Shown here: positions 1 to 52,222 of the stretch, in pieces
Layout of the letters: the number at the start of each line of letters is the position of its first letter
Position numbering within the stretch: the stretch's first letter is position 1
NCBI GenBank assembly: GCA_028864975.1
Contig: JAGWLG010000025.1
Span: forward strand, 1-52,222
DNA: 52,222 nt
From: Thermoplasmata archaeon
GTDB lineage: Archaea > Thermoplasmatota > Thermoplasmata > Lutacidiplasmatales > UBA184
Direction: 5' to 3'
Translations under genes and position numbers: made by a program
Notes under the pieces: model-generated
Seen by the model: only the letters and a program-made list of their open reading frames with translations
Told to the model about the DNA's origin: nothing
The model's database searches: none

Positions 1-209
1 GCGGTAGCGAGCTCAGGCGGACCTCCGCGAGGCCCCGCGAGGGGGCCGTAGAATACTTGAGGTCAGGAGACTACCCAAACACGTTCCTGACAGGGGCGAC
101 ATCAACAGGTTTCGTCACACTACCCCACGCGGCCGAGGTTCGGACGAGATGTGCCCCCGTGCGGGCGCGCGCGCGCAAAGGGTTTAGACGACGGTCCTTG
201 GGCATCCCC

Positions 210-1613
210 GTGCGAAGGCCGAGGACCCTCGTTGTTGGGGGAGGCGGGCGTGAGCATGCCATTGGTGCCGCGCTCGTCCGAAGCGAGGCTCCGCTCCTCG
301 TCGCCGCCCCTCACGAGAACCCCGGGCTCCGTGCGCTCGCTCAGAGCTACCTCATCAGTGCCGTCGAGGACGGCGCGAAGATCGCACGGTGGGCCGTCGA
401 GCGGGGTGCGGAGCTCGCGGTCATCGGTCCCGAGGCGGCCATCGCCGCGGGAGTAGCCGACGAACTGCGCAGGGCGAAGGTCCCGACCGTCGGGCCCTCC
501 GCGGCGGCAGGGCGCATCGAGTCCTCGAAGGCGTTCGCCCGGGACCTAATGCAGCGGCGTGGGGTTCCGGGGCTGCCGACGTTCCGGACCGTCTCTTCGG
601 CCGCGGAGGTCGATACGGCCATAGGTGCCTTCCATGGGCCGTTCGTCGTGAAGGCGAGCGGACTTGCCGCGGGGAAGGGCGTATGGGTCCAAGGGGCCGA
701 CTTCCAGACCCCCGCGGAGGGTGGCGCCCTCACGAAGCGCCTTCTCCCGCCCGAGGGTCGGGAGAAGAAGGTAGTCCTTGAGGAGAAGCTCGAGGGAGAA
801 GAGTTCAGTCTGCTCGCCCTCGTGGACGGAACGTCGGTCTTCCCGATGCCCGTGGTCCAGGACTATAAGCGCGCGAAGGAGGGGAACCAAGGCCCGAACA
901 CCGGGGGCATGGGCTCCTACTCCGAACGGGACCATCTTCTGCCCTTCCTCCCGCGGAAGGACCGGGACGCGGCCGTCGGGATCCTTCGCTCGGTCGTCGG
1001 GGCTCTGCGTGAGGAGGGCATCGAGTATCGTGGGGTCCTCTACGGAGGGTTCATGCTGACCGCCAAAGGGCCCCAAGTGGTCGAGTTCAATGCCCGCTTC
1101 GGCGACCCCGAAGGCATGAACCTGCTCACCCTCTTCGACGGGACGGATTTCGCGGACCTGATGTTCCAGGTGGCCACTTCTCGGATCGACCCCGCCCACG
1201 TCAGCTTCCGTCTTCGGGCGACGGTCTGCAAGTACGTGGTGCCCATCGGTTACCCCGAGAACCCCAGGAAAGGGGTGCCCTTGCAGCTCGACACCCAGGC
1301 GATCCAGGACCTCGGCGTCACGGTCTACTATGGTTCGGTGACCCCAGGGCCGCATCCTGGCGAGGTCCTGACCGGGAGCTCCCGCGCCATCGCTCTCGTG
1401 GGGGAGAGCAGCGCCCGCAAGGACGCGGAGGCCAGGGTCGAGCTCGCGCTCAAGCACGTGCACGGAGACTTTTACGTTCGACACGACATCGGCACCGTTC
1501 CCGACGTCAAGTCCCGAGTGGACCACATGTCGGCCCTGGTCGGAGCGGCAGCCTTCGACCCCACCCGGAATCCCACGCGGAGCGGGCCTTCGCCCCCTCC
1601 CGTCTTCCTCTGA
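210..1613 (+). CDS. purD: Phosphoribosylamine--glycine ligase (GAR synthetase)
   Basis: N-terminal LVVGGGGREHAI, VVKASGLAAGKGV, QDYKRAKEGNQGPNTGGMGSY and EFNARFGDPE motifs. The frame is open from the window start; GTG at 210 chosen because it is just before the conserved N-terminus. Confidence 0.95.
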   Translation: MRRPRTLVVGGGGREHAIGAALVRSEAPLLVAAPHENPGLRALAQSYLISAVEDGAKIARWAVERGAELAVIGPEAAIAAGVADELRRAKVPTVGPSAAAGRIESSKAFARDLMQRRGVPGLPTFRTVSSAAEVDTAIGAFHGPFVVKASGLAAGKGVWVQGADFQTPAEGGALTKRLLPPEGREKKVVLEEKLEGEEFSLLALVDGTSVFPMPVVQDYKRAKEGNQGPNTGGMGSYSERDHLLPFLPRKDRDAAVGILRSVVGALREEGIEYRGVLYGGFMLTAKGPQVVEFNARFGDPEGMNLLTLFDGTDFADLMFQVATSRIDPAHVSFRLRATVCKYVVPIGYPENPRKGVPLQLDTQAIQDLGVTVYYGSVTPGPHPGEVLTGSSRAIALVGESSARKDAEARVELALKHVHGDFYVRHDIGTVPDVKSRVDHMSALVGAAAFDPTRNPTRSGPSPPPVFL

Positions 1614-1653
1614 GGGAGACCCGCCGAGAGCGGGCCCCATCAGGAGATGAGCC

Positions 1654-2553
1654 GTGCGCCGCTACGTCGAACAGCTCTCCCGCGCCGACTCCTTGCTCGC
1701 CCAGACCCTGGAACGGGTCCCGCTCCTGCCCAGGCCGCCGCTCGCCGCTGAGTGGCTTCGCTGCGAGATGCTCGAGCGCCACCAGGTGCTCCGTCATGCG
1801 GGTCTCTCGCGAGGGCTCCGCGTTCTCGAGGTAGGGTCGGGAGGTCACGCCATCACGACGGTTCCCTTGGCCCTGGAAGTGGGCTCCGAGGGCAAGGTCG
1901 TGGCGGTCGAGCGTTCCCGGTGGGGGATCTTCCAAGACGTTGTCGACGCAAGCGGGTTGGCGGAGAGGGTTCGGCCGTTGAAGGCCGATGCGCTCGCCCT
2001 CCCCCTCCGACACGATTCGCACGATCTCGCGGTGTGCGCCCACGGCATCAGATCGCTGGAGAGCCTCGAGAACATGGTGGCCGTCTTCCGGGAGATGCTT
2101 CGGGTCGCGCCGCGGGTGCTCGTCGCGGAGTCCCTTCCCCTCGCACAGAACGACGCCCAGCGCGCCCATCTGGAAACGTACAACCTTCGGGAGGAGATCT
2201 TCGAGGCGGCGACCGGGCGCAAGGACGACCTCCACTACCTGCCTCTCGAGACCCTGGAGGGGCTGGTTCGGAAGGCGGGCGGGGAGGTCGAACGGGCCGA
2301 AACGCTCGAGGTGGACCTTCCCCATGCCCTCGCCTACCTTCCTCGAGATGCGCTCTCTTCCATCTCCGACCGTCCTAAGCGCGAGCGCTTGCTCGTGCGG
2401 TGGGAGAAGGCGCGGGAGATGGGCGAGCGGTTCGGGACCGACCACCCGCCAGTTGGGCTTGTCCTCGCTCGGCGCAAGGCGGCCGAGAGGGGCGCCGCCA
2501 GCGGACGCCCCGGGCGCCACGCCGCGGGGACCGAACGTCCCCATCACCGTTAG
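1654..2553 (+). CDS. Class I SAM-dependent methyltransferase
   Basis: VLEVGSGG motif I, VVAVE, LKADALALPL motifs. AGGAG Shine-Dalgarno at 1642-1646 upstream of GTG. Confidence 0.8.
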   Translation: MRRYVEQLSRADSLLAQTLERVPLLPRPPLAAEWLRCEMLERHQVLRHAGLSRGLRVLEVGSGGHAITTVPLALEVGSEGKVVAVERSRWGIFQDVVDASGLAERVRPLKADALALPLRHDSHDLAVCAHGIRSLESLENMVAVFREMLRVAPRVLVAESLPLAQNDAQRAHLETYNLREEIFEAATGRKDDLHYLPLETLEGLVRKAGGEVERAETLEVDLPHALAYLPRDALSSISDRPKRERLLVRWEKAREMGERFGTDHPPVGLVLARRKAAERGAASGRPGRHAAGTERPHHR

Positions 2554-2588
2554 GATTGGTCAAATAGGTCTGACCTGTCGCGAGAGCG

Positions 2589-2900
2589 ATGTTCTGCCCG
2601 AAATGCAAGAAGCTCATGCTCCCGGACAAAGGGAGCAAGCAGTGGGTCTGCCGGGCCTGCGGGGCCAAAGTGAAGATGAGCGGCGGTGGCGATATGGTCC
2701 CTCACAGCGAGCCTAAGCACCGGGAGATCACCGTGATCTCGGAGAAGCCCGCGACCAATCCGACGGCGAAGGAGGAATGCCCCAAATGCGGGAACGACAC
2801 CGCCTACTGGGTCCTGCGCCAAACCCGTGGCGCGGACGAGCCGGAGACCAGGATCTTCGAGTGCACCAAGTGCGGGAACAAGTGGAGGGAGTACCAGTAG
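2589..2900 (+). CDS. tfs: Transcription factor S (TFIIS/RpoM-like)
   Basis: Two Zn ribbons (CPKC..CRAC; CPKC..CTKC) and QTRGADEPETRIF carrying the catalytic DE pair. Confidence 0.95.
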   Translation: MFCPKCKKLMLPDKGSKQWVCRACGAKVKMSGGGDMVPHSEPKHREITVISEKPATNPTAKEECPKCGNDTAYWVLRQTRGADEPETRIFECTKCGNKWREYQ

Positions 2901-2915
2901 CTCCCTACGGTAGGC

Positions 2916-4250
2916 ATGTCCGCCGTTCCTTCCCTGGCCACGCACGCCTCCTCCCCCCGGTGGGTGCCCATAGCCCAGGCGAACACCGATGTCGCGGTCG
3001 GTCAAAGGCTCCGGGTCCACGGGTGGGTCCATCGGACGCGAAGCTCGGGCGGGATCTGCTTCCTCGTGCTCCGCGACGCGACCGGACAGGTCCAGGTGAC
3101 CGCCAAGAAGGACGTGCTGGGGCCCGAGACCTTCTCCCGGGTGGAGAAGGCGCTCGTCGAAAGCGCGCTCATCGTGGAGGGCGCCGTCGCCTCGGACAAG
3201 CGCGCCCCCGGTGGCCACGAGCTACGGGCCGAGAAGGTCGAGGTCGTGCACGCGGCCGATAACTTCCCGATCTTCACCGGACAGACCGAGGACTTCCTCC
3301 TCGATCACCGCCATCTCGCGATCCGCACGCGGGAGATGGTCGCGACGATGAAGGTCAAGGCCGAGGCACTACGGGCAGCACGGGCCTTCCTGGACGGAGA
3401 GGGGTACTGGGAGGTCACTCCACCGATCCTCTCAGGGAATGCGGCGGAAGGCGGTGCCGAGGCCTTCGAGCTCGAGTACTTCGGAGAGAAGGCCTACCTG
3501 GCCCAGACCGCTCAGCTCTACCTCGAAGCGTTGATCTACCCGCTGGAGAAGGTCTACGCGGTCACGCCGTCCTTCCGTGCGGAGAAGAGCCGGACGCCCC
3601 GGCACCTGTGCGAGTACACCCATCTCGAAGCCGAGCTCGGCTGGGCCGGCATGGCCGAGAACTTGGAGGCCCAGGAGCGGCTCGTCGCCGCGATCCTCCA
3701 CCGCATCGCGGAGCGCCGCCCGGAGGAGCTCTCGCTCCTCGGCCGCGACCCGAAGGAGCTGAAGGCCATCGAGCCTCCGTTCGAGCGCATCCGGTACGCG
3801 AAGGCCCTGGAGCTGCTTCAGGGGAAGGGGTTCGACCTTCCATGGGGGAGCGACCTCGCGACCGCCGAGGAACGCGCGCTCACGCTGGAGCGGACCGCCC
3901 CCGTCTTCGTGACCCACTTCCCGAAGGAGCTCAAGGCGTTCTACATGCTCGAGGACCCGGAGGACCCTCGGACGGTCCAGGGCGCGGACCTGCTGGCCCC
4001 CGAGGGGTACGGGGAGATCATCGGCGGGTCCTGCCGTGAAACGGACATCACGAAGACCGTCGCCCGCCTCGAGGCCATGAACGTCCCCAGGGCGCCCTAC
4101 GAGTGGTACCTCGATCTTCGACGTTTCGGCAGCGTCCCTCACGCGGGGTTCGGGATGGGGATCGAACGCATCGTGCGGTGGGTCACTCGTCGTGAGCACA
4201 TCCGCGACACCACGCCGTTCCCCCGGACCCCCTCCCGACTGCTGCCGTAG
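2916..4250 (+). CDS. asnS: Asparagine--tRNA ligase
   Basis: OB-fold N-terminus (VHGWVHRTRSSGGICFLVLRD), class II motif 2 SFRAEKSRTPRHLCEY, motif 3 PHAGFGMGIER. Confidence 0.85.
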   Translation: MSAVPSLATHASSPRWVPIAQANTDVAVGQRLRVHGWVHRTRSSGGICFLVLRDATGQVQVTAKKDVLGPETFSRVEKALVESALIVEGAVASDKRAPGGHELRAEKVEVVHAADNFPIFTGQTEDFLLDHRHLAIRTREMVATMKVKAEALRAARAFLDGEGYWEVTPPILSGNAAEGGAEAFELEYFGEKAYLAQTAQLYLEALIYPLEKVYAVTPSFRAEKSRTPRHLCEYTHLEAELGWAGMAENLEAQERLVAAILHRIAERRPEELSLLGRDPKELKAIEPPFERIRYAKALELLQGKGFDLPWGSDLATAEERALTLERTAPVFVTHFPKELKAFYMLEDPEDPRTVQGADLLAPEGYGEIIGGSCRETDITKTVARLEAMNVPRAPYEWYLDLRRFGSVPHAGFGMGIERIVRWVTRREHIRDTTPFPRTPSRLLP

Positions 4251-4274
4251 GGCGTTGCCGGGAGCGGTAAGCCT

Positions 4275-6917
4275 TTGAGCCTGTGGCATCCTGCCCGACG
4301 AGGCTCAACGTTGAAGGCAAGGCAGAAGGGTCTCCCGCCCACCAGCGGCGGCTTCTCGCGGTGGCTGCCGCTCCTCTTCCTGTTGGTCGGCATGCTCCTT
4401 CTCCCCCCGGGTGGGCTCTCTCCCTCGCACAGCACCCTTGCTCAGCCGGTCTACCCGGGCGGGGTGGCCGCGTCGGGCTCGTCCCACGTCATCCGTCCCG
4501 TGTCGTCCCCAGAGCCGGTGATATCGCTGCCGAGCACCGCTCGGCCGACCATCCAGCCTCCGAGCGACGGGTGGCTGCTCTACCAGGGAGGCGGGCTTCG
4601 TGATGGGTGGAGCGCAGACTCGCCCCCTCAGACGACGCAGCTCGCATGGTCGGCGCACCTTCCGACGCCGCCCGCAGGGACCACGACCATCTCTGGGGGA
4701 ATCGTCACTTCAGGAGGGGTCGTCTACGTCCCGAGCTCGAGCCGCGCCGTCGTGGCGTTGAACGGCACCACCGGCGCGATCCTCTGGAGCTACGCGACCA
4801 ATGGATCCGTGGCTGCCGCCCCCGCGCTCGACCAAGGGATGCTGATCTTCGCCGACCAGGCGGGGAAGCTGTACGTGCTGAACTCCACGACGGGCGGCCA
4901 GATCGTCGTGATCCCCCTCGGGCTCCCCGACAACGGGGCGAGCCCACTCCCGGTCGGCTCGGCCGTCCTTGCTCCTTGCCTGGCCAACCGACACAACTCG
5001 CTCTGCAAGTTCTCCCTACCTTCAGGGACCGAGGTCTGGAACCAGAGCGTTGGCAGCTTCCTTTCCTCGCCCTCCATCGACCCGGTCCTGGACATGGTCT
5101 ACGTCTCGAACACCTCCGGTGGGGTTCTCGGCATGTCGTTCTCGACCGGCAAGGTGGCCTGGAACTATTCCTTCGGACCTACGCTGCCGATTACCTCGAG
5201 CCCGGTCATCTCGCCCTCCCGTGAGCTGGTCTATGCTTTTGCGAGCCAAGCCTCAACGTCCGGCGGCGACCTTGCGGCGTTCAACGAGACCCTCAATGGT
5301 TCCTTGTTCATGAAGCATCCCCGTTTCGAGGACTTCCTGGGCTTCGGGGTCTCCTCGGCGGCGCCCGTGCTCTCATCGAACGCGCTCTTGATGGCCACGG
5401 AGCTGGGGACAGTCTATGCCGTCAATCCCTCGAACGGATCGTATCTGTGGGAGGTCCATCCCTGGGCCGGGAACACGAACGAGATATGCGCGAGCCCGCT
5501 CGTTGCGAACAATGCGCTCCTGGTCGACATTCCTGGCTCTTCCTCCTGCGGGTCGGGGGGGAGCCAGCTCTTCGAGCTCTCGACGGTCGATGGGCACACG
5601 CTATCCCATATCAGCATCGTGAACGGGTCGGTCGATGCGGGTCTCGCCATCACGAACACGGCGGTCTACCTGGGAGCGAACGACGGGACCGTCCTCGCCG
5701 TGGGCATTGACCCACCCTCCGCGCCAAGGAACCTGGCGGTCACTCCGGCGAACACGAGCCTGGACCTCTCTTGGTCGCCACCGGCCTCCGATGGCGGGCA
5801 AGCCCTGAGCCAATACGCGATCTCCTGGGGCGTTTCCCCCTCCGGCCAGCTCTTGTCCACAACCGTTTCGAACACAACGCTCTCCCACCTGATCACGGGC
5901 TTGACCGATGGGCTGCCCTATGTCGTGATCGTCGAGGCCGTGAACGGCCAAGGACCTAGCACGGAAGCGAGCCTGGTGGCCACTCCGGGTTCTGTTCCGT
6001 GGCCCCCCCAGGGCGTCAAGGACGTGCTGGCCCAGGATTCCTTCAGCCTCCTCTGGAGCCCTCCAGCGGAGAACGGCGGCTTCGCCGTGACTAGTTACGT
6101 CGTCCACTGGTGGAACGCCTCGAAGTGGCAGCACCACAACACGACCCTCTCCGCCACCGCGACCTCTTGGACCCAGACGGGGATCCCCGACGGGGTCGAG
6201 GTGTTCGCCCAAGTGGCTGCGGTGAACTCCTGGAACCGGGGAAACTATTCGGGAGTGGTCGAGGGCGCTCCCTACCTCGCTCCAGGTGTGCTGACGCTCG
6301 TGGTGAACCCCGCGTCGGTGCGCCCGAACATCCACCTCACGGTCCAGGGGGTTGCGGTCACCGTCCCGGTGGGGAATGGCACCGCGAGCTCCCCGTACCT
6401 GCCGGGCACCTACTGGGTCAACGCGAGCGCGTCAGGCTACCAGATCTTCGACAAGGCCGTGACCGTTTCGAGCGCGAAGACGACCGTCGTCTACGTCAAC
6501 CTCACGGTCGCCCCCAGGAACCCGTTCTCGCTCTCGACGCTGCAGATCGCCGTCATCAGCGCCGTCGCGGTCGTCGCGATCATTCTCGGGCTGCTCGTGA
6601 TCGGGACCCGGTATCGACGGCTACGGGCGATCGCCGAGCCCGAGGAAGAGGAGGAGGGCGGCGGCGAGGGAGGGATCTCCGAGAGTCGAGCACGGGCGAT
6701 CCTGCAGCCCGCAACGCCCGCCGAGGGAGAGGAAGCGCCCGCCCTTCCAGAGCCCGGCTACGCCGAAGAGGCGCCCGCCGCTCCTCCAGAACCTCAGCCC
6801 GAGGCGCCCGAAGAGGAGCCGGAGGGCACCGGCGGGAGGCTCGGCGACTATTTCGCCCGACGCCGGGCGGAAAAGGAAACGCTCAAGAACTCCGAGAAGA
6901 ATACCCCGGAAGAGTAA
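4275..6917 (+). CDS. Membrane-anchored surface protein: PQQ/BamB-like beta-propeller + 2 fibronectin type III + PEGA-like domain + C-terminal TM and acidic tail
   Basis: Signal-like hydrophobic N-terminus (WLPLLFLLVGMLLL). Repeats of the VVALNGTTGAILWSY/VYAVNPSNGSYLWEV type. FN3 motifs PPSAPRNLAVTP..LSWSPPASDGG and LLWSPPAENGG. TM segment IAVISAVAVVAIILGLLVIG. Start uncertain (TTG 4275 or 4311). Confidence 0.8.
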   Translation: MSLWHPARRGSTLKARQKGLPPTSGGFSRWLPLLFLLVGMLLLPPGGLSPSHSTLAQPVYPGGVAASGSSHVIRPVSSPEPVISLPSTARPTIQPPSDGWLLYQGGGLRDGWSADSPPQTTQLAWSAHLPTPPAGTTTISGGIVTSGGVVYVPSSSRAVVALNGTTGAILWSYATNGSVAAAPALDQGMLIFADQAGKLYVLNSTTGGQIVVIPLGLPDNGASPLPVGSAVLAPCLANRHNSLCKFSLPSGTEVWNQSVGSFLSSPSIDPVLDMVYVSNTSGGVLGMSFSTGKVAWNYSFGPTLPITSSPVISPSRELVYAFASQASTSGGDLAAFNETLNGSLFMKHPRFEDFLGFGVSSAAPVLSSNALLMATELGTVYAVNPSNGSYLWEVHPWAGNTNEICASPLVANNALLVDIPGSSSCGSGGSQLFELSTVDGHTLSHISIVNGSVDAGLAITNTAVYLGANDGTVLAVGIDPPSAPRNLAVTPANTSLDLSWSPPASDGGQALSQYAISWGVSPSGQLLSTTVSNTTLSHLITGLTDGLPYVVIVEAVNGQGPSTEASLVATPGSVPWPPQGVKDVLAQDSFSLLWSPPAENGGFAVTSYVVHWWNASKWQHHNTTLSATATSWTQTGIPDGVEVFAQVAAVNSWNRGNYSGVVEGAPYLAPGVLTLVVNPASVRPNIHLTVQGVAVTVPVGNGTASSPYLPGTYWVNASASGYQIFDKAVTVSSAKTTVVYVNLTVAPRNPFSLSTLQIAVISAVAVVAIILGLLVIGTRYRRLRAIAEPEEEEEGGGEGGISESRARAILQPATPAEGEEAPALPEPGYAEEAPAAPPEPQPEAPEEEPEGTGGRLGDYFARRRAEKETLKNSEKNTPEE

Positions 6918-6976
6918 GACCGCCCGAGCACGACCAAGACGGTTCAACACGTCGGACAGATCCGAAATCGAGAGAA

Positions 6977-7567
6977 ATGGCCGGGATCAGCAGGACGGAC
7001 GCTCGGGGAACATCTTCCACGACCGGGAAAGAAACGAACTTGGCCGGGGACAAAGCGAGCGTCAAGGCGGCCGCCGCGCCTACTCCGACGGTGACTCCGT
7101 CGGTGGTGATGGTGACGCAGGCCACGCACAACGATATCTCGGACATCTGTGCGCTCTTCAAGCGCGTGTGGGACGAGTACAAGGGGAAGCTCCCGGAGGA
7201 GCTCCTCAAGACGTGGGAGCCCTCTCCTCTGGAGTTCACGAGCTGGATGGAGGGCGTGACCTACTTCGCGGCGCGCCGCGAGAAGAAGCTCGTCGGGATC
7301 GTCGCCTGCACGCCGAACGACGGCGCGGTCCAAATCGAGCACCTGGCCGTCGACCCGGAGAACCGCCGTCAGGACGTCGGCACCTCGCTCGTGAACGCCG
7401 CGATCGAGTGGTCGAGGCGCTCGAGCGCCAACTCTGTGTGGGTCGAGACGCTCGAGGTCTTCAGCGGCGCGATCCACCTTTTCCAGAAGCTCGGGTTCCA
7501 ACCCTGCGGGGAACTGCACCGGCACTTCTGGAAGCAGGACGTCCACATCTTCGAAAAGGTGATCTGA
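6977..7567 (+). CDS. GNAT family N-acetyltransferase
   Basis: IEHLAVDPENRRQDVGTSLV acetyl-CoA-binding motif and LFQKLGF. This is the 3' part of the 6110..7567 ORF; start is ATG 6977 or 7109. Confidence 0.8.
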   Translation: MAGISRTDARGTSSTTGKETNLAGDKASVKAAAAPTPTVTPSVVMVTQATHNDISDICALFKRVWDEYKGKLPEELLKTWEPSPLEFTSWMEGVTYFAARREKKLVGIVACTPNDGAVQIEHLAVDPENRRQDVGTSLVNAAIEWSRRSSANSVWVETLEVFSGAIHLFQKLGFQPCGELHRHFWKQDVHIFEKVI

Positions 7568-7612
7568 GCGCCCCCGGTCCTCGCGGACCGTGCGGGGGTG
7601 GCTTGGTCGAGC

Positions 7613-8095
7613 TCAACGTCGTGGTGCGGGTCTGAGGTCGCGTTCCAAGGCCGGCGCGAGCGTGTCCCTCCATAGCTGCGCGTCGGAGCGTTGCTCCTGT
7701 TCCGCGAGGCGGTCCACCTCCCGAGGGGAGAAGGTGCGCTCGTGATGGAGCAGTCGGAACCCTTCGAACTCCAGATGGGAACGACGCGGTCCGTCAGGGA
7801 CGATCCGGTACCAGTATTGAGAGTGGACGAACGGCCCGTTGAGGTGGGTGTTCGTCCACGACATCGACCCCGGGTCGATGCGGACGAGGCGGGAGATCCG
7901 TTGGCGCCGTCCGGCCACCGTGCGCTGGTCGGTCAGGATGAGCGCGTCCGAGGAGATCCGTCGGACGGACCGCCGCACATTTGGTCGGAGGAGCCTCCGG
8001 TCCTCCGGGACAAAATCGGTGCACCACGTGAAGGCATCCTTGGCGGGTACTCGGAAGGCCTGGCGGAACCGGTAGCGAAGGGAGGAGGTCGGCAT
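7613..8095 (-). CDS. Hypothetical protein, possibly SRPBCC/START-like fold
   Basis: Globular-looking composition (FRVPAKDAFTWCTDF...HSQYWYRIVPDGPRRSHLEFEG). The fold assignment is inference. Confidence 0.6.
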   Translation of the reverse strand: MPTSSLRYRFRQAFRVPAKDAFTWCTDFVPEDRRLLRPNVRRSVRRISSDALILTDQRTVAGRRQRISRLVRIDPGSMSWTNTHLNGPFVHSQYWYRIVPDGPRRSHLEFEGFRLLHHERTFSPREVDRLAEQEQRSDAQLWRDTLAPALERDLRPAPRR

Positions 8096-8633
8096 GGGGG
8101 CTCCGAGAGGAGAGGAGCGGCCCATCACGAATAGCTAGCGGAGCCGCCGTAGGAGCACACGGGGCATCCCGACGATAGAGCAGTTCCTCGATCTCGGCCT
8201 TTCGGCCGTTCGCGTAAGCCCGCTCGCGGCCGTACCGCACGAAGCCGCACTTCTCCAGCACGCGCTGGGAGGCGATGTTGTCGGCGGCGACCCGCGCGAA
8301 CAGCGGGCGCCGAGGGATCTCGAGGAGGAACCCCTGAAGGGCCCGGGTCGCGACCCCCTGACCCCAGGCCTCTCGCGCGATCCAGTAGGCGACCGCAGGG
8401 TCGCCGAACATCTCGAAGTGGACCACGTACCCGGACAGCTTGCCATCCACCTCGATGGCACGCGCCAAGACCTGGGGTCCGAGGAGCATCTTCGCCCACC
8501 TCGCGAGGAACTTGGCGCGGTCCTCGAAGCCCTCTGGGGTGAAGGCGGCCATCCGGATGGCCTCTGGGTCGCGTTGATGCTCGTAGAGGATCGGAAGGTC
8601 CGACTCGAGCAACGCTCGAAGTTGAACGTCCAT
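7794..8633 (-). CDS. RimJ/RimL-type GNAT acetyltransferase with an abnormally long C-terminal run-on
   Basis: MDVQLRALLESDLPILYEHQRDPEA, VAYWIAREAWGQGVAT and NIASQRVLEKCGF motifs. The domain ends near 8170 but the frame has no stop until 7794. Confidence 0.75.
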   Translation of the reverse strand: MDVQLRALLESDLPILYEHQRDPEAIRMAAFTPEGFEDRAKFLARWAKMLLGPQVLARAIEVDGKLSGYVVHFEMFGDPAVAYWIAREAWGQGVATRALQGFLLEIPRRPLFARVAADNIASQRVLEKCGFVRYGRERAYANGRKAEIEELLYRRDAPCAPTAAPLAIRDGPLLSSRSPHADLLPSLPVPPGLPSTRQGCLHVVHRFCPGGPEAPPTKCAAVRPTDLLGRAHPDRPAHGGRTAPTDLPPRPHRPGVDVVDEHPPQRAVRPLSILVPDRP

Positions 8634-8686
8634 GCGGAGCCCTCGAAGATTCGGACCCGCACCCGGTACCCGACGGTGGCTCGAGG

Positions 8687-9718
8687 TCAGCCACCGCCCC
8701 GAAGCGACTCCTCGACCATCGCGAACGGGTCGAGGGTCTTGCGGCTCTGGAACCGGACCATCTCGCGAAGCGCGTCCTCGGACCTTCCCTGTCGGAGCGC
8801 TCGGGCCGCCCTTGCCAGGAGGGCGGCTTCCGTGGCGACCTCCTGGCCCTTGCCCTTGTCCTGCGCCACCCGGTCCGCCGCTTCGTTCACCTTGGGCGGC
8901 AACACCTGAGAGAGGACCTCGCCCGCGCTCTTGCGCAGGTCGTTCGCCTCCTCGTGGGCCTCCGACACCTTCCCCGCGCGCAGCTCGCTCTCGAGGCGCG
9001 GGGCCGCGCCGAGGTCCTTCCACGGCGTGGGGATCCCCAACGCCTCCATGTCCGAGGCGAGGACCTTCACGGCCTCCACCGCGTCGATGGCATCGTCCAG
9101 GTTACGCTCCTTCATGATGACGACGTTGGCGACCTTCTGGTAGAGCTCCAGCGCCCGGTCGAGGTTCCCGCCCTTGAGCTCCCGTTGGATCTCCTCTAGG
9201 CTTCGCCGTTCGGTGGGACTGGGCAGGCCGTAGGCCTCCAGGCGGTTCAGCCGCCCCGTGCTCTCCCGCTGCCAGGCCTCGAGGGCCGCCGAGAGCTCCT
9301 TGTACGCCGCGCGCTCGAGCCCCCGTACCCCCTCTTCCCACCGCTCCTCTTCCGCCGCGGAGGATCCCATCCCTTCGACCCATCCGGGAAGGGTGGGGAC
9401 GACCACCCGCAGTCCCCTCGCCTTCTCCTGCCAGGACTGGAGCCGTTGCATCCGCTGCGTAAGGCTGGCCGAAGGACCCCGTGTCCTGCCCCGACCGCCG
9501 CCGCTGCGGGTCCGGGAAAGGTGCTCGTTCAGCAGCTGGTGGTCGTCGTCCGCTGTGGGGGCCGCCGAGGACCGTGGGACCGTGGGGGCCTCCGCCGGGT
9601 TGGGCGTTGAGGTGATCTTCCCCTCGGAGGTCAGGGGGGTGCTGCACATCGGGCAGGTGGTGACACCGGCCGCGACGTCCGCCCCGCAGATGGGGCACTT
9701 TCGGTGGGAGTCTGTCAC
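8687..9718 (-). CDS. Double zinc-ribbon N-terminal protein with helical/coiled-coil body
   Basis: CPICG..CPMCS at the N-terminus, low-complexity linker, then an E/K/R/L-rich helical region. Confidence 0.7.
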   Translation of the reverse strand: MTDSHRKCPICGADVAAGVTTCPMCSTPLTSEGKITSTPNPAEAPTVPRSSAAPTADDDHQLLNEHLSRTRSGGGRGRTRGPSASLTQRMQRLQSWQEKARGLRVVVPTLPGWVEGMGSSAAEEERWEEGVRGLERAAYKELSAALEAWQRESTGRLNRLEAYGLPSPTERRSLEEIQRELKGGNLDRALELYQKVANVVIMKERNLDDAIDAVEAVKVLASDMEALGIPTPWKDLGAAPRLESELRAGKVSEAHEEANDLRKSAGEVLSQVLPPKVNEAADRVAQDKGKGQEVATEAALLARAARALRQGRSEDALREMVRFQSRKTLDPFAMVEESLRGGG

Positions 9719-9740
9719 CGTGACCTGGAAGGGAGCTAGA

Positions 9741-9825
9741 TGCAGGGGGTGAGATTTGAACTCACGAACTCCTACGAGACCAGGACCTCAACCTGGCGCC
9801 TTTGACCAAGCTGGGCCACCCCTGC
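9741..9825 (-). tRNA. tRNA-Leu(GAG)
   Basis: Reverse complement GCAGGGGTGGCCCAGCTTGGTCAAAGGCGCCAGGTTGAGGTCCTGGTCTCGTAGGAGTTCGTGAGTTCAAATCTCACCCCCTGCA. It has an acceptor stem, CCAGG/CCTGG anticodon stem with GAG, long variable arm and GTTCAAAT T-loop. CCA is not encoded. Confidence 0.95.
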
Positions 9826-9950
9826 CCGCCCTCCATTCCTCCTCGAGTTCCCAACCTCTTCCCCGAATAACCCTTTTTCGTCCGTTCGGAGCCGGGTGCG
9901 CGCTTCGGTCCGCCCCCGAGGTCTTATGGAGGTGGGTCCCTGCGCGGGCC

Positions 9951-10544
9951 ATGGCTGAAGGCCCCGCTCCCGCGCCAACCCCCTCCCCCCCGGCGAGCCC
10001 GCCACCTTCGGCACTCCCGGCGCCCTCGGGGGGAACCCCACCCCAGGGGCGTCCTCGGGGAGAGCGACGTCATGGGGGAGACCGGCCTCCCCGCCAGGAT
10101 CGACCCTCTCGGCCCCCGATGCCCAGGGTGAGGACCGAGCCTATCGTCTTCGTGGGCGACAAGCCCACCATGACCTACGTCTTCGAGGTCGTGGGCCAGC
10201 TCCTGAGCGGCGCCCCCGAGGTCAAGGTCAAGGCGCGTGGGAAGGCCATCTCCCGTGCCGTGGACGTGGCGGAGATCGTACGCCGTCACAAGCTCACGGA
10301 AGGCGCCGTCCAGGTCCACCACGTCCGAATCGGGACCGAGCGCCTCACGAACCGCGATGGTAAGGACGCCAACGTCTCGTCGATCGAGATCGTCCTCACG
10401 CGGGCGGGAGGGGCGGCGGGAGGCTCCAACCTCCCGACAGCGGCTGTCCCGGGGAAGGGGGCAGCGGGGGCGGAGGCGGGGGCGGAGCCTGCGGCGGAGC
10501 GAGCGGCCGACTCGCCTCCCCCGTCGGCGTCCCCGTCGCGTTGA
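9951..10544 (+). CDS. albA: Alba DNA/RNA-binding protein with long N- and C-terminal low-complexity tails
   Basis: Core IVFVGDKPTMTYV..VKVKARGKAISRAVDVAEIVR..VSSIEIVL. ATG 9951 chosen; the ORF is open from 9756. Confidence 0.9.
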   Translation: MAEGPAPAPTPSPPASPPPSALPAPSGGTPPQGRPRGERRHGGDRPPRQDRPSRPPMPRVRTEPIVFVGDKPTMTYVFEVVGQLLSGAPEVKVKARGKAISRAVDVAEIVRRHKLTEGAVQVHHVRIGTERLTNRDGKDANVSSIEIVLTRAGGAAGGSNLPTAAVPGKGAAGAEAGAEPAAERAADSPPPSASPSR

Positions 10545-12309
10545 TGCCGGGGAAGAAGGGCGGGGCCCGGGTCCAGACCATCGTCCCGCCGAGCACATCG
10601 CCCAGCCTCTGACGTCGAGGGCTCACGCGGATCGCCCAAACGCTGAAGAGGCCCACCAGGGCGGTGACGAAGACCCCTCCCATCAGCGCCAGCCCCGCGA
10701 TCAGGGCTCCCACGCTTGCGGGGGTGGAGAAGTAGCCGTACCCCATCCCCAGGCCTAGTGCTAGCGAGAGCGCCGCAAGTGGGAGGAGCTTCGGGACGTT
10801 GCGCGCGAGCGCGGCGAGGAGCGTCGGGCGATGCCCTTCCGGCCCGACCACGATCAGCCCCATCCAGTGCTTCCCTAGGGTCGTCCCCCATCGCCACTCC
10901 AACCCGGCGTAGAGCAGGAAGGGCCAGCCGCCGAGCGCGCTGATCGCGGCAAGATAGGGGATGGAGAAGTTCAGTCCCGTCGCATCCAGAGGGTCGTATA
11001 CCAGGACCAGGTAGAACAGCGGCACGGCGGGCAGGAGGGCGACCATGAGGTCGACCCCGAAGGCCTTCACGCGGTCGCCCACACGGGCCAGTCGACGACC
11101 CAAGAGGTCGAGGAGGCCACGCTGGACCAGCAGCCCGACCACCAGCGCACGTCGGGCATCCTCGGGGTCCTGTGACCCGCGCGCTCCGAGCTCCCGAAGG
11201 TTGGCCAGGTCCGCCGCGAGCAACGGATGGACCGGTACGGGGTCGAGCAAGCGCCGGGAGTGTTCCGCGGGAAGTCCGAGCGCGGCCCGGACCTGCACCA
11301 GGTCCCGGTCCAGGGTCTCCAGGACCCTCGCGGCCACCTCAGGATGGCGTCCGGCGGCGTACGCCTCGAGCCCAGGGTGGAACCTCGCCTCGGTGCCGCG
11401 CAAAGGTCCGAATGGAACCGCGGAGGGCTCCACGACCGTGGCGGGGGGCGAGACCCTCCTCAGAAGGAGGTCAAGACCGAGCGCAACGCCCAGCGCGAAA
11501 GGTCCCGAGAGGAAGACCAGGTCGAAGGGGCCCGCGCCCCCGATCGAGCCCAGGAAGGAGGGGGTACGGAAGAGCTCCGGCTGATGGAGCACATCCGCGC
11601 CGACGAGCACGCCCAACGTCGCGGTCGCGAAGGCGAGCGCCGGAGCGTCGCGTCGGGGCCAGCGCAGGAGCACCGCCGCGATCCCGACGACCGCTGGGGC
11701 GAGGAGATAGTCCGGGAAGCTCGAGACGATGCCGACGTTCGGGTCGACAGCGGTCGTCAGGAACGTGGCCCAGACAGCCATACTGACCAGCACGAACGCC
11801 CCGGCGGGGTCCAGCGACCTCCCCGCGTCCGCTCCCAGGAGACCGGGTCGGAGCAGAACGTACGCGGCGCCCCCCGCCCCGAAGACGAGCAGGAAGGCGA
11901 GCGAGTCCAGGCGGAGATGGGACGGGATAGGTGGGAACTTCGCCAGCAGCGCGACGGTGAGACCGATGGAAGCGGCGAAGCAGGCGCCGAAGAGCATCGT
12001 GTCGCGTGTTCTTCCTGGAAGGATTCGTCGGTCGAGCAGCACGATCGCAATCGCGACGGGGAGGAGCGCCCCCCCGACGTTCACCATGATGACCGAACCG
12101 TTCCACCCGAAGAGCGGGAGGTTCGCGAGGAATCCGACGATCCCTCCGACGAGCAGGAGGAGGAACGTTCGTTTGCCGAACCCGATGCGGTCCCCCTCGA
12201 GCCCTTTCTCCCAACCCAGGAGGAAGAGCGGGACATAGATCAGGACCGGGAGGGTGACGCCGATGACCCCCCCGACCGTATCGAACGCCAGTTGGAGATT
12301 GTCGACCAT
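10396..12309 (-). CDS. Multi-pass membrane protein: DUF1614-like N-terminal domain fused to a C-terminal RDD domain
   Basis: VNVGGALLPVAIA and GADVLH..SIGGAGPFDLVFLSG (DUF1614-like). RVKAFGVD..GTTLGKHWMGLIVV..RQRLGDVLGGTMV (RDD). Confidence 0.75.
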   Translation of the reverse strand: MVDNLQLAFDTVGGVIGVTLPVLIYVPLFLLGWEKGLEGDRIGFGKRTFLLLLVGGIVGFLANLPLFGWNGSVIMVNVGGALLPVAIAIVLLDRRILPGRTRDTMLFGACFAASIGLTVALLAKFPPIPSHLRLDSLAFLLVFGAGGAAYVLLRPGLLGADAGRSLDPAGAFVLVSMAVWATFLTTAVDPNVGIVSSFPDYLLAPAVVGIAAVLLRWPRRDAPALAFATATLGVLVGADVLHQPELFRTPSFLGSIGGAGPFDLVFLSGPFALGVALGLDLLLRRVSPPATVVEPSAVPFGPLRGTEARFHPGLEAYAAGRHPEVAARVLETLDRDLVQVRAALGLPAEHSRRLLDPVPVHPLLAADLANLRELGARGSQDPEDARRALVVGLLVQRGLLDLLGRRLARVGDRVKAFGVDLMVALLPAVPLFYLVLVYDPLDATGLNFSIPYLAAISALGGWPFLLYAGLEWRWGTTLGKHWMGLIVVGPEGHRPTLLAALARNVPKLLPLAALSLALGLGMGYGYFSTPASVGALIAGLALMGGVFVTALVGLFSVWAIRVSPRRQRLGDVLGGTMVWTRAPPFFPGINATGTPTGEASRPLAPPQAPPPPPPPLPPSPGQPLSGGWSLPPPLPPA

Positions 12310-12434
12310 CGGGATGGGGGAGGGGGGGCGGGCCCTCGCGAGAACGACCCCTCGAGCGTTCTTGGAGGTTTCGAAGGTCGAACGCGGATGACCCTCGGGC
12401 TTTTTCCCGCGTTCGGTCTGACCTTGGACCGGCC

Positions 12435-13847
12435 ATGTTCGCGGAGAAGCATCCCGCCCGCACCGAGAAGGACTCCCTTGGACCCAAAGAGGTCCCCGGC
12501 GACGCGTACTACGGGGTCCAGGCCCTTCGGGCGAAGGAGAACTTTCCGGTGAGCGGTCTCCCGCTCCCCCCCGATCTCGTCCGAGCTTACGCCCTCGTGA
12601 AGCTCGCCTGCGTGGAGGCGAACGAGAAGCTCGGGACGGTCGAGCCGACGAAGTCCAAAGCGATCGCCCAGGCGGCGCGGGAAGTGGCCGACGGAAAGCT
12701 TCGCGACCAGTTCATCGTCGATGTCTTCCAAGCGGGGGCCGGGACCTCGACCAACATGAATACGAACGAGGTGTTGGCGAACCGCGCCCTGGAGATCCTG
12801 GGTCATCCCCGAGGAGACTACGCCTTTCTCTCTCCCAACGACCACGTGAACCGGGGCCAGTCGACGAACGATACCTTCCCCACCGCGCTCAACGTGTCCA
12901 TCCTCTTCGCCCTCGAAGCCGTTGAGGCATCGGTACTCCGTCTGGTCGGATCTCTCGAGCGCAAGGCGAAGGAGTTCGGGGGGCTGCCCAAGGCGGGGCG
13001 GACCCATCTCAAGGACGCCATGCCGGTCACGCTGGGGGGCGAACTCCAGGCCTACGCGTCGACCCTTCGACGGGTCCTCGAAGCCCTTCCCCGCGTCCGC
13101 GACGACCTGTGCGAGATCGCCCTCGGCGGGAGCGCGGTGGGCAGCGGGGTCAACACCGCGGTCGGTTTCCGCAAGCTCGCCGTTTCCCGCCTGGCCGTCC
13201 ACACGAAGCTCCCGCTCAAAGTGGCTCGCGACCCGTTCGAGACCATGCAGAGCCGGCGTGCGGCCTCCGAGGCCTCGGCGTGGCTCCGGGCGCTCGCGGT
13301 CGAGCTCACCCGGATCGCGAACGACCTTCGGCTGCTCTCCTCGGGCCCCACCACCGGGATGGACGAGGTCCGTCTCCCGGAGGTTCAGCCGGGGTCATCG
13401 ATCATGCCAGGCAAGGTCAACCCGTCGATGGCCGAGTGCCTGAACCAGGTCTGTTTCCATGTCATCGGGAGCGATCTCGCCACCTCGCTCGCCTCCCAAG
13501 CGGGCCAGCTCGAGATCAACGTGATGATGCCGGTCATGGCCTACGAGGTGCTCTTCTCCTCACGGATCCTCTCGAACTTCCTCCCCGCCTTCGCGGAGAA
13601 GTGCATCGACGGCCTCAGTGCGAACCCCACCAAGATGGAGCAGTTTCTCCTCTCCTCCCACGCGCTGGCGACGGTGCTCACCCCTCGGCTGGGCTATCTG
13701 AAGGTCGCCGAGGTGATCAAGAAGGCCGCCGCCAGCGGCATGAACCCGAGGGACTACCTGGTCAAGGAAGGGATCCTGAGCGCGAAGGAAGGGGAAGAGC
13801 TCCTCGGCCTCCAGGCGCTGATCAAGATGACCCACCCCGTGGAGTGA
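12435..13847 (+). CDS. aspA: Aspartate ammonia-lyase / class II fumarate hydratase family
   Basis: RTEKDSLG..YYGVQALRAKENF, GAGTSTNMNTNEV, SPNDHVNRGQSTND and signature GSSIMPGKVNP. AspA and FumC cannot be firmly separated by eye. Confidence 0.8.
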   Translation: MFAEKHPARTEKDSLGPKEVPGDAYYGVQALRAKENFPVSGLPLPPDLVRAYALVKLACVEANEKLGTVEPTKSKAIAQAAREVADGKLRDQFIVDVFQAGAGTSTNMNTNEVLANRALEILGHPRGDYAFLSPNDHVNRGQSTNDTFPTALNVSILFALEAVEASVLRLVGSLERKAKEFGGLPKAGRTHLKDAMPVTLGGELQAYASTLRRVLEALPRVRDDLCEIALGGSAVGSGVNTAVGFRKLAVSRLAVHTKLPLKVARDPFETMQSRRAASEASAWLRALAVELTRIANDLRLLSSGPTTGMDEVRLPEVQPGSSIMPGKVNPSMAECLNQVCFHVIGSDLATSLASQAGQLEINVMMPVMAYEVLFSSRILSNFLPAFAEKCIDGLSANPTKMEQFLLSSHALATVLTPRLGYLKVAEVIKKAAASGMNPRDYLVKEGILSAKEGEELLGLQALIKMTHPVE

Positions 13848-13859
13848 GCGGGTCGATCC

Positions 13860-14798
13860 TCACGCGCGGAGCCAGTCCCGCTTGGCCACCCGCAACGTGG
13901 GAGGCGGCTCCCTTTCGGTGTAGTTCCCCCCCAGGACCCAGATCTCATCCCCCACCTCGACGAGGCCGAAGTGGTAGCGCGCCTGAGGGAGGGGCTCGAG
14001 CTCGGACCAGATGCCGTCCGGAGCGAGAAGGTACGCCGTGGAGAGCGGAGCGGTCTCGCTGTCGACGCCCCCCGCGACGACCAGCCCTTCCTTCACAGGA
14101 AGCGCCCGGTGGGCGCGGCGAGCCCCGGGGAGCTCCTGGAGGCGTTGCCAGGTCTGGTGGAACGTGTCGTAGGCGAACGTCGCGCTCGTGACGGGTTGCG
14201 AGAAGAGGTGCTCCCGCTTCCAGGCCCCGACCCCTAGCGCCCCGCCGGTCCACACCAGCTTCTCGCCTCCCGGAAGGGGGGCGAACGCCCCGTCCGCGAC
14301 CCCCATCGGCAAGGGAGAGGCCTCCCCCCAGGCCCCGGTGCGCGCTTGCTCGCTCGACCCTTGCATGTGGTCGTTGATCGCGGCGTCAGCACTGCGAGGG
14401 TCGATGCGGAAGCCTCCCGCGACGTGGAAGGCGTTCCCGCAGCGCGCTCCCCGAGCCCAAGCCGTTGGACGGGGGAGCGGGGCCCGAGCCTCCCACTTGA
14501 GCTCTCGGAGGTGAAGCGCCTCGACCGTGGGTGAAGTGTCCGACGTCGGAAGGTACCCCCCTGCCGTCACCAGCCAGTCGCCGTCGCGCACTTCGGCCAC
14601 GCCTTCGCGCGGAAGCGGGATCGGAGGTCCTTCCCTCCATTTCTCGGTCGAGAGGTCGAGGACCCACGTCTCGCGGACGGGCTGGCGGGGGACCGTGCAT
14701 CCCCCCGTGATCACGATCGAGCTCTCCGTCGAGGCCACAGCGAAATCGCTCCGCCTCTGGGGAAGGGGCGGACCGGGGCGGAAGAGCTCCCCACCCAT
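13860..14798 (-). CDS. Kelch-repeat beta-propeller protein
   Basis: Repeated GG...W motifs (VITGG..EKWREGPPIPLPR, VTAGG..LKWEARAPLP, VVAGG..IWSELEPLPQAR). No signal peptide seen. Confidence 0.85.
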   Translation of the reverse strand: MGGELFRPGPPLPQRRSDFAVASTESSIVITGGCTVPRQPVRETWVLDLSTEKWREGPPIPLPREGVAEVRDGDWLVTAGGYLPTSDTSPTVEALHLRELKWEARAPLPRPTAWARGARCGNAFHVAGGFRIDPRSADAAINDHMQGSSEQARTGAWGEASPLPMGVADGAFAPLPGGEKLVWTGGALGVGAWKREHLFSQPVTSATFAYDTFHQTWQRLQELPGARRAHRALPVKEGLVVAGGVDSETAPLSTAYLLAPDGIWSELEPLPQARYHFGLVEVGDEIWVLGGNYTEREPPPTLRVAKRDWLRA

Positions 14799-14894
14799 CG
14801 CCCACGAGAAGACCTCGGAGGATAAATCGGCCTCGCGAGGTGGTTCGGTCGGGAGCGGTAGACGATTTAGGCCTCCCCTATTTGACTCCGGCGA

Positions 14895-15668
14895 ATGCCG
14901 GGTCCTGACGAGCTCGTTGCATCGCTGGGCAATGACCAGACGGCCGAGTACCGCAGGGCGGTCGAGGTCCTGGAGCGCGTGGGCCTCACCCGCTACGAGG
15001 CCCGGGCCTACATCGCCCTGGTGACGCGAGGCTACGGGGACGCCGCATCGCTCGCGAACGCCGCGCAGATCCCCCGCACGAGCGCCTACAAGGTCCTCGA
15101 GGCGCTATGCCAGAAAGGGTATGCCTACTCGTCCGGGGGCAAGCCCACGCTCTTCAAACCCCACCCACCCGAAGAGGTCGCGAACCACCTCCGGTCCGAT
15201 GTCCAGGAGGTCTTCGGACGGCTCCAGGAGCTCCATCGGATGGTGGGGGAGCAGGGGGAGCCTCAGCTCGTCTACCTCCTGTACGGTCGGCAGAAGGTCC
15301 TGACCAAGGTGGGCGAGTTCATCGACCGCTCCACCAGGACCATCATCGTGACCACGCCCCAGATCGCGGACCTGAGGGAGGAGCTGGGCAAGCGTATCGC
15401 GAATGCTGTGAAACGCGGGGTCGAGATCACTTTCATCACCGCCCCGGCGCAAAAGATCCCCGAGGGGTGTCGCCACGTTCCTCGGCAGCACATCCTGGCC
15501 ACGGACCTTCTCGTCGACGGAGAACACGCCCTTCTCGCCTCGCCCGGTCTGGAGGCCTGCGGTTTCACCGACAACCCGATCCTGGCCGAACACCTCAAAC
15601 AATTCCTCGACATCATGCTCGAACGTGCCGAGGCTACGGTCCCCGCCCCCCGTACAGCGGGTGCGTGA
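14895..15668 (+). CDS. TrmB family transcriptional regulator
   Basis: GLTRYEARAYIALV..QIPRTSAYKVLEALCQKG winged HTH plus a C-terminal effector-type domain. Confidence 0.9.
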   Translation: MPGPDELVASLGNDQTAEYRRAVEVLERVGLTRYEARAYIALVTRGYGDAASLANAAQIPRTSAYKVLEALCQKGYAYSSGGKPTLFKPHPPEEVANHLRSDVQEVFGRLQELHRMVGEQGEPQLVYLLYGRQKVLTKVGEFIDRSTRTIIVTTPQIADLREELGKRIANAVKRGVEITFITAPAQKIPEGCRHVPRQHILATDLLVDGEHALLASPGLEACGFTDNPILAEHLKQFLDIMLERAEATVPAPRTAGA

Positions 15669-16476
15669 ACGGCTCGCCCAGATCGCAGGTCCCTCGGCCG
15701 CCGCCCTACCACGAGGCTACCAGCGGCTCGGGAACACTCTGCTCCTTCACCTTCCTTCTTCCCTCACCCCGTTCGAGCATGAGGTCGGGCGATACTTTCA
15801 GGAGGAGATGGGGGTCGCCACGGTCCTGGCCTTTGACGGTGTGGCCCAGGGGGAGCACCGACGTCCCTCGCTAAGGCGGCTCGCGGGACCCGGAGGTCCG
15901 GTCCTTCACGTCGAGGAGGGCCTCCGTTGGCATCTCGACCCTTCGGAGGTGCTCTTCGCCGCGGGGAACCGGTCGGAGCGGCGAAGGGCCGGCGCCTTGG
16001 TCCGGCCGGGCGAGCGTATCGCGGACCTGTTCGCGGGGATCGGATACTTTACCCTCCCTGCGGCCAAGTTCGGCGACCCGAAGGTGGTGCACGCTGTCGA
16101 AGTGAACCCGCGGTCGTACGCCTACCTGCTCGAGAACGTGCGCGAGAACCACGTCGTGGAGCGGGTCGTCCCGCACCTCGGAGACAACCGGGAAGTGGAC
16201 CTGCCGCTGCACGCCTTCGATAGGATCTTCCTGGGGCTGCTCCCCACCGCCGTTCCTTTCGTTCCGCGGGCGCTCGACCTCCTCAACAAGGCGGGGGGGT
16301 GGCTCCACCTCCACCTAACGACGTCCGCTCCGCAATGGCGCGAGTCCTCCTGCGCGAGCGTTTCTCAGGCCGTGGAGGCCGCCGGCGGAGCGCTCCTAGA
16401 CGCGACCCCTCGTCGGGTCAAGTCCTATGGGCCGGCACGGAGCCACGTCGTGGTGGATGCTCGCGTCCGACCCTGA
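15661..16476 (+). CDS. Trm5/Taw2 (Met-10+-like) SAM-dependent tRNA modification transferase, probably Taw2
   Basis: IADLFAGIGYFTLP, AVEVNPRSYAYLLENV, GDNRE, FDRIFLG and RVKSYGP..HVVVD motifs. GTG 15661 overlaps the trmB stop. Confidence 0.8.
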   Translation: MRERLAQIAGPSAAALPRGYQRLGNTLLLHLPSSLTPFEHEVGRYFQEEMGVATVLAFDGVAQGEHRRPSLRRLAGPGGPVLHVEEGLRWHLDPSEVLFAAGNRSERRRAGALVRPGERIADLFAGIGYFTLPAAKFGDPKVVHAVEVNPRSYAYLLENVRENHVVERVVPHLGDNREVDLPLHAFDRIFLGLLPTAVPFVPRALDLLNKAGGWLHLHLTTSAPQWRESSCASVSQAVEAAGGALLDATPRRVKSYGPARSHVVVDARVRP

Positions 16477-16494
16477 GGTGCGACCGCCCCGGTC

Positions 16495-19440
16495 TCAACC
16501 CCCGACGCCGCCCTCGGGCGGGGGCTCCATCGAGGTCCCTGGCGGCGGGCCTGCCATGGGTGCCATGGGGGGCGCGCCCTTCTTCTTCCGCATCATCATG
16601 ACCAGCGCGAGCACGACGACCACCGCCACGACGGCCCCGATGATGGCATAGAGCAGCGTACCGCTCAACGCGTTGCCGTTCCCGTTGTTGTTCGGAGCCG
16701 GAAGGACCACGGTGATGGAGGTGGTGGCGGGGGACGCAGGAGGGGCGTACCCTTGGGCGGTCGCCGTGGCGGAGAAGGTGTAGGTGGTGGCCGCCGTGAG
16801 GCTCGACGGGGCCGTCACGGTCCACGTGGCGACCCCGGAGCTCGAGGTGGTGCACGGCGTTCCACCCGGGCTGCCACAGCTCGTGGCGATCGCAGGTGAG
16901 GAGGTGATTGTGACGGTTGCGCCACTGACCGGGCCCGTCGGGCCGGAGACGGTGACGGTGAAGGTCACGGTCGCTCCCTCACTGACCGAGCTCGGGCTCG
17001 AGGCCGAAACGGTGATCGGGGAGAGGGTCAGCGGGGACTCCTGTACCGTCAAGGTGAAGCTGGGTCCGACGGTGCTGAGGTTGTATCCCGTCCCGAAGAG
17101 GCCCACCGCTGCGACGGAGATGGTCGCGGTCGTCTGTCGGGGCGTCGCCGAGATGGTGATGGGCACCGTATAGTACCCTGTCGAAACGGTCGAGTTCGCT
17201 CCGGTCGTGCCTTCGCCCGCCGGGCTCACGCTGACGGCCGGCCACGCGTTCGCCACACCCACATTGGAGATGTTCGTCCATACCCCGACGCTCACCGTGG
17301 CCCCGGCCTTGACCGAGGCGCCGTTCGCCATGCCCACCAGCCGAGCCGCTACGCTCAGGGGTGGCGTGATGAGGACCTTCACGGAAACGGTCCCGGTCGA
17401 GTGACCGGTGCCGGACGCGGTGATGGTCAGGTTGTCCCAGGTGTCCGCGGTCAGCGTCGCGTTGGCCCAGTATGTTCCCGAATAGGTGTCGGACCCGGGG
17501 CCATAGGATCGGAGCGAGGTCGAGTATCCACCGTAGGTGACGCTTTCCTTCGGGTCGGAAAGGGTGACCACGGCTCCGAGGAAGGGAGCACCACCGGAGA
17601 GCACCGTCGCGGTGATGTTGGTCAGGCCATGTCCTGAGGCGAGGGTGGAGGGGGTCGCGATCGCCGTGACCAGCGTCCCGAGCCATACCGCGGTGGGGCT
17701 CCCCGCGGTCGTGTTGCTGAGAGGCACCGCCTGCTGCCCAGTGAGGTTCTCCACGAGGACCACTCCGGCCGGGATCGCCCAGGGCTGCTGCGTGCTCCCC
17801 ACGAGCACGTCGTTCGAGTTCTTGATGTCCCAGCTCCACGCGTATCCCGCGTACGGGGTCGTCCAGCTCCCGGCGCTCGAGAGCATCTGGATGCCGGTCT
17901 TCACCGAGTACTTCGACATGTTGCCGAAGTAGGTGATCATCGGTTGGGTGGAGTTCACGTAGGGGAAGGCGAACCCCGCGATCCCGACACGTCCTCCGGG
18001 CTGAGCGTAGAACGGAGTGTTGGTCTCCCCCCAGGCCGTGGACTCGTTGAGCAGGAGGGTGCCGTTCCCCGTGCATCCGGTGGTGGAGAAACAGACGGTC
18101 CATATCCCGCTAGAATTGTCCACGGTCGTCTCCCACCACCATCCGTGGACGTTCTGCATGGTGATCGTGTGGGATCCCGGCGAAAGCGGAGAGGTCTCCA
18201 CTCCGAACGAAGCGTTGCCGGTCCACTTGTTCACAACCGCGTAGAATGGGAAGAATCCCTGGTAGTTGCCGATCCCCGTGAAGGAGATGTTGATGTCGGC
18301 GAAACCCAGGTAGATCTCGGAGGACGAATTGAGGGGAAGGATCGATTCGTGCGTGGCCACCTTTCCATTGGGCGGGATGACCGACGGGATATTGTGGATC
18401 GTCAGCTGGACGCCGGAGACATTGCTCAGGGTCGAGTCAACGGTCTCGCTCCCCAGGTAGGTGTGGAAGCTGACCGGGGGAGGTGGAGCGACCCCCCAAA
18501 GGAAGGTCTTGTCCGTGGTGGTGGAAGGCAGCGGAGCGGGATAGTTGACCAACACCGTGTCGTTCCCCACGGCCCACGGGCAGCTGGGCACCCCGAAACA
18601 CTGGGTGAAACCTGCCATCGGGACCGCGTAGCTGGCGGTCGACGGCGTTCGGTACTCACCGTTCGCGGGTTGGTATCCCGCGGTGGTCGTATTGAATTGC
18701 ATCGCGGGGTCGAAGATCCCTTGGAAGGCGGAGCTCGGGAACGGAAGGGAAGCCCCCGATTCGTTGACGTAGAGTGTCGGGGCGATGCCCGCGAACGAGT
18801 TGGTCCCGACTGCCGAGGTGTAGTTCAGAAGATACGTGCCGTTCTGCCAGGCAGGTACGCCCGACCCGATGGGCTGACCACCAATGGTCGAGAACGTCCA
18901 CCAGTACCCATGGAGGTGGGTCATCCGGAAGACCCAGGTGCCAGGGTTGGGGAGCGAGATGGCGGTGTCGACGACGTCGTGCGTGATGCTCCGGTTCGAG
19001 AAGACCGCCCTCGGCCACACCACCGTGGTCGAGCTGGTGGGATCGTAGTGGACCCAGAACCCGATCGCCGCCACCTCGGCGTCTCGAGCGGCGATGTTGA
19101 ACCCGATGAGCTCGTTTAGCGTGACGTTCACGTTCTCGCCGGCGCTCAGAGAGATCGCGGTCGAGAAGCGCGCGGAGAAGTTCATGGCGGTATTGCCCCC
19201 GACGTTGGAGTCGGTCGTGGTGATGGCGGTGTTCCCGTAGATCGCGGGGACGAGCGAGGTTCCGGGCGTGGCCACTTGGAGCGTTCCCGGGGTGAGCAGG
19301 TGAGGGGCGGCATGCGGCGGCACGGCGAGTGCCTGCGCGCCCCCCACGGGCGACCCGGGGACGGCGACGAGCGCGACGAGCAGGAGCAGCGCCGCGGTTC
19401 GGTAATGTTGTTTCAGCCAGCCGGCGACGCGCGGAAGCAT
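16495..19440 (-). CDS. Large secreted, C-terminally anchored surface protein with two tandem ~255-aa beta-rich domains and Ig-like stalk domains
   Basis: Signal peptide (AALLLLVALVAVPG..AQA), many N-x-S/T sequons, Thr/Ser-rich Ig-like repeats, TM segment LLYAIIGAVVAVVVVLALVMMM followed by RKKK. Confidence 0.85.
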   Translation of the reverse strand: MLPRVAGWLKQHYRTAALLLLVALVAVPGSPVGGAQALAVPPHAAPHLLTPGTLQVATPGTSLVPAIYGNTAITTTDSNVGGNTAMNFSARFSTAISLSAGENVNVTLNELIGFNIAARDAEVAAIGFWVHYDPTSSTTVVWPRAVFSNRSITHDVVDTAISLPNPGTWVFRMTHLHGYWWTFSTIGGQPIGSGVPAWQNGTYLLNYTSAVGTNSFAGIAPTLYVNESGASLPFPSSAFQGIFDPAMQFNTTTAGYQPANGEYRTPSTASYAVPMAGFTQCFGVPSCPWAVGNDTVLVNYPAPLPSTTTDKTFLWGVAPPPPVSFHTYLGSETVDSTLSNVSGVQLTIHNIPSVIPPNGKVATHESILPLNSSSEIYLGFADINISFTGIGNYQGFFPFYAVVNKWTGNASFGVETSPLSPGSHTITMQNVHGWWWETTVDNSSGIWTVCFSTTGCTGNGTLLLNESTAWGETNTPFYAQPGGRVGIAGFAFPYVNSTQPMITYFGNMSKYSVKTGIQMLSSAGSWTTPYAGYAWSWDIKNSNDVLVGSTQQPWAIPAGVVLVENLTGQQAVPLSNTTAGSPTAVWLGTLVTAIATPSTLASGHGLTNITATVLSGGAPFLGAVVTLSDPKESVTYGGYSTSLRSYGPGSDTYSGTYWANATLTADTWDNLTITASGTGHSTGTVSVKVLITPPLSVAARLVGMANGASVKAGATVSVGVWTNISNVGVANAWPAVSVSPAGEGTTGANSTVSTGYYTVPITISATPRQTTATISVAAVGLFGTGYNLSTVGPSFTLTVQESPLTLSPITVSASSPSSVSEGATVTFTVTVSGPTGPVSGATVTITSSPAIATSCGSPGGTPCTTSSSGVATWTVTAPSSLTAATTYTFSATATAQGYAPPASPATTSITVVLPAPNNNGNGNALSGTLLYAIIGAVVAVVVVLALVMMMRKKKGAPPMAPMAGPPPGTSMEPPPEGGVGG

Positions 19441-19464
19441 GGCCCGCGCACACCTGTGGCTGGG

Positions 19465-19471
19465 TAATAAA
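19465..19471 (-). promoter_or_regulatory. Putative TATA box for the 981-aa surface protein gene
   Basis: TTTATTA on the minus strand, 24 nt upstream of ATG 19440, consistent with a leaderless archaeal transcript. Confidence 0.5.
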
Positions 19472-19547
19472 GGGGTGTCCCGGAGGTTCTGTCCCGATAG
19501 GAACTTCGAGGAGAAGACCGGGCGCCGGGCGTTCGGTCGACCCGAAC

Positions 19548-19553
19548 TTATAT
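19548..19553 (+). promoter_or_regulatory. Putative TATA box for the SH3-amidase-PKD gene
   Basis: TTATAT in a GC-rich context, about 40-55 nt upstream of the candidate ATGs (19596/19608/19614). Confidence 0.5.
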
Positions 19554-19607
19554 GACCGAAAGAGGGGGAGTTCTCTCTCGCGAACCTTCCCTAGAATGTG
19601 GGAGTCC

Positions 19608-21860
19608 ATGTCCATGAACCGCCACGGCCCGGTCGTCGGCGTGCTCGCTCTCGCGGTCGTCCTGCTGTTTCTGGTCCAGACACCTTCGTTCGGTCCGGCG
19701 GCACCGGCCCATGCTTCGCTCCCTCGCTCGGCCCTGGCTCCTTCAGCCACGAGCGCCGGGCTCACCCCTACGGGCTCCGCGTTCGGACTCGGGGTTGGCG
19801 ACCAGGTCGATGTCGCCTCGGCCAGCGTGAACTGCCGCCAGGCTCCCAACACCGCCGCGCAGATCTACTCCGTCGAGCCCCAGTTCGAGCAGGGCGTGAT
19901 CGTCGCGGGGAGCGTGCTCGCGGACGGGTACGTCTGGTGGGAGGTCTCATGGGACAACAACTTCGCAGGCTGGTCCGCGGAAGGGAACAACGGAACGGCA
20001 TGGCTGGCGAACCTCACCGGGAAGACGGTCGCGTACGACCGAGCCGCGGCCGGGGCCTACGCTTCGACCTACTGGTGGACCGTCGCGAGCGATGGCTACT
20101 TCTGGGACAGCAGCGGAAGCTACGTCTCCTACCCTCAAGGCACCAGCGTGCTGGGAAAGTCTGGGGACGACTGCGCGCACTACTCGAGCCAGGTCATCGG
20201 GAACGAGCCCCATCAGGCGGGAGGAGGGCTCAACATTCCCTCGCGTGTGCCCCCGACCTACGGCGAGCCGGGCGCAGGGCGTCTGGGGGACATCCTGCTG
20301 AGCAATGGCTGGGCCGTTCAGGTGAACGGGGTCCAGAGCATGGAGATGGGGGACCTCATCAACTACGAGTGGACGAGCTCCTCCACCACCTGGGACCACA
20401 TCGCGGTCTACCTCGGGAACGGAACCGTCACCGCGCACACGAACTCCCATTTCGGGACGAACTGGACCCTCGGGGGCTTCTACGCGGCCCGCTACGTCCA
20501 CATCCTGGGCACGAGCTCCGGGGGCAGCGGCATCGACCACCCATCGGTCGGGCTGACGCTCTCCCCGTCGTCGGGCCCAGCCCCTCTCGCGGTGACCGCG
20601 TCTGTGACAGCGACCGGCGGCTCGACGGTCTATGCCTCCTACAAGTTCCTCTGGGGTGACGGGACGTCGACCACGTCCTCTTCCCCCTCCGCCTCCCACA
20701 CCTACACCGCGGTCGGCACGTACTCCGCTGATGTCGAGGTCACGGATTCCCTAGGCGCGACCGGCTGGTCCGCGAACCAGACCGCCACCGCGCAGGGCGG
20801 CGGCCCTCCCCCGCTCTCGGTCGGCCTCTCCGCGAACTTCACCCATGGGAATGCGCCCCTCGCGGTCGCCTTCACGGCCACACCCCAGGGGGGGAGCGGA
20901 GCCTACGCGTCCTTCGCCTGGACCTTCGGGGACGGGTCGACCACGTCGACCACCACCTCGACAGCCTCCCACACTTACGGCGGGGCGGGAAGCTTCTCCG
21001 CCACGGTCAAGGTCGTCGACTCCTCGGGGGCCCCGGCCACCTCCTCTGCCGTCGTCATCCTTGTGAACTCGACGGCACCTCCCCCGCTCTCGGTCTCGCT
21101 CACAGCGGCGACAACGAGCGGACCGTTCCCGCTCGCGGTCCCCTTCACCGCCAACCCTTCCGGCGGATCGGGGGTGTACTCGACCTTCTCCTGGTCCTTC
21201 GGCGACGGGAACACCCAGACAACGAGCGCGAGCACGGTCACGCACACCTACACCAGCTCGGGCACCTTCTCCGCCACGGTGACCGTCGACGATGGTGTGA
21301 CCCACGCGACGAGCACTGCGGTTCAGGTCGCGGTGTCGTCGCCCTCGGGACCTCCCACGCCGATCTCCCTCTCCCTCGGGGCCAGCGCGACCTCCGGAGC
21401 AGTCCCGTTCTCCGCCACCCTCTCCCTCTCCATTTCGGGGGGACGATCGCCCTACCGCGTGGCGTGGGACTACGGAGACGGGACCTCCACGGGTCTCTCC
21501 CCGATCGCTGGCGCTTCGACGAGCGCGACCCACACCTACACCACCTCGGGAACGCTGGTCGTGACCGCGACCGTTGCAGATGCCCTAGGAACCACCGTGC
21601 ACACCTCGCTTGACCTTACCCTCCGTTCTCCAGGTGGGTCCTCCTCGCCCCCGTCCTCCACGCCCACCGGGGCCGCGCCAACCCCTCTCGGTGTTCTGCT
21701 CTCCGCTCCTACCGTCTACCTCCTCGTCGCGGCCCTCGGGGGTGCGCTCCTCGCCCTGGGGGTCTATGGCTACCGAAGGAAGGCCCGACGGGACCTGAGG
21801 CCCGCGACGGGTGACGAAGGGGCCGACCGGGGGGCGTGGGCCCCTCCACCTTCGGAATGA
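19608..21860 (+). CDS. Membrane-anchored SH3b-like + Amidase_6-like (NlpC/P60 clan) + 4 PKD domain protein; putative peptidoglycan hydrolase
   Basis: Signal peptide; GDQVDV..VNCRQAP..DGYVWWEVSW..GWSAE (SH3b-like); YDRAAAGAYA..DDCAHYSSQ..GDLINY..DHIAV..AHT (Amidase_6-like); four W(T/S/D)FGDG-type..HTY repeats; C-terminal TM plus RRKARR. Confidence 0.8.
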   Translation: MSMNRHGPVVGVLALAVVLLFLVQTPSFGPAAPAHASLPRSALAPSATSAGLTPTGSAFGLGVGDQVDVASASVNCRQAPNTAAQIYSVEPQFEQGVIVAGSVLADGYVWWEVSWDNNFAGWSAEGNNGTAWLANLTGKTVAYDRAAAGAYASTYWWTVASDGYFWDSSGSYVSYPQGTSVLGKSGDDCAHYSSQVIGNEPHQAGGGLNIPSRVPPTYGEPGAGRLGDILLSNGWAVQVNGVQSMEMGDLINYEWTSSSTTWDHIAVYLGNGTVTAHTNSHFGTNWTLGGFYAARYVHILGTSSGGSGIDHPSVGLTLSPSSGPAPLAVTASVTATGGSTVYASYKFLWGDGTSTTSSSPSASHTYTAVGTYSADVEVTDSLGATGWSANQTATAQGGGPPPLSVGLSANFTHGNAPLAVAFTATPQGGSGAYASFAWTFGDGSTTSTTTSTASHTYGGAGSFSATVKVVDSSGAPATSSAVVILVNSTAPPPLSVSLTAATTSGPFPLAVPFTANPSGGSGVYSTFSWSFGDGNTQTTSASTVTHTYTSSGTFSATVTVDDGVTHATSTAVQVAVSSPSGPPTPISLSLGASATSGAVPFSATLSLSISGGRSPYRVAWDYGDGTSTGLSPIAGASTSATHTYTTSGTLVVTATVADALGTTVHTSLDLTLRSPGGSSSPPSSTPTGAAPTPLGVLLSAPTVYLLVAALGGALLALGVYGYRRKARRDLRPATGDEGADRGAWAPPPSE

Positions 21861-21864
21861 GCCC

Positions 21865-23010
21865 TTAGCGGCCTGCCACGGCCGCGGCGACCTTGGGCGG
21901 AGGACGGCTCAAGGTTTCCAGCGCGAGCGGGAAGGCCTTGAGGAACCGGTCGATGTCGGCGGGCACGTTCGAGAACGAAGCGCGGATGAAGCGCTTCCCG
22001 GACGTGGGGGAGAGGTAGTTCCCGGCGCGAAGGAAGACCCCGTGGTTCAAGAGCAGCTCGCGCTGCAACGCCTCGGGATCGACCCCCCGTTCCGCGACGT
22101 CGAGCACGAACATGTTCCCCTGGGACGGGTAGACCGGGAGCGACACGCCCTTCCAGCCCTTCGCGGCATCGTGGATCCGCTTCTGGTTCTCCCGGGTCTG
22201 ACGAGCGACCGCGGGGAAGGCCTTCGGCTTCGCCTGGAGAGCCGCCACCGCCGCCGCCTGGGAGAGGACGTTCACCCCAAGGTCGTTGGTGTTGTACTTC
22301 CAGATCCGGTCGTAGAGCTCCTTGCGGGCGAGAAGGCCCCCCAATCGGACACCCGCGAGCCCGCAGTTCTTGGAGACCGACCAGACGGTGACCGTGCCTT
22401 CCGGATAGAAGGGGTGGGCAAGCGTGTGCGCGTCCGCGAAGTCGCGGTAGGTCGTGTCGTTGAGCAGGAGGAGCTTGTGGTCCTTGGCGATCTCGGCGAT
22501 GGCCCGCACGTCCTCCTTCGGGTACCCACTTCCCAGAGGGTTCAGGGGGTCGATGAGCAGGATCATCCGCGTCTTCGGGGTGACGGCCTCGTTCACCCGG
22601 TCCGGCGTCAGCCGGTAGGGTGGGGCGTAGATCGGAAGATTGACCGTTCGCGCGCCCGAGAGCTCGATGAACTTGTGGATGATGAGGTAGCTCGGGTCGC
22701 TGGCGATGACCTCGTCCTGGGCGGACAAGAGGCCCCGGGTGAGCATGTAAAGCGCCTCGGTCCCGCCGGACGCGATGCCGACCTCGCAGTCGGTGAGCCC
22801 GAAGTCCTTGCGCACCAGCTCCTTGAGCGTGGGGTCCCCCGGAGCGTACGGGTAGCTCTGGTAGCGCTTCTCCTTCACCGCCTTGGCGATGGCCTCCTCC
22901 ACGGGCCCCGAAGGGAAGAGGTGGTTCGTGTTCTGGCTCATCCAGACGATCTCGTGGAAGTGGTCGTGGGCGTAGCGGAACACATCGAGAGGGGGCGCGA
23001 CCGTCGTCAT
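21865..23010 (-). CDS. PLP-dependent aminotransferase class I/II
   Basis: DPLNPLG, LLLNDTTY and SVSKNCGLAGVRLG (PLP lysine) motifs. Confidence 0.9.
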   Translation of the reverse strand: MTTVAPPLDVFRYAHDHFHEIVWMSQNTNHLFPSGPVEEAIAKAVKEKRYQSYPYAPGDPTLKELVRKDFGLTDCEVGIASGGTEALYMLTRGLLSAQDEVIASDPSYLIIHKFIELSGARTVNLPIYAPPYRLTPDRVNEAVTPKTRMILLIDPLNPLGSGYPKEDVRAIAEIAKDHKLLLLNDTTYRDFADAHTLAHPFYPEGTVTVWSVSKNCGLAGVRLGGLLARKELYDRIWKYNTNDLGVNVLSQAAAVAALQAKPKAFPAVARQTRENQKRIHDAAKGWKGVSLPVYPSQGNMFVLDVAERGVDPEALQRELLLNHGVFLRAGNYLSPTSGKRFIRASFSNVPADIDRFLKAFPLALETLSRPPPKVAAAVAGR

Positions 23011-23074
23011 CGGAGCGCGCGAGCCCCTGACGGTCTAAAGCTTGCGCTCTCGCGAAGGCAAGGTCCTCCGCGCT

Positions 23075-23836
23075 TCAGGCTCTCGCAAGGAAGGTCGTCA
23101 CGCTCCCAGCGGATTGCAGCCGAGCCTCGACCGACCGGAACCCTGCGCGTCGGAACGCTTCCATGACCCCCTCTCGAGAAGGGAACGCCCGGAGCGATTC
23201 CGAGAGGTAGCGGTAGGGGCCTTCGGTGCCGAAGAGAGCGCCCAGTTTCGGCATCACCCGGTCGAAGTACGTGTGGAACCACGCACGGAACCACACCGGC
23301 GCCGGTTCGGTGATCTCCAAGGCGAGCGCCACACCACCCGGGCGGAGGACCCGGCACATCTCCGCGAGGCCCATCTCGAGTTGGGGGAGGTTCCGGATGA
23401 GGAAGGCGCTCGTGACCATGTCGAAGGCCCGCGGGGCGAAAGGGAGCCGAAGGACGTCCGCGATGCCGAAGCGGACGCGCGCTCCCCGCGCCCCCACCTC
23501 GGCCCGAAGCCGCTCCGCCCTCCGCACCATGGCCGGGGTGAAGTCCGCGGCCACCACCGTCGCCTGAGGATAGTGGTCGGCCAGGAGGTAGGTCAGATCG
23601 CCCGGTCCACAGCCCAGGTCCAGCACCCGCTCGGGAGGCCGCTCCAGGACCCGGTCGAGGTCCCATAGAGCACGTGGCCGCCAGACGAGGTCCTGCCCGA
23701 AGGTCGCCAGATGGTCGAAGAAGGTGTACTGGCCGGCGATGCGCGTGAACATCGCCCGGACATCACGGTCGAACCGTTCCGCGCCCCTCTGGGGATGCGG
23801 GGACCCATCGGCGGCGAGGAGAACCCCTTCGGTCAT
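23075..23836 (-). CDS. menG: UbiE/MenG family quinone methyltransferase
   Basis: VRAMFTRIAGQY..FGQDLVWR, VLDLGCGPGDL, LRNLP-type FLIRNLP, and YRYLSESLRAFP motifs. Confidence 0.8.
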   Translation of the reverse strand: MTEGVLLAADGSPHPQRGAERFDRDVRAMFTRIAGQYTFFDHLATFGQDLVWRPRALWDLDRVLERPPERVLDLGCGPGDLTYLLADHYPQATVVAADFTPAMVRRAERLRAEVGARGARVRFGIADVLRLPFAPRAFDMVTSAFLIRNLPQLEMGLAEMCRVLRPGGVALALEITEPAPVWFRAWFHTYFDRVMPKLGALFGTEGPYRYLSESLRAFPSREGVMEAFRRAGFRSVEARLQSAGSVTTFLARA

Positions 23837-23896
23837 GGGTGCGCGCGGGGTGAGGGAGACTCCCCCGCCCTAAAGCTCGTGAGGAGGCCCCGGACC

Positions 23897-26395
23897 TCAC
23901 GCGGGGTCTGACCCCAGCGACTGGTGGAGCTCTCTCCATCGACGCTGAAGGTCGGAACGCCGGACCCCCAGGTGCTGGGCCTCTTCGAGCGTCGCGCGGG
24001 CCGCAGTCCGCTCTCCTCTTGCGATCTCACCCTCGGCGCGGGCGAGGAGGACCTCGAAGAGGTAGCGGGGCAGGGCGTGGACCCTCGCAAGTTCCTCCGC
24101 ATGGGCAAGGTGGGAACGCGCCTTCTCGTGGTCTCCTCGGTGGTGGGCATGCCTCCCCGCGAGGATCGCCTGGGGGAGCTCGAAGCGGGGCCCCTCGACC
24201 GGAGGGACCAGCTGCCGTGCGCTTTCCATCGCGCTCTCCGACCGGTCCAGCGCCCCCTCGTTGAGCGCGTGATGGCTCTCTCGAAGCAGGGCCTCGGCGT
24301 GGACCAACCGAGCTCCGTGCTCTTCCCCCCAGGTCGAGACGTTCTGCAGCCTGCGGAACCCCTCTTCGGTCCGCTTCCGGAGGAAGTCGAGCTCCGCCAG
24401 CGGGATCCCCAACCGGACCTTCCGAAGCTCGTCCCCGCCGTCCTCGAAGACCCGCAGGGCACGGGCGTAGAGCGCGCGGGCCCGGTCGGTCTCTTCGTGC
24501 TCTTCGAGGTAGTAGTCTCCCAGCCGGCGGCAGGCGTCGCCAAGGAGGACGAGGTCCGGCTGCCCCTCGGCGAACCGCAGGGCCCCGTCCGCTCGCGCCA
24601 AGGCCTCGTCCAAGTCGCCCAGAGCGAGCGCGGCCTCGGCCAGGAGCCCTGAGGCCTCGATCTGCGTGATGGAGGGTCGCGTCTCGTGCGGCGCCGGCAG
24701 GAGCCCCTGGACCCGACGGCGGGCCTCGGTGTACTTCCCCTGATGGAGGTGGGTGCGCGCGAGCGCCAGCTGGACCGCTTCGTGAGGCTCGGCCGGCAGG
24801 AACATCGTGAACGCGTCCATCAACCGCTCCTCCGAACGGCGTAGCTCCCCGGCTTCCGCGAGCACCTCCCCCAGGCGCAATAGGACCTCGCGCTCCTGTT
24901 CGCGATGCTCCTTCTCCGTGGGAGGAAGCCTCTGCACCGATTCGAGCGCCCGCTCCAGCGCCTCGCGCGCCTCCGACACCCGCCCGGCGTGTCGCGCGAC
25001 ATGGAAGAGGCGGGTGTTGTACTCGAACGATCGCAGGTCGTGCCGTCCCAGATGGAAATGGACCGAGAGGTCGCGGACCCATGCCTCCTCTCCCCGAGGG
25101 CCTGGACCCAGGACCTCCATCACCTCGGCCAATCGTCGATGCATCCGGCGCCGCCGCGTCTCGGTCAGCATCGACAGGAGACGCTGCCGCTCCTCCTCCT
25201 CTCGGAACCGATAGCGCTCGTCCGGGAGCTCCTCGAGCACACCCGAGCGGACGAGCCGCTCGAGCGACCGGGCGACCTCCTCCTCATCACCCTCGGCGAC
25301 CTTGGCCAGGGCCGCAAAGGGGAACTCGTCGCCGAGCAGCGCGCCATACGCGAGGAGCTTCTCGGCGAGCTCGCTGACCTTTCCCCGGTTCCTCGACGAC
25401 CTCGAAGGTTCCTCTCGGACGCGGTCGGCACGAGGGCCCTCGGTAGGGGACGCACTCTCTCCACTTCCTCCCCCGCGGACCGCGCGGCCCCGCTCGCCCC
25501 GCGCGAGCCGTTCCAGGAAGAGCGGGTTCCCCTCGCTTTCGGCAAAGAGGCGTGTCACCGTGTCAGGGTCCGGTGGTTGGTCGGCGTTGAGCCAGCGGAG
25601 GTAGTCGCGGACCTCGTCCATGTTGAACGGGCGCACCGAATGGACCTCCAGGCCCCCTTCCCTCCCCAACGACTCGAGGACCTCTCGGGAGGGAGCCGCC
25701 AGTTCCTCGAGAGGGAGGGAGGTGAGCATTACTCCCAGGGGCAGGCCAGGGGCATGGCGGATCAGGAACTTCGCGAACTCGAGCGTCGTGCTGTCCGCGA
25801 AGTGGACATCCTCCAGGACGAGGAGGAGCGGTTGACGATGGGCGACGTTCGCGAGGGTCTGGAAGAGTCGGTCGAAGAGGGCCAAGCGGTCCTCCTCCAC
25901 CCCGGCTCCGGCACGGTCGAGGGACGCCCAAACACGGTCGGGGCCCTCCTCCGAGGAGCTCGGTTCCGTCGCGGGCCCTTCGGGCCCTCTCCAGGCCATG
26001 AGCCCCAGCGGAAGCAAGCTGGTGGGGGCATGACGTTCCGGGGTCCAGATCGAACGGAGCGCCCCGTCCGGGCCTTCGCTCCCTCGGAGCTGTCCCGGGG
26101 TAAGGCCACGGAGGGCCTCCTTGATCGTCTCGAACGGCTGGGGGATCTCGCGCGGCTGCGCCCGTCCCTCGAGCACCACGAACCCCCCTCGGCGGGCCTC
26201 CTCGGAGAGCGTGCCTGCGACGGCGCTTTTGCCGATGCCGGTCTCTCCCACCAAGAGCACCGCCGCGCCCTTCCCATCGCGCGCGCGCTCGAGCCAGACG
26301 AAGAGCGCGTCCAGGAGCTCGCCCCTCCCGACGAAGGGGTGGGCCGCCGTTGTGGCGGAGGGGGGACGCGCGAGGGCCACGGACGGCCAAGGCAT
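23897..26395 (-). CDS. STAND-like AAA ATPase (AAA_16 type) with winged-helix and TPR repeats, no effector domain
   Basis: FVGRGEL, Walker A GETGIGKS (26225-26248), Walker B LLLVLEDVH, SEGNPLFL (GxP), then helical TPR-like repeats to the C-terminus. Confidence 0.85.
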   Translation of the reverse strand: MPWPSVALARPPSATTAAHPFVGRGELLDALFVWLERARDGKGAAVLLVGETGIGKSAVAGTLSEEARRGGFVVLEGRAQPREIPQPFETIKEALRGLTPGQLRGSEGPDGALRSIWTPERHAPTSLLPLGLMAWRGPEGPATEPSSSEEGPDRVWASLDRAGAGVEEDRLALFDRLFQTLANVAHRQPLLLVLEDVHFADSTTLEFAKFLIRHAPGLPLGVMLTSLPLEELAAPSREVLESLGREGGLEVHSVRPFNMDEVRDYLRWLNADQPPDPDTVTRLFAESEGNPLFLERLARGERGRAVRGGGSGESASPTEGPRADRVREEPSRSSRNRGKVSELAEKLLAYGALLGDEFPFAALAKVAEGDEEEVARSLERLVRSGVLEELPDERYRFREEEERQRLLSMLTETRRRRMHRRLAEVMEVLGPGPRGEEAWVRDLSVHFHLGRHDLRSFEYNTRLFHVARHAGRVSEAREALERALESVQRLPPTEKEHREQEREVLLRLGEVLAEAGELRRSEERLMDAFTMFLPAEPHEAVQLALARTHLHQGKYTEARRRVQGLLPAPHETRPSITQIEASGLLAEAALALGDLDEALARADGALRFAEGQPDLVLLGDACRRLGDYYLEEHEETDRARALYARALRVFEDGGDELRKVRLGIPLAELDFLRKRTEEGFRRLQNVSTWGEEHGARLVHAEALLRESHHALNEGALDRSESAMESARQLVPPVEGPRFELPQAILAGRHAHHRGDHEKARSHLAHAEELARVHALPRYLFEVLLARAEGEIARGERTAARATLEEAQHLGVRRSDLQRRWRELHQSLGSDPA

Positions 26396-26455
26396 GCGTC
26401 GGTATATCTTGCGGACCGTCGAGCGGGTCGACGGGTCCCGCGCACCGGCCCGCCG

Positions 26456-28090
26456 TCAGGGGGTCGGACGCGGGGGGCTCTCCGCGCCAGGGCCCTCCGG
26501 GGTCGAAGGGACCTCCGGCGGTCCGCGAGCTTCCCCCCCGGTCGGTAGGCCTAGCTTCTCCCTTAGCTCACGGTGCTGGGGAATGAGCGCCGTCGCATAG
26601 GCGTCCACGTCCATCCCTTCCGCCCGTTCAAGTTCGGTGCGCGCCCGCTCCGGGTCGCCCCAGAGCTGGTAGAGGAGGGCGAGGCGAAGGTGCATCTCGG
26701 AGATCTGCGGGGGATAGCCCATCTCCTCCGCCATTCGAAGGGAGCGTTGGAAGGAGGCCTCCGCCTCACCGTACCTTCCGCGGCGGATGGCCAGAAGGCC
26801 ATCGTTCATCGCGATCTGCTGCAGGGCGATGGGGTCCTGCAAACGCTCGAGGATCCGACGGGCCTCGCGGTTGTCGCGCTCGGCCTCGTCCAGCTGACCC
26901 AGGGTCAATCGGAACTCGACGGCGTTGAAGAGGGTCCATCCGGCCATCCGCCGATCGTGGGCACGCTCGGCGAACTGGTGCCCTCGCTCGAGCCACTTCA
27001 CGCCCTCGGCGGGGTCCGTGGGTCCCACCGCCACCGCGAGGTTGTTGCAGGCCCGAGAGGCTTCGTGCCAGTCCCCTGCCCGCTCCACCATCTGGAGGGC
27101 CCGTCGGTAGTATTCCACGGCCTTGAGGACATCGCCCTCTTTCCCCGCATTCGAGTAGGCGTTCCCGAGGTCGACGTAGCAGCGGGCGATCTCTTTTGCG
27201 TCCGCGGTGGGGTCGAGCAGTTCCAACGACCGTTGCCCTTCGTCGATGGCCAAGTGATTGTTCCCCTCGAGCGATGCGATACGTCCCATCAGGCGGTGGA
27301 CGCGAGCAAGTCCCCGGCGGTGCCCTTCCTTCTCGAGGAGCTGCAGGGCGTCAGCGCAGAGCTCCCGGCCGCGATCCCCCTGGGCTTGGTTGCGGGCCAC
27401 TTCGGCCCGGGCGAGGAGGATGAGCGCCCGGAGCACGGACTTCTGAGGAGGGACCAGCTCGAGCGCCTCCACGTACAGTCGGTCGGCCTTCAAGTCGTCG
27501 TTCATGAGGCCGTAGAGCTCGCCGAGCTCGAGCAGCAGGCCGGCTTCCTCCTCGCGGTGGTCTCCTTGGAGCTCCCTCAGGTCGGCCCGGGCGCGCTCCA
27601 GGTGGTGGGCGGAGATCTCGGGGGCCAGGGCCTCCCGGGCCAGGCCCGCGGAACGGCGGTTGTACCGATAGGAACGGTCGTGGACACGGCCCAGGAAGTA
27701 GTGCCGACCCAGCTCTGGCAGGACCTCCGCGGGGGGGTCCGGATACAGCTGTTCGTACGCCTCGCCGATCTTCCGGTGGATCACACGGACCCGGCTCTCC
27801 GTCATCTCGCGGTAGAGTCGCATCCGAACGTCCTCCTGGACGAAGCTGAAGCGCTCGCCCCCCGGTCGCTCCCGAAGGAGTCCCTGGTGGACCAGCCGCT
27901 CGAGCAGCTCGGCCAGAGGCTCTTCGGAAAGTCCCGTCGCGGTACGCAGGAGCGCGAAATCGAACTCCTTCCCGATGGCGCTGGCGTAGGCCAGCACCCT
28001 CTTCTCTTCGTCCGAGAGCCGCTCCAGAGGAAGGTTCGCCCGCTCCCAGGTGGGGGTTCTCGGAGCCGGGGCCGACACAGGAAGAACCAT
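26456..28090 (-). CDS. Winged-helix + TPR protein, ATPase-less paralog of the adjacent STAND protein
   Basis: VLAYASAIGKEFDF..LERLVHQGLL..IHRKIGEAYE aligns by eye with LLAYGALLGDEFPF..LERLVRSGVL..MHRRLAEVME of the neighbour. TPR motifs include CYVDLGNAY and ACNNLAVA. ATG 28090 is preceded by GGGGAAGAGG. Confidence 0.85.
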   Translation of the reverse strand: MVLPVSAPAPRTPTWERANLPLERLSDEEKRVLAYASAIGKEFDFALLRTATGLSEEPLAELLERLVHQGLLRERPGGERFSFVQEDVRMRLYREMTESRVRVIHRKIGEAYEQLYPDPPAEVLPELGRHYFLGRVHDRSYRYNRRSAGLAREALAPEISAHHLERARADLRELQGDHREEEAGLLLELGELYGLMNDDLKADRLYVEALELVPPQKSVLRALILLARAEVARNQAQGDRGRELCADALQLLEKEGHRRGLARVHRLMGRIASLEGNNHLAIDEGQRSLELLDPTADAKEIARCYVDLGNAYSNAGKEGDVLKAVEYYRRALQMVERAGDWHEASRACNNLAVAVGPTDPAEGVKWLERGHQFAERAHDRRMAGWTLFNAVEFRLTLGQLDEAERDNREARRILERLQDPIALQQIAMNDGLLAIRRGRYGEAEASFQRSLRMAEEMGYPPQISEMHLRLALLYQLWGDPERARTELERAEGMDVDAYATALIPQHRELREKLGLPTGGEARGPPEVPSTPEGPGAESPPRPTP

Positions 28091-28212
28091 CCTCTTCCCC
28101 CTCAAGAAACCTCCTCGGCGGAGCTTCGCGGGCTCGTGGCCAGGCCCGCCAGCGAGGATCGCGGCGCCTCCCCCAAGCTTAAGAAGAGCCACGGGAGTCG
28201 CCCTCGCCCCCC

Positions 28213-28506
28213 ATGGCCGAAGAAGATCCTGGGAAGACCGGCACCGACCGCAAGGGACGGTCGAAGCGGAGCCCCGCGGGGGCTCGCCGCCGGATCCCTC
28301 TACCTACCGCGCGTCAGGTGGGTTTCGGTCTGTTCGGCCTGCTCGTCGCCCTCGCGGCCGCGTTCTACGTGTGGTGGGGTGTGGCCTTCGGGCATTGGAT
28401 CGACAACGGGGTCTATGCGATCGTCTCGACCCTTGTGGCGTTCGGCCTGGCGGGCATGTGGCTCACCCTTCCTCCACGTCCTCGTTCGAACGTCGCTCCA
28501 GCGTGA
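28213..28506 (+). CDS. Small membrane protein (2 TM), unknown function
   Basis: Basic N-terminus followed by two hydrophobic segments. Confidence 0.65.
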   Translation: MAEEDPGKTGTDRKGRSKRSPAGARRRIPLPTARQVGFGLFGLLVALAAAFYVWWGVAFGHWIDNGVYAIVSTLVAFGLAGMWLTLPPRPRSNVAPA

Positions 28507-28585
28507 GCCCCGCTCGACCCTTGGACGGTCCCCCGAGGGACCCTGGGCAGAGAGGGTCGCGGAACGAAGGACGGCCGCCCGGGTC

Positions 28586-30016
28586 CTATATCGGCCGACC
28601 GGCGGCGGCCCACCGGCTGGGACCCGAGCCGCAGACGATGCACGGCGGGGCTTCGCCTTGGACGATGTCCGCTGGTGAGCCTCCCTCGATCGTCCCCAAG
28701 AGGCCGCCCTCCACGACCTCCTCGACCTTGTGGCCACACGCCTCCTTCCCGCACCAGCCGATCAGGTAGACCGCTTTGGGTCCCTTGAGGTCGGAGAGCT
28801 CCTTCGCACGTGCGATCGCGTCGCGGAAACGAGCCTGCGCGCGGTCGGCCAGTGTTGTGAGGAAGCTCTCGAGCTCCGCGCGAACCTCCGAGAGCAGCTC
28901 GGCCTGGGGGACCTTTCGCTTCTTCCCGAACCGGTCCGCGAGCGTCGCGGCCTTCTCCTCGACCTCCCGAGGTCCGAGCTCGATCCGCAACGGCACCCCC
29001 CGGCTCTCCCAAGCGTAGTACTTGGCTCCTGGGCGGTCCTCCGACAGGTCGACCTTGACGCGGAGCCCGCCGGCCGAGAGCGTGGAGCCGAGCGCCCTCG
29101 CAGCTCCTTCGACGGCCTCCTTGGACCCCTTGCCGGGGACGGGAACGATGGCCACCTGCACCGGGGCGAGCGCAGGGGGGAGCACCAGGCCTTTCTCGTC
29201 GCCGTGGACCCCGACCACGCCCCCGATGAGCCGCTCGGAGATACCGTAGGTGGTCTGGTGGCCGAAGGCCGTCTTCCCGTCCTCGGTCTCGTACTGGATC
29301 CCGTAGGGCTTGGCGAAGTTGTCGCGGTAATGATGGACCGTGCCGACCTGCAGCGTCCGAGCGTCGCCGAAGGGGATGTCGAGCCCGAGCGAGTAGTGCG
29401 CGCCCGGGAACTTGTCCCACTCCGGGCGCTTGTTGATGAGGTACGGGAGGGCAAAGCTCCGCGCGACCTGCTCGAACGAGCCCAGGTCCTCCTGGACCTG
29501 GCGGGTCGCGCTCTCCTCCGTGGGGTGGACGGTGTGCCCTTCGTAGAAGTGGATCTCCCGGATGCGGAGCAGCGGGCGCGTGGACTTGGTCTCGTACCGG
29601 AAGACGTTACAGATCTGGAAGGTCCGCAACGGCAGGTCCTTGTGGGAGCGCACCCACAGCGCGAACATCGGGTACATCGCCGTCTCGCTCGTCGGGCGCA
29701 GACAGAGGTTGATGTCGAGCGGGGTGTTGCCGCCCCGGGTGACCCAGTAGACCTCCGCCTCGAAGCCCTTGATGTGCTCGGACTCCTTCTTGAGCTCCGT
29801 CTCAGGGATCAGGGTCGGGAACGAGACCTCCTGGTACCCGATCGGCCCGACCGCGTTGCGCAGGGTCTGGTCGAAGAGGGAGCGGATGCTGAGCCCGAAA
29901 GGGGGCCAGACGTTGAGCCCCTTGACCGGGTAGCGCTTGTCCGTCACCTGGGAGCGCTCGAGCACCTCGTTGTACCACTCGAAGAAGTTCCCCTCCTTCT
30001 TCGGGAGCTCGGACAT
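28586..30016 (-). CDS. proS: Proline--tRNA ligase (archaeal/eukaryotic type)
   Basis: FFEWYNEVL..YPVKG, LRPTSETAMY, FRYETKSTRPLLRIREIHF, QTTYGISERLIG, GVPLRIELGPRE motifs. Start ATG 30016. Confidence 0.95.
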   Translation of the reverse strand: MSELPKKEGNFFEWYNEVLERSQVTDKRYPVKGLNVWPPFGLSIRSLFDQTLRNAVGPIGYQEVSFPTLIPETELKKESEHIKGFEAEVYWVTRGGNTPLDINLCLRPTSETAMYPMFALWVRSHKDLPLRTFQICNVFRYETKSTRPLLRIREIHFYEGHTVHPTEESATRQVQEDLGSFEQVARSFALPYLINKRPEWDKFPGAHYSLGLDIPFGDARTLQVGTVHHYRDNFAKPYGIQYETEDGKTAFGHQTTYGISERLIGGVVGVHGDEKGLVLPPALAPVQVAIVPVPGKGSKEAVEGAARALGSTLSAGGLRVKVDLSEDRPGAKYYAWESRGVPLRIELGPREVEEKAATLADRFGKKRKVPQAELLSEVRAELESFLTTLADRAQARFRDAIARAKELSDLKGPKAVYLIGWCGKEACGHKVEEVVEGGLLGTIEGGSPADIVQGEAPPCIVCGSGPSRWAAAGRPI

Positions 30017-30204
30017 GGTCGTGGTCCCACGGGCCAGGTTCCATGAGGATAACGATTGCTTGGAACCCGTGAGCTCGTCGCGGGCTCTTCGTGAGCGGCC
30101 GAGTTTTGCGCGCTGGAACGTGGGTAAATGCCGTCGGTAACTATTGTCGCTCCCCACTCGTACGAGAGTATATCTGGTGCGCCACCCGTGGTTCCTTCTT
30201 GCCC

Positions 30205-31320
30205 ATGCGCCTGGTCATCTGCGTTGACCGGGACGACGATCTCGGTCGAAAGGCGGGCATACGCGGTCCCGTCCTGGGCCGTGAGGCCGTCCTCGACGCC
30301 GCGATGAAGCTCGGGATCGCGGACCCGGAGGACTCCGACACGAACGCGATGCTCGCGGCGGTGAACCTGCTCGACGAGCTCCGTGCCTCGGGCGAGGACG
30401 TGGATGCGCTCGTGCTGACCGGGGATGGGCGCGTCGGGACGATCTCCGACCGCAAGGTGGCCCAGCAGTTCGACGATGTGCTCTCCAAGCTCAAGGTCAC
30501 CGCCGTCCACCTGGTCTCGGACGGCGCGGAGGACGAGTTCCTCTACCCGATCATCCAATCGCGCGCCAAGGTCGATTCGGTGCGCCGGGTCTACATCCGG
30601 CAGAGCGCAACGCTCCAGGGTACCTACATGACCCTGGTCCGGGCGCTCAAGGACCAGAAGCTGCGGACGAAGACCGTCCTCCCGCTCGCCTCCTTCCTGA
30701 TCTTCCTCGGGATCGTGCTCTCCCTCCAGGCCTTCTTCCAGGTCCAGCTCTGGGGGTACGGGGTCATCCTGCTGACCTTCCTCCTCGGGTTCTACCTGAT
30801 CCTGTGGACGTTCGAGGTCGACGAGTGGATCGTCGATCAGGTCCAGGCGTTCGGGAGCGACCTGCGGCGCGGCTCCGCCGCGGTCACCTTCGGGATCCTC
30901 TCGACCGCCCTCCTCCTCCTCGGGATCCTGCTCGGCAGCCAGTCGTACACGTCCGAGAGCAGTCCGAACGTGCTGGCGAAGGTCCTCGACTTCCTGAGCA
31001 CCGCGCTCATCTGGTGGATCGGGTCGGCCGTGGCGTTCGAAGGTGGGCGCGCGATCCGCTGGCTCCTCTCGAAGAGCCGGATCCCGGGCTCGGTGTGGGT
31101 CGCCCTCGTCTCCTTCACCGCGGCAGGGATCGAGGGATACTCGCTGATCTACCTCTTCCGGGTGATCCTCCTCGGGTACCCGGAGACCGTCCTCGTGGTC
31201 TCGCTGGTGGGCGTGGGCCTGGGGATCTTGACCGGCGGACTCGCGGAGACCCTCCGTCAGTACCTCCGTTCGTCCTCCGCCGGGGTGCCCAAGCCCGCGC
31301 TCCCGACCACGACGAGCTGA
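30205..31320 (+). CDS. DUF373 family membrane protein
   Basis: LVICVDRDDDLGRK..DPEDSDTNA and VSDGAEDE..IIQSR motifs followed by several TM helices. Confidence 0.9.
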   Translation: MRLVICVDRDDDLGRKAGIRGPVLGREAVLDAAMKLGIADPEDSDTNAMLAAVNLLDELRASGEDVDALVLTGDGRVGTISDRKVAQQFDDVLSKLKVTAVHLVSDGAEDEFLYPIIQSRAKVDSVRRVYIRQSATLQGTYMTLVRALKDQKLRTKTVLPLASFLIFLGIVLSLQAFFQVQLWGYGVILLTFLLGFYLILWTFEVDEWIVDQVQAFGSDLRRGSAAVTFGILSTALLLLGILLGSQSYTSESSPNVLAKVLDFLSTALIWWIGSAVAFEGGRAIRWLLSKSRIPGSVWVALVSFTAAGIEGYSLIYLFRVILLGYPETVLVVSLVGVGLGILTGGLAETLRQYLRSSSAGVPKPALPTTTS

Positions 31321-31323
31321 AGC

Positions 31324-32625
31324 TTACCGCGCCGCCACGCGGCGCCCGGCTCGCTCCGCGAGCGCGGGGGCAAAGATCACGCCCTCGGCGACCTTGGGAA
31401 GGAACATCGTCGACTTCTGGGCCATCACGTGATGCGCGAAGGCCTCCTGTTCGATCCCGGGGAACGACAAGGGGGGCAGCAGGAAAGCGACCCCCCCCTC
31501 TCCACGGACCTGGAGCAGGGCTTGTCGGGGGGAGCGGACGAAGCTGAACCGAGAGGGGTCGAGCCCCAGATCGCCCTCCAGGAAGCGATGAAGGAGCTCG
31601 TAGTCCTGCCCCTCCCCCGGGACGTCGTTCCCGCGGACGAGTGCCATCCGACGAGGTCCGATCGCGAGGAACCCCCGATGACCCTTGGCGCGGAGCTCGC
31701 GCACGGACGCGATCGCCTCGGGAAGTCCACCTTCCGGGGGAAGTTCGTCCACCGAGGCGAAGGTACTCCTTCCCTTCGAGAGGAATCCGTCGTAGGTCAG
31801 CTGGCTCGGCGCGAGGACCCGGTGCCAGGGCAGGAGCAGGAGCGCCTTGTCGTGCGCCTCCACCAGCATGGTCAGCGGACGCACGGGCACTCCTCGCGAC
31901 TGGAGCCGTGACGCCGCCGTGAACCGGTGGTGGCCGTCCAGAATGAGGATCCGCTCGTGGTCGAGCAAGGTCCCGATCTCCGCCGCGACCTGAGGGTCCT
32001 CGAGGCGCCAGAGGCGGTGGGTCGCCCCATCGAGGGTCGCCTCAACGAGCGGGGTGCGCGACCCCTTGAACGACAGTTGCCGTCGGTCGATCCCGAGGTA
32101 GTTCTCGATCAGGTCGTTGATGGCATGCGACTTGGGAGTGTAGCCTGCCATGATGGGGGCGAAGTGCATCCCGGTCCGCTCCGTGAGCGCGACCCGCTCC
32201 TCCACCCGATCCGTGAAGGTCCGCTCGTGGAGCGCGACCCGGGAGGAGGTCCCGGAGTCCTCGGGGAGCGCTCCCACCAAGCCGAGCAGGAGGTAATCGG
32301 GCTTCCGCCGCTCGGGCGGCAGGGCCTCGACGATCTCGGGCGCGGGGTGGTACCGGATGGCGTAGACGTAGAGCGCGGGCGACCCGTCCTGAACGAACGC
32401 TTCCGCCTCTAGGGCCGCGGAAAGGCGCTGACTCGCCAGGTCCAGGAAGGCGGGGGTCGAGAGGTCGGTCCTTCGAGAGGTGAAGGAGGCCGCGTTGTGC
32501 GGGAGGGCATCGAAACGTCGGTGGTCCTCGAGGCTCAGGGTATCGTAGACCGGAGCGACCAGCCGGGAGGCGTCGGCCCGGTCTGGGTCGGGGTGGAAGG
32601 CCCGGACCGGTAGGAGCCGAACCAC
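31324..32625 (-). CDS. DUF1015 family protein
   Basis: APVYDTL, HERT, ILDGHHR and QKSTMFLPKV motifs. Confidence 0.85.
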   Translation of the reverse strand: MVRLLPVRAFHPDPDRADASRLVAPVYDTLSLEDHRRFDALPHNAASFTSRRTDLSTPAFLDLASQRLSAALEAEAFVQDGSPALYVYAIRYHPAPEIVEALPPERRKPDYLLLGLVGALPEDSGTSSRVALHERTFTDRVEERVALTERTGMHFAPIMAGYTPKSHAINDLIENYLGIDRRQLSFKGSRTPLVEATLDGATHRLWRLEDPQVAAEIGTLLDHERILILDGHHRFTAASRLQSRGVPVRPLTMLVEAHDKALLLLPWHRVLAPSQLTYDGFLSKGRSTFASVDELPPEGGLPEAIASVRELRAKGHRGFLAIGPRRMALVRGNDVPGEGQDYELLHRFLEGDLGLDPSRFSFVRSPRQALLQVRGEGGVAFLLPPLSFPGIEQEAFAHHVMAQKSTMFLPKVAEGVIFAPALAERAGRRVAAR

Positions 32626-32638
32626 GCCCGCTGCACCT

Positions 32639-33289
32639 CTAGACCGGCTCCAGGGCCTGCCGGACGTGCTTGAGGGGGACGTCGAGCTGGCAGCGGTCGT
32701 GAAGCACCTGGCGTGCGGTCGACGCGCTCGACCCGTTGGTCCCCGCGGCCTGCCGCGCGAGTGCGCGAAGGTCCTCCCAATAGTTCCAGGGGAAGACGAA
32801 CCATCGCCAGGCGTCGCGCGGGACCTCTTCGGCGAAGTACGTGGGCACGTAGGTGGAGTGGGCGATGTGCAGGTAGGTCGCGCTCTCGACCTGGGAGGGA
32901 CCGCGCTCCGCCACGTGGCGGACCGCTAGCTGGAGGCTCTGGCCCGTGTCGGTGATATCGTCGACGACGAGCACCCTCTTCCCATCCAGACGGCCCGAGA
33001 GCCCCTCGGTGATCTCGGCCTTCCCCGAAGGGGTCGCGGTGACCCCCCAGTGCTGGGCCCTTAGGGCGGCGAGGTGCTTCGTCCCGAGCCGGTCGGCGAG
33101 CATCCGGGAGGGCACCCAACCGCCGCGGGTGAGGCCCACGATGACCTCCGGGGTCCATTTCGCCTCACGGATCTTCTGGGTCAAGACCTCGGACCAGCGG
33201 TCGATATCGGCCCAGGTCACGAGACGGCAGGGGGGGAGCTCCACGGGTCCGTGGGGTCGAGCCACATCTTGAAGATTACCGGGCCCCAC
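32639..33289 (-). CDS. Type I phosphoribosyltransferase (purine salvage, HGPRT/XGPRT-like)
   Basis: IVGLTRGGWVP, PRPP-binding VLVVDDITDTGQSL, and WFVFPW motifs. Exact start uncertain. Confidence 0.85.
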   Translation of the reverse strand: MGPGNLQDVARPHGPVELPPCRLVTWADIDRWSEVLTQKIREAKWTPEVIVGLTRGGWVPSRMLADRLGTKHLAALRAQHWGVTATPSGKAEITEGLSGRLDGKRVLVVDDITDTGQSLQLAVRHVAERGPSQVESATYLHIAHSTYVPTYFAEEVPRDAWRWFVFPWNYWEDLRALARQAAGTNGSSASTARQVLHDRCQLDVPLKHVRQALEPV

Positions 33290-33391
33290 GGGGGGCTCTG
33301 CTCCCCTGGGACCGTGTCTCCACCATGAAGAGGACGAGAAAGGAATGGCCGGGGGGAACGGTGCGCTCCCCCCGGGTTTCGGTGCTGCCCC

Positions 33392-34654
33392 CTAGGGGTA
33401 GATGCCGCGGACCCGCATCGCTTCGACAACGCGTCCGACCGCGACGATGTAGGCCGCCGTGCGGTTGTGGACGTTGTTCTTCTTGGCGACGTCCGCCACG
33501 GAGCGGTAGGAGGCCGACATCACCCGCTCAAGGCGGGAGTTGACGTCGTTCACGTCCCAGAAGTACCCCTGCAGGTCCTGGACCCACTCGAAGTAGCTCA
33601 CGGTGACACCGCCCGCGTTCGCGAGGACGTCGGGGAGGACGGTGACCTTGTTCTTGTGCAGGATCTCGTCCGCCTCAGGGGTCGTGGGGCCGTTCGCGGC
33701 CTCCGCGACGATCTTCGCTCTCACGTCCTTGGCGTTCTCCTTCGTGATCTGGTTCTCGAGCGCGGCCGGGATGAGCACGTCGCATTCGAGCCCCAAGAGC
33801 TCGCTGTTCGAGACCTTCTGGGACCCGGGGAACCCGACGACGCTCCCCCTCTCCTGCTTGTACTTCTCCACGGCGGCGATGTCGAGCCCGCTCTTGTTGA
33901 GGATCCCGCCCTTGGAGTCGGACACGGCGATGACCTTGGAGCCAAGCTCCTTCGACACAAGGTTCGCGGCGATGCTCCCCGCGTTCCCGAAGCCCTGAAC
34001 GGCGACGGTGGCCCCCTTGGTCTTGAGGCCCTGGTCCTTCGCGGCCTCGCGGATGACGTACATGCACCCGCGACCGGTCGCTTCCCCGCGTCCCTCGGAA
34101 CCTCCGATGGAGAGCGGCTTGCCCGTCACGACCCCGGGGACGGAGTACCCCTTCTGCATCGAGTACGTGTCCATGATCCAGGCCATGGTCTGGCTGTCCG
34201 TGTACACATCGGGCGCGGGCACATCCATCTCGGGCCCGATGATCGGGGCGATCTCGCTTGCGAAGCGCCGGGTCATCCGCTCGAGCTCCCCCTTGCTCAT
34301 CGCCTTAGGGTCGCAGATGATGCCGCCCTTCGCCCCGCCGTACGGCAGGTTCACCACGGCGCACTTCCACGTCATCCACGCCGCGAGCGCTCGGACCTCG
34401 TCCAGAGTGACCTGGGGGTGGTAACGGATGCCTCCCTTGGTCGGCCCGCGGGCCATGTTGTACTGCACCCGATAGCCCGTGTAGACGCGGTAGCTCCCGT
34501 TGTCCATCCGGACCGGGAAGTTGACCGTCAGCTCTCGCTTCGGGTGCTTGAGGATCTCGGTGACCCCTGCGTCCAGGTTGAGGTACTTGGCGCAAATGTC
34601 CACTTGTCGCTGGGCGGTCTCGAACGGATTCACAGCTCCACCGTTATTGGCCAT
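33392..34654 (-). CDS. gdhA: Glutamate dehydrogenase (Glu/Leu/Phe/Val family)
   Basis: GPTKGGIRYHP, MTWKCAV..PYGGAKGG, DVPAPDVYT, VQGFGNAG and ANAGGVTVSYFEWVQ motifs. Confidence 0.95.
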   Translation of the reverse strand: MANNGGAVNPFETAQRQVDICAKYLNLDAGVTEILKHPKRELTVNFPVRMDNGSYRVYTGYRVQYNMARGPTKGGIRYHPQVTLDEVRALAAWMTWKCAVVNLPYGGAKGGIICDPKAMSKGELERMTRRFASEIAPIIGPEMDVPAPDVYTDSQTMAWIMDTYSMQKGYSVPGVVTGKPLSIGGSEGRGEATGRGCMYVIREAAKDQGLKTKGATVAVQGFGNAGSIAANLVSKELGSKVIAVSDSKGGILNKSGLDIAAVEKYKQERGSVVGFPGSQKVSNSELLGLECDVLIPAALENQITKENAKDVRAKIVAEAANGPTTPEADEILHKNKVTVLPDVLANAGGVTVSYFEWVQDLQGYFWDVNDVNSRLERVMSASYRSVADVAKKNNVHNRTAAYIVAVGRVVEAMRVRGIYP

Positions 34655-34819
34655 CGACGCACCATCCCCTATCGGGGAAGGCGACCACAGCGAGTGGATA
34701 CATAACTCCGGCCCCCTTCCTGTCGGGTCGAGGTCACAAATACGATGCCGGACCGACACTCCGACGGCGGAGCAGGCCGTTCTTCCCCGCACGAGCCCTG
34801 AACGACGCCGGAACGCGGT

Positions 34820-35548
34820 TCACGGCTTACGGAAACCGCCGAGGTCCATCCCTCGACGGTAGAGCGCTCGCACGCCCTTGGACGCTGCAAAGCGGTCCAG
34901 AGCGCCGCCCAGCCATGCCGTGTTGTCCGCGAGAAGCACCCCGTGGGAGGGCATCTTGGGGTCCACGGTGGTGAACTCGAAGGTCGCGTGCTCGAAGGTG
35001 TGCAGGCTGTCGTGCAGGAAGAGGTCCACCTGGTCGAGCTCGCTCACCAGCGAAGGGAGGAGCTCCTGGCTGGGTCCGATCCGAAGGTCCCAGCCGGCGC
35101 GGAGGTGGGGCGGGACAGCCCATCCTGAGCTCTTGCCGGGGGGAAGGGCGACCGGAGAGTCCTCCTTCTCCCTGAAGGTCGCGCCCTTCTGGCGCGTGGG
35201 GAGGTCGATGGAGTGAAGGGTGCCGAAGTGGTTCTGGTTCAGGGCTTTCAGGAAGTACGCAGAGGAAACGCCCGAGGAGACCCCCGCTTCCACGACATGC
35301 TTCGGTCGCAGGAGGCGCACGAGAGCGTAGAGCTCGAACGGCGCGCGGATCTGGGCATAGAAATCGCGACCCGCTTGCTGGTGGGCGAGATCGATGGTCC
35401 GCACGAACGGGGTGTCCTTCTGCGCCTCCTCCACGGCGCCCCGAGCCTCTTCGAGGCTGCGGTCGGAGAGCTTCGCGACCCATTCCGGGTCCACCAGGTC
35501 CTGGTCTCGACGCGCCGTCGCGCTCTTCGAGGTCCGCCTCCGGGGCAT
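34820..35548 (-). CDS. Class I SAM-dependent methyltransferase (Methyltransf_24-like)
   Basis: VVEAGVSSGVSS, LHSIDLP, and DLFLHDSLHT motifs. Confidence 0.8.
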   Translation of the reverse strand: MPRRRTSKSATARRDQDLVDPEWVAKLSDRSLEEARGAVEEAQKDTPFVRTIDLAHQQAGRDFYAQIRAPFELYALVRLLRPKHVVEAGVSSGVSSAYFLKALNQNHFGTLHSIDLPTRQKGATFREKEDSPVALPPGKSSGWAVPPHLRAGWDLRIGPSQELLPSLVSELDQVDLFLHDSLHTFEHATFEFTTVDPKMPSHGVLLADNTAWLGGALDRFAASKGVRALYRRGMDLGGFRKP

Positions 35549-35595
35549 GATGGACGGATGCGAGCACGGTATTTTGGGGCCCCCGCGTCGGCGAC

Positions 35596-36579
35596 ATGAT
35601 ATTCCTCTCTTCCCATCCACCTCACGTGCCCTCGGGCGAAGCGTTCTCGTTGGAGAAGGTCTCCAAGGACTATGGGAGCCTCCACGCCCTCTCGGAGGTC
35701 ACCTTCTCCGTACGCCAGGGAGAGGCCGTCGGGTATCTTGGCCCGAACGGTGCAGGGAAGACGACCACGCTGAAGCTCCTCTCGGGCCTCACCCGCCCCA
35801 CCTCGGGAACGCTCCGGCTCGACGGCGTCGAACCGACCAAGGACCGACGTAGGGCACTCTCTTCGGTCGGGGTCCTGGTAGAGACCCCGGGGGTGCTGCC
35901 CTACGTTCGAGGGCGGGACCTGCTCGAGCACATCGCCGAGGTCAAGGGCGTGCCATTGAACGAACGAGGAGCGGCGGTCCTCCACGCGACGAAGACCCTG
36001 GACGTCGCGGAGCCTTCCGAGCGGCTCCTAGGCTCGCTCAGCACCGGGCTTCTGCGTCGCGTCCTTCTGGCTGGGGCCCTGATCGGCGACCCGAAGGTGC
36101 TCGTCCTCGATGAGCCCACGATGGGCCTCGACCCCGCCGCGCGGAACGACCTACGAAACATCCTACGGGGTCTCAAGAAGGAGGGTCGGACGATCTTCCT
36201 CTCGACCCACCTGCTGGAGGATGTGGAGGAGGTCTGCGAGCGGGTCCTCTTCCTGCGGGCCGGCCGTCTCATGGGCGAGGCCCCGGTCTCCCCCGATGGG
36301 CAGGCCCCCAGCTCGGTGGGGCCACGCACCCTCTTGGTCCGCACCTCGGACACGACCGCGCGGGAGCGCGTCGGACGGGCTGCGGGGCCCGAGGTCGGGA
36401 TCGAGGAGTCGGAGCCCGGGACCGAGTTCCTGCTGACCTTCCGGGGGGACGAGCGGAGACAGAGCGAGCTGCTCCGAGCGCTCATCGCGGGAGGGGTCCC
36501 GGTCTCTCGTGCCCAGCCCGTGGGTTCGGACCTCTCGTCGCTCTACATGCAGAAGGTGGGCCGGGAGGAGGCCACGTGA
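35596..36579 (+). CDS. ABC transporter ATP-binding protein
   Basis: Walker A GPNGAGKTT, signature variant LSTGLLRR, Walker B VLVLDEP, H-loop STH. Confidence 0.95.
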   Translation: MIFLSSHPPHVPSGEAFSLEKVSKDYGSLHALSEVTFSVRQGEAVGYLGPNGAGKTTTLKLLSGLTRPTSGTLRLDGVEPTKDRRRALSSVGVLVETPGVLPYVRGRDLLEHIAEVKGVPLNERGAAVLHATKTLDVAEPSERLLGSLSTGLLRRVLLAGALIGDPKVLVLDEPTMGLDPAARNDLRNILRGLKKEGRTIFLSTHLLEDVEEVCERVLFLRAGRLMGEAPVSPDGQAPSSVGPRTLLVRTSDTTARERVGRAAGPEVGIEESEPGTEFLLTFRGDERRQSELLRALIAGGVPVSRAQPVGSDLSSLYMQKVGREEAT

Positions 36580-37268
36580 ACGCCGTGCTCGCGAACGCCC
36601 GGTGGGAGCTCCTTAGGCTCCTGCGGTCACGACGGATCTTCCTGCTCGTGATCCCGGTCATCGCAGGACCGATCGGTAGCGCTCTCGCGTTCTTCTATTT
36701 CGGGAAGATGGAGCCGAACGGAGCGGTCCTGACCCACGGCACCGCCCTCATGCTCGGGCTGTTCGTGACCGGGGGACTCGCGGGCATGGTCATGCTCGAC
36801 CTCTCCGCCCTCTCGGCCGGGGAGGACCTCGCCCGCCGCTCGCACGTGATCGCCTTCGCGCTACCGCAGTCGCGTTCGAGCGTTCTGTTGGGCCGGCTCC
36901 TCGTGGTTTTCGGCGCCACGCTCGGGGTCTTCTCCGTAGGCGCTCTCGGGGTCTGGCCGATCGCAGGTGCCATCGTCCCGGCGCTTCCCAGCGACCCCCA
37001 TCCGCTCTACGACGCCACCCACCTCTTCCTGGCCATGCTCTCGCTCCTTTTCTTCCTCGGAGCGGTGACCCTGAACGCCTCCATCATCACCAAGAGCTCC
37101 TCGGAGGCCCTGGTGGCGGGGGTGCTCGCGGGGGTCGTGACCGCGGCCGCGGCGTTCTACTTCACCTACCTCCACCAGATCTCGCTCCTCTTCCCCGAGG
37201 TATTGCTCGTGGTGGGAGCCGTGGCCCTGGGATGGTCCTTCCTTCGGTTCGAGCGGCTCGAGAGCTGA
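36576..37268 (+). CDS. ABC-2 type permease subunit
   Basis: About six hydrophobic segments. GTGA overlap with the ATPase stop. Confidence 0.8.
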   Translation: MNAVLANARWELLRLLRSRRIFLLVIPVIAGPIGSALAFFYFGKMEPNGAVLTHGTALMLGLFVTGGLAGMVMLDLSALSAGEDLARRSHVIAFALPQSRSSVLLGRLLVVFGATLGVFSVGALGVWPIAGAIVPALPSDPHPLYDATHLFLAMLSLLFFLGAVTLNASIITKSSSEALVAGVLAGVVTAAAAFYFTYLHQISLLFPEVLLVVGAVALGWSFLRFERLES

Positions 37269-37285
37269 GGGGGGGAGCGGCGCGC

Positions 37286-38311
37286 TCAGGAGCGCGCGAA
37301 CGAGTCCCATCCGACCTTAGGGAAGGGGCGGGTGTTCCCTTCCTTGTCCTCGAAGAACGAGGGGCCCTTCTCGTGGACCGAGCCGATGACGCAGACCCGA
37401 CCTCCGGCACGAACGACGTTCTTGAGCGTCGCGTCGAAGCTCGAACGGGGGAAGCAGGTCAGGAGCTCGTAGTCCCCACCTAGGAAGGAGACCTCCTCGA
37501 CGGGCAGCCGGAGCGCTTTCGCGACCTTCACGGCGAGCGGGTCATACGGGACCCAGTCCTCTCGGAGGTGCACCGAGACGCCGGAGGCCTCGCAGAGGTG
37601 CCGTGCCGCGGCCAGAAGCCCGTCCGAAGTATCGGTGGTGGCGGTCGCTGTGGGCGCGAGGGCGAGTCCCTCACGTAGACGGGGTCGGACCCCCAGGACC
37701 ACGCCCATCGCGTCCTTCTCGGTCAGCGACCCCTCCTTCCATGCGAGGTAGGCGGAGCTCCCTCTCCCCGTGGTTCCCGTGGTCGCGATCAGGTCCCCCG
37801 GGAAGGCCCCGGAGATCGGCATCAGGTTGTTGGCGTTCGCCTCTCCCACGGCGATGGGCACGATCCCCCGCCGCTCGCTGCGCTTGCTGTCCCCACCCAG
37901 GAGATGGGTCCCGACGAGGCGCGACGCTTCCTCCAGTCCGAGGATCACCTGTTGGGCCCAGCGTGCGGGGGTGTCCGGGGGGAGCAGGAGGGCCCCCAGC
38001 AGCGCGACCGGTCGCCCGCCCTTGGCCGCGAGGTCCGAGAAGTTCACGTTCGCGGCGAACCGCCCCACCGCCCGAGGGTCCGCGGTCGCGGGGAAGTGGG
38101 TCTCCTCCATCACCGCGTCGGTGGTGAGGAGGTGAACGTTCCTTCCTCCGGTCGGGATCGCAGCACAGTCGTCGCCCAGGGGTAGGAGACCCATGCGTCC
38201 CGCGGGCAGCGTCTTGGCGATCCACTCATGCAACCCCGCTTCGGTGACCTCCTCGAGGGTGCCCGACGGGGGGGAGCGCGGGGACCCTACCTTGCGCGGG
38301 CGTTTCAGCAT
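37286..38311 (-). CDS. thiL: Thiamine-monophosphate kinase
   Basis: LGDDCA, LTTDAVMEETHF, VNFSDLAAKGG, LGGD, DTSDGL and GGDYELL motifs. Confidence 0.92.
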   Translation of the reverse strand: MLKRPRKVGSPRSPPSGTLEEVTEAGLHEWIAKTLPAGRMGLLPLGDDCAAIPTGGRNVHLLTTDAVMEETHFPATADPRAVGRFAANVNFSDLAAKGGRPVALLGALLLPPDTPARWAQQVILGLEEASRLVGTHLLGGDSKRSERRGIVPIAVGEANANNLMPISGAFPGDLIATTGTTGRGSSAYLAWKEGSLTEKDAMGVVLGVRPRLREGLALAPTATATTDTSDGLLAAARHLCEASGVSVHLREDWVPYDPLAVKVAKALRLPVEEVSFLGGDYELLTCFPRSSFDATLKNVVRAGGRVCVIGSVHEKGPSFFEDKEGNTRPFPKVGWDSFARS

Positions 38312-38332
38312 GCGCGCTCGCCCCGCTCCCGT

Positions 38333-39547
38333 TCAACCGCCAGCCGGCGGCGCATAGGGGAGGAACTCCTTCCCGAGAAGCTCCCGGCCCAGGATGATCC
38401 GCATGACGTTGAGCCCGCCCTCCGCCCCGACCATGTAGCTCATGATCCCGCGGAGCCCGAGCTCGAGCCCGACCTCCTTCGTGTAGCCGCTCGCCCCGAA
38501 CCACATCATGACCTTCTTCACCGCGTCGAACGCGAGCTGGGGCGCGGTGAGCTTCACGGCCGCGACGACGCGGTCGACCTCCCCCCGGTGGGAAGTGTCG
38601 CCCTTGAACGTGTACTGGTCGAGGAGCCACGCCGCGCGTCGGACCTGCCACTTCACAGCTTCGCTCTGGGCCCACAGGTCGGCGAGCTCGAACTGGATCC
38701 CCTCGTACTTCCCGAGCGGCTGTCCGAAGACCTGTCGTTCCTTGATGTAGGCGATGCCGGTCTCGATCGCCCGCTCGGCCGCGCCGACGCAGGCCGCCGC
38801 GACGAAGGTCCGGGCCACTTGGAACCCCTGCATCGCGAGGCTGAACCCCTTCCCCTCCTTGCCGAGGAGGTACCTCTCGGGGACATGGACCTCGTCGTAG
38901 TGGAGCATGCAGGTCGAGATCCCCATCCGGCCCATGTTGACGAGCTTCTGGGCCGTGGTCCCTTTCGCGTTCGCGGGCACGTAGAGGAAGTTGAACCCGT
39001 TGCCATCCTTCTGACGCGTCAACGTGACGTGCCCGCCACCGTTCGCTCGCGCCTCCATCACCCCGGAGAGGAAGGTCTTCTCCCCGTCGACCACGAGATC
39101 CTTCCCCACCCTCCACGAGCGCGTCCGCATGCTCGCCAGGTCGCTCCCACCCCCTGGCTCCGTCGTGGCAATGCCCAGGAACGCCTTCCCAGAGCAGACG
39201 GACGGGAGGATCTCCTTCTTCGCCTCCTCGGTCCCGTGCCGAGCGAGAAGGTAGCCCCAGCCGGCTTCGAGCAGGAAGTAGACCGCGGTGGCCATGGAGA
39301 AGTCGCCCCGTCCGATCTCTTCGGCCGCGATCTCCGTTTGGACGGCGGTGGCTCCCATGCCGCCGTACTCCTCGGGCACCGGCATCGCGAACAGCCCGAG
39401 CCGGGCCATCTCGTTCAGGACCTTCGGAGGGATGGTCCCCGTCTCGTCGATCTCCTTCTCGTTCTTCCGTAGCACCTCGTCGCCAAAACGCCGCAACGTG
39501 GACTGGAACGCCTCTTCCTCAGGGGTCAAGCGGAAGTCCATGGCCAT
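38333..39547 (-). CDS. Acyl-CoA dehydrogenase
   Basis: MDFRLTPEEEAF, VPEEYGGMG, TEPGGGSD, GEKTF, YIKERQVFGQPL..FELAD motifs. Confidence 0.92.
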   Translation of the reverse strand: MAMDFRLTPEEEAFQSTLRRFGDEVLRKNEKEIDETGTIPPKVLNEMARLGLFAMPVPEEYGGMGATAVQTEIAAEEIGRGDFSMATAVYFLLEAGWGYLLARHGTEEAKKEILPSVCSGKAFLGIATTEPGGGSDLASMRTRSWRVGKDLVVDGEKTFLSGVMEARANGGGHVTLTRQKDGNGFNFLYVPANAKGTTAQKLVNMGRMGISTCMLHYDEVHVPERYLLGKEGKGFSLAMQGFQVARTFVAAACVGAAERAIETGIAYIKERQVFGQPLGKYEGIQFELADLWAQSEAVKWQVRRAAWLLDQYTFKGDTSHRGEVDRVVAAVKLTAPQLAFDAVKKVMMWFGASGYTKEVGLELGLRGIMSYMVGAEGGLNVMRIILGRELLGKEFLPYAPPAGG

Positions 39548-39613
39548 CCTCTCGGGGCGGAGGGGACCGCCCACTTAAGGCAAGGCCCCCAACCGGGGTC
39601 GGCTCGGCCGCCG

Positions 39614-39940
39614 TCAGATCCTGTTCGCCAGGTAAGGGCCCAGGAAACCGTGGTCGACGTACTTGTAGAGGAAGTACGTGATGCCGAGCAGCAGCAGGCC
39701 GCAGAGCCACGTCATGCCGGTCGCCGCCCAGCTCGGCTTACTCTTCATCCAAAAGAACATGTCCAGAGGGTCGACACGCCACTTGACGAACTTGTAGCCG
39801 CAGTAGAGCGTGACGAGGGCGAGGAGCCCCGAGAGGGCGGGCGTGAAGACGTAGCCCAACCCCGCGCCGAACAGCAGCAGGATGAGCCCCAGGACCCCAT
39901 GGGCGTGGGACTCCGGGACCTGCGGTCGCATCCCCTGCAT
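39614..39940 (-). CDS. Small membrane protein (about 3 TM), unknown function
   Basis: Hydrophobic segments GVLGLILLLFGAGLG, LSGLLALVTLYCG and LCGLLLLGITYFL. Confidence 0.6.
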   Translation of the reverse strand: MQGMRPQVPESHAHGVLGLILLLFGAGLGYVFTPALSGLLALVTLYCGYKFVKWRVDPLDMFFWMKSKPSWAATGMTWLCGLLLLGITYFLYKYVDHGFLGPYLANRI

Positions 39941-40058
39941 CGTTCGATAGGAGGAGCGAGGTCCTGGGATATAGCTCCGCCGGGAGCACTCGGGCTTCGG
40001 CCCGAGGCGACACCGGGGCGACCGAACCCCTTTACCTGTGGAGCGCTCCCCCCTCCCG

Positions 40059-41087
40059 ATGGCGCTCAAAGTGGCCGTGAACGGCTACGGGACGATCGGG
40101 AAGCGTGTGGCGGACGCCATCCACCTCCAGAAGGACATGACGCTCGTGGGCGTCGCCAAGACCCGCCCGGGATTCGAGGGACGACGTGCCGTGGAGAAGG
40201 GGTTCAAGCTCTTCGTCGCCGGAGATGGGACGAAAGAGGAGTTCGAGAGGGCGGGGATCTCGGTCGCGGGGAACCTGCTCGACCTCTTGCAGCAGTCGGA
40301 CGTGGTCATCGACGCCACGCCCGAGAAGGTCGGAGCCGCGAACAAGCCCGTCTACGACGAGGCCAAGATCGCCGCGGTCTGGCAGGGCGGCGAGAAGGCC
40401 TCGGTCGCCGAGCACTCCTTCAACGCCCTCGCGAACTACCCGGAGTGCTTCGGCGCAAAGAAGGTCCGCGTGGTCTCTTGCAACACCACCGGCCTCGCCC
40501 GTGCCGCCTCCGTCCTGCGCAGGGACTTCGGGGTCCAGCACTGGGAAGCGACGCTCGTGCGACGTGCCGCGGACCCGGGGGAGACCAAGCGGGGCCCCAT
40601 CAACGGGATCCTCCCGACGATGTCGCTGCCCTCCCACCACGGACCCGATGTGAGGACCATCTTCCCGGACCTGCCGATCGCCACGACGGCGGTCGTCGTC
40701 CCGACCACCCTCATGCACGTCCATGTCAACCACGTCCGCCTCGCCCGGCCCCCCTCTGACGGGGGGAAGGTCCTGGAGGCGTTCCGCTCCACCCCTCGTT
40801 TCGTGCTCTTCCGAGGTTCGGACCACTTGGAAGGCACCCCTCAGGTCATCGAGTGGGCGAGGGACCTGGGGCGTCCGCGCAACGACGTGATGGAGAACGT
40901 GCTGTGGGAAGAGGGGCTCAAGCTCGACGGGGAGGACCTCTACTTCTTCCAGGCCATCCACCAGGAGTCCATCGTCGTCCCGGAGAACGTTGACGTCCTT
41001 CGGGCCATGTTCCAGCTCGAGAGCGACCCGCTCAAGAGCATCGAGCGGACGGACCACGCGCTCGGGATCGCTCGCGTGGCGACGTAA
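40059..41087 (+). CDS. gap: Type II (archaeal) glyceraldehyde-3-phosphate dehydrogenase
   Basis: VAVNGYGTIGKRVADA, VVSCNTTGL (catalytic Cys), HHGPDV and AIHQESIVVPENVD motifs. Confidence 0.95.
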   Translation: MALKVAVNGYGTIGKRVADAIHLQKDMTLVGVAKTRPGFEGRRAVEKGFKLFVAGDGTKEEFERAGISVAGNLLDLLQQSDVVIDATPEKVGAANKPVYDEAKIAAVWQGGEKASVAEHSFNALANYPECFGAKKVRVVSCNTTGLARAASVLRRDFGVQHWEATLVRRAADPGETKRGPINGILPTMSLPSHHGPDVRTIFPDLPIATTAVVVPTTLMHVHVNHVRLARPPSDGGKVLEAFRSTPRFVLFRGSDHLEGTPQVIEWARDLGRPRNDVMENVLWEEGLKLDGEDLYFFQAIHQESIVVPENVDVLRAMFQLESDPLKSIERTDHALGIARVAT

Positions 41088-41142
41088 CGGGGGCGAGCAC
41101 GCTCGCGGGAGCGCCCGTGGCCATCACGGGTTCCCACTCCCC

Positions 41143-41150
41143 TTTAAATA
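41143..41150 (+). promoter_or_regulatory. TATA box of the rpoE'-spt4-DUF359-rps24e-rps27ae cluster
   Basis: Consensus-like TTTAAATA, 27 nt upstream of ATG 41178. Confidence 0.7.
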
Positions 41151-41177
41151 GAGCGTCCTTGTCGCGGCCCGAGCCTG

Positions 41178-41810
41178 ATGTACTATCTCGAAACACGTCG
41201 GGACGTCGTCCGCATTCCTCCGTCGCGGCTCTCCCCGAACATTGGCGATGTCATCTCGGAGCTCGCCCAGCAGCAGTTCGAGGGGAAGCTCCTGGACGGC
41301 CAGAGCCTGACCGTCCTGATCATGAACGTCAAGCTCATCGGGGAGGGAAGGATCATCCACGGGGACGGCGGCGTCTACCAGGACGTGGAGTACACCGCCC
41401 TGCTCTTCCGGCCCGAGCTGCAGGAGGTTGTCGAAGGTCAGGTCGTCGAGGTCCGGAAGTTCGGGGCCTTCGTCCGCTTCGGCCCCCTGGACGGACTGCT
41501 CCACGTGAGCCAGATCATGGACGACCGGGTCAACATCGATGAGCACAACCAGCGCCTGGTCGGGGTCGAGACCAAGCGCGACCTGCGGGTGGGTTACAAG
41601 GTCCGGGCCCGCATCGTCTCCCTCTCCCTCTCGGAGATCTCCCCGCGCGACAGCCGTATCGGTCTCACGATGCGCCAACCGGGACTGGGCCGGCTCGAGT
41701 GGATCGTCGAGGCCCACAAGAAGGCCGAGAAGGCGAGCGGGGGCGGAGGCGAGCGCGGCGGCGGTAGGAAGGCCCCCGCGGCGCCAGCCCCCAAACCCAA
41801 GGCCGCGTGA
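41178..41810 (+). CDS. rpoE1: DNA-directed RNA polymerase subunit Rpo7 (E')
   Basis: VVRIPP, IIHGDGGVY, FGAFVRFGPLDGLLHVSQI and LTMRQPGLGRLEWI motifs. Confidence 0.95.
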   Translation: MYYLETRRDVVRIPPSRLSPNIGDVISELAQQQFEGKLLDGQSLTVLIMNVKLIGEGRIIHGDGGVYQDVEYTALLFRPELQEVVEGQVVEVRKFGAFVRFGPLDGLLHVSQIMDDRVNIDEHNQRLVGVETKRDLRVGYKVRARIVSLSLSEISPRDSRIGLTMRQPGLGRLEWIVEAHKKAEKASGGGGERGGGRKAPAAPAPKPKAA

Positions 41811-41822
41811 GGAGTTCGTTCG

Positions 41823-42011
41823 ATGGCGATATCCCAACGGGCGTGCCGGAACTGCCACTCCATCTCCGACCAGATGAAGTGCCCCAAGTGCGGTGGCGAG
41901 ACCAGCAAGGAATGGCAGGGGTACCTCATCGTCGTCGACCCGGAGAAGTCCGAGATCGCCCGGAAGATGGGCATCAAAGGCAGCGGTCGCTACGCTCTGC
42001 GCGTGAAGTGA
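41823..42011 (+). CDS. spt4: Transcription elongation factor Spt4 (RpoE'')
   Basis: ACRNCH..CPKCG..WQGYLIVVDPEKSEIA..GRYALRV. Confidence 0.95.
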   Translation: MAISQRACRNCHSISDQMKCPKCGGETSKEWQGYLIVVDPEKSEIARKMGIKGSGRYALRVK

Positions 42012-42024
42012 CGGGCCCGGTCCG

Positions 42025-42555
42025 ATGGACCTCTACCTTCGTCCCGAGCAACGCGCTCTGCTCGCTCGCCCCTTGGGTCCCGTGCTCCCCACCGACGAGG
42101 CCCGAGCGCGCCTTGCGAGAACGACCAACTTCGTCGCGTGCGGGGATGTGGTCAGCGTCAACGCGATGAAGTGGGGATTCACCCCTTTCGCGGCGGTCGT
42201 GGATGGACACACCCTACGCGAGACCACGACGGAGATCACGGAGCTGGGGCCCCTCGGGGCCAAGAGAGAGATCTGGACAAAGAACCCAGCCGGACAGGTC
42301 ACGGAAGAGCTCCAGCGAGCCGTCCGCGAGCTGGTCTCAGGGGGGGGCGGCCTGCTCGTCGTCGAGGGCGAGGAGGACCTCGCGGTCCTTCCGCTCGTCC
42401 GTGAGCTTCCTCTCGGTAGCACCGTTATATACGGTCAGCCAGGTGCGGGCGTCTGCTTCCTCGCCGTGGATGACGCGACGAAGGAACGCGTCCGGACGAT
42501 CCTAGAAGGCATGGAGGCACGACCCACAGGCCATGGACATCAAGGTCATCTCTGA
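42025..42555 (+). CDS. DUF359 family GTP-dependent dephospho-CoA kinase
   Basis: GDVVS, VVDGHTLR, NPAG, VEGEEDLAVLP and YGQPGAG motifs, in the typical position after spt4. Confidence 0.9.
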   Translation: MDLYLRPEQRALLARPLGPVLPTDEARARLARTTNFVACGDVVSVNAMKWGFTPFAAVVDGHTLRETTTEITELGPLGAKREIWTKNPAGQVTEELQRAVRELVSGGGGLLVVEGEEDLAVLPLVRELPLGSTVIYGQPGAGVCFLAVDDATKERVRTILEGMEARPTGHGHQGHL

Positions 42556-42970
42556 GAAGCAGAACCCGCTCCTTGGGCGGAAGGAGTACCTCTTCGAGGT
42601 CGGGCACGAAGGCGGCCCCACCCCCAAGCGTGACGACGTCCGCAAGTCGCTTGCCGAGGTCCTGAAGGTCCCCAAGGACCGGCTCATCCTGGAATGGATG
42701 CGTGCCCGGTTCGGCGTCCAGCGTTCCCGCGGGAGCGCACATGCCTACGACACGAAGGAGCTCGTCAACAAGGTCGTCCGCCAGCACATCCTGATCCGCA
42801 ACGGTCTCAAGGAGAAGCCGCAGAAGGGCCCCGGCGGCGCTGCCGCCGCCGAGACGCCCGCTGCCAAGCCCGAGGCCAAGGGCGAGACCAAAGCGGAGAG
42901 CAAGCCCAAGACCGAGAGCAAGGCCGAGGCCAAGCCTGAAGCGAAGCCGAAGGCCGAAAAGAAGGAGTGA
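42533..42970 (+). CDS. rps24e: 30S ribosomal protein S24e with K/E/A/P-rich C-terminal tail
   Basis: NPLLGRKE..HEGGPTPKR..FG motif, conserved gene order. Confidence 0.92.
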   Translation: MDIKVISEKQNPLLGRKEYLFEVGHEGGPTPKRDDVRKSLAEVLKVPKDRLILEWMRARFGVQRSRGSAHAYDTKELVNKVVRQHILIRNGLKEKPQKGPGGAAAAETPAAKPEAKGETKAESKPKTESKAEAKPEAKPKAEKKE

Positions 42971-42978
42971 ACCGACCG

Positions 42979-43233
42979 ATGGGGAAGGCTCGAACCGCGT
43001 TCTACAGCGTCAAGGGCGATGCCCTGACCCGCACCCACGCGTTCTGTCCGAAGTGCGGTCCGGGCGTGGTCCTCGCGGCCCACGCTTCCCCATCCCCCCG
43101 CCGTTCCTGCGGGAAGTGTGGCTACTCGGAAGCGGACACGGCCCCAGCCCCCAAGCCCGAGAAGCCGGCACGTGGCAAGGGCGGGCCCAAGGGCGAGAGG
43201 GCTCCGGCCCCTGCGCCCCGAGCTTCGACCTGA
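42979..43233 (+). CDS. rps27ae: 30S ribosomal protein S27ae
   Basis: FCPKCGPGVVLAAH..CGKCGYSE zinc ribbon, directly after rps24e. Confidence 0.9.
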   Translation: MGKARTAFYSVKGDALTRTHAFCPKCGPGVVLAAHASPSPRRSCGKCGYSEADTAPAPKPEKPARGKGGPKGERAPAPAPRAST

Positions 43234-43368
43234 GCGACACAGCTCTTCCCTACCCTCGACCCTCACGGGGTCCGGGACGAGCCGGGTCGATTGGCTCCGT
43301 CCATGGTGAGGGAACTCGGGGACCGCCCTCCGCTTCGCGGCGGTTCTTGAGCGTGGGACCTTCACAAC

Positions 43369-45198
43369 TCAGCGGAATCGCCGAAGCCATCCTGACGGGT
43401 CGCGGAAGAACCCCCCGAGGCCGAGGCCCTCCCTCGACTCGGGCCGAGCTTCCTGTTGAACGAGCGACGGAGCGGGCGTCTCCTCGCCATAGACGTAGCG
43501 GCCGCCCCGGAGCGCCGAGATGACCGCGCTCACCGCCGTGACGCCTCCGGCGAACAGGAAGGCCTCGGAGAGGGCCGACGTGAAACCCGCGGAGATGGCG
43601 GTCGCGAAGAAGTGGGGGGCCGAGAGCGCGGCGACGGTGGAGGCCGGCAGTTGTTGCCAGCCGGGGACACTGCTCGCAGCGTGGAGGACACCATTTGGTC
43701 CGGTCATGGGGTTCTGACCCAGAAAGGCCCCGAAAAGCGCCCCCGTGGGGTTCTGCGCGATCATCCCCGTCAAGATCTGCTGGTCAGGGGGCCCTACTTG
43801 GTTCCCGGCGAGGGCCCCCGAGACCGAGCCCGAGAGGTCGTGCGAGAGCCCCAAGATGACGATCGTGAAGAAGAGCGCCATGGAGGCCTGCTGCCCGATG
43901 TTCTGAAGCGTGGCGAGCATGCCGGAGGCGGCCCCTCGGTTCTCGGCGGGCACCGAGTTCATGATCGCGGCCGCGTTCGGAGAGGCGAACATCCCCATCC
44001 CGCATCCCTGCAGGAAGATGATCAGGCCCATCTCCCAGTAAGGGAAGTTCGTGGGGAGGAACGCGAGCGCGAAGAAGGTCGCGGACCCCAACGCCATCCC
44101 GGCCGTGGCGAAGGAGCGGGCCCCTCGGCGGTCCGAGAGCCACCCGCTGAGCGGGCCCGCGACCACGAACCCGGCCATCATCGGGGACATGAGGATCCCC
44201 GCCCAGAGCGGGGTCTGCGAGAACGAGTAGCCGTGCAAAGGCAGCCAGATCCCCTGGAACCAGAGCACCAAGAGGAGCATCATGCCCCCACGCGCGACCG
44301 AACCCAGGAACGCGGAGGAGATGCCGGCGGCAAAGGAGCGACGAGAGAAGAACTCCAGCCGGAACATCGGATCGGGGACCTTCGTCTCGACGTACAGGAA
44401 GAGGAGCAGAAGCGCGGTGCCCGCGACCAGACCGGCCCAGACCCATGGGTTGCCCCATCCCGTCGGCGAGCTCCCGTACGGGAGCAGACCATACGTGGTC
44501 CCCACCAGGAGGAGCACGAGCCCCGCGGCGAACGTGACGTTCCCCACGTAGTCGATCCGCTGGTGCGTCGTACGCACAGAGATCTCTCGGAGCTTGGCGT
44601 AGGCCCAGAGGGTTCCGAAGACCCCCACGGGCACGCTGACGAGGAAGATGATCCTCCACGTGGGGATGACGATCGGGCCCAGGTGGATGTCGGGGATCGA
44701 CGCCAGGATCCCTCCAAGGATCAGCCCGAAGAGCGAACCGCCGAGGAACGCGACCTGGTTGACGCCGAGCGCCTTTCCTCGCTCGCTGGGGGGGAAGGCA
44801 TCGGTCAGGAGGGCGGCCGAGTTGGCGAAGAGGAAGGACGCTCCCACGGCCTGGACCAACCGGAACAGAATGAGCTCCAGCGCGCCGGTCGTCCCGCTGT
44901 TCGGCGCGAGGAAGAGGAAGATCGAACCGGTAGAGAAGATCGCGAACCCGAAGTTGTACATGCGGGCGCGCCCCCACATGTCCGAGAGGCGCCCCATCGT
45001 GACCAGGAGGGTGCCGGTGACCACCCCGTAGCCCAGGAGCAACCAGATCAACAACGGGAAGCTCGAGGGCGCGAACGGGTCCACGCCCAAGCCATGGAAG
45101 ATCACTGGGAGCGAGATCAGCACGATCGTCCCATCGAGCGCCGCCAACAAGGCGCCGAGCGTGGTGTTGCTGAGGACGGTCCACTTGTACGCGACCAT
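43369..45198 (-). CDS. MFS transporter (DHA2-like, 14 TM)
   Basis: LAALDGTIVLISLP, GRLSDMWGRARMY, DAFPPSERGKALG, and GWLSDRRGAR motifs. Confidence 0.92.
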   Translation of the reverse strand: MVAYKWTVLSNTTLGALLAALDGTIVLISLPVIFHGLGVDPFAPSSFPLLIWLLLGYGVVTGTLLVTMGRLSDMWGRARMYNFGFAIFSTGSIFLFLAPNSGTTGALELILFRLVQAVGASFLFANSAALLTDAFPPSERGKALGVNQVAFLGGSLFGLILGGILASIPDIHLGPIVIPTWRIIFLVSVPVGVFGTLWAYAKLREISVRTTHQRIDYVGNVTFAAGLVLLLVGTTYGLLPYGSSPTGWGNPWVWAGLVAGTALLLLFLYVETKVPDPMFRLEFFSRRSFAAGISSAFLGSVARGGMMLLLVLWFQGIWLPLHGYSFSQTPLWAGILMSPMMAGFVVAGPLSGWLSDRRGARSFATAGMALGSATFFALAFLPTNFPYWEMGLIIFLQGCGMGMFASPNAAAIMNSVPAENRGAASGMLATLQNIGQQASMALFFTIVILGLSHDLSGSVSGALAGNQVGPPDQQILTGMIAQNPTGALFGAFLGQNPMTGPNGVLHAASSVPGWQQLPASTVAALSAPHFFATAISAGFTSALSEAFLFAGGVTAVSAVISALRGGRYVYGEETPAPSLVQQEARPESREGLGLGGFFRDPSGWLRRFR

Positions 45199-45707
45199 CA
45201 GCCCTCGGAAGACCCTGGACCGCGAGTCCGCTCACGCCGTTCGAGGACCCTTTTGAGCTCCCGCGAGCCCTTCTGAAGGGCCGCGAGACCCTCGGGGCTC
45301 ATCTCGCGGGCCAACTGCTCCAGGTACTGCTGGTGCGCGAGGGCGGCCGCCCGGTAGAGCTTCTCGCCGGTCTTGGAGAGGGAGAGGACGGTCGCACGCC
45401 GGTCCTCGGGGTCTCGTTCGCGTCGGACCAGCTCACGTCGCTCAAGGCGGTCCATCAGCTCGGTCGTAGCCGCGGGGGAGATCCCGAGGTGAAGGCTGAG
45501 TCGGGAGGGGCGCGTGGGTCCCAAGCTCGCGAGGCGCAGGGCCGCGTAGTCGGTGACGACCAGACCGAAAGGCTCGAGCACCGGCCCCAGGGCCCGTCGC
45601 AAGGCCCGGTGCGCCACCCGGTAGTCATCGAAGGGACCCCAGGGCTTGGCCAGGGCGGTGGTCCCTTCCCCGACGGGAGCGCGAAGCCGAGCGGCCAGCG
45701 AGGGCAT
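45198..45707 (-). CDS. MarR family transcriptional regulator
   Basis: LGISPAATTELMDRLERRELVRRERDPEDRRATVLSLS. TGATG-coupled to the MFS gene. Confidence 0.9.
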   Translation of the reverse strand: MPSLAARLRAPVGEGTTALAKPWGPFDDYRVAHRALRRALGPVLEPFGLVVTDYAALRLASLGPTRPSRLSLHLGISPAATTELMDRLERRELVRRERDPEDRRATVLSLSKTGEKLYRAAALAHQQYLEQLAREMSPEGLAALQKGSRELKRVLERRERTRGPGSSEG

Positions 45708-45818
45708 GGCCCTGTCAGGTTCGGGACCATATATTACGGCTCCGAAGTAAATGTGGGGCCTTCGTATGCCCCGATGGCGGGCCCCACGCCGTGCGCTCGC
45801 CCCCCGACGGGCACCGGT

Positions 45819-47897
45819 TCATGCCGGCGGGCGGTCGCTGGTCTCAAGGCTCGTGGTCGTGGGTCGAGCCATGGGAACGGGGCGTGCATGCGGCCCCAAC
45901 CGCTCCTGGAATCGGTCCGGAAGACCCAGGCGCCGCCGAAGGATATCTCGGACATCCCGGGTGACCAGATTGCCGTACGGACAGGCCATCTCACAATCGG
46001 AGGAACCCACGCACTTCGTCGAGCGGTACTGCCCCGTCTTCGCTAGTACCACAGGCATCTCCACAAGCCCTACCTCGCAGGCCTTCCCGCAGTCGTGGGT
46101 CGGGCAGGTCCGGCATACCGCAGGGTCAAGCGCCTCCTTGTGGAAGGCTCCGAGGCGGCTCACGACCCCCAAGAAGGTCCCTGTGGAGCAGAACCCCCAG
46201 CTGCGGCAGGGGCTCATGCCTACGTACGGGATCGCAATGAAGAAACCGTACCAAAGCACGTCCCAGACCGCGGCCGCGTAGACCACCGACACGTCCGCTC
46301 CGGAGAGCGTGATGTGCCCTCCGGCGAACTCGTCGAACGCCGAGACGGCGACCACGACTCCCATGAGGGCCCAGGCCCCGATGGCGAGGGCTCGAGGAAT
46401 GCCCTTCCATCCGCCGCCCAGGACCTGATGGCGGGGCCAGGGTCGCTCGGCGATCGTGGGGATCAGCCGCTGCGAGAACGTGCCTCCGTACATCACCGCC
46501 GAAGGGCAGAGCGTGGAGCAGTAGGCCCTCCGACCGAAGAGCAACGCCAGGACCCCCAGCGTCGCGTACGACGCGCCGAGCGCGATCACGGTGGCAGGGC
46601 CCACGCCCCCGAAGGCCCCGACGTTCGGCCACGTCGGGGCTTCGGACCATCCGCGAACGAGGGCGGGCCCAAGCACCGTATAGAGCCCATAGGCCCCCAG
46701 CGCGAACGTGAGCCGGTTCCGCGTTTCGCGTTGAGCCACGCGCCGGAGTCGGACGGCCACCAGAGCCCCCATCTCGACCCCCATGATGCCCAGGAAGAAG
46801 GGGCCTGCCGTCACTTGGGCAACGAACAGGAGACCCGACACCAGCACCGCCCCGATCCCTCCTGAGGCCGAGGGGAGGTGCCAAGAGGGGCCGAAGAACG
46901 CGAGCGAGAGGGTGGCCGCCATGGCCCACTCGGAGGCGAATCCGAGGGCGAGAAAGGCCGTGGTCGCAGCAGGTCGCTCGATCCAGAGAACGGTGGGCTC
47001 GGCTTCGACCGGCCCCGAGGTGGGCCGACCCAGGAGCCGGTGGGCGACGTAGGACATCTCCGCGAGCATGACGACGAGCATCCCTACTTGGAACGGCACG
47101 GGGCCCCAGGGGTCCGACGGGTGGGCCAGCAGCCAGAGCTCCCCGACCGTCATGACCAGGAACGCGAACGAGACCCCGAGAACGAGTCCGAGATGAGAGG
47201 AACTCACCGCCGGGCGTCGACCGAGCTCCTCGAAGAGGACGATGAAGGTCCCCGTCATGACCACGGCCATCAGGACCGAACCGAGGACCGGAGAGGAGAC
47301 GACCCAGGGCCCTACGAGCGCGGAGGCGGCAAGGCCGAGGAGCGGGAGCCGCTCCTCCCGAGGCAGAGGGACCCAGCAGAGCAGCAGGACCATGTTGGTG
47401 AACATGGCCCAAAAGAACCAGACGGAGCCAGCAGAGTAGGCGAATCCGTTGAGGAGCCCGTTCGGCCCGTTGAGGGAGATCGGGGTCCCCAGAGCCAGGG
47501 TGTAGACGGCCCCCATGAGGAGCTCGTTCCCCAGCATGATCAGCCCGAGGAAAATTGCCCAGGCCCAGCTGCCGGTCTCGACCCGGCGTTCGTGGCCGCG
47601 CAGGATGGTGACGAACGCCCAGACGAAGGGGGCGGTCATCATGATCTGGATCCCGAAGAGGGCCGCGGTGAACCCCACGCTGGTGTCCCCGCTCAACACA
47701 TCGTAGAGGACGGTGATCCAAAGGACCAAGGAGGAGAACAGGAGGAAGGCCACGAGGATGGCGTGGGAAAGGGTCGGGGTCCCTCCCTTTCGGGGAAAGA
47801 ACTGCAGAAAGACCCAGATGTTGAACGCCACCATTCCCGCGGCCACCGCGGCGTAGGCGGCGAGGTAGGGGGTGGGGAGTGGGAAAGCGTCGATCAC
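45819..47897 (-). CDS. Integral membrane 4Fe-4S-binding protein (NapH/MauN-like C-terminal module)
   Basis: Many TM helices, then CSTLCP, CRSWGFC, CRTCPTHDCGKACEVG and CVGSSDCEMACP. GAGGA Shine-Dalgarno 8 nt before GTG 47897. Confidence 0.8.
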   Translation of the reverse strand: MIDAFPLPTPYLAAYAAVAAGMVAFNIWVFLQFFPRKGGTPTLSHAILVAFLLFSSLVLWITVLYDVLSGDTSVGFTAALFGIQIMMTAPFVWAFVTILRGHERRVETGSWAWAIFLGLIMLGNELLMGAVYTLALGTPISLNGPNGLLNGFAYSAGSVWFFWAMFTNMVLLLCWVPLPREERLPLLGLAASALVGPWVVSSPVLGSVLMAVVMTGTFIVLFEELGRRPAVSSSHLGLVLGVSFAFLVMTVGELWLLAHPSDPWGPVPFQVGMLVVMLAEMSYVAHRLLGRPTSGPVEAEPTVLWIERPAATTAFLALGFASEWAMAATLSLAFFGPSWHLPSASGGIGAVLVSGLLFVAQVTAGPFFLGIMGVEMGALVAVRLRRVAQRETRNRLTFALGAYGLYTVLGPALVRGWSEAPTWPNVGAFGGVGPATVIALGASYATLGVLALLFGRRAYCSTLCPSAVMYGGTFSQRLIPTIAERPWPRHQVLGGGWKGIPRALAIGAWALMGVVVAVSAFDEFAGGHITLSGADVSVVYAAAVWDVLWYGFFIAIPYVGMSPCRSWGFCSTGTFLGVVSRLGAFHKEALDPAVCRTCPTHDCGKACEVGLVEMPVVLAKTGQYRSTKCVGSSDCEMACPYGNLVTRDVRDILRRRLGLPDRFQERLGPHARPVPMARPTTTSLETSDRPPA

Positions 47898-47910
47898 CGT
47901 CAAGGTCCTC

Positions 47911-48051
47911 GCAGTCTCACTCAGGCTCCGTGCAGTAGGCTTCCACGAGGCCGTACTTCCCCTTCGGGATCCGGTCCCTCTCTCGGACCTCCCGTACCCT
48001 GCGGGTCTCGCGATGCCCTACCTTAGGGAACAGGACGTGGGCGGGTTCCAT
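47911..48051 (-). pseudogene. Truncated 5' fragment (MEPAHVLFPKVGHRETRRV...YGLVEAYCTEPE*DC) resembling the YCxEPxCDCRR family (often SEC-C associated)
   Basis: ATG 48051, TGA at 47917-47919 where a Cys of the motif is expected, then GAC TGC (DC). Similarity then ends. The family resemblance is from recall and was not searched. Confidence 0.45.
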
Positions 48052-48152
48052 CACTCTTCCTGCCCCGCCTCTTGAACGGCTGTCATCTCATGCTCAGGCG
48101 CCGGTGGTAACCGGGGGTTCGTTCGAGGGTCCATCGGAACGCGTCGCCCTCT

Positions 48153-48950
48153 CTACGGGGCAAAGGCGGTGTTCGTCGGGACCCACCCCCGGGACCGCTT
48201 TCGCCCCTCCGATTTGTGCTCCTTGTCCATTTCGCGATCCCGGGCTTCGAGGATCCGTGCCAGTAAGTCGATCCGCTGCTCTCGATACTGGTCGCTTGCC
48301 GTGTCCCTTGGGACCGGACCTCGTGACCAAGCTCTCCTTCGCGCGGCGTAGGTGGAGAGGAGTCGATTGACCCGGGCCAGGTCGAATCCCTCCGGATCGA
48401 ACCACCCTCCGCACCATGTGAGCATCTCTTCGTGCTCGGGGTCCGCGGGGTCCCGGATCGCCTGAAGGAGGGAGGCGTAACCCGAGTACCCTCCGCAGTC
48501 CTCTGGTGGGCAGGCCCGCGCGCCAGCGGAGCACTGTGGACCGCCCTCCTGCTGGCCCGCGGGAAGGATGTCCTTGACCACGATCGAGTGCTCCCATCCA
48601 TCCCCGAAGTCGTACTCGTACTGTATCCTCGATCCGGGCTGAGGGAGAACCTCAAAGAGCCGAACCGAAGCGGAGTCCATAGACGGGTGGGACTCGGCGA
48701 GCTCGTCGTCGGGGTCTGGAGGAAGGTAGCGGACAAGCCCCGAACTGAACACGTGGAGATGGGAGTTGGTCCAGCCGATGGCGAGCTGGAGTATATCGTG
48801 TAGATCGGCCAGCGTATAGTCGCTCGGTACCGAGACCTCCCTCCAGACCTCGGGCCGGACCTCCAACAATGCGACACGAAGCCTGTGCACCGACCGGGTC
48901 GGCGGAGGCGGAGGCCTCGCTGGGGCCCTTCCTCGGGGGGATGACGGCAC
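48153..48950 (-). CDS. Plasmid pRiA4b ORF-3 family protein
   Basis: VWREVSVP..TLADLHDILQLAIGWTNSHLHVF, YEYDFGDGWEH and ACPPEDCGGYSGY motifs. Confidence 0.92.
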   Translation of the reverse strand: MPSSPRGRAPARPPPPPTRSVHRLRVALLEVRPEVWREVSVPSDYTLADLHDILQLAIGWTNSHLHVFSSGLVRYLPPDPDDELAESHPSMDSASVRLFEVLPQPGSRIQYEYDFGDGWEHSIVVKDILPAGQQEGGPQCSAGARACPPEDCGGYSGYASLLQAIRDPADPEHEEMLTWCGGWFDPEGFDLARVNRLLSTYAARRRAWSRGPVPRDTASDQYREQRIDLLARILEARDREMDKEHKSEGRKRSRGWVPTNTAFAP

Positions 48951-48977
48951 AGCCTATCCCCACGGAGGGAGGGGTAG

Positions 48978-50300
48978 ATGTCCTCTCCGGACCCCGTTCG
49001 TTCCGATGCAGGCGGCGTCCCTAGGTCTTCCCCCCCCGTCCGTTCGGAGGGGTCGCGGTCTCCTGCTCAACCCAGGGGTCCAAGCTCGGTGGGCGCGACT
49101 CACTTGCAAGCCCGCAGTACACGCGGGAGTCCGCTCCGAGCAACGACCCCCGTCGATTCGGGCCCGGGGTTGTCGAGACCGAAACGCGATTATGACCGGA
49201 CCCATCCTACCCCCGTGCCTAGCCGACGCCTCGCGCTCTGCAGACTCTGCGGAGCAAAGGTCCGCAAGGACCTGATCCTCTCGCACAGGGAGCGGGTCCA
49301 CCCCCGCGAACTTTCCCCCGTAGAGCGTGATGCGCTCAAGGCGAAGGACGAGGAGCGGGCAAAGCGGGCCAAGCCACCGACTCCGTCTCTCTCGATTCCT
49401 ACCACCGCTTCCGACAAGGAGGATTCGCCCTTCAACGACCTCGTGGAACCGTGGCGTCCTCCCCGCGACCAGGTCGCGCCGCCTCCCGGGGTGGACCCCG
49501 CGCTCTGGGAGAAGCTCCGCACCGCCGACGAGATGCTCCTCCGACGTTGCGGCGACCGGCTCCTCGGCGAGGAGGAGGAGGACGAGCAAGTGAGGTGGGA
49601 ATCGCACCTCCACGCCCAGTGGCTCTCCCGCATCGAGCCCGACCGCGCCCTCGTAGGTGCGGTGGCGCACCTTGCCGAGGCGGACCTTCCGAAATATCGG
49701 AAGGTGGCCGACGCCGGGTTCGAACAACGACGCGCGTCGCTCGCAGCCCCGCTCGGCGTCTTCCGCGACGCCGGGGAACGGGCCGTGCCTTATCTCGCAG
49801 GTGCCATGACCACCGAAGGCTGGGCGGGCATCCTAGCGGTGGAACTGCTGGCCGAGATGCCGAGCACGCCCCTCCGGAACCAGGCCCTCGTCGAAGCACT
49901 CTTCCTGCCCGGCGAATGGGCCCCCGAGGCCGCTGAACGGGCCACACGCTCCATCGACGCTGCGCGCCGATGGTCGCTCTTCGAGGAGGTCGCCCGGAAC
50001 GCGCAGGGTGGCGGCATCGAGCTCCAGTCGGTCTATTGGACCTCGCTCTTCGAAGAACGCCTCGAAGAGGAGCTCCAGCACCGCCCGCTACCGGACCTGG
50101 AGCGTGCCGCAATCCTCCTCTACGACCTGGGCCACCACTCCGCCCTGGTGGCCGGGATGGAGTTCCTGTTGGACCCCTGGGTCAGCGGCGAAGCGAGGGT
50201 CGAGGCGAACATAAAGGAGGGCGGGCTGGAGCGCGTCCTGGCGATTGTCGCCGAAAGAGAGCCGGAACGGCGACCGAACCGCCCTCTCGTTGCAGAGTAG
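48978..50300 (+). CDS. Hypothetical protein: disordered N-terminus, C2H2-like Zn finger, HEAT/PBS-like helical repeats
   Basis: CRLCGAKVRKDLILSHRERVH, then GERAVPYLAGAM..LAVELLAEM..LVEAL helical repeats. Start uncertain. Confidence 0.65.
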   Translation: MSSPDPVRSDAGGVPRSSPPVRSEGSRSPAQPRGPSSVGATHLQARSTRGSPLRATTPVDSGPGLSRPKRDYDRTHPTPVPSRRLALCRLCGAKVRKDLILSHRERVHPRELSPVERDALKAKDEERAKRAKPPTPSLSIPTTASDKEDSPFNDLVEPWRPPRDQVAPPPGVDPALWEKLRTADEMLLRRCGDRLLGEEEEDEQVRWESHLHAQWLSRIEPDRALVGAVAHLAEADLPKYRKVADAGFEQRRASLAAPLGVFRDAGERAVPYLAGAMTTEGWAGILAVELLAEMPSTPLRNQALVEALFLPGEWAPEAAERATRSIDAARRWSLFEEVARNAQGGGIELQSVYWTSLFEERLEEELQHRPLPDLERAAILLYDLGHHSALVAGMEFLLDPWVSGEARVEANIKEGGLERVLAIVAEREPERRPNRPLVAE

Positions 50301-50439
50301 TCTCTCTCGTGATGTCGGGCTCCGCGGCCCTGCTCGGGGCCATGCATCGGGAGCGGCAAAAGGCAAGGCGAAGGGTCCGAGCGGTCTCGGCTCCCGGTCC
50401 AGTGCGATGTGTCTCGGGTCCTCCTCCAACGGTGAACTC

Positions 50440-50583
50440 ATGACCTCTGAAGCAGACCGTCGGGGAGTTCGCCCCGTCCACACCCTCCGATTCCTCCTGG
50501 CGAGCGAGCCCGAGGTGATTCCAAGCGAGGAGTACTACGCCAAGCTCCCGGGATGGTTCCGGTTGTTGCGGGCCACCCCGTAG
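50440..50583 (+). CDS. Possible 47-aa protein (MTSEADRRGVRPVHTLRFLLASEPEVIPSEEYYAKLPGWFRLLRATP)
   Basis: GGTGA Shine-Dalgarno-like motif at 50431-50435 before ATG 50440. Composition is not typical of shadow ORFs. Confidence 0.35.
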   Translation: MTSEADRRGVRPVHTLRFLLASEPEVIPSEEYYAKLPGWFRLLRATP

Positions 50584-50684
50584 CTTGACAGCGGCTCGGG
50601 GTTCCGAGCGGGTGCGCGTGTCGCTGGAGCCGATCAACCCCAGCTGGGGAGGACTGAATCGTGGCCCCGGGTGCATCGAGGAAT

Positions 50685-51287
50685 CTAGGGGCCTTGGGCG
50701 TACTCCCCGCCGTCGAGGATGGCTTCTCGAAGGGGGAGGATGTCCATGTACATGGTGCGGTTGATCCGGTTCCTCTCGCGGAGCACCTCACGTGTCAAGT
50801 GGAATCCGCACTTCTCGTAGAAGGACGCGGCCCGCGGCTTGGCGTTCAGAGTGATGAAGCGAACCGCGCCGGGGCTCCGAACGGCAAGCGCCACGATCCT
50901 CCGGACGAGCAGTCTTCCGACACCCTGGCCCTGCCAGTGTTTCTGCACGGCCAGGCGACCGATCTTCATCGCGGGGTACGTCTCGAGTTGGAGGATCTCT
51001 CGTTTGGCGTGAGAGCCGGAGACCTTCCTCATATCGACGTACTCGGACCGCAGGCTGTCCGAACTGATTGTATAGTACGCGACCAGGTCCTTCCCGAGGT
51101 AGACGAGAGCGGTGTTGCCCTCGCCGTCCTCAAAGTAGTCGACCGCCTCGGCCTTCAGGAGGAACTCATCGAGTTCTGGCTCCCCGCACGAGAAGGTGTC
51201 GGGTAGCTGGCCCCGGTCCTTGCGTTGCTCGTACCGGAACTTTGAGCGGTCGACGCGGACCGATGACCCGAAGGTCGGCGAGGCCAT
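50685..51287 (-). CDS. GNAT acetyltransferase of the AtaT/TacT toxin type
   Basis: FSCGEPELDEFL N-terminal motif, YYTIS, YPAMKIGRLAV..WQGQGVG, and TLNAKPRAASFYEKCGF. Confidence 0.85.
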   Translation of the reverse strand: MASPTFGSSVRVDRSKFRYEQRKDRGQLPDTFSCGEPELDEFLLKAEAVDYFEDGEGNTALVYLGKDLVAYYTISSDSLRSEYVDMRKVSGSHAKREILQLETYPAMKIGRLAVQKHWQGQGVGRLLVRRIVALAVRSPGAVRFITLNAKPRAASFYEKCGFHLTREVLRERNRINRTMYMDILPLREAILDGGEYAQGP

Positions 51288-51289
51288 CG

Positions 51290-51457
51290 TTACGATTGAG
51301 GCTCGGAGCGACCCTCAGCCTCTGCCTGCGCCAGCTCGGCCATCGCACCGCGGTAAAGCTCCTTCACCGATCGGGGTGCGCGGGGCTTGCGTGTACGCTC
51401 GTGGAACTCGTCAGCGTCCCGACCTTTCAGTACTGGCACGGGTAGGGGCTTCGCCAT
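51290..51457 (-). CDS. 55-aa candidate antitoxin upstream of the GNAT toxin (absent from the ORF track)
   Basis: MAKPLPVPVLKGRDADEFHERTRKPRAPRSVKELYRGAMAELAQAEAEGRSEPQS. Its TAA ends 2 nt before the toxin ATG, and there is a TATA-like element upstream. Confidence 0.7.
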   Translation of the reverse strand: MAKPLPVPVLKGRDADEFHERTRKPRAPRSVKELYRGAMAELAQAEAEGRSEPQS

Positions 51458-51488
51458 GTCTCCCGAAGAAAGTATCGGGGAGGGAGCG

Positions 51489-51494
51489 TATTAA
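51489..51494 (-). promoter_or_regulatory. Putative TATA box of the antitoxin-toxin operon
   Basis: TTAATA on the minus strand, about 31 nt upstream of ATG 51457. Confidence 0.5.
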
Positions 51495-51647
51495 GGATGC
51501 CTACAACCGGGAACACGAATCCACCCCCTGTCACTCTACGTCATGAGTGAGCTCAGGTTAGGGGCGTCCTCCCACGCTTCGAGGACATCCGACAGCCCCT
51601 CGACCATCTTCCCGGGGGGATGGGTCGCCCGTCCCGCTCCGGCATCT

Positions 51648-52222
51648 CTAAGCAATTGGCGGTGTGATCACAATCCTGTCAACCCCAATGGTCGTGACCA
51701 CCGTCCAGCCGTGGTCGAGGTACGACGCCAGTTCCTCCGTGGTGACAAGTCGTTGTCTCGGCTGGGTAGGGGCCGGCGCCTGCTTCCGTCTTGGGAGCGT
51801 CTGCAGCGTCGGCATGTCGAGGTTGAGGAGGTCCACTTGGGCGAGCTCCTCCTGGGTGTAGCCCGCTCCCATCAGCATGAGCTTGGCCATCTTGGCCTCG
51901 GTCTCGTGCTCGGGTCGGCCCGGGCTGACCGAGAGGTAGGAGTCGCAGCGACGGTACGAGTCTCGCAGGTCCTCGATCCTCTCTGTGCTCATCGGCCGGT
52001 CGAGGTTGTAGTCGAAGTCCACCCCTCGCCCCGCATGGCCCATGAAGAGCTCGCGTCGGGAGCGGCTCACCAGGCCACGAGCCTAGGCCGCCTCCATTTG
52101 CGTCGAGAACCACGCTCGCAGCGTGTGGGTGTGCCAGTGGGTCCCGTCGGGGGCAACCTTGGCCATCGCCCGGCGGATGGTCAGGGCGAGAGACTTGCGG
52201 GCCATCACTCTTTCGCCGTCCT
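51648..52222 (-). pseudogene. Tyrosine recombinase/integrase, C-terminal part, interrupted by an in-frame TAG at 52083-52085
   Basis: Continuous frame ...HWHTHTLRAWFSTQMEAA*ARGLVSRSRRELFMGH...DFDY, i.e. the HxLR, MGH and Tyr catalytic elements. The 5' part lies outside the window. Confidence 0.85.

Follow-up and report, generated by a model that had tools for sequence, protein, structure and literature searches.

Only recently has evidence emerged that archaea act on bacterial cell walls, and it comes from a small number of secreted enzymes, the precedents including archaeal peptidoglycan hydrolases (PGHs) that kill bacteria (PMC12352652) and a GH25 protein of Aciduliprofundum (PMC4241558). 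Strock et al. (2025; PMC12352652) defined modular archaeal PGHs by the co-occurrence in one protein of a catalytic and a wall-binding Pfam domain, each from a set list, and found them in ~5% of archaeal genomes, among them Aciduliprofundales proteins composed of SH3_3, Amidase_6, and Glyco_hydro_25 domains. Surface-located SH3b-NlpC/P60 enzymes with a Cys-His-His triad are known from T. vaginalis (PMC6299479). Bacterial counterparts are Tae3, a bare domain that a type VI system injects and that has a partner immunity protein, and the B. subtilis autolysins LytE, LytF, and CwlS, which join LysM repeats to NlpC/P60 and cut the producer's own wall.

We analyzed a 52,222-nucleotide stretch of DNA from a Thermoplasmata archaeon (the window; contig JAGWLG010000025.1), which encodes the surface protein P0001. 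Like the PGHs of Strock et al., P0001 belongs to a host without peptidoglycan, is predicted to be exported, combines an SH3b-type module with Amidase_6, and is one of several such genes in its genome. Both groups are patchily distributed: Amidase_6 was found in 12 of the 301 Thermoplasmatota genomes sampled, an underestimate, as are all our family-based tallies, because the six-frame Pfam search misses even the window's own Amidase_6, whose match is split. P0001 differs in having no glycosidase domain and in carrying four PKD domains and a C-terminal anchor, which are not discussed in the main text of PMC12352652. Its Amidase_6 represents another subfamily: when compared by BLASTP with the archaeal GH25+Amidase_6+SH3_3 protein, it did not align with that protein's catalytic domain. 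Under the definition of Strock et al., the two LysM+Amidase_6 paralogs in the same genome would qualify and P0001 does not, Amidase_6 being listed as catalytic and Pfam finding no listed binding domain. Pfam does not recognize its SH3b module, which has diverged too far; a filter relying on recognized wall-binding domains therefore misses the protein, and domain-list screens will undercount such enzymes wherever the binding module has diverged. The earlier note on this DNA overrated the novelty of the protein, since archaeal PGHs, including Thermoplasmatota SH3_3+Amidase_6 forms, are already published (PMC12352652); what P0001 contributes to the published picture of archaea attacking or feeding on bacteria is a membrane-anchored example that had been overlooked.

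T. vaginalis NlpC_A1/A2 (6bim and 6biq; PMC6299479) resemble P0001 in their nonbacterial host, in the order of SH3b followed by a papain-like domain, in the Cys-His-His triad, and in cell-surface location, which is predicted for P0001. However, they are canonical NlpC/P60 family members with two SH3b domains and with neither PKD stalk nor membrane helix, share 15–16% identity with the two-domain model of P0001, and are proven DL-endopeptidases, whereas the activity of P0001 is predicted. Tae3 (4hz9) superposes on the P0001 catalytic domain over 113 of 118 residues (Z 11.2, rmsd 2.8 Å, 22% identity), and a published classification groups Amidase_6 with Tae3 (PMC10318531); the link between them is one of fold and classification only. 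P0001 differs from Tae3 in being predicted to be Sec-exported and tethered, and it shows neither of the marks of a Tae3-like effector, association with a type VI system or an adjacent immunity gene: its gene neighbors encode a surface protein and an aminotransferase, with no secretion machinery or immunity gene nearby. No immunity gene is needed in a wall-less host. The layout of LytE, LytF, and CwlS is copied by the host's two LysM paralogs, and LytE matches the P0001 catalytic fold at Z 10.9, but the P0001 host has no wall to remodel.

Domain architecture of P0001

The open frame runs from 19329 to 21860 on the plus strand and is longer than the called gene. Translation from the ATG at 19608 gives a signal-like N-terminus, and the in-frame ATGs at 19596 and 19614 could serve as starts equally well. 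A divergently oriented surface-protein gene lies upstream, and the 167 bp between the two genes contain TTATAT, 43–61 nt ahead of the three ATGs, which, read from the sequence, is possibly an archaeal TATA box (Table 1).

The domain order of P0001 is signal peptide, SH3b-fold module, Amidase_6, four PKD domains, Ser/Pro linker, membrane helix, and basic tail, an order that, linker and tail apart, the earlier note had read; Amidase_6 and the PKD domains were identified by Pfam, the SH3b module by fold and homology, and both membrane segments by hydropathy, the C-terminal one as a hydrophobic stretch at residues 692–722. The signal peptide has a basic n-region and a hydrophobic core, PVVGVLALAVVLLFLV (hydropathy 2.32 over residues 3–32), and is likely cut after AHA36, a site judged by eye. 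The stalk is matched in four stretches each by PKD_4 (PF18911; E 1.1e-39) and PKD (PF00801; E 2.6e-33), with the repeat motifs WxFGDG and HTY. Orthologs P0002–P0005 and P0008 have the same signal peptide layout and also the C-terminal helix, so that the tethered architecture singled out in the earlier note is conserved in the orthologs. The positive-inside rule bears on the basic tail, and the gene product is predicted to be a type I surface protein. None of the NCBIfam models for PGF-CTERM or other archaeosortase sorting signals matched P0001, and archaeosortase C-terminal signals are shorter than the 28-residue tail seen after the helix.

Table 1. Features of the P0001 gene, in window coordinates
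Feature	Residues	Position	Strand	Basis
Candidate archaeal TATA box, TTATAT		19548..19553	+	sequence reading alone
Whole gene, surface protein P0001	750 aa	19608..21860	+	frame and translation
Predicted signal peptide	1–36	19608..19715	+	hydropathy; cleavage site judged by eye
Predicted SH3b-fold targeting module	59–138	19782..20021	+	fold and SH3_3 homology
Amidase_6 catalytic domain (NlpC/P60-CHAP clan)	139–303	20022..20516	+	Pfam, model
Catalytic Cys (TGC), DDCAHYSSQ	189	20172..20174	+	invariant; N-terminus of the model's helix 150–158
Catalytic His (CAC), WDHIAVYLG	264	20397..20399	+	≥90% conserved; start of the model's strand 225–231
His (CAC), AHT, likely third triad residue	277	20436..20438	+	invariant
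Four tandem PKD domains (stalk)	about 311–399, 400–489, 490–582, 583–674	20538..21629	+	Pfam
Ser/Pro/Thr-rich linker	675–693	21630..21686	+	translation reading
Predicted C-terminal transmembrane helix	about 694–722	21687..21773	+	hydropathy 2.02
Predicted cytoplasmic tail, starting RRKARR	723–750	21774..21857	+	translation, hydropathy

Catalytic domain and SH3b-fold module

The catalytic domain passes the gathering cut-off of Amidase_6 (PF12671; 31.1 bits against 23.2) and falls below that of NLPC_P60 (PF00877; 16.8 bits against 23); it is a relative within the NlpC/P60 clan that lies outside the Pfam family NlpC/P60. The codons earlier assigned to the catalytic residues were confirmed as encoding Cys189 and His264, and the downstream AHT supplies His277. 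Across 84 aligned homologs, Cys189, His191, and His277 never vary, and His264 is kept in at least 90%; His264 aligns with the catalytic histidine of NlpC/P60 chains, and His277 with the third-residue "IHA" histidine of Acd24020 (7cfl). In the predicted model (pLDDT 82 for the two domains together, mostly 86–97 in the catalytic domain), Cys189 and His264 take the canonical papain-like places at a helix N-terminus and on a β-strand. VIA comparison of the catalytic domain with 8tw1, 3h41, 4hz9, 7cfl, LytE, and CwlO gave Z 10–11.5 and rmsd 2.5–2.9 Å over 107–125 residues, the matches in this range including endolysin Lys2972, YkfC, Tae3, Acd24020, LytE, and CwlO. All structural matches at Z ≥9 over this domain are wall hydrolases, with a transglutaminase lower down, at Z 7. 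Secondary structure, fold matches, and conservation together support the papain-like Cys-His(-His) site that the earlier note proposed. Foldseek matched the two-domain model best to SH3b+NlpC/P60 wall hydrolases, T. vaginalis NlpC2 and NlpC1 and AvPCP. Solved structures searched with a 19-sequence profile gave weak NlpC/P60 matches (best E 0.0096) and no Amidase_6 structure.

That the protein is solely an adhesin, its Amidase_6 a catalytically dead module for attachment to bacterial partners, is highly improbable: Cys189, His191, His264, and His277 are conserved as described, and the catalytic domain is 70–72% identical among orthologs, although the tethered, stalked layout is adhesin-like and noncatalytic NlpC/P60 domains exist, one of them, RipD (4jxb), being among the Foldseek matches.

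The HMM scan suggested in the earlier note recovered Amidase_6 and PKD by Pfam, but not its SH3b domain: no Pfam SH3 family, SH3_3 (PF08239) included, matched P0001 even at E ≤1, and a six-frame search found no SH3_3 anywhere in the genome. The module was instead recovered by fold and homology. In phmmer searches, residues 59–138 match as three to eight tandem stretches in proteins with Pfam-called SH3_3 repeats, and they align directly with the SH3_3 of an archaeal GH25+Amidase_6+SH3_3 protein (29% over 56 aa, E 1e-4). The predicted fold matches the SH3b wall-binding domain of 4krt (Z 9.9, rmsd 1.7 Å, 66 residues), lysostaphin SH3b (Z 8.1), and 9ovi (Z 8.1). On these three lines of evidence the module is assigned to the SH3b fold. 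Peptidoglycan binding is not universal among SH3b folds. Between same-genus orthologs the SH3b module is 77.5% and the catalytic domain 72% identical, on a par with housekeeping neighbors (62–91%), whereas the stalk is only 50% identical.

Host genome, relatives, and phylogeny

The host assembly is a 124-contig metagenome-assembled genome (MAG), 89.6% complete, with a full archaeal 16S gene. The locus order, aspartase-Kelch-TrmB-TYW2-surface protein-P0001 gene-aminotransferase-UbiE-STAND, is repeated in several independent Thermoplasmata assemblies, on contigs as long as 151 kb, showing that the locus is not chimeric, and GC content is uniform across the window (64–71%). We therefore rejected contamination or chimeric assembly, a concern raised by the fragmented MAG and by domain families typical of bacteria; the chance that bacterial DNA was mis-binned or misassembled here is negligible. 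Absence of peptidoglycan from the host, asserted in the earlier note, agrees with the genome, in which we found no SEDS protein and a single Mur-ligase-like match of the kind also seen in archaeal controls. Looking up the divergent neighbor gene in ESM Atlas yielded weak leads only.

Each of the four genomes that make up the genus encodes the protein, with 71–74% identity between orthologs. Two further Amidase_6 proteins are encoded in the host genome, at L092 (1800–5081) and L093 (4361–7630, minus strand); both have a LysM+C-terminal Amidase_6/NLPC_P60 layout, and LysM is found nowhere else in that genome. Sister-family orthologs, 51–52% identical across SH3b+Amidase_6, have the order GH73 glucosaminidase-SH3-Amidase_6-SH3_3, and other Thermoplasmata relatives join GH25 to Amidase_6. 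The LysM paralogs and the GH73 and GH25 fusions lend indirect support to the peptidoglycan target that the earlier note had put forward, which is plausible but inferred.

A wider sample of relatives bears on a different reading, a surface cysteine peptidase or amidase acting on a non-peptidoglycan substrate, with SH3b as a general ligand-binding module; candidate substrates are detrital proteins or peptides, γ-glutamyl polymers, and the archaeon's own surface glycoproteins. Among 101 catalytic-domain homologs scanned, 92 match Amidase_6, and GH25 or GH73 is present in only three; Ig-like, PKD, β-propeller, NosD, dockerin, or peptidase C11/C13 modules are found in most, so that wall-specific modules are absent from most relatives and some are fused to peptidases. 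Bacterial relatives pair Amidase_6 with the Ig-like N_BRCA1_IG as sole partner domain, without wall-binding modules. Amidase_6 is a family without a characterized enzyme; its B. subtilis members YhbB and YjcM appear as uncharacterized in PMC10653849. Genes of amino-acid catabolism are also plentiful in the window (aspartase, glutamate dehydrogenase, and aminotransferase), and MurNAc salvage genes were not found in the genome. Set against these points are the close structural matches, all of them wall hydrolases; the SH3b-Amidase_6 cassette joined to GH73 or GH25 in the nearest nonorthologous archaeal relatives; and the LysM of the in-genome paralogs. On balance a non-wall substrate is the less likely reading, though one of some weight.

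A quick IQ-TREE run on 84 catalytic domains without an outgroup gave a tree with an unresolved backbone, in which the window protein fell into a clade of five Thermoplasmata sequences (support 98) with no bacterial sister among the 84. An AU test did not reject a single clade of 17 main-group archaeal sequences (p-AU 0.70), a group chosen after the tree had been viewed. With this backbone, no outgroup, and an archaeal clade not rejected, neither donor nor direction of transfer can be named: the tree, which the earlier note had suggested for finding the bacterial donor, identified none, and acquisition from bacteria finds no support in it.

Proposed action at the cell surface

We favor, with somewhat better than even confidence, a membrane-tethered SH3b+Amidase_6 protein acting on bacterial peptidoglycan from the archaeal surface. 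After Sec export and cleavage of the signal peptide, the C-terminal helix would keep the protein in the membrane, and the four PKD domains with the Ser/Pro linker would form a stalk of ~15–20 nm, estimated from the domain count, whose tip bears the SH3b module and the Amidase_6 cysteine hydrolase. The former would most likely bind bacterial peptidoglycan, and the Cys189-His264-His277 site of the latter would most likely cleave an amide bond, either of the peptide stem or of the cross-link. Fold relatives cut differing bonds, as γ-D-Glu-mDAP endopeptidases, MurNAc-L-Ala amidases, and cross-link endopeptidases. Because the enzyme would stay on the cell, it could act only on exposed wall within reach, which would mean Gram-positive neighbors in contact or wall debris.

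Killing and feeding appear about equally probable as the pay-off. Salvage genes were sought to tell the two apart: the 89.6%-complete genome yielded no MurQ, AnmK, or alanine racemase, and its single S66 LD-carboxypeptidase-like gene belongs to a family also present in Haloferax and is not diagnostic, so a salvage route is not evident. A bolder and rather unlikely proposal is that the genus practices contact-dependent bacteriolysis, in which the SH3b/PKD-stalk protein and the two LysM hydrolases would open touching Gram-positive cells whose contents are then taken up; this would be an archaeal analog of surface-mediated bacterial predation, without an injection machine or a released toxin.

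Membrane anchoring, if conserved, would mean that such enzymes act at contact range, by killing on touch or by surface harvest of wall peptides, and would shift the search for such interactions from culture supernatants to co-aggregates. The predicted active part of P0001, ~270 residues, is small enough for direct biochemistry, and it points to a large uncharacterized Amidase_6 subfamily common to archaea, Verrucomicrobiota, Planctomycetota, and Acidobacteriota.

Gene, protein layout and locus

The gene lies in an open frame spanning 19329-21860 (+), and translation from the ATG at 19608 gives 750 residues (P0001); in-frame ATGs also occur at 19596 and 19614, at most 12 nt away, and the mature protein is the same whichever is used. 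Hydropathy analysis identified a hydrophobic N-terminal segment (residues 3-32) followed by AHA/S and a C-terminal hydrophobic helix (about 694-722) followed by a 28-residue tail with RRKARR, so that P0001 is laid out as a type I membrane protein; segment and helix are common to the orthologs P0002-P0005 and P0008. The ectodomain has a pI of 4.7, 28% Ser+Thr and seven N-glycosylation sequons. NCBIfam detected no C-terminal sorting signal in P0001 and added nothing specific. The Pfam scan that the earlier note had called for found both four PKD domains (E 1e-39) and Amidase_6 (31.1 bits; gathering score 23.2), with NLPC_P60 under threshold at 16.8 bits.

The source genome, an assembly of 124 contigs totalling 3.6 Mb and 89.6% complete, carries a full-length archaeal 16S gene. 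Upstream of the gene of interest lie aspartase, Kelch protein, TrmB, TYW2 and a 981-aa surface protein on the opposite strand, and an aminotransferase, a UbiE-type methyltransferase and a STAND ATPase lie 3′ of it. This order recurs in independent Thermoplasmata assemblies, on contigs as long as 151 kb, and GC content is even along the window; with the 16S gene, these data dispose of the objection that the locus is chimeric and bear out an archaeal host. The earlier note's premise that archaea of this type lack peptidoglycan was also supported: no SEDS protein was found in the genome, and the only Mur-ligase-like match was a single one, as in archaeal controls.

The 981-aa protein adjoins the gene also in the Thermoplasmata MAGs L012, L013 and L100-L103 (53-55% identity) and could be a co-regulated partner. 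It matched no Pfam family, and ESM Atlas gave weak jelly-roll-type leads (Alginate_lyase2, Peptidase_A4 and YrpD, 0.84-0.85). The STAND ATPase-TPR/TPR pair keeps its position in L100-L102.

Features of the window and of related loci
Feature	Location	Strand	Remarks
981-aa surface protein, C-terminal anchor	16495-19440	-	Divergent from the gene; 167-bp gap
TTATAT	19548-19553		Could be a TATA box
Loop between Cys helix and next helix, GGGL..PSRVPPTYGEPGA	20193-20282		Residues 196-225
STAND ATPase-TPR gene, then ATPase-less TPR paralog	23897-28192	-	
Peptidase_S66 (LD-carboxypeptidase/MccF family)	Own genome, C119:70384-70743	+	102 bits
LysM+Amidase_6 paralog, ~1090 aa	L092:1800-5081	+	Contig C115
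LysM+Amidase_6 paralog, ~1090 aa	L093:4361-7630	-	Contig C64
1037-aa PKD protein	L093:1188-4301		Directly downstream of the C64 paralog
GH73 glucosaminidase-SH3-Amidase_6-SH3_3, 633 aa	L016-L018		P0006 (NCBI MGC8913316.1)
N_BRCA1_IG+Amidase_6 examples	L040:2524-3723; L052:2422-3729		
Catalytic domain, "Micrarchaeota" bin	L022:452-922		
Catalytic domain, ANME-1 (Methanophagaceae) bin	L025:3001-3471		

The SH3b module and the catalytic domain

Pfam found no SH3 family in P0001. Residues 40-340 were used for an exhaustive phmmer search (E ≤ 1e-3), which returned 1112 proteins, many of them matched by the first ~90 residues of the query as 3-8 tandem stretches, which Pfam assigns to SH3_3 in the homologs P0043, P0044 and P0068. 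A GH25+Amidase_6+SH3_3 protein is encoded in a complete 1.49-Mb genome belonging to the class of the source genome, and direct alignment paired the module with its SH3_3 region at 29% over 56 residues (E 1e-4). An AlphaFold2 model (84 sequences, mean pLDDT 82) has a beta-barrel at model residues 25-98 resembling the wall-binding SH3b domains of phiSM101 endolysin (Z 9.9, rmsd 1.7 Å over 66 residues) and lysostaphin (Z 8.1). Because repeat matches, alignment and predicted fold agree, the module proposed in the earlier note is identified as SH3b by homology and modelled fold, despite failing the Pfam model.

Model residues 100-263 matched the NlpC/P60 and CHAP wall hydrolases Lys2972, YkfC, Tae3, Acd24020, LytE and CwlO (Z 10-11.5, rmsd 2.5-2.9 Å, 107-125 residues), and the top Foldseek ranks went to enzymes that likewise pair SH3b with NlpC/P60 in two domains, those of Trichomonas vaginalis and AvPCP. 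The codons of the putative catalytic residues had been placed exactly: Cys189 (TGC 20172-20174, in DDCAHYSSQ) starts model helix 150-158, His264 (CAC 20397-20399, in WDHIAVYLG) starts strand 225-231, and His277 of the downstream AHT (CAC 20436-20438) follows the next strand. In the predicted structure all three occupy canonical papain-like positions, as had been proposed for the Cys-His site. Cys189, His191 and His277 are invariant in 84 homologs and His264 is conserved in at least 90%; in an NlpC/P60 autolysin of solved structure, the aligned counterparts of His264 and His277 are the catalytic and the third residue.

The loop at residues 196-225, nearly invariant in archaeal and bacterial members and modelled with high confidence, stretches the Cys-His spacing to 75 residues, versus 55 in T. 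vaginalis NlpC_A1, and is likely a substrate-groove element specific to this Amidase_6 subfamily.

Peptidoglycan as the favored substrate

Two further Amidase_6 proteins of the source genome (1093 and 1089 residues) carry LysM upstream of a C-terminal catalytic domain, and LysM occurs in the genome only there. The sister family of the order has this SH3b-Amidase_6 cassette too, 51-52% identical across the two domains, within GH73 glucosaminidase-SH3-Amidase_6-SH3_3 fusions that NCBI lists under Thermoplasmata as glucosaminidase domain-containing proteins, and other Thermoplasmata have GH25+Amidase_6. Within the genus, identity is 77.5% for SH3b and 72% for the catalytic domain, in the range of housekeeping neighbors (62-91%), versus only 50% for the PKD stalk; by this comparison binder and head are constrained and the stalk is a spacer. 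Paralogs, fusions and constraint together favor peptidoglycan as the target, and a surface-tethered peptidoglycan peptide hydrolase is the best explanation of P0001, one we consider somewhat better than even.

A substrate other than the wall, the main rival, is distinctly less probable, and several observations speak for it. A muramidase partner was present in only 3 of 101 scanned relatives, the others having Ig-like, PKD, propeller, NosD, dockerin or peptidase modules, and the relatives from the bacterial phyla Verrucomicrobiota, Planctomycetota and Acidobacteriota combine N_BRCA1_IG with Amidase_6. Also counted against a wall substrate are the want of an assayed Amidase_6 enzyme (a published listing gives Bacillus subtilis YhbB and YjcM as uncharacterised; PMC10653849) and the failure to find MurQ, AnmK or alanine racemase in the 89.6% complete genome. 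Among the wall-salvage candidates sought, an S66 peptidase alone was found; it could trim wall tetrapeptides, and the family also occurs in Haloferax.

Modular peptidoglycan hydrolases occur in ~5% of archaeal genomes, with Amidase_6 counted as a catalytic domain and SH3_3+Amidase_6+Glyco_hydro_25 proteins in Aciduliprofundum boonei and relatives (Strock et al. 2025, PMC12352652); the GH25 part of the Aciduliprofundum-type family kills bacteria (PMC4241558). In T. vaginalis, NlpC_A1, a DL-endopeptidase of SH3b-NlpC/P60 build that uses a Cys-His-His triad, is found at the cell surface (PMC6299479). P0001 is therefore a variation on a known type, differing from the Glyco_hydro_25 proteins in its Amidase_6 subfamily, divergent SH3b, lack of a glycosidase, PKD stalk and membrane anchor; the main text of Strock et al. 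2025 (PMC12352652) mentions neither anchors nor PKD domains.

The 633-aa GH73 fusions have a bifunctional wall-hydrolase layout with a signal peptide and no C-terminal anchor. In the LysM paralogs, ~450 residues between LysM and Amidase_6 have no family assignment.

Origin and distribution

In one genome per species, relatives of the subfamily were found in Thermoplasmata, Bathyarchaeota, ANME-1 and Micrarchaeota, and in Verrucomicrobiota, Planctomycetota, Acidobacteriota, Bipolaricaulota and Thermotogota. The catalytic-domain tree places P0001 in a five-member Thermoplasmata clade with support 98, and has an open backbone and no bacterial sister to that clade. The C64 LysM paralog (L002) groups with the P0001 clade, and the C115 paralog (L001) and relatives lie in a third, deep archaeal clade. 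Holding together 17 main-group archaeal sequences, picked after the tree was seen, was not rejected (p-AU 0.70) and gave a higher likelihood than the quick free search. The earlier note's observation was confirmed and its interpretation partly supported: its peptidoglycan target is favored, and its acquisition from bacteria was not upheld; a bacterial origin is possible.

Each of the genus's four genomes has the ortholog, as do three out of four in a second genus, and none was found in 91 genomes of the family's largest genus. Amidase_6 was detected in at least 12 of 301 sampled Thermoplasmatota genomes, an underestimate because the six-frame Pfam search misses split matches such as the window's own.

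N_BRCA1_IG+Amidase_6 proteins with a signal peptide (many of loci L028-L062) form a large uncharacterised bacterial family that groups by phylum (Verrucomicrobiota, Planctomycetota, Acidobacteriota); a Pirellulales member (L051) ends in PEP-CTERM. The catalytic domains of the "Micrarchaeota" and ANME-1 bins are almost identical, with end branches of 0 and 0.007, and the record of the former names Guaymas (B47_Guay15), which suggests mis-binning or very recent transfer.

Follow-up and report, generated by a model that had tools for sequence, protein, structure and literature searches.

Most work on STAND/NLR switches concerns immune receptors that have an executioner domain built in, and Avs systems sit in variable defence islands. 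Deletion of the effector domain of Avs abolishes cell death (bioRxiv 10.64898/2026.01.04.697583). PH0952 from Pyrococcus horikoshii (PDB 6MFV) and MalT from Escherichia coli (PDB 1HZ4 and 8BOB) are STAND ATPases with a TPR sensor, in which the arm and the sensor clamp the NBD (PMC6468293). NRG1C of Arabidopsis is an N-terminally truncated helper NLR composed of WHD-LRR only, which occurs beside the full-length NRG1A and NRG1B and inhibits both because it outcompetes them for their activator, the EDS1-SAG101 complex (PMC12177489; bioRxiv 10.1101/2021.01.27.428547).

The locus described here lies in a 52,222-nucleotide stretch of DNA, the window, from an uncultured acid-mine/soil archaeon of the Thermoplasmata. 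It encodes an effector-less STAND ATPase of 832 residues (LONG) and an ATPase-less STAND paralog of 544 residues (SHORT), and the two together have the appearance of a conserved regulatory pair and not of an immune system.

Organization of the locus

The gene encoding LONG (positions 23897–26395, minus strand, from translation) is located downstream of that encoding SHORT (26456–28090, minus strand, translated from an ATG). The spacer between them is 60 nucleotides long (26396–26455), in agreement with a preliminary description of the window, which reported two co-oriented genes at this distance. The order of genes in the neighbourhood is ProRS, a small membrane ORF, SHORT, LONG, a UbiE-type methyltransferase, and an aminotransferase. 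Apart from the window, 40 loci of the family, inspected in seven genera, have the same housekeeping synteny. No mobile-element or defence genes were found adjoining SHORT or LONG, and the context is not that of a defence island. The 495 nucleotides between SHORT and ProRS contain a conserved 97-residue ORF divergent from SHORT (28213–28506, plus strand, located by tblastn) and leave no space in which an ATPase could be encoded ahead of SHORT. The ORF has tblastn matches in 21 related loci, with identities of 42–67%, and no Pfam family was found for it. From two hydrophobic stretches, recognized by eye, the encoded protein is predicted to cross the membrane twice. SHORT and the ORF share one intergenic region.

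An alternative GTG start at position 28192 would extend SHORT to 578 residues. The ATG start is supported by the position of a methionine about 20–25 residues before the conserved winged-helix motif, which is the start in 17 of 20 SHORT orthologs, and by a TATA-like box, GGTTTCTTGA, found by pattern about 20 nucleotides upstream of the ATG (28102–28111, minus strand). AT-rich boxes occur at a similar distance upstream of SHORT in most of the orthologous loci. The spacer between the genes contains another TATA-like box, AAGATATACC, recognized by pattern only (26401–26410, minus strand) and positioned about 25 nucleotides upstream of the conserved GTG of LONG; similar boxes are present in G001–G003. 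The GTG at 26380 (minus strand) is a possible alternative leaderless start of LONG. The pattern in the spacer points to a separate promoter for LONG in the window's genus, where SHORT and LONG seem to be provided with one putative promoter each.

Structure of LONG

LONG belongs to the MalT/PH0952 kind of STAND ATPases but has no effector; in it, an NBD-HD module, a disordered linker, and a WHD are followed by an arm and a TPR sensor. Its Pfam matches are limited to AAA_16 (residues 20–219, E 3e-19) and TPR, and no effector or output domain was found by Pfam outside these. The P-loop NBD contains the Walker A (GETGIGKS, residues 50–57; 26225–26248, minus strand) and Walker B (LLLVLEDVHFAD, residues 190–201; 25793–25828, minus strand) motifs that define MalT/PH0952-like STANDs, and the helical domain includes a GxP-type motif (EGNPLFLERL, residues 288–297; 25505–25534, minus strand). 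The motifs are intact, and they are conserved across all LONGs at this locus. In the AF2 model of LONG (pLDDT 84.3), the winged helix comprises residues 342–409, after the GxP-type helical domain, the N-terminus (residues 1–18) is disordered, and the TPR extends to the C-terminus. The presence of the arm and TPR sensor after the NOD is evident from fold matches to MalT domain III (1hz4_A; Z 26.5, 335 aligned, rmsd 4.1) and to the MalT NOD-arm (8bob_D; Z 15.1, 349 residues, model residues 14–495). A helix with the sequence T-E-T/S-R-R-R-x-x-H-R-K is conserved after the wing across the family.

The linker connecting NBD-HD to the WHD (residues 304–337; 25385–25486, minus strand) is of low complexity and has a pLDDT below 50. 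SHORT starts at the equivalent point, and its BLASTP alignment to LONG begins at LONG residue 339. The LONG of the relative G001 has a frameshift within the same linker. A disordered insert within the NBD (residues 106–165; 25901–26080, minus strand, from the AF2 model) occupies the site at which larger LONG paralogs contain a DUF835/iKaiC domain.

Structure of SHORT

SHORT is a derivative of the STAND family and not a STAND ATPase. It has Pfam matches to TPR families only and none to AAA_16, and the NBD-HD ATPase module is absent from it and from all its orthologs. Residues 339–828 of LONG align with the part of SHORT that extends from the winged-helix domain to the C-terminal end (BLASTP, 28% identity, 505 residues, E 6e-22), which confirms the initial view that the 544-residue protein begins at the winged-helix region and is paralogous to the C-terminal half of the ATPase. 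The reported lack of nuclease, TIR, kinase, cyclase, and LuxR domains was reproduced by Pfam for both SHORT and LONG. The AlphaFold models of the two proteins contain no extra folded domain, and their termini are disordered.

The AF2 model of SHORT (pLDDT 88.8, pTM 0.76) begins with a disordered N-terminus (residues 1–19), followed by the winged-helix domain (residues 27–94; 27809–28012, minus strand) with the topology H-E-H-H-E-E. The long helix H12 (residues 96–115), which contains the motif TESRxRVIHRK, precedes the arm and TPR solenoid (residues 124–512) and a disordered tail. Fold matches include the TPR of LGN/Pins (Z 26.7), Rap/NprR (Z 21–23), and MalT domain III (Z 20.0), and the solenoid resembles TPRs that bind peptides or proteins; SHORT also aligns with PH0952 (6mfv) over 494 columns. 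In an alignment of the window's SHORT with 19 orthologs (n = 20), the best conserved parts are the WHD and the segment of H12 and the arm, and residues S99, R100, R102, and H105 of H12 are invariant.

An N-terminal winged helix followed by a Rap/NprR-like TPR (Z 21–23) is what a ligand-sensing transcription factor would have, with the winged helix on DNA and the TPR on a signal, in the manner of RRNPP regulators or of an ATPase-less PH0952 or MalT. The divergent orientation of SHORT and the small conserved ORF, with their common intergenic region, fits such a role. However, the WHD is acidic (pI 5.2, 15 D+E versus 12 K+R), which speaks against DNA binding, the STAND-type WHD packs on the NBD and not on DNA in PH0952 and MalT (PMC6468293), and the LuxR and ArsR domains that are the DNA binders of MalT and PH0952 are absent here. 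A transcription factor is therefore a highly improbable identity for SHORT.

Distribution and evolution of the pair

Orthologs of SHORT, about 490–550 residues long, occur in 133 of the 180 genomes of this Thermoplasmata family, and some LONG paralog in 157. All SHORT-positive genomes are LONG-positive, and both genes are absent from 23 of the 180 sampled genomes. This joint absence could reflect a single event in a subclade with reduced genomes and, hence, carries little statistical weight. The preliminary description allowed that the upstream gene might be a fragment with orthologs fused to the ATPase; instead, the orthologs, which comprise at least 120 protein clusters of 492–547 residues and are present in 133 of the 180 genomes, are all ATPase-less. 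Decay to a gene fragment, or an artefact of annotation, could account for SHORT beginning exactly at the end of LONG's disordered linker, in which the LONG of G001 is frameshifted, but this explanation is refuted by the intact orthologs in 133 genomes (within a tight range of 492–547 residues among the best 120 protein clusters), a dN/dS of 0.10–0.18, and the conservation of both the start position and the upstream AT-rich box.

The expected conservation of the pair holds in part. SHORT and LONG are kept together in three genera (4/4 of the loci inspected in g1, 20/21 in g4, and 5/6 in g5), the adjacent LONG has been lost and SHORT kept in three others (g2, g3, and g7), and in one genus SHORT has been lost and LONG is alone. 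Therefore, neither gene strictly needs its neighbour.

The gene tree groups orthologs by genus. All SHORTs belong to one clade (SH-aLRT 98–99), which diverged before the split of the two LONG clades. A full-length paralog encoded on contig C59 is closer to SHORT than LONG is (34% identity, E 1e-66), and the TPR of SHORT is 24% identical to that of the adjacent LONG and 31% to that of the C59-type LONG. SHORT is an older paralog lineage and not a duplicate of the C-terminal half of the adjacent LONG; a sister relation of the two was rejected (AU p = 0.006). SHORT lost the NBD-HD module once, early in the history of the family. From then on, strong purifying selection has preserved it at a single housekeeping locus, where it is passed on vertically. 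Purifying selection acts on LONG as well; dN/dS is 0.10–0.18 for SHORT versus 0.26–0.39 for LONG. SHORT evolves more slowly than any LONG; LONG is about twice as fast and has a very long branch in the window's genus.

Recombinants of the P0124 type combine the NBD-HD-WHD of a C59-type (second-clade) LONG with the arm-TPR of the SHORT clade, and the breakpoint is sharp and located at H12. They were found at four loci as three distinct sequences with a mutual identity of 58–66%. These natural recombinants indicate that a SHORT-type arm-TPR sensor can serve a STAND core, and they already demonstrate that the sensor arm can be exchanged as a cassette.

The preliminary description interpreted the genes as an immune sensor/helper pair with an effector encoded elsewhere. 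In an antiviral system of this kind, one protein would sense a viral protein, the other would help or guard, and the distant effector would execute. Avs-type sensors have the STAND-plus-TPR architecture too, SHORT and LONG are adjacent, about 20 STAND paralogs are encoded in the genome of the window, and the rate of LONG, twice that of SHORT, with its very long branch in the window's genus, could be read in the same way. Against this, Pfam searches of SHORT and of five of the genome's LONG paralogs, LONG included, found no effector domain. PADLOC-DB 2.0.0 (library of 2023) contains no family that matches LONG and only a generic TPR model that matches SHORT. The locus is fixed between ProRS and the UbiE-type methyltransferase and aminotransferase, vertically inherited in the 40 related loci inspected, and adjoined by neither mobile-element nor defence genes, and selection on it is purifying, not diversifying. 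The immune interpretation is thus not supported, and an antiviral function is very unlikely.

Possible function of SHORT

The other half of the initial interpretation, that SHORT is a decoy or regulator of full-length paralogs, remains the best available. By analogy with plant NRG1C, SHORT may modulate full-length STAND paralogs in trans, a reading that we hold tentatively and at a little less than even confidence. Its targets would be the LONG next to it, in genomes that have one, and the ubiquitous LONG of the C59 type encoded at another site. SHORT could compete for the ligand or partner of its TPR groove, as WHD-LRR-only NRG1C does with NRG1A and NRG1B, or the WHD and arm of SHORT could dock on the NBD of a paralog and keep it closed, mimicking the arm-plus-sensor clamp of PH0952 and MalT. 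The output of the ATPases would probably be oligomerization-dependent scaffolding or regulation, and not cell killing.

Modulation in trans is favoured by the single clade of SHORT, its age, its dN/dS, and the synteny in 40 loci, and by the finding that no SHORT-positive genome is without a LONG paralog. In SHORT, conservation is highest in the regions (WHD, H12, and arm) by which STANDs contact their NBD (PMC6468293), and the P0124-type recombinants, the TPR folds like those that bind peptides or proteins, and the precedent of NRG1C point in the same direction. The losses of either neighbour and the separate putative promoters in the window's genus count against it. Since the TPRs of SHORT and the LONGs are just 24–31% identical, it is not obvious that they would compete for one ligand, and the conservation of the WHD and arm of SHORT could be purely structural.

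A rather unlikely alternative is that SHORT, once it had lost the ATPase, became a TPR scaffold or adaptor with a function of its own, for example one assembling or chaperoning a housekeeping complex, and that its adjacency to LONG is only inherited gene order. Genera g2, g3, and g7 have retained SHORT with no LONG beside it, and SHORT evolves more slowly than any LONG, is older than the split of the LONG clades, has a putative promoter of its own in g1, and resides in a housekeeping neighbourhood. However, none of the sampled genomes has SHORT without a LONG paralog, the most conserved features of SHORT are the WHD and the H12 motif, which a plain TPR scaffold would not need, and P0124-type recombinants employ an arm-TPR of the SHORT type as the sensor for a STAND core.

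A more speculative and unlikely form of action in trans is that of split receptors, in which SHORT would be a free arm-plus-sensor module that plugs into the NBD-HD-WHD engine of paralogs, so that one core could be served by alternative sensors. The P0124-type proteins would be the covalent version of such receptors, which would represent a prokaryotic, non-immune counterpart of plant truncated-NLR regulation. If SHORT does regulate full-length paralogs, the pair would make a simple two-protein model in which to study the control of a STAND core by sensor arms.

Comparison with known systems

The order of NBD, HD with a GxP-type motif, WHD, arm, and TPR sensor in LONG is the same as in MalT and PH0952. 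Unlike LONG, which is without an output domain, these two proteins have a DNA-binding domain, of the LuxR type in MalT and ArsR-like in PH0952, and the sequence similarity of LONG to MalT is far below family cut-offs. To our knowledge, no ATPase-less partner of MalT or PH0952 has been described. RRNPP-type HTH-TPR regulators have a DNA-binding N-terminus; the N-terminal domain of SHORT is a STAND-type winged helix, and its pI of 5.2 makes DNA binding less likely.

LONG shares with Avs1–4, further Avs families, and bNACHT proteins the nature of a prokaryotic STAND ATPase with a repeat sensor of the kind that binds proteins. By contrast to these systems, the LONG locus has no effector on the protein or in the operon and occupies a fixed housekeeping site, the context of which, unlike that of Avs/bNACHT islands, is constant in 40 related loci from seven genera. 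The family is set apart by its examined members being without an output domain, its vertical inheritance among housekeeping genes, and its strongly conserved ATPase-less member.

Plant paired NLRs resemble the locus in the adjacency of the genes, here with a 60-nucleotide gap; however, both of their members, which act together in a hetero-complex, have an NBD, and SHORT lacks one. NRG1C is a eukaryotic immune receptor with LRR instead of TPR, NRG1A has an RPW8 executioner domain, and, unlike NRG1C, SHORT is an old lineage that is 24–31% identical to the sensors of LONGs and is not sister to its neighbour. Like NRG1C, SHORT consists of a WHD and a repeat sensor, is truncated at the N-terminus, occurs beside full-length paralogs, and is kept by selection. 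If SHORT regulates these paralogs, the control of NLR-type switches by truncated WHD-repeat proteins, as exemplified by NRG1C, also arose in archaea.

Organization of the locus

The minus-strand STAND ATPase LONG (23897–26395, 832 residues) and its ATPase-less paralog SHORT (26456–28090, minus strand, 544 residues counted from the ATG) are encoded by adjoining genes separated by a gap of 60 nt. The G+C content of the window is 64–71%, and its genome bin has a size of 3.6 Mb and is 89.6% complete. DNA near-identical to the window is present in mine-drainage and soil metagenomes. Pfam assigns AAA_16 (residues 20–219) and TPR domains to LONG and TPR families alone to SHORT, and detects no nuclease, TIR, kinase, cyclase or LuxR domain in either protein. 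Residues 339–828 of LONG align with the part of SHORT that starts at its winged helix and continues to its C-terminus, with 28% identity over 505 residues (BLASTP, E 6e-22). The preliminary description of two neighboring paralogous genes without effector domains is therefore correct.

A GTG at 28192, upstream of the ATG, is an alternative start that would extend SHORT to 578 residues. The ATG was chosen because a methionine precedes the conserved L-S-x-x-E-x-R-V-L-x-Y-A helix by 20–25 residues in 17 of 20 SHORT orthologs, and an AT-rich TATA-like box is positioned about 20–35 nt upstream of the ATG in most loci. A scan for sigma-70 promoters and terminators, which is not applicable to archaea, gave no match. 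No ATPase is hidden upstream of SHORT, where the 495 nt to the gene of prolyl-tRNA synthetase (ProRS) contain a divergent 97-residue open reading frame (28213–28506, plus strand). The small frame has no Pfam family and contains two hydrophobic stretches that, on visual inspection, would span the membrane. It is conserved in 21 related loci, where it occupies the same position and has 42–67% identity. Gene callers could easily overlook such a frame.

Forty orthologous loci were fetched, and their gene order was read where the contig reaches far enough. Every sufficiently long contig has the order ProRS, small frame on the opposite strand, variable middle, UbiE-type methyltransferase, and aminotransferase. 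The content between the small frame and UbiE differs among the genera g1–g7 of the family, of which g1 is that of the window. SHORT together with LONG is present in 4/4 loci of g1, including the window, 20/21 of g4, and 5/6 of g5, one of which has SHORT followed by two LONGs. By contrast, the loci of g2, g3, and g7 contain SHORT without LONG, in one case two SHORTs, and those of g6 contain LONG without SHORT. The pair is therefore old and usually kept, as in g1, g4, and g5, but there are genera whose locus has lost one partner or the other. Tandem SHORTs precede LONG in G052 (L112) and G184 (L114), and in G010 (L044) two SHORT copies flank the UbiE gene.

Open frames of 1363–1412 residues that span SHORT and LONG were considered as fusions of the two genes; however, an in-frame stop separates the genes in 6/6 translated loci, and the long frames are artefacts of high G+C content. 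The LONG ortholog of G001, a genome of the same genus as the window, is split into two overlapping frames (L036:9696–12289), with the switch within the disordered linker joining the nucleotide-binding domain (NBD) to the winged-helix domain (WHD). It is either an assembly error or a true frameshift that separates an NBD and helical-domain part from one with WHD and TPR. The switch falls at the place where SHORT is "cut".

Structure of LONG and SHORT

In LONG, the Walker A (GETGIGKS), Walker B (LLLVLEDVHFAD), and GxP-type helical-domain (EGNPLFLERL) motifs are intact, and they are conserved across every ortholog and paralog aligned. In its AlphaFold model (pLDDT 84.3, 40-sequence alignment), an alpha/beta NBD is followed by a helical domain, a disordered 34-residue linker (304–337), a winged helix (342–409), and a helical solenoid extending to the C-terminus. 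The model was compared with solved PDB chains grouped by sequence into 48,161 clusters, one representative per cluster. The LONG sensor matches domain III of MalT (1hz4; Z 26.5, 335 residues), and residues 14–495 match the NOD-arm of MalT (8bob_D; Z 15.1, 349 residues). These matches identify LONG as a MalT/PH0952-like STAND ATPase that lacks the DNA-binding output domain present in MalT and PH0952 (PMC6468293).

The NBD of LONG contains a disordered 60-residue insert (106–165), at the same position as DUF835 in larger STAND paralogs encoded in the genome bin. Two short motifs are common to all LONG paralogs in the NBD alignment (window 25900–26140): LEGRALP-x-E-x-P-x-PF just past Walker A, and LPLGL within the variable insert. 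They may constitute a docking site.

The model of SHORT (pLDDT 88.8, pTM 0.76, 20-sequence alignment) comprises a winged helix (27–94), a long helix (98–115) bearing the motif TESRxRVIHRK, and about 13 helical hairpins (124–512), with disordered ends. TPR structures dominate the results of fold searches with the whole model, and a search of PDB sequences returned generic TPR matches and nothing more specific. The solenoid matches LGN/Pins (Z 26.7), Rap/NprR (Z 21–23), and MalT domain III (Z 20.0), and thus resembles peptide- or protein-binding TPRs. Foldseek aligned 494 columns of SHORT with PH0952 (6mfv). The best-conserved regions of SHORT are the WHD and the long helix behind it (H12) with the arm, which have mean majority frequencies of 0.63–0.66 versus 0.52–0.57 for the TPRs; residues S99, R100, R102, and H105 of H12 are invariant. 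A plain scaffold would not be expected to show such conservation. A DNA-binding role of the WHD is unlikely because the winged helix is acidic (pI 5.2).

SHORT as a separate paralog lineage

A search of 5.8 billion proteins identified relatives of SHORT in at least 120 clusters of 492–547 residues. Among the matches listed, none contains AAA_16, and every organism-named cluster is from a Thermoplasmata MAG. SHORT was also tallied (E ≤ 1e-75) in the family's 180 species-representative genomes, including the unpublished G171 and G172, which enter the SHORT and LONG presence tallies only. It is present in 133/180 genomes and in 50/67 of those of high quality (g1 3/3, g2 1/1, g3 5/5, g4 115/150, g5 6/8, g7 2/3, g6 0/9). 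These ATPase-less clusters and genome counts show that SHORT is not a lineage-specific fragment, which was one of the outcomes that the preliminary description had named as its refutation. A 543-residue frame in G018, a candidate SHORT from g6, proved to be a frameshifted LONG. Within the genus of the window, dN/dS is 0.10–0.18 for SHORT and 0.26–0.39 for LONG; the values are approximate, with dS near 1.

In IQ-TREE phylogenies based on the WHD-TPR module, with 67 and 54 rows, SHORTs form one clade (SH-aLRT 98–99), as do LONGs at the ProRS locus (97), those of the window's genus having a very long stem (1.8 changes per site). Another clade of full-length LONGs spans the family and is called C59-type, after a contig of the window's genome bin. 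Within this bin, SHORT is closer to the C59-type LONG (34%, E 1e-66) than to the adjacent LONG. AU tests (32 rows, LG+G4), with groups named after tree inspection, reject SHORT as sister of the neighboring-LONG clade (p = 0.006) and of the C59-type clade (p = 0.008). SHORT is thus an older paralog lineage and did not arise as a recent copy of the C-terminal half of its neighbor.

LONG of some kind (E ≤ 1e-25) is present in 157/180 genomes, including all SHORT-positive ones, according to genome lists compared by eye. LONG occurs without SHORT in the nine g6 genomes and in roughly a dozen g4 bins, most of them incomplete. Of the 23 g4 genomes that lack both, ten are at least 90% complete, and most of the 23 have sizes of 1.2–1.6 Mb. 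The pattern fits a dependence of SHORT on LONG paralogs; it is possible that the co-absence reflects a single event in one reduced subclade.

Natural exchange of a sensor

Among 1.84 billion representatives searched with a profile, the 797-residue P0124 has a SHORT-like score of 603 bits (ordinary LONGs reach at most 340), yet it contains AAA_16. Its WHD-TPR region belongs to the SHORT clade, where the g3 SHORTs are its sister group (support 100), whereas its NBD belongs to the g3 C59-type NBD clade (97 and 99). Metagenome contigs contain P0124 itself and, at three further loci with two distinct sequences, diverged relatives of the same architecture that are 58–66% identical; recombinants of this type are located at L117:9001–11391, L118:8989–11355, and L119:1301–3691 (contigs Ga0326727/8). 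They are flanked by large genes of PKD-domain surface proteins, away from the ProRS locus.

P0124 was compared in 30-residue sliding segments with an ordinary C59-type LONG found in the same sample series. Residues 31–390 (NBD, helical domain, and WHD) are 63–90% identical to it, and the first 30 residues 50%. By contrast, residues 391–780 have 12–36% identity to the ordinary LONG and 36–76% to a g3 SHORT. The breakpoint is sharp and located at the conserved H12 helix. Together with the nested clades, it shows that a C59-type STAND core has received a SHORT-type arm-plus-TPR sensor by grafting and has retained it through speciation. The sensor arm of SHORT is thus still of a module type able to govern a STAND ATPase. 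P0124 as an ancestral full-length SHORT is ruled out by the sharp breakpoint and the position of the NBD-HD-WHD part within the g3 C59-type clade, and an assembly chimera is unlikely, since three diverged sequences share the architecture.

Proteins of 1684–1796 residues (P0132, P0133, P0135–P0138, and P0168) contain two complete NBD-WHD-TPR modules in tandem. They were considered as SHORT–LONG Rosetta fusions; however, each half scores like an ordinary LONG, and the proteins are LONG–LONG fusions.

Probable regulation rather than defense

The genome bin of the window encodes about 20 STAND paralogs. Five LONG-type paralogs examined by Pfam consist of AAA_16 and TPR. About 12 paralogs are larger (1000–1290 residues). 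In the three of them that were examined (1000–1100 residues; C83:17904–21077, C59:1472–4597, and C59:63579–66854), DUF835, which has been called an inactivated KaiC, "iKaiC" (PMC5847659), forms an insertion in AAA_16 that separates Walker A from Walker B. A 580-residue frame (C121:74422–76161, minus strand in L090:2001–3740) has AAA_16 at 36–200, plus about 380 residues in which Pfam finds neither TPR nor any other family. It is a putative distant STAND-like ATPase without a repeat sensor, a mirror image of SHORT.

The preliminary description proposed a sensor/helper or decoy/regulator pair with an effector encoded elsewhere. A defense system is less likely than a regulatory one: LONG matches no PADLOC model, the pair has a fixed place among housekeeping genes, the genes are under purifying selection, and none of the paralogs examined by Pfam has a recognizable effector. 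The C59-type LONG (contig C59, 139480–141996) likewise adjoins a housekeeping gene, that of quinolinate phosphoribosyltransferase. The regulatory part of the proposal remains the favored one, with SHORT and LONG most likely making up a STAND switch and a truncated paralog that regulates it. The arrangement itself is real and conserved, and it is undescribed in that a literature search found no paper on a SHORT–LONG module.

Given the observed architecture, single origin, selection, synteny, phyletic pattern, and sensor swap, SHORT would act in trans on full-length STAND paralogs, either by competing for a partner or by docking on the NBD of a paralog. In the resting state of PH0952 and MalT, the NBD is held in a clamp made up of the arm and the TPR sensor (PMC6468293). 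The nearest worked-out precedent is plant NRG1C, a WHD-LRR-only paralog encoded beside full-length NRG1A/B, which outcompetes both for EDS1-SAG101, the complex that activates them, and thereby blocks them (PMC12177489; bioRxiv 10.1101/2021.01.27.428547). The sensor of SHORT has only 24–31% identity to those of LONGs, which makes simple ligand competition less obvious; docking on the NBD is therefore kept beside competition as a way in which SHORT might act.
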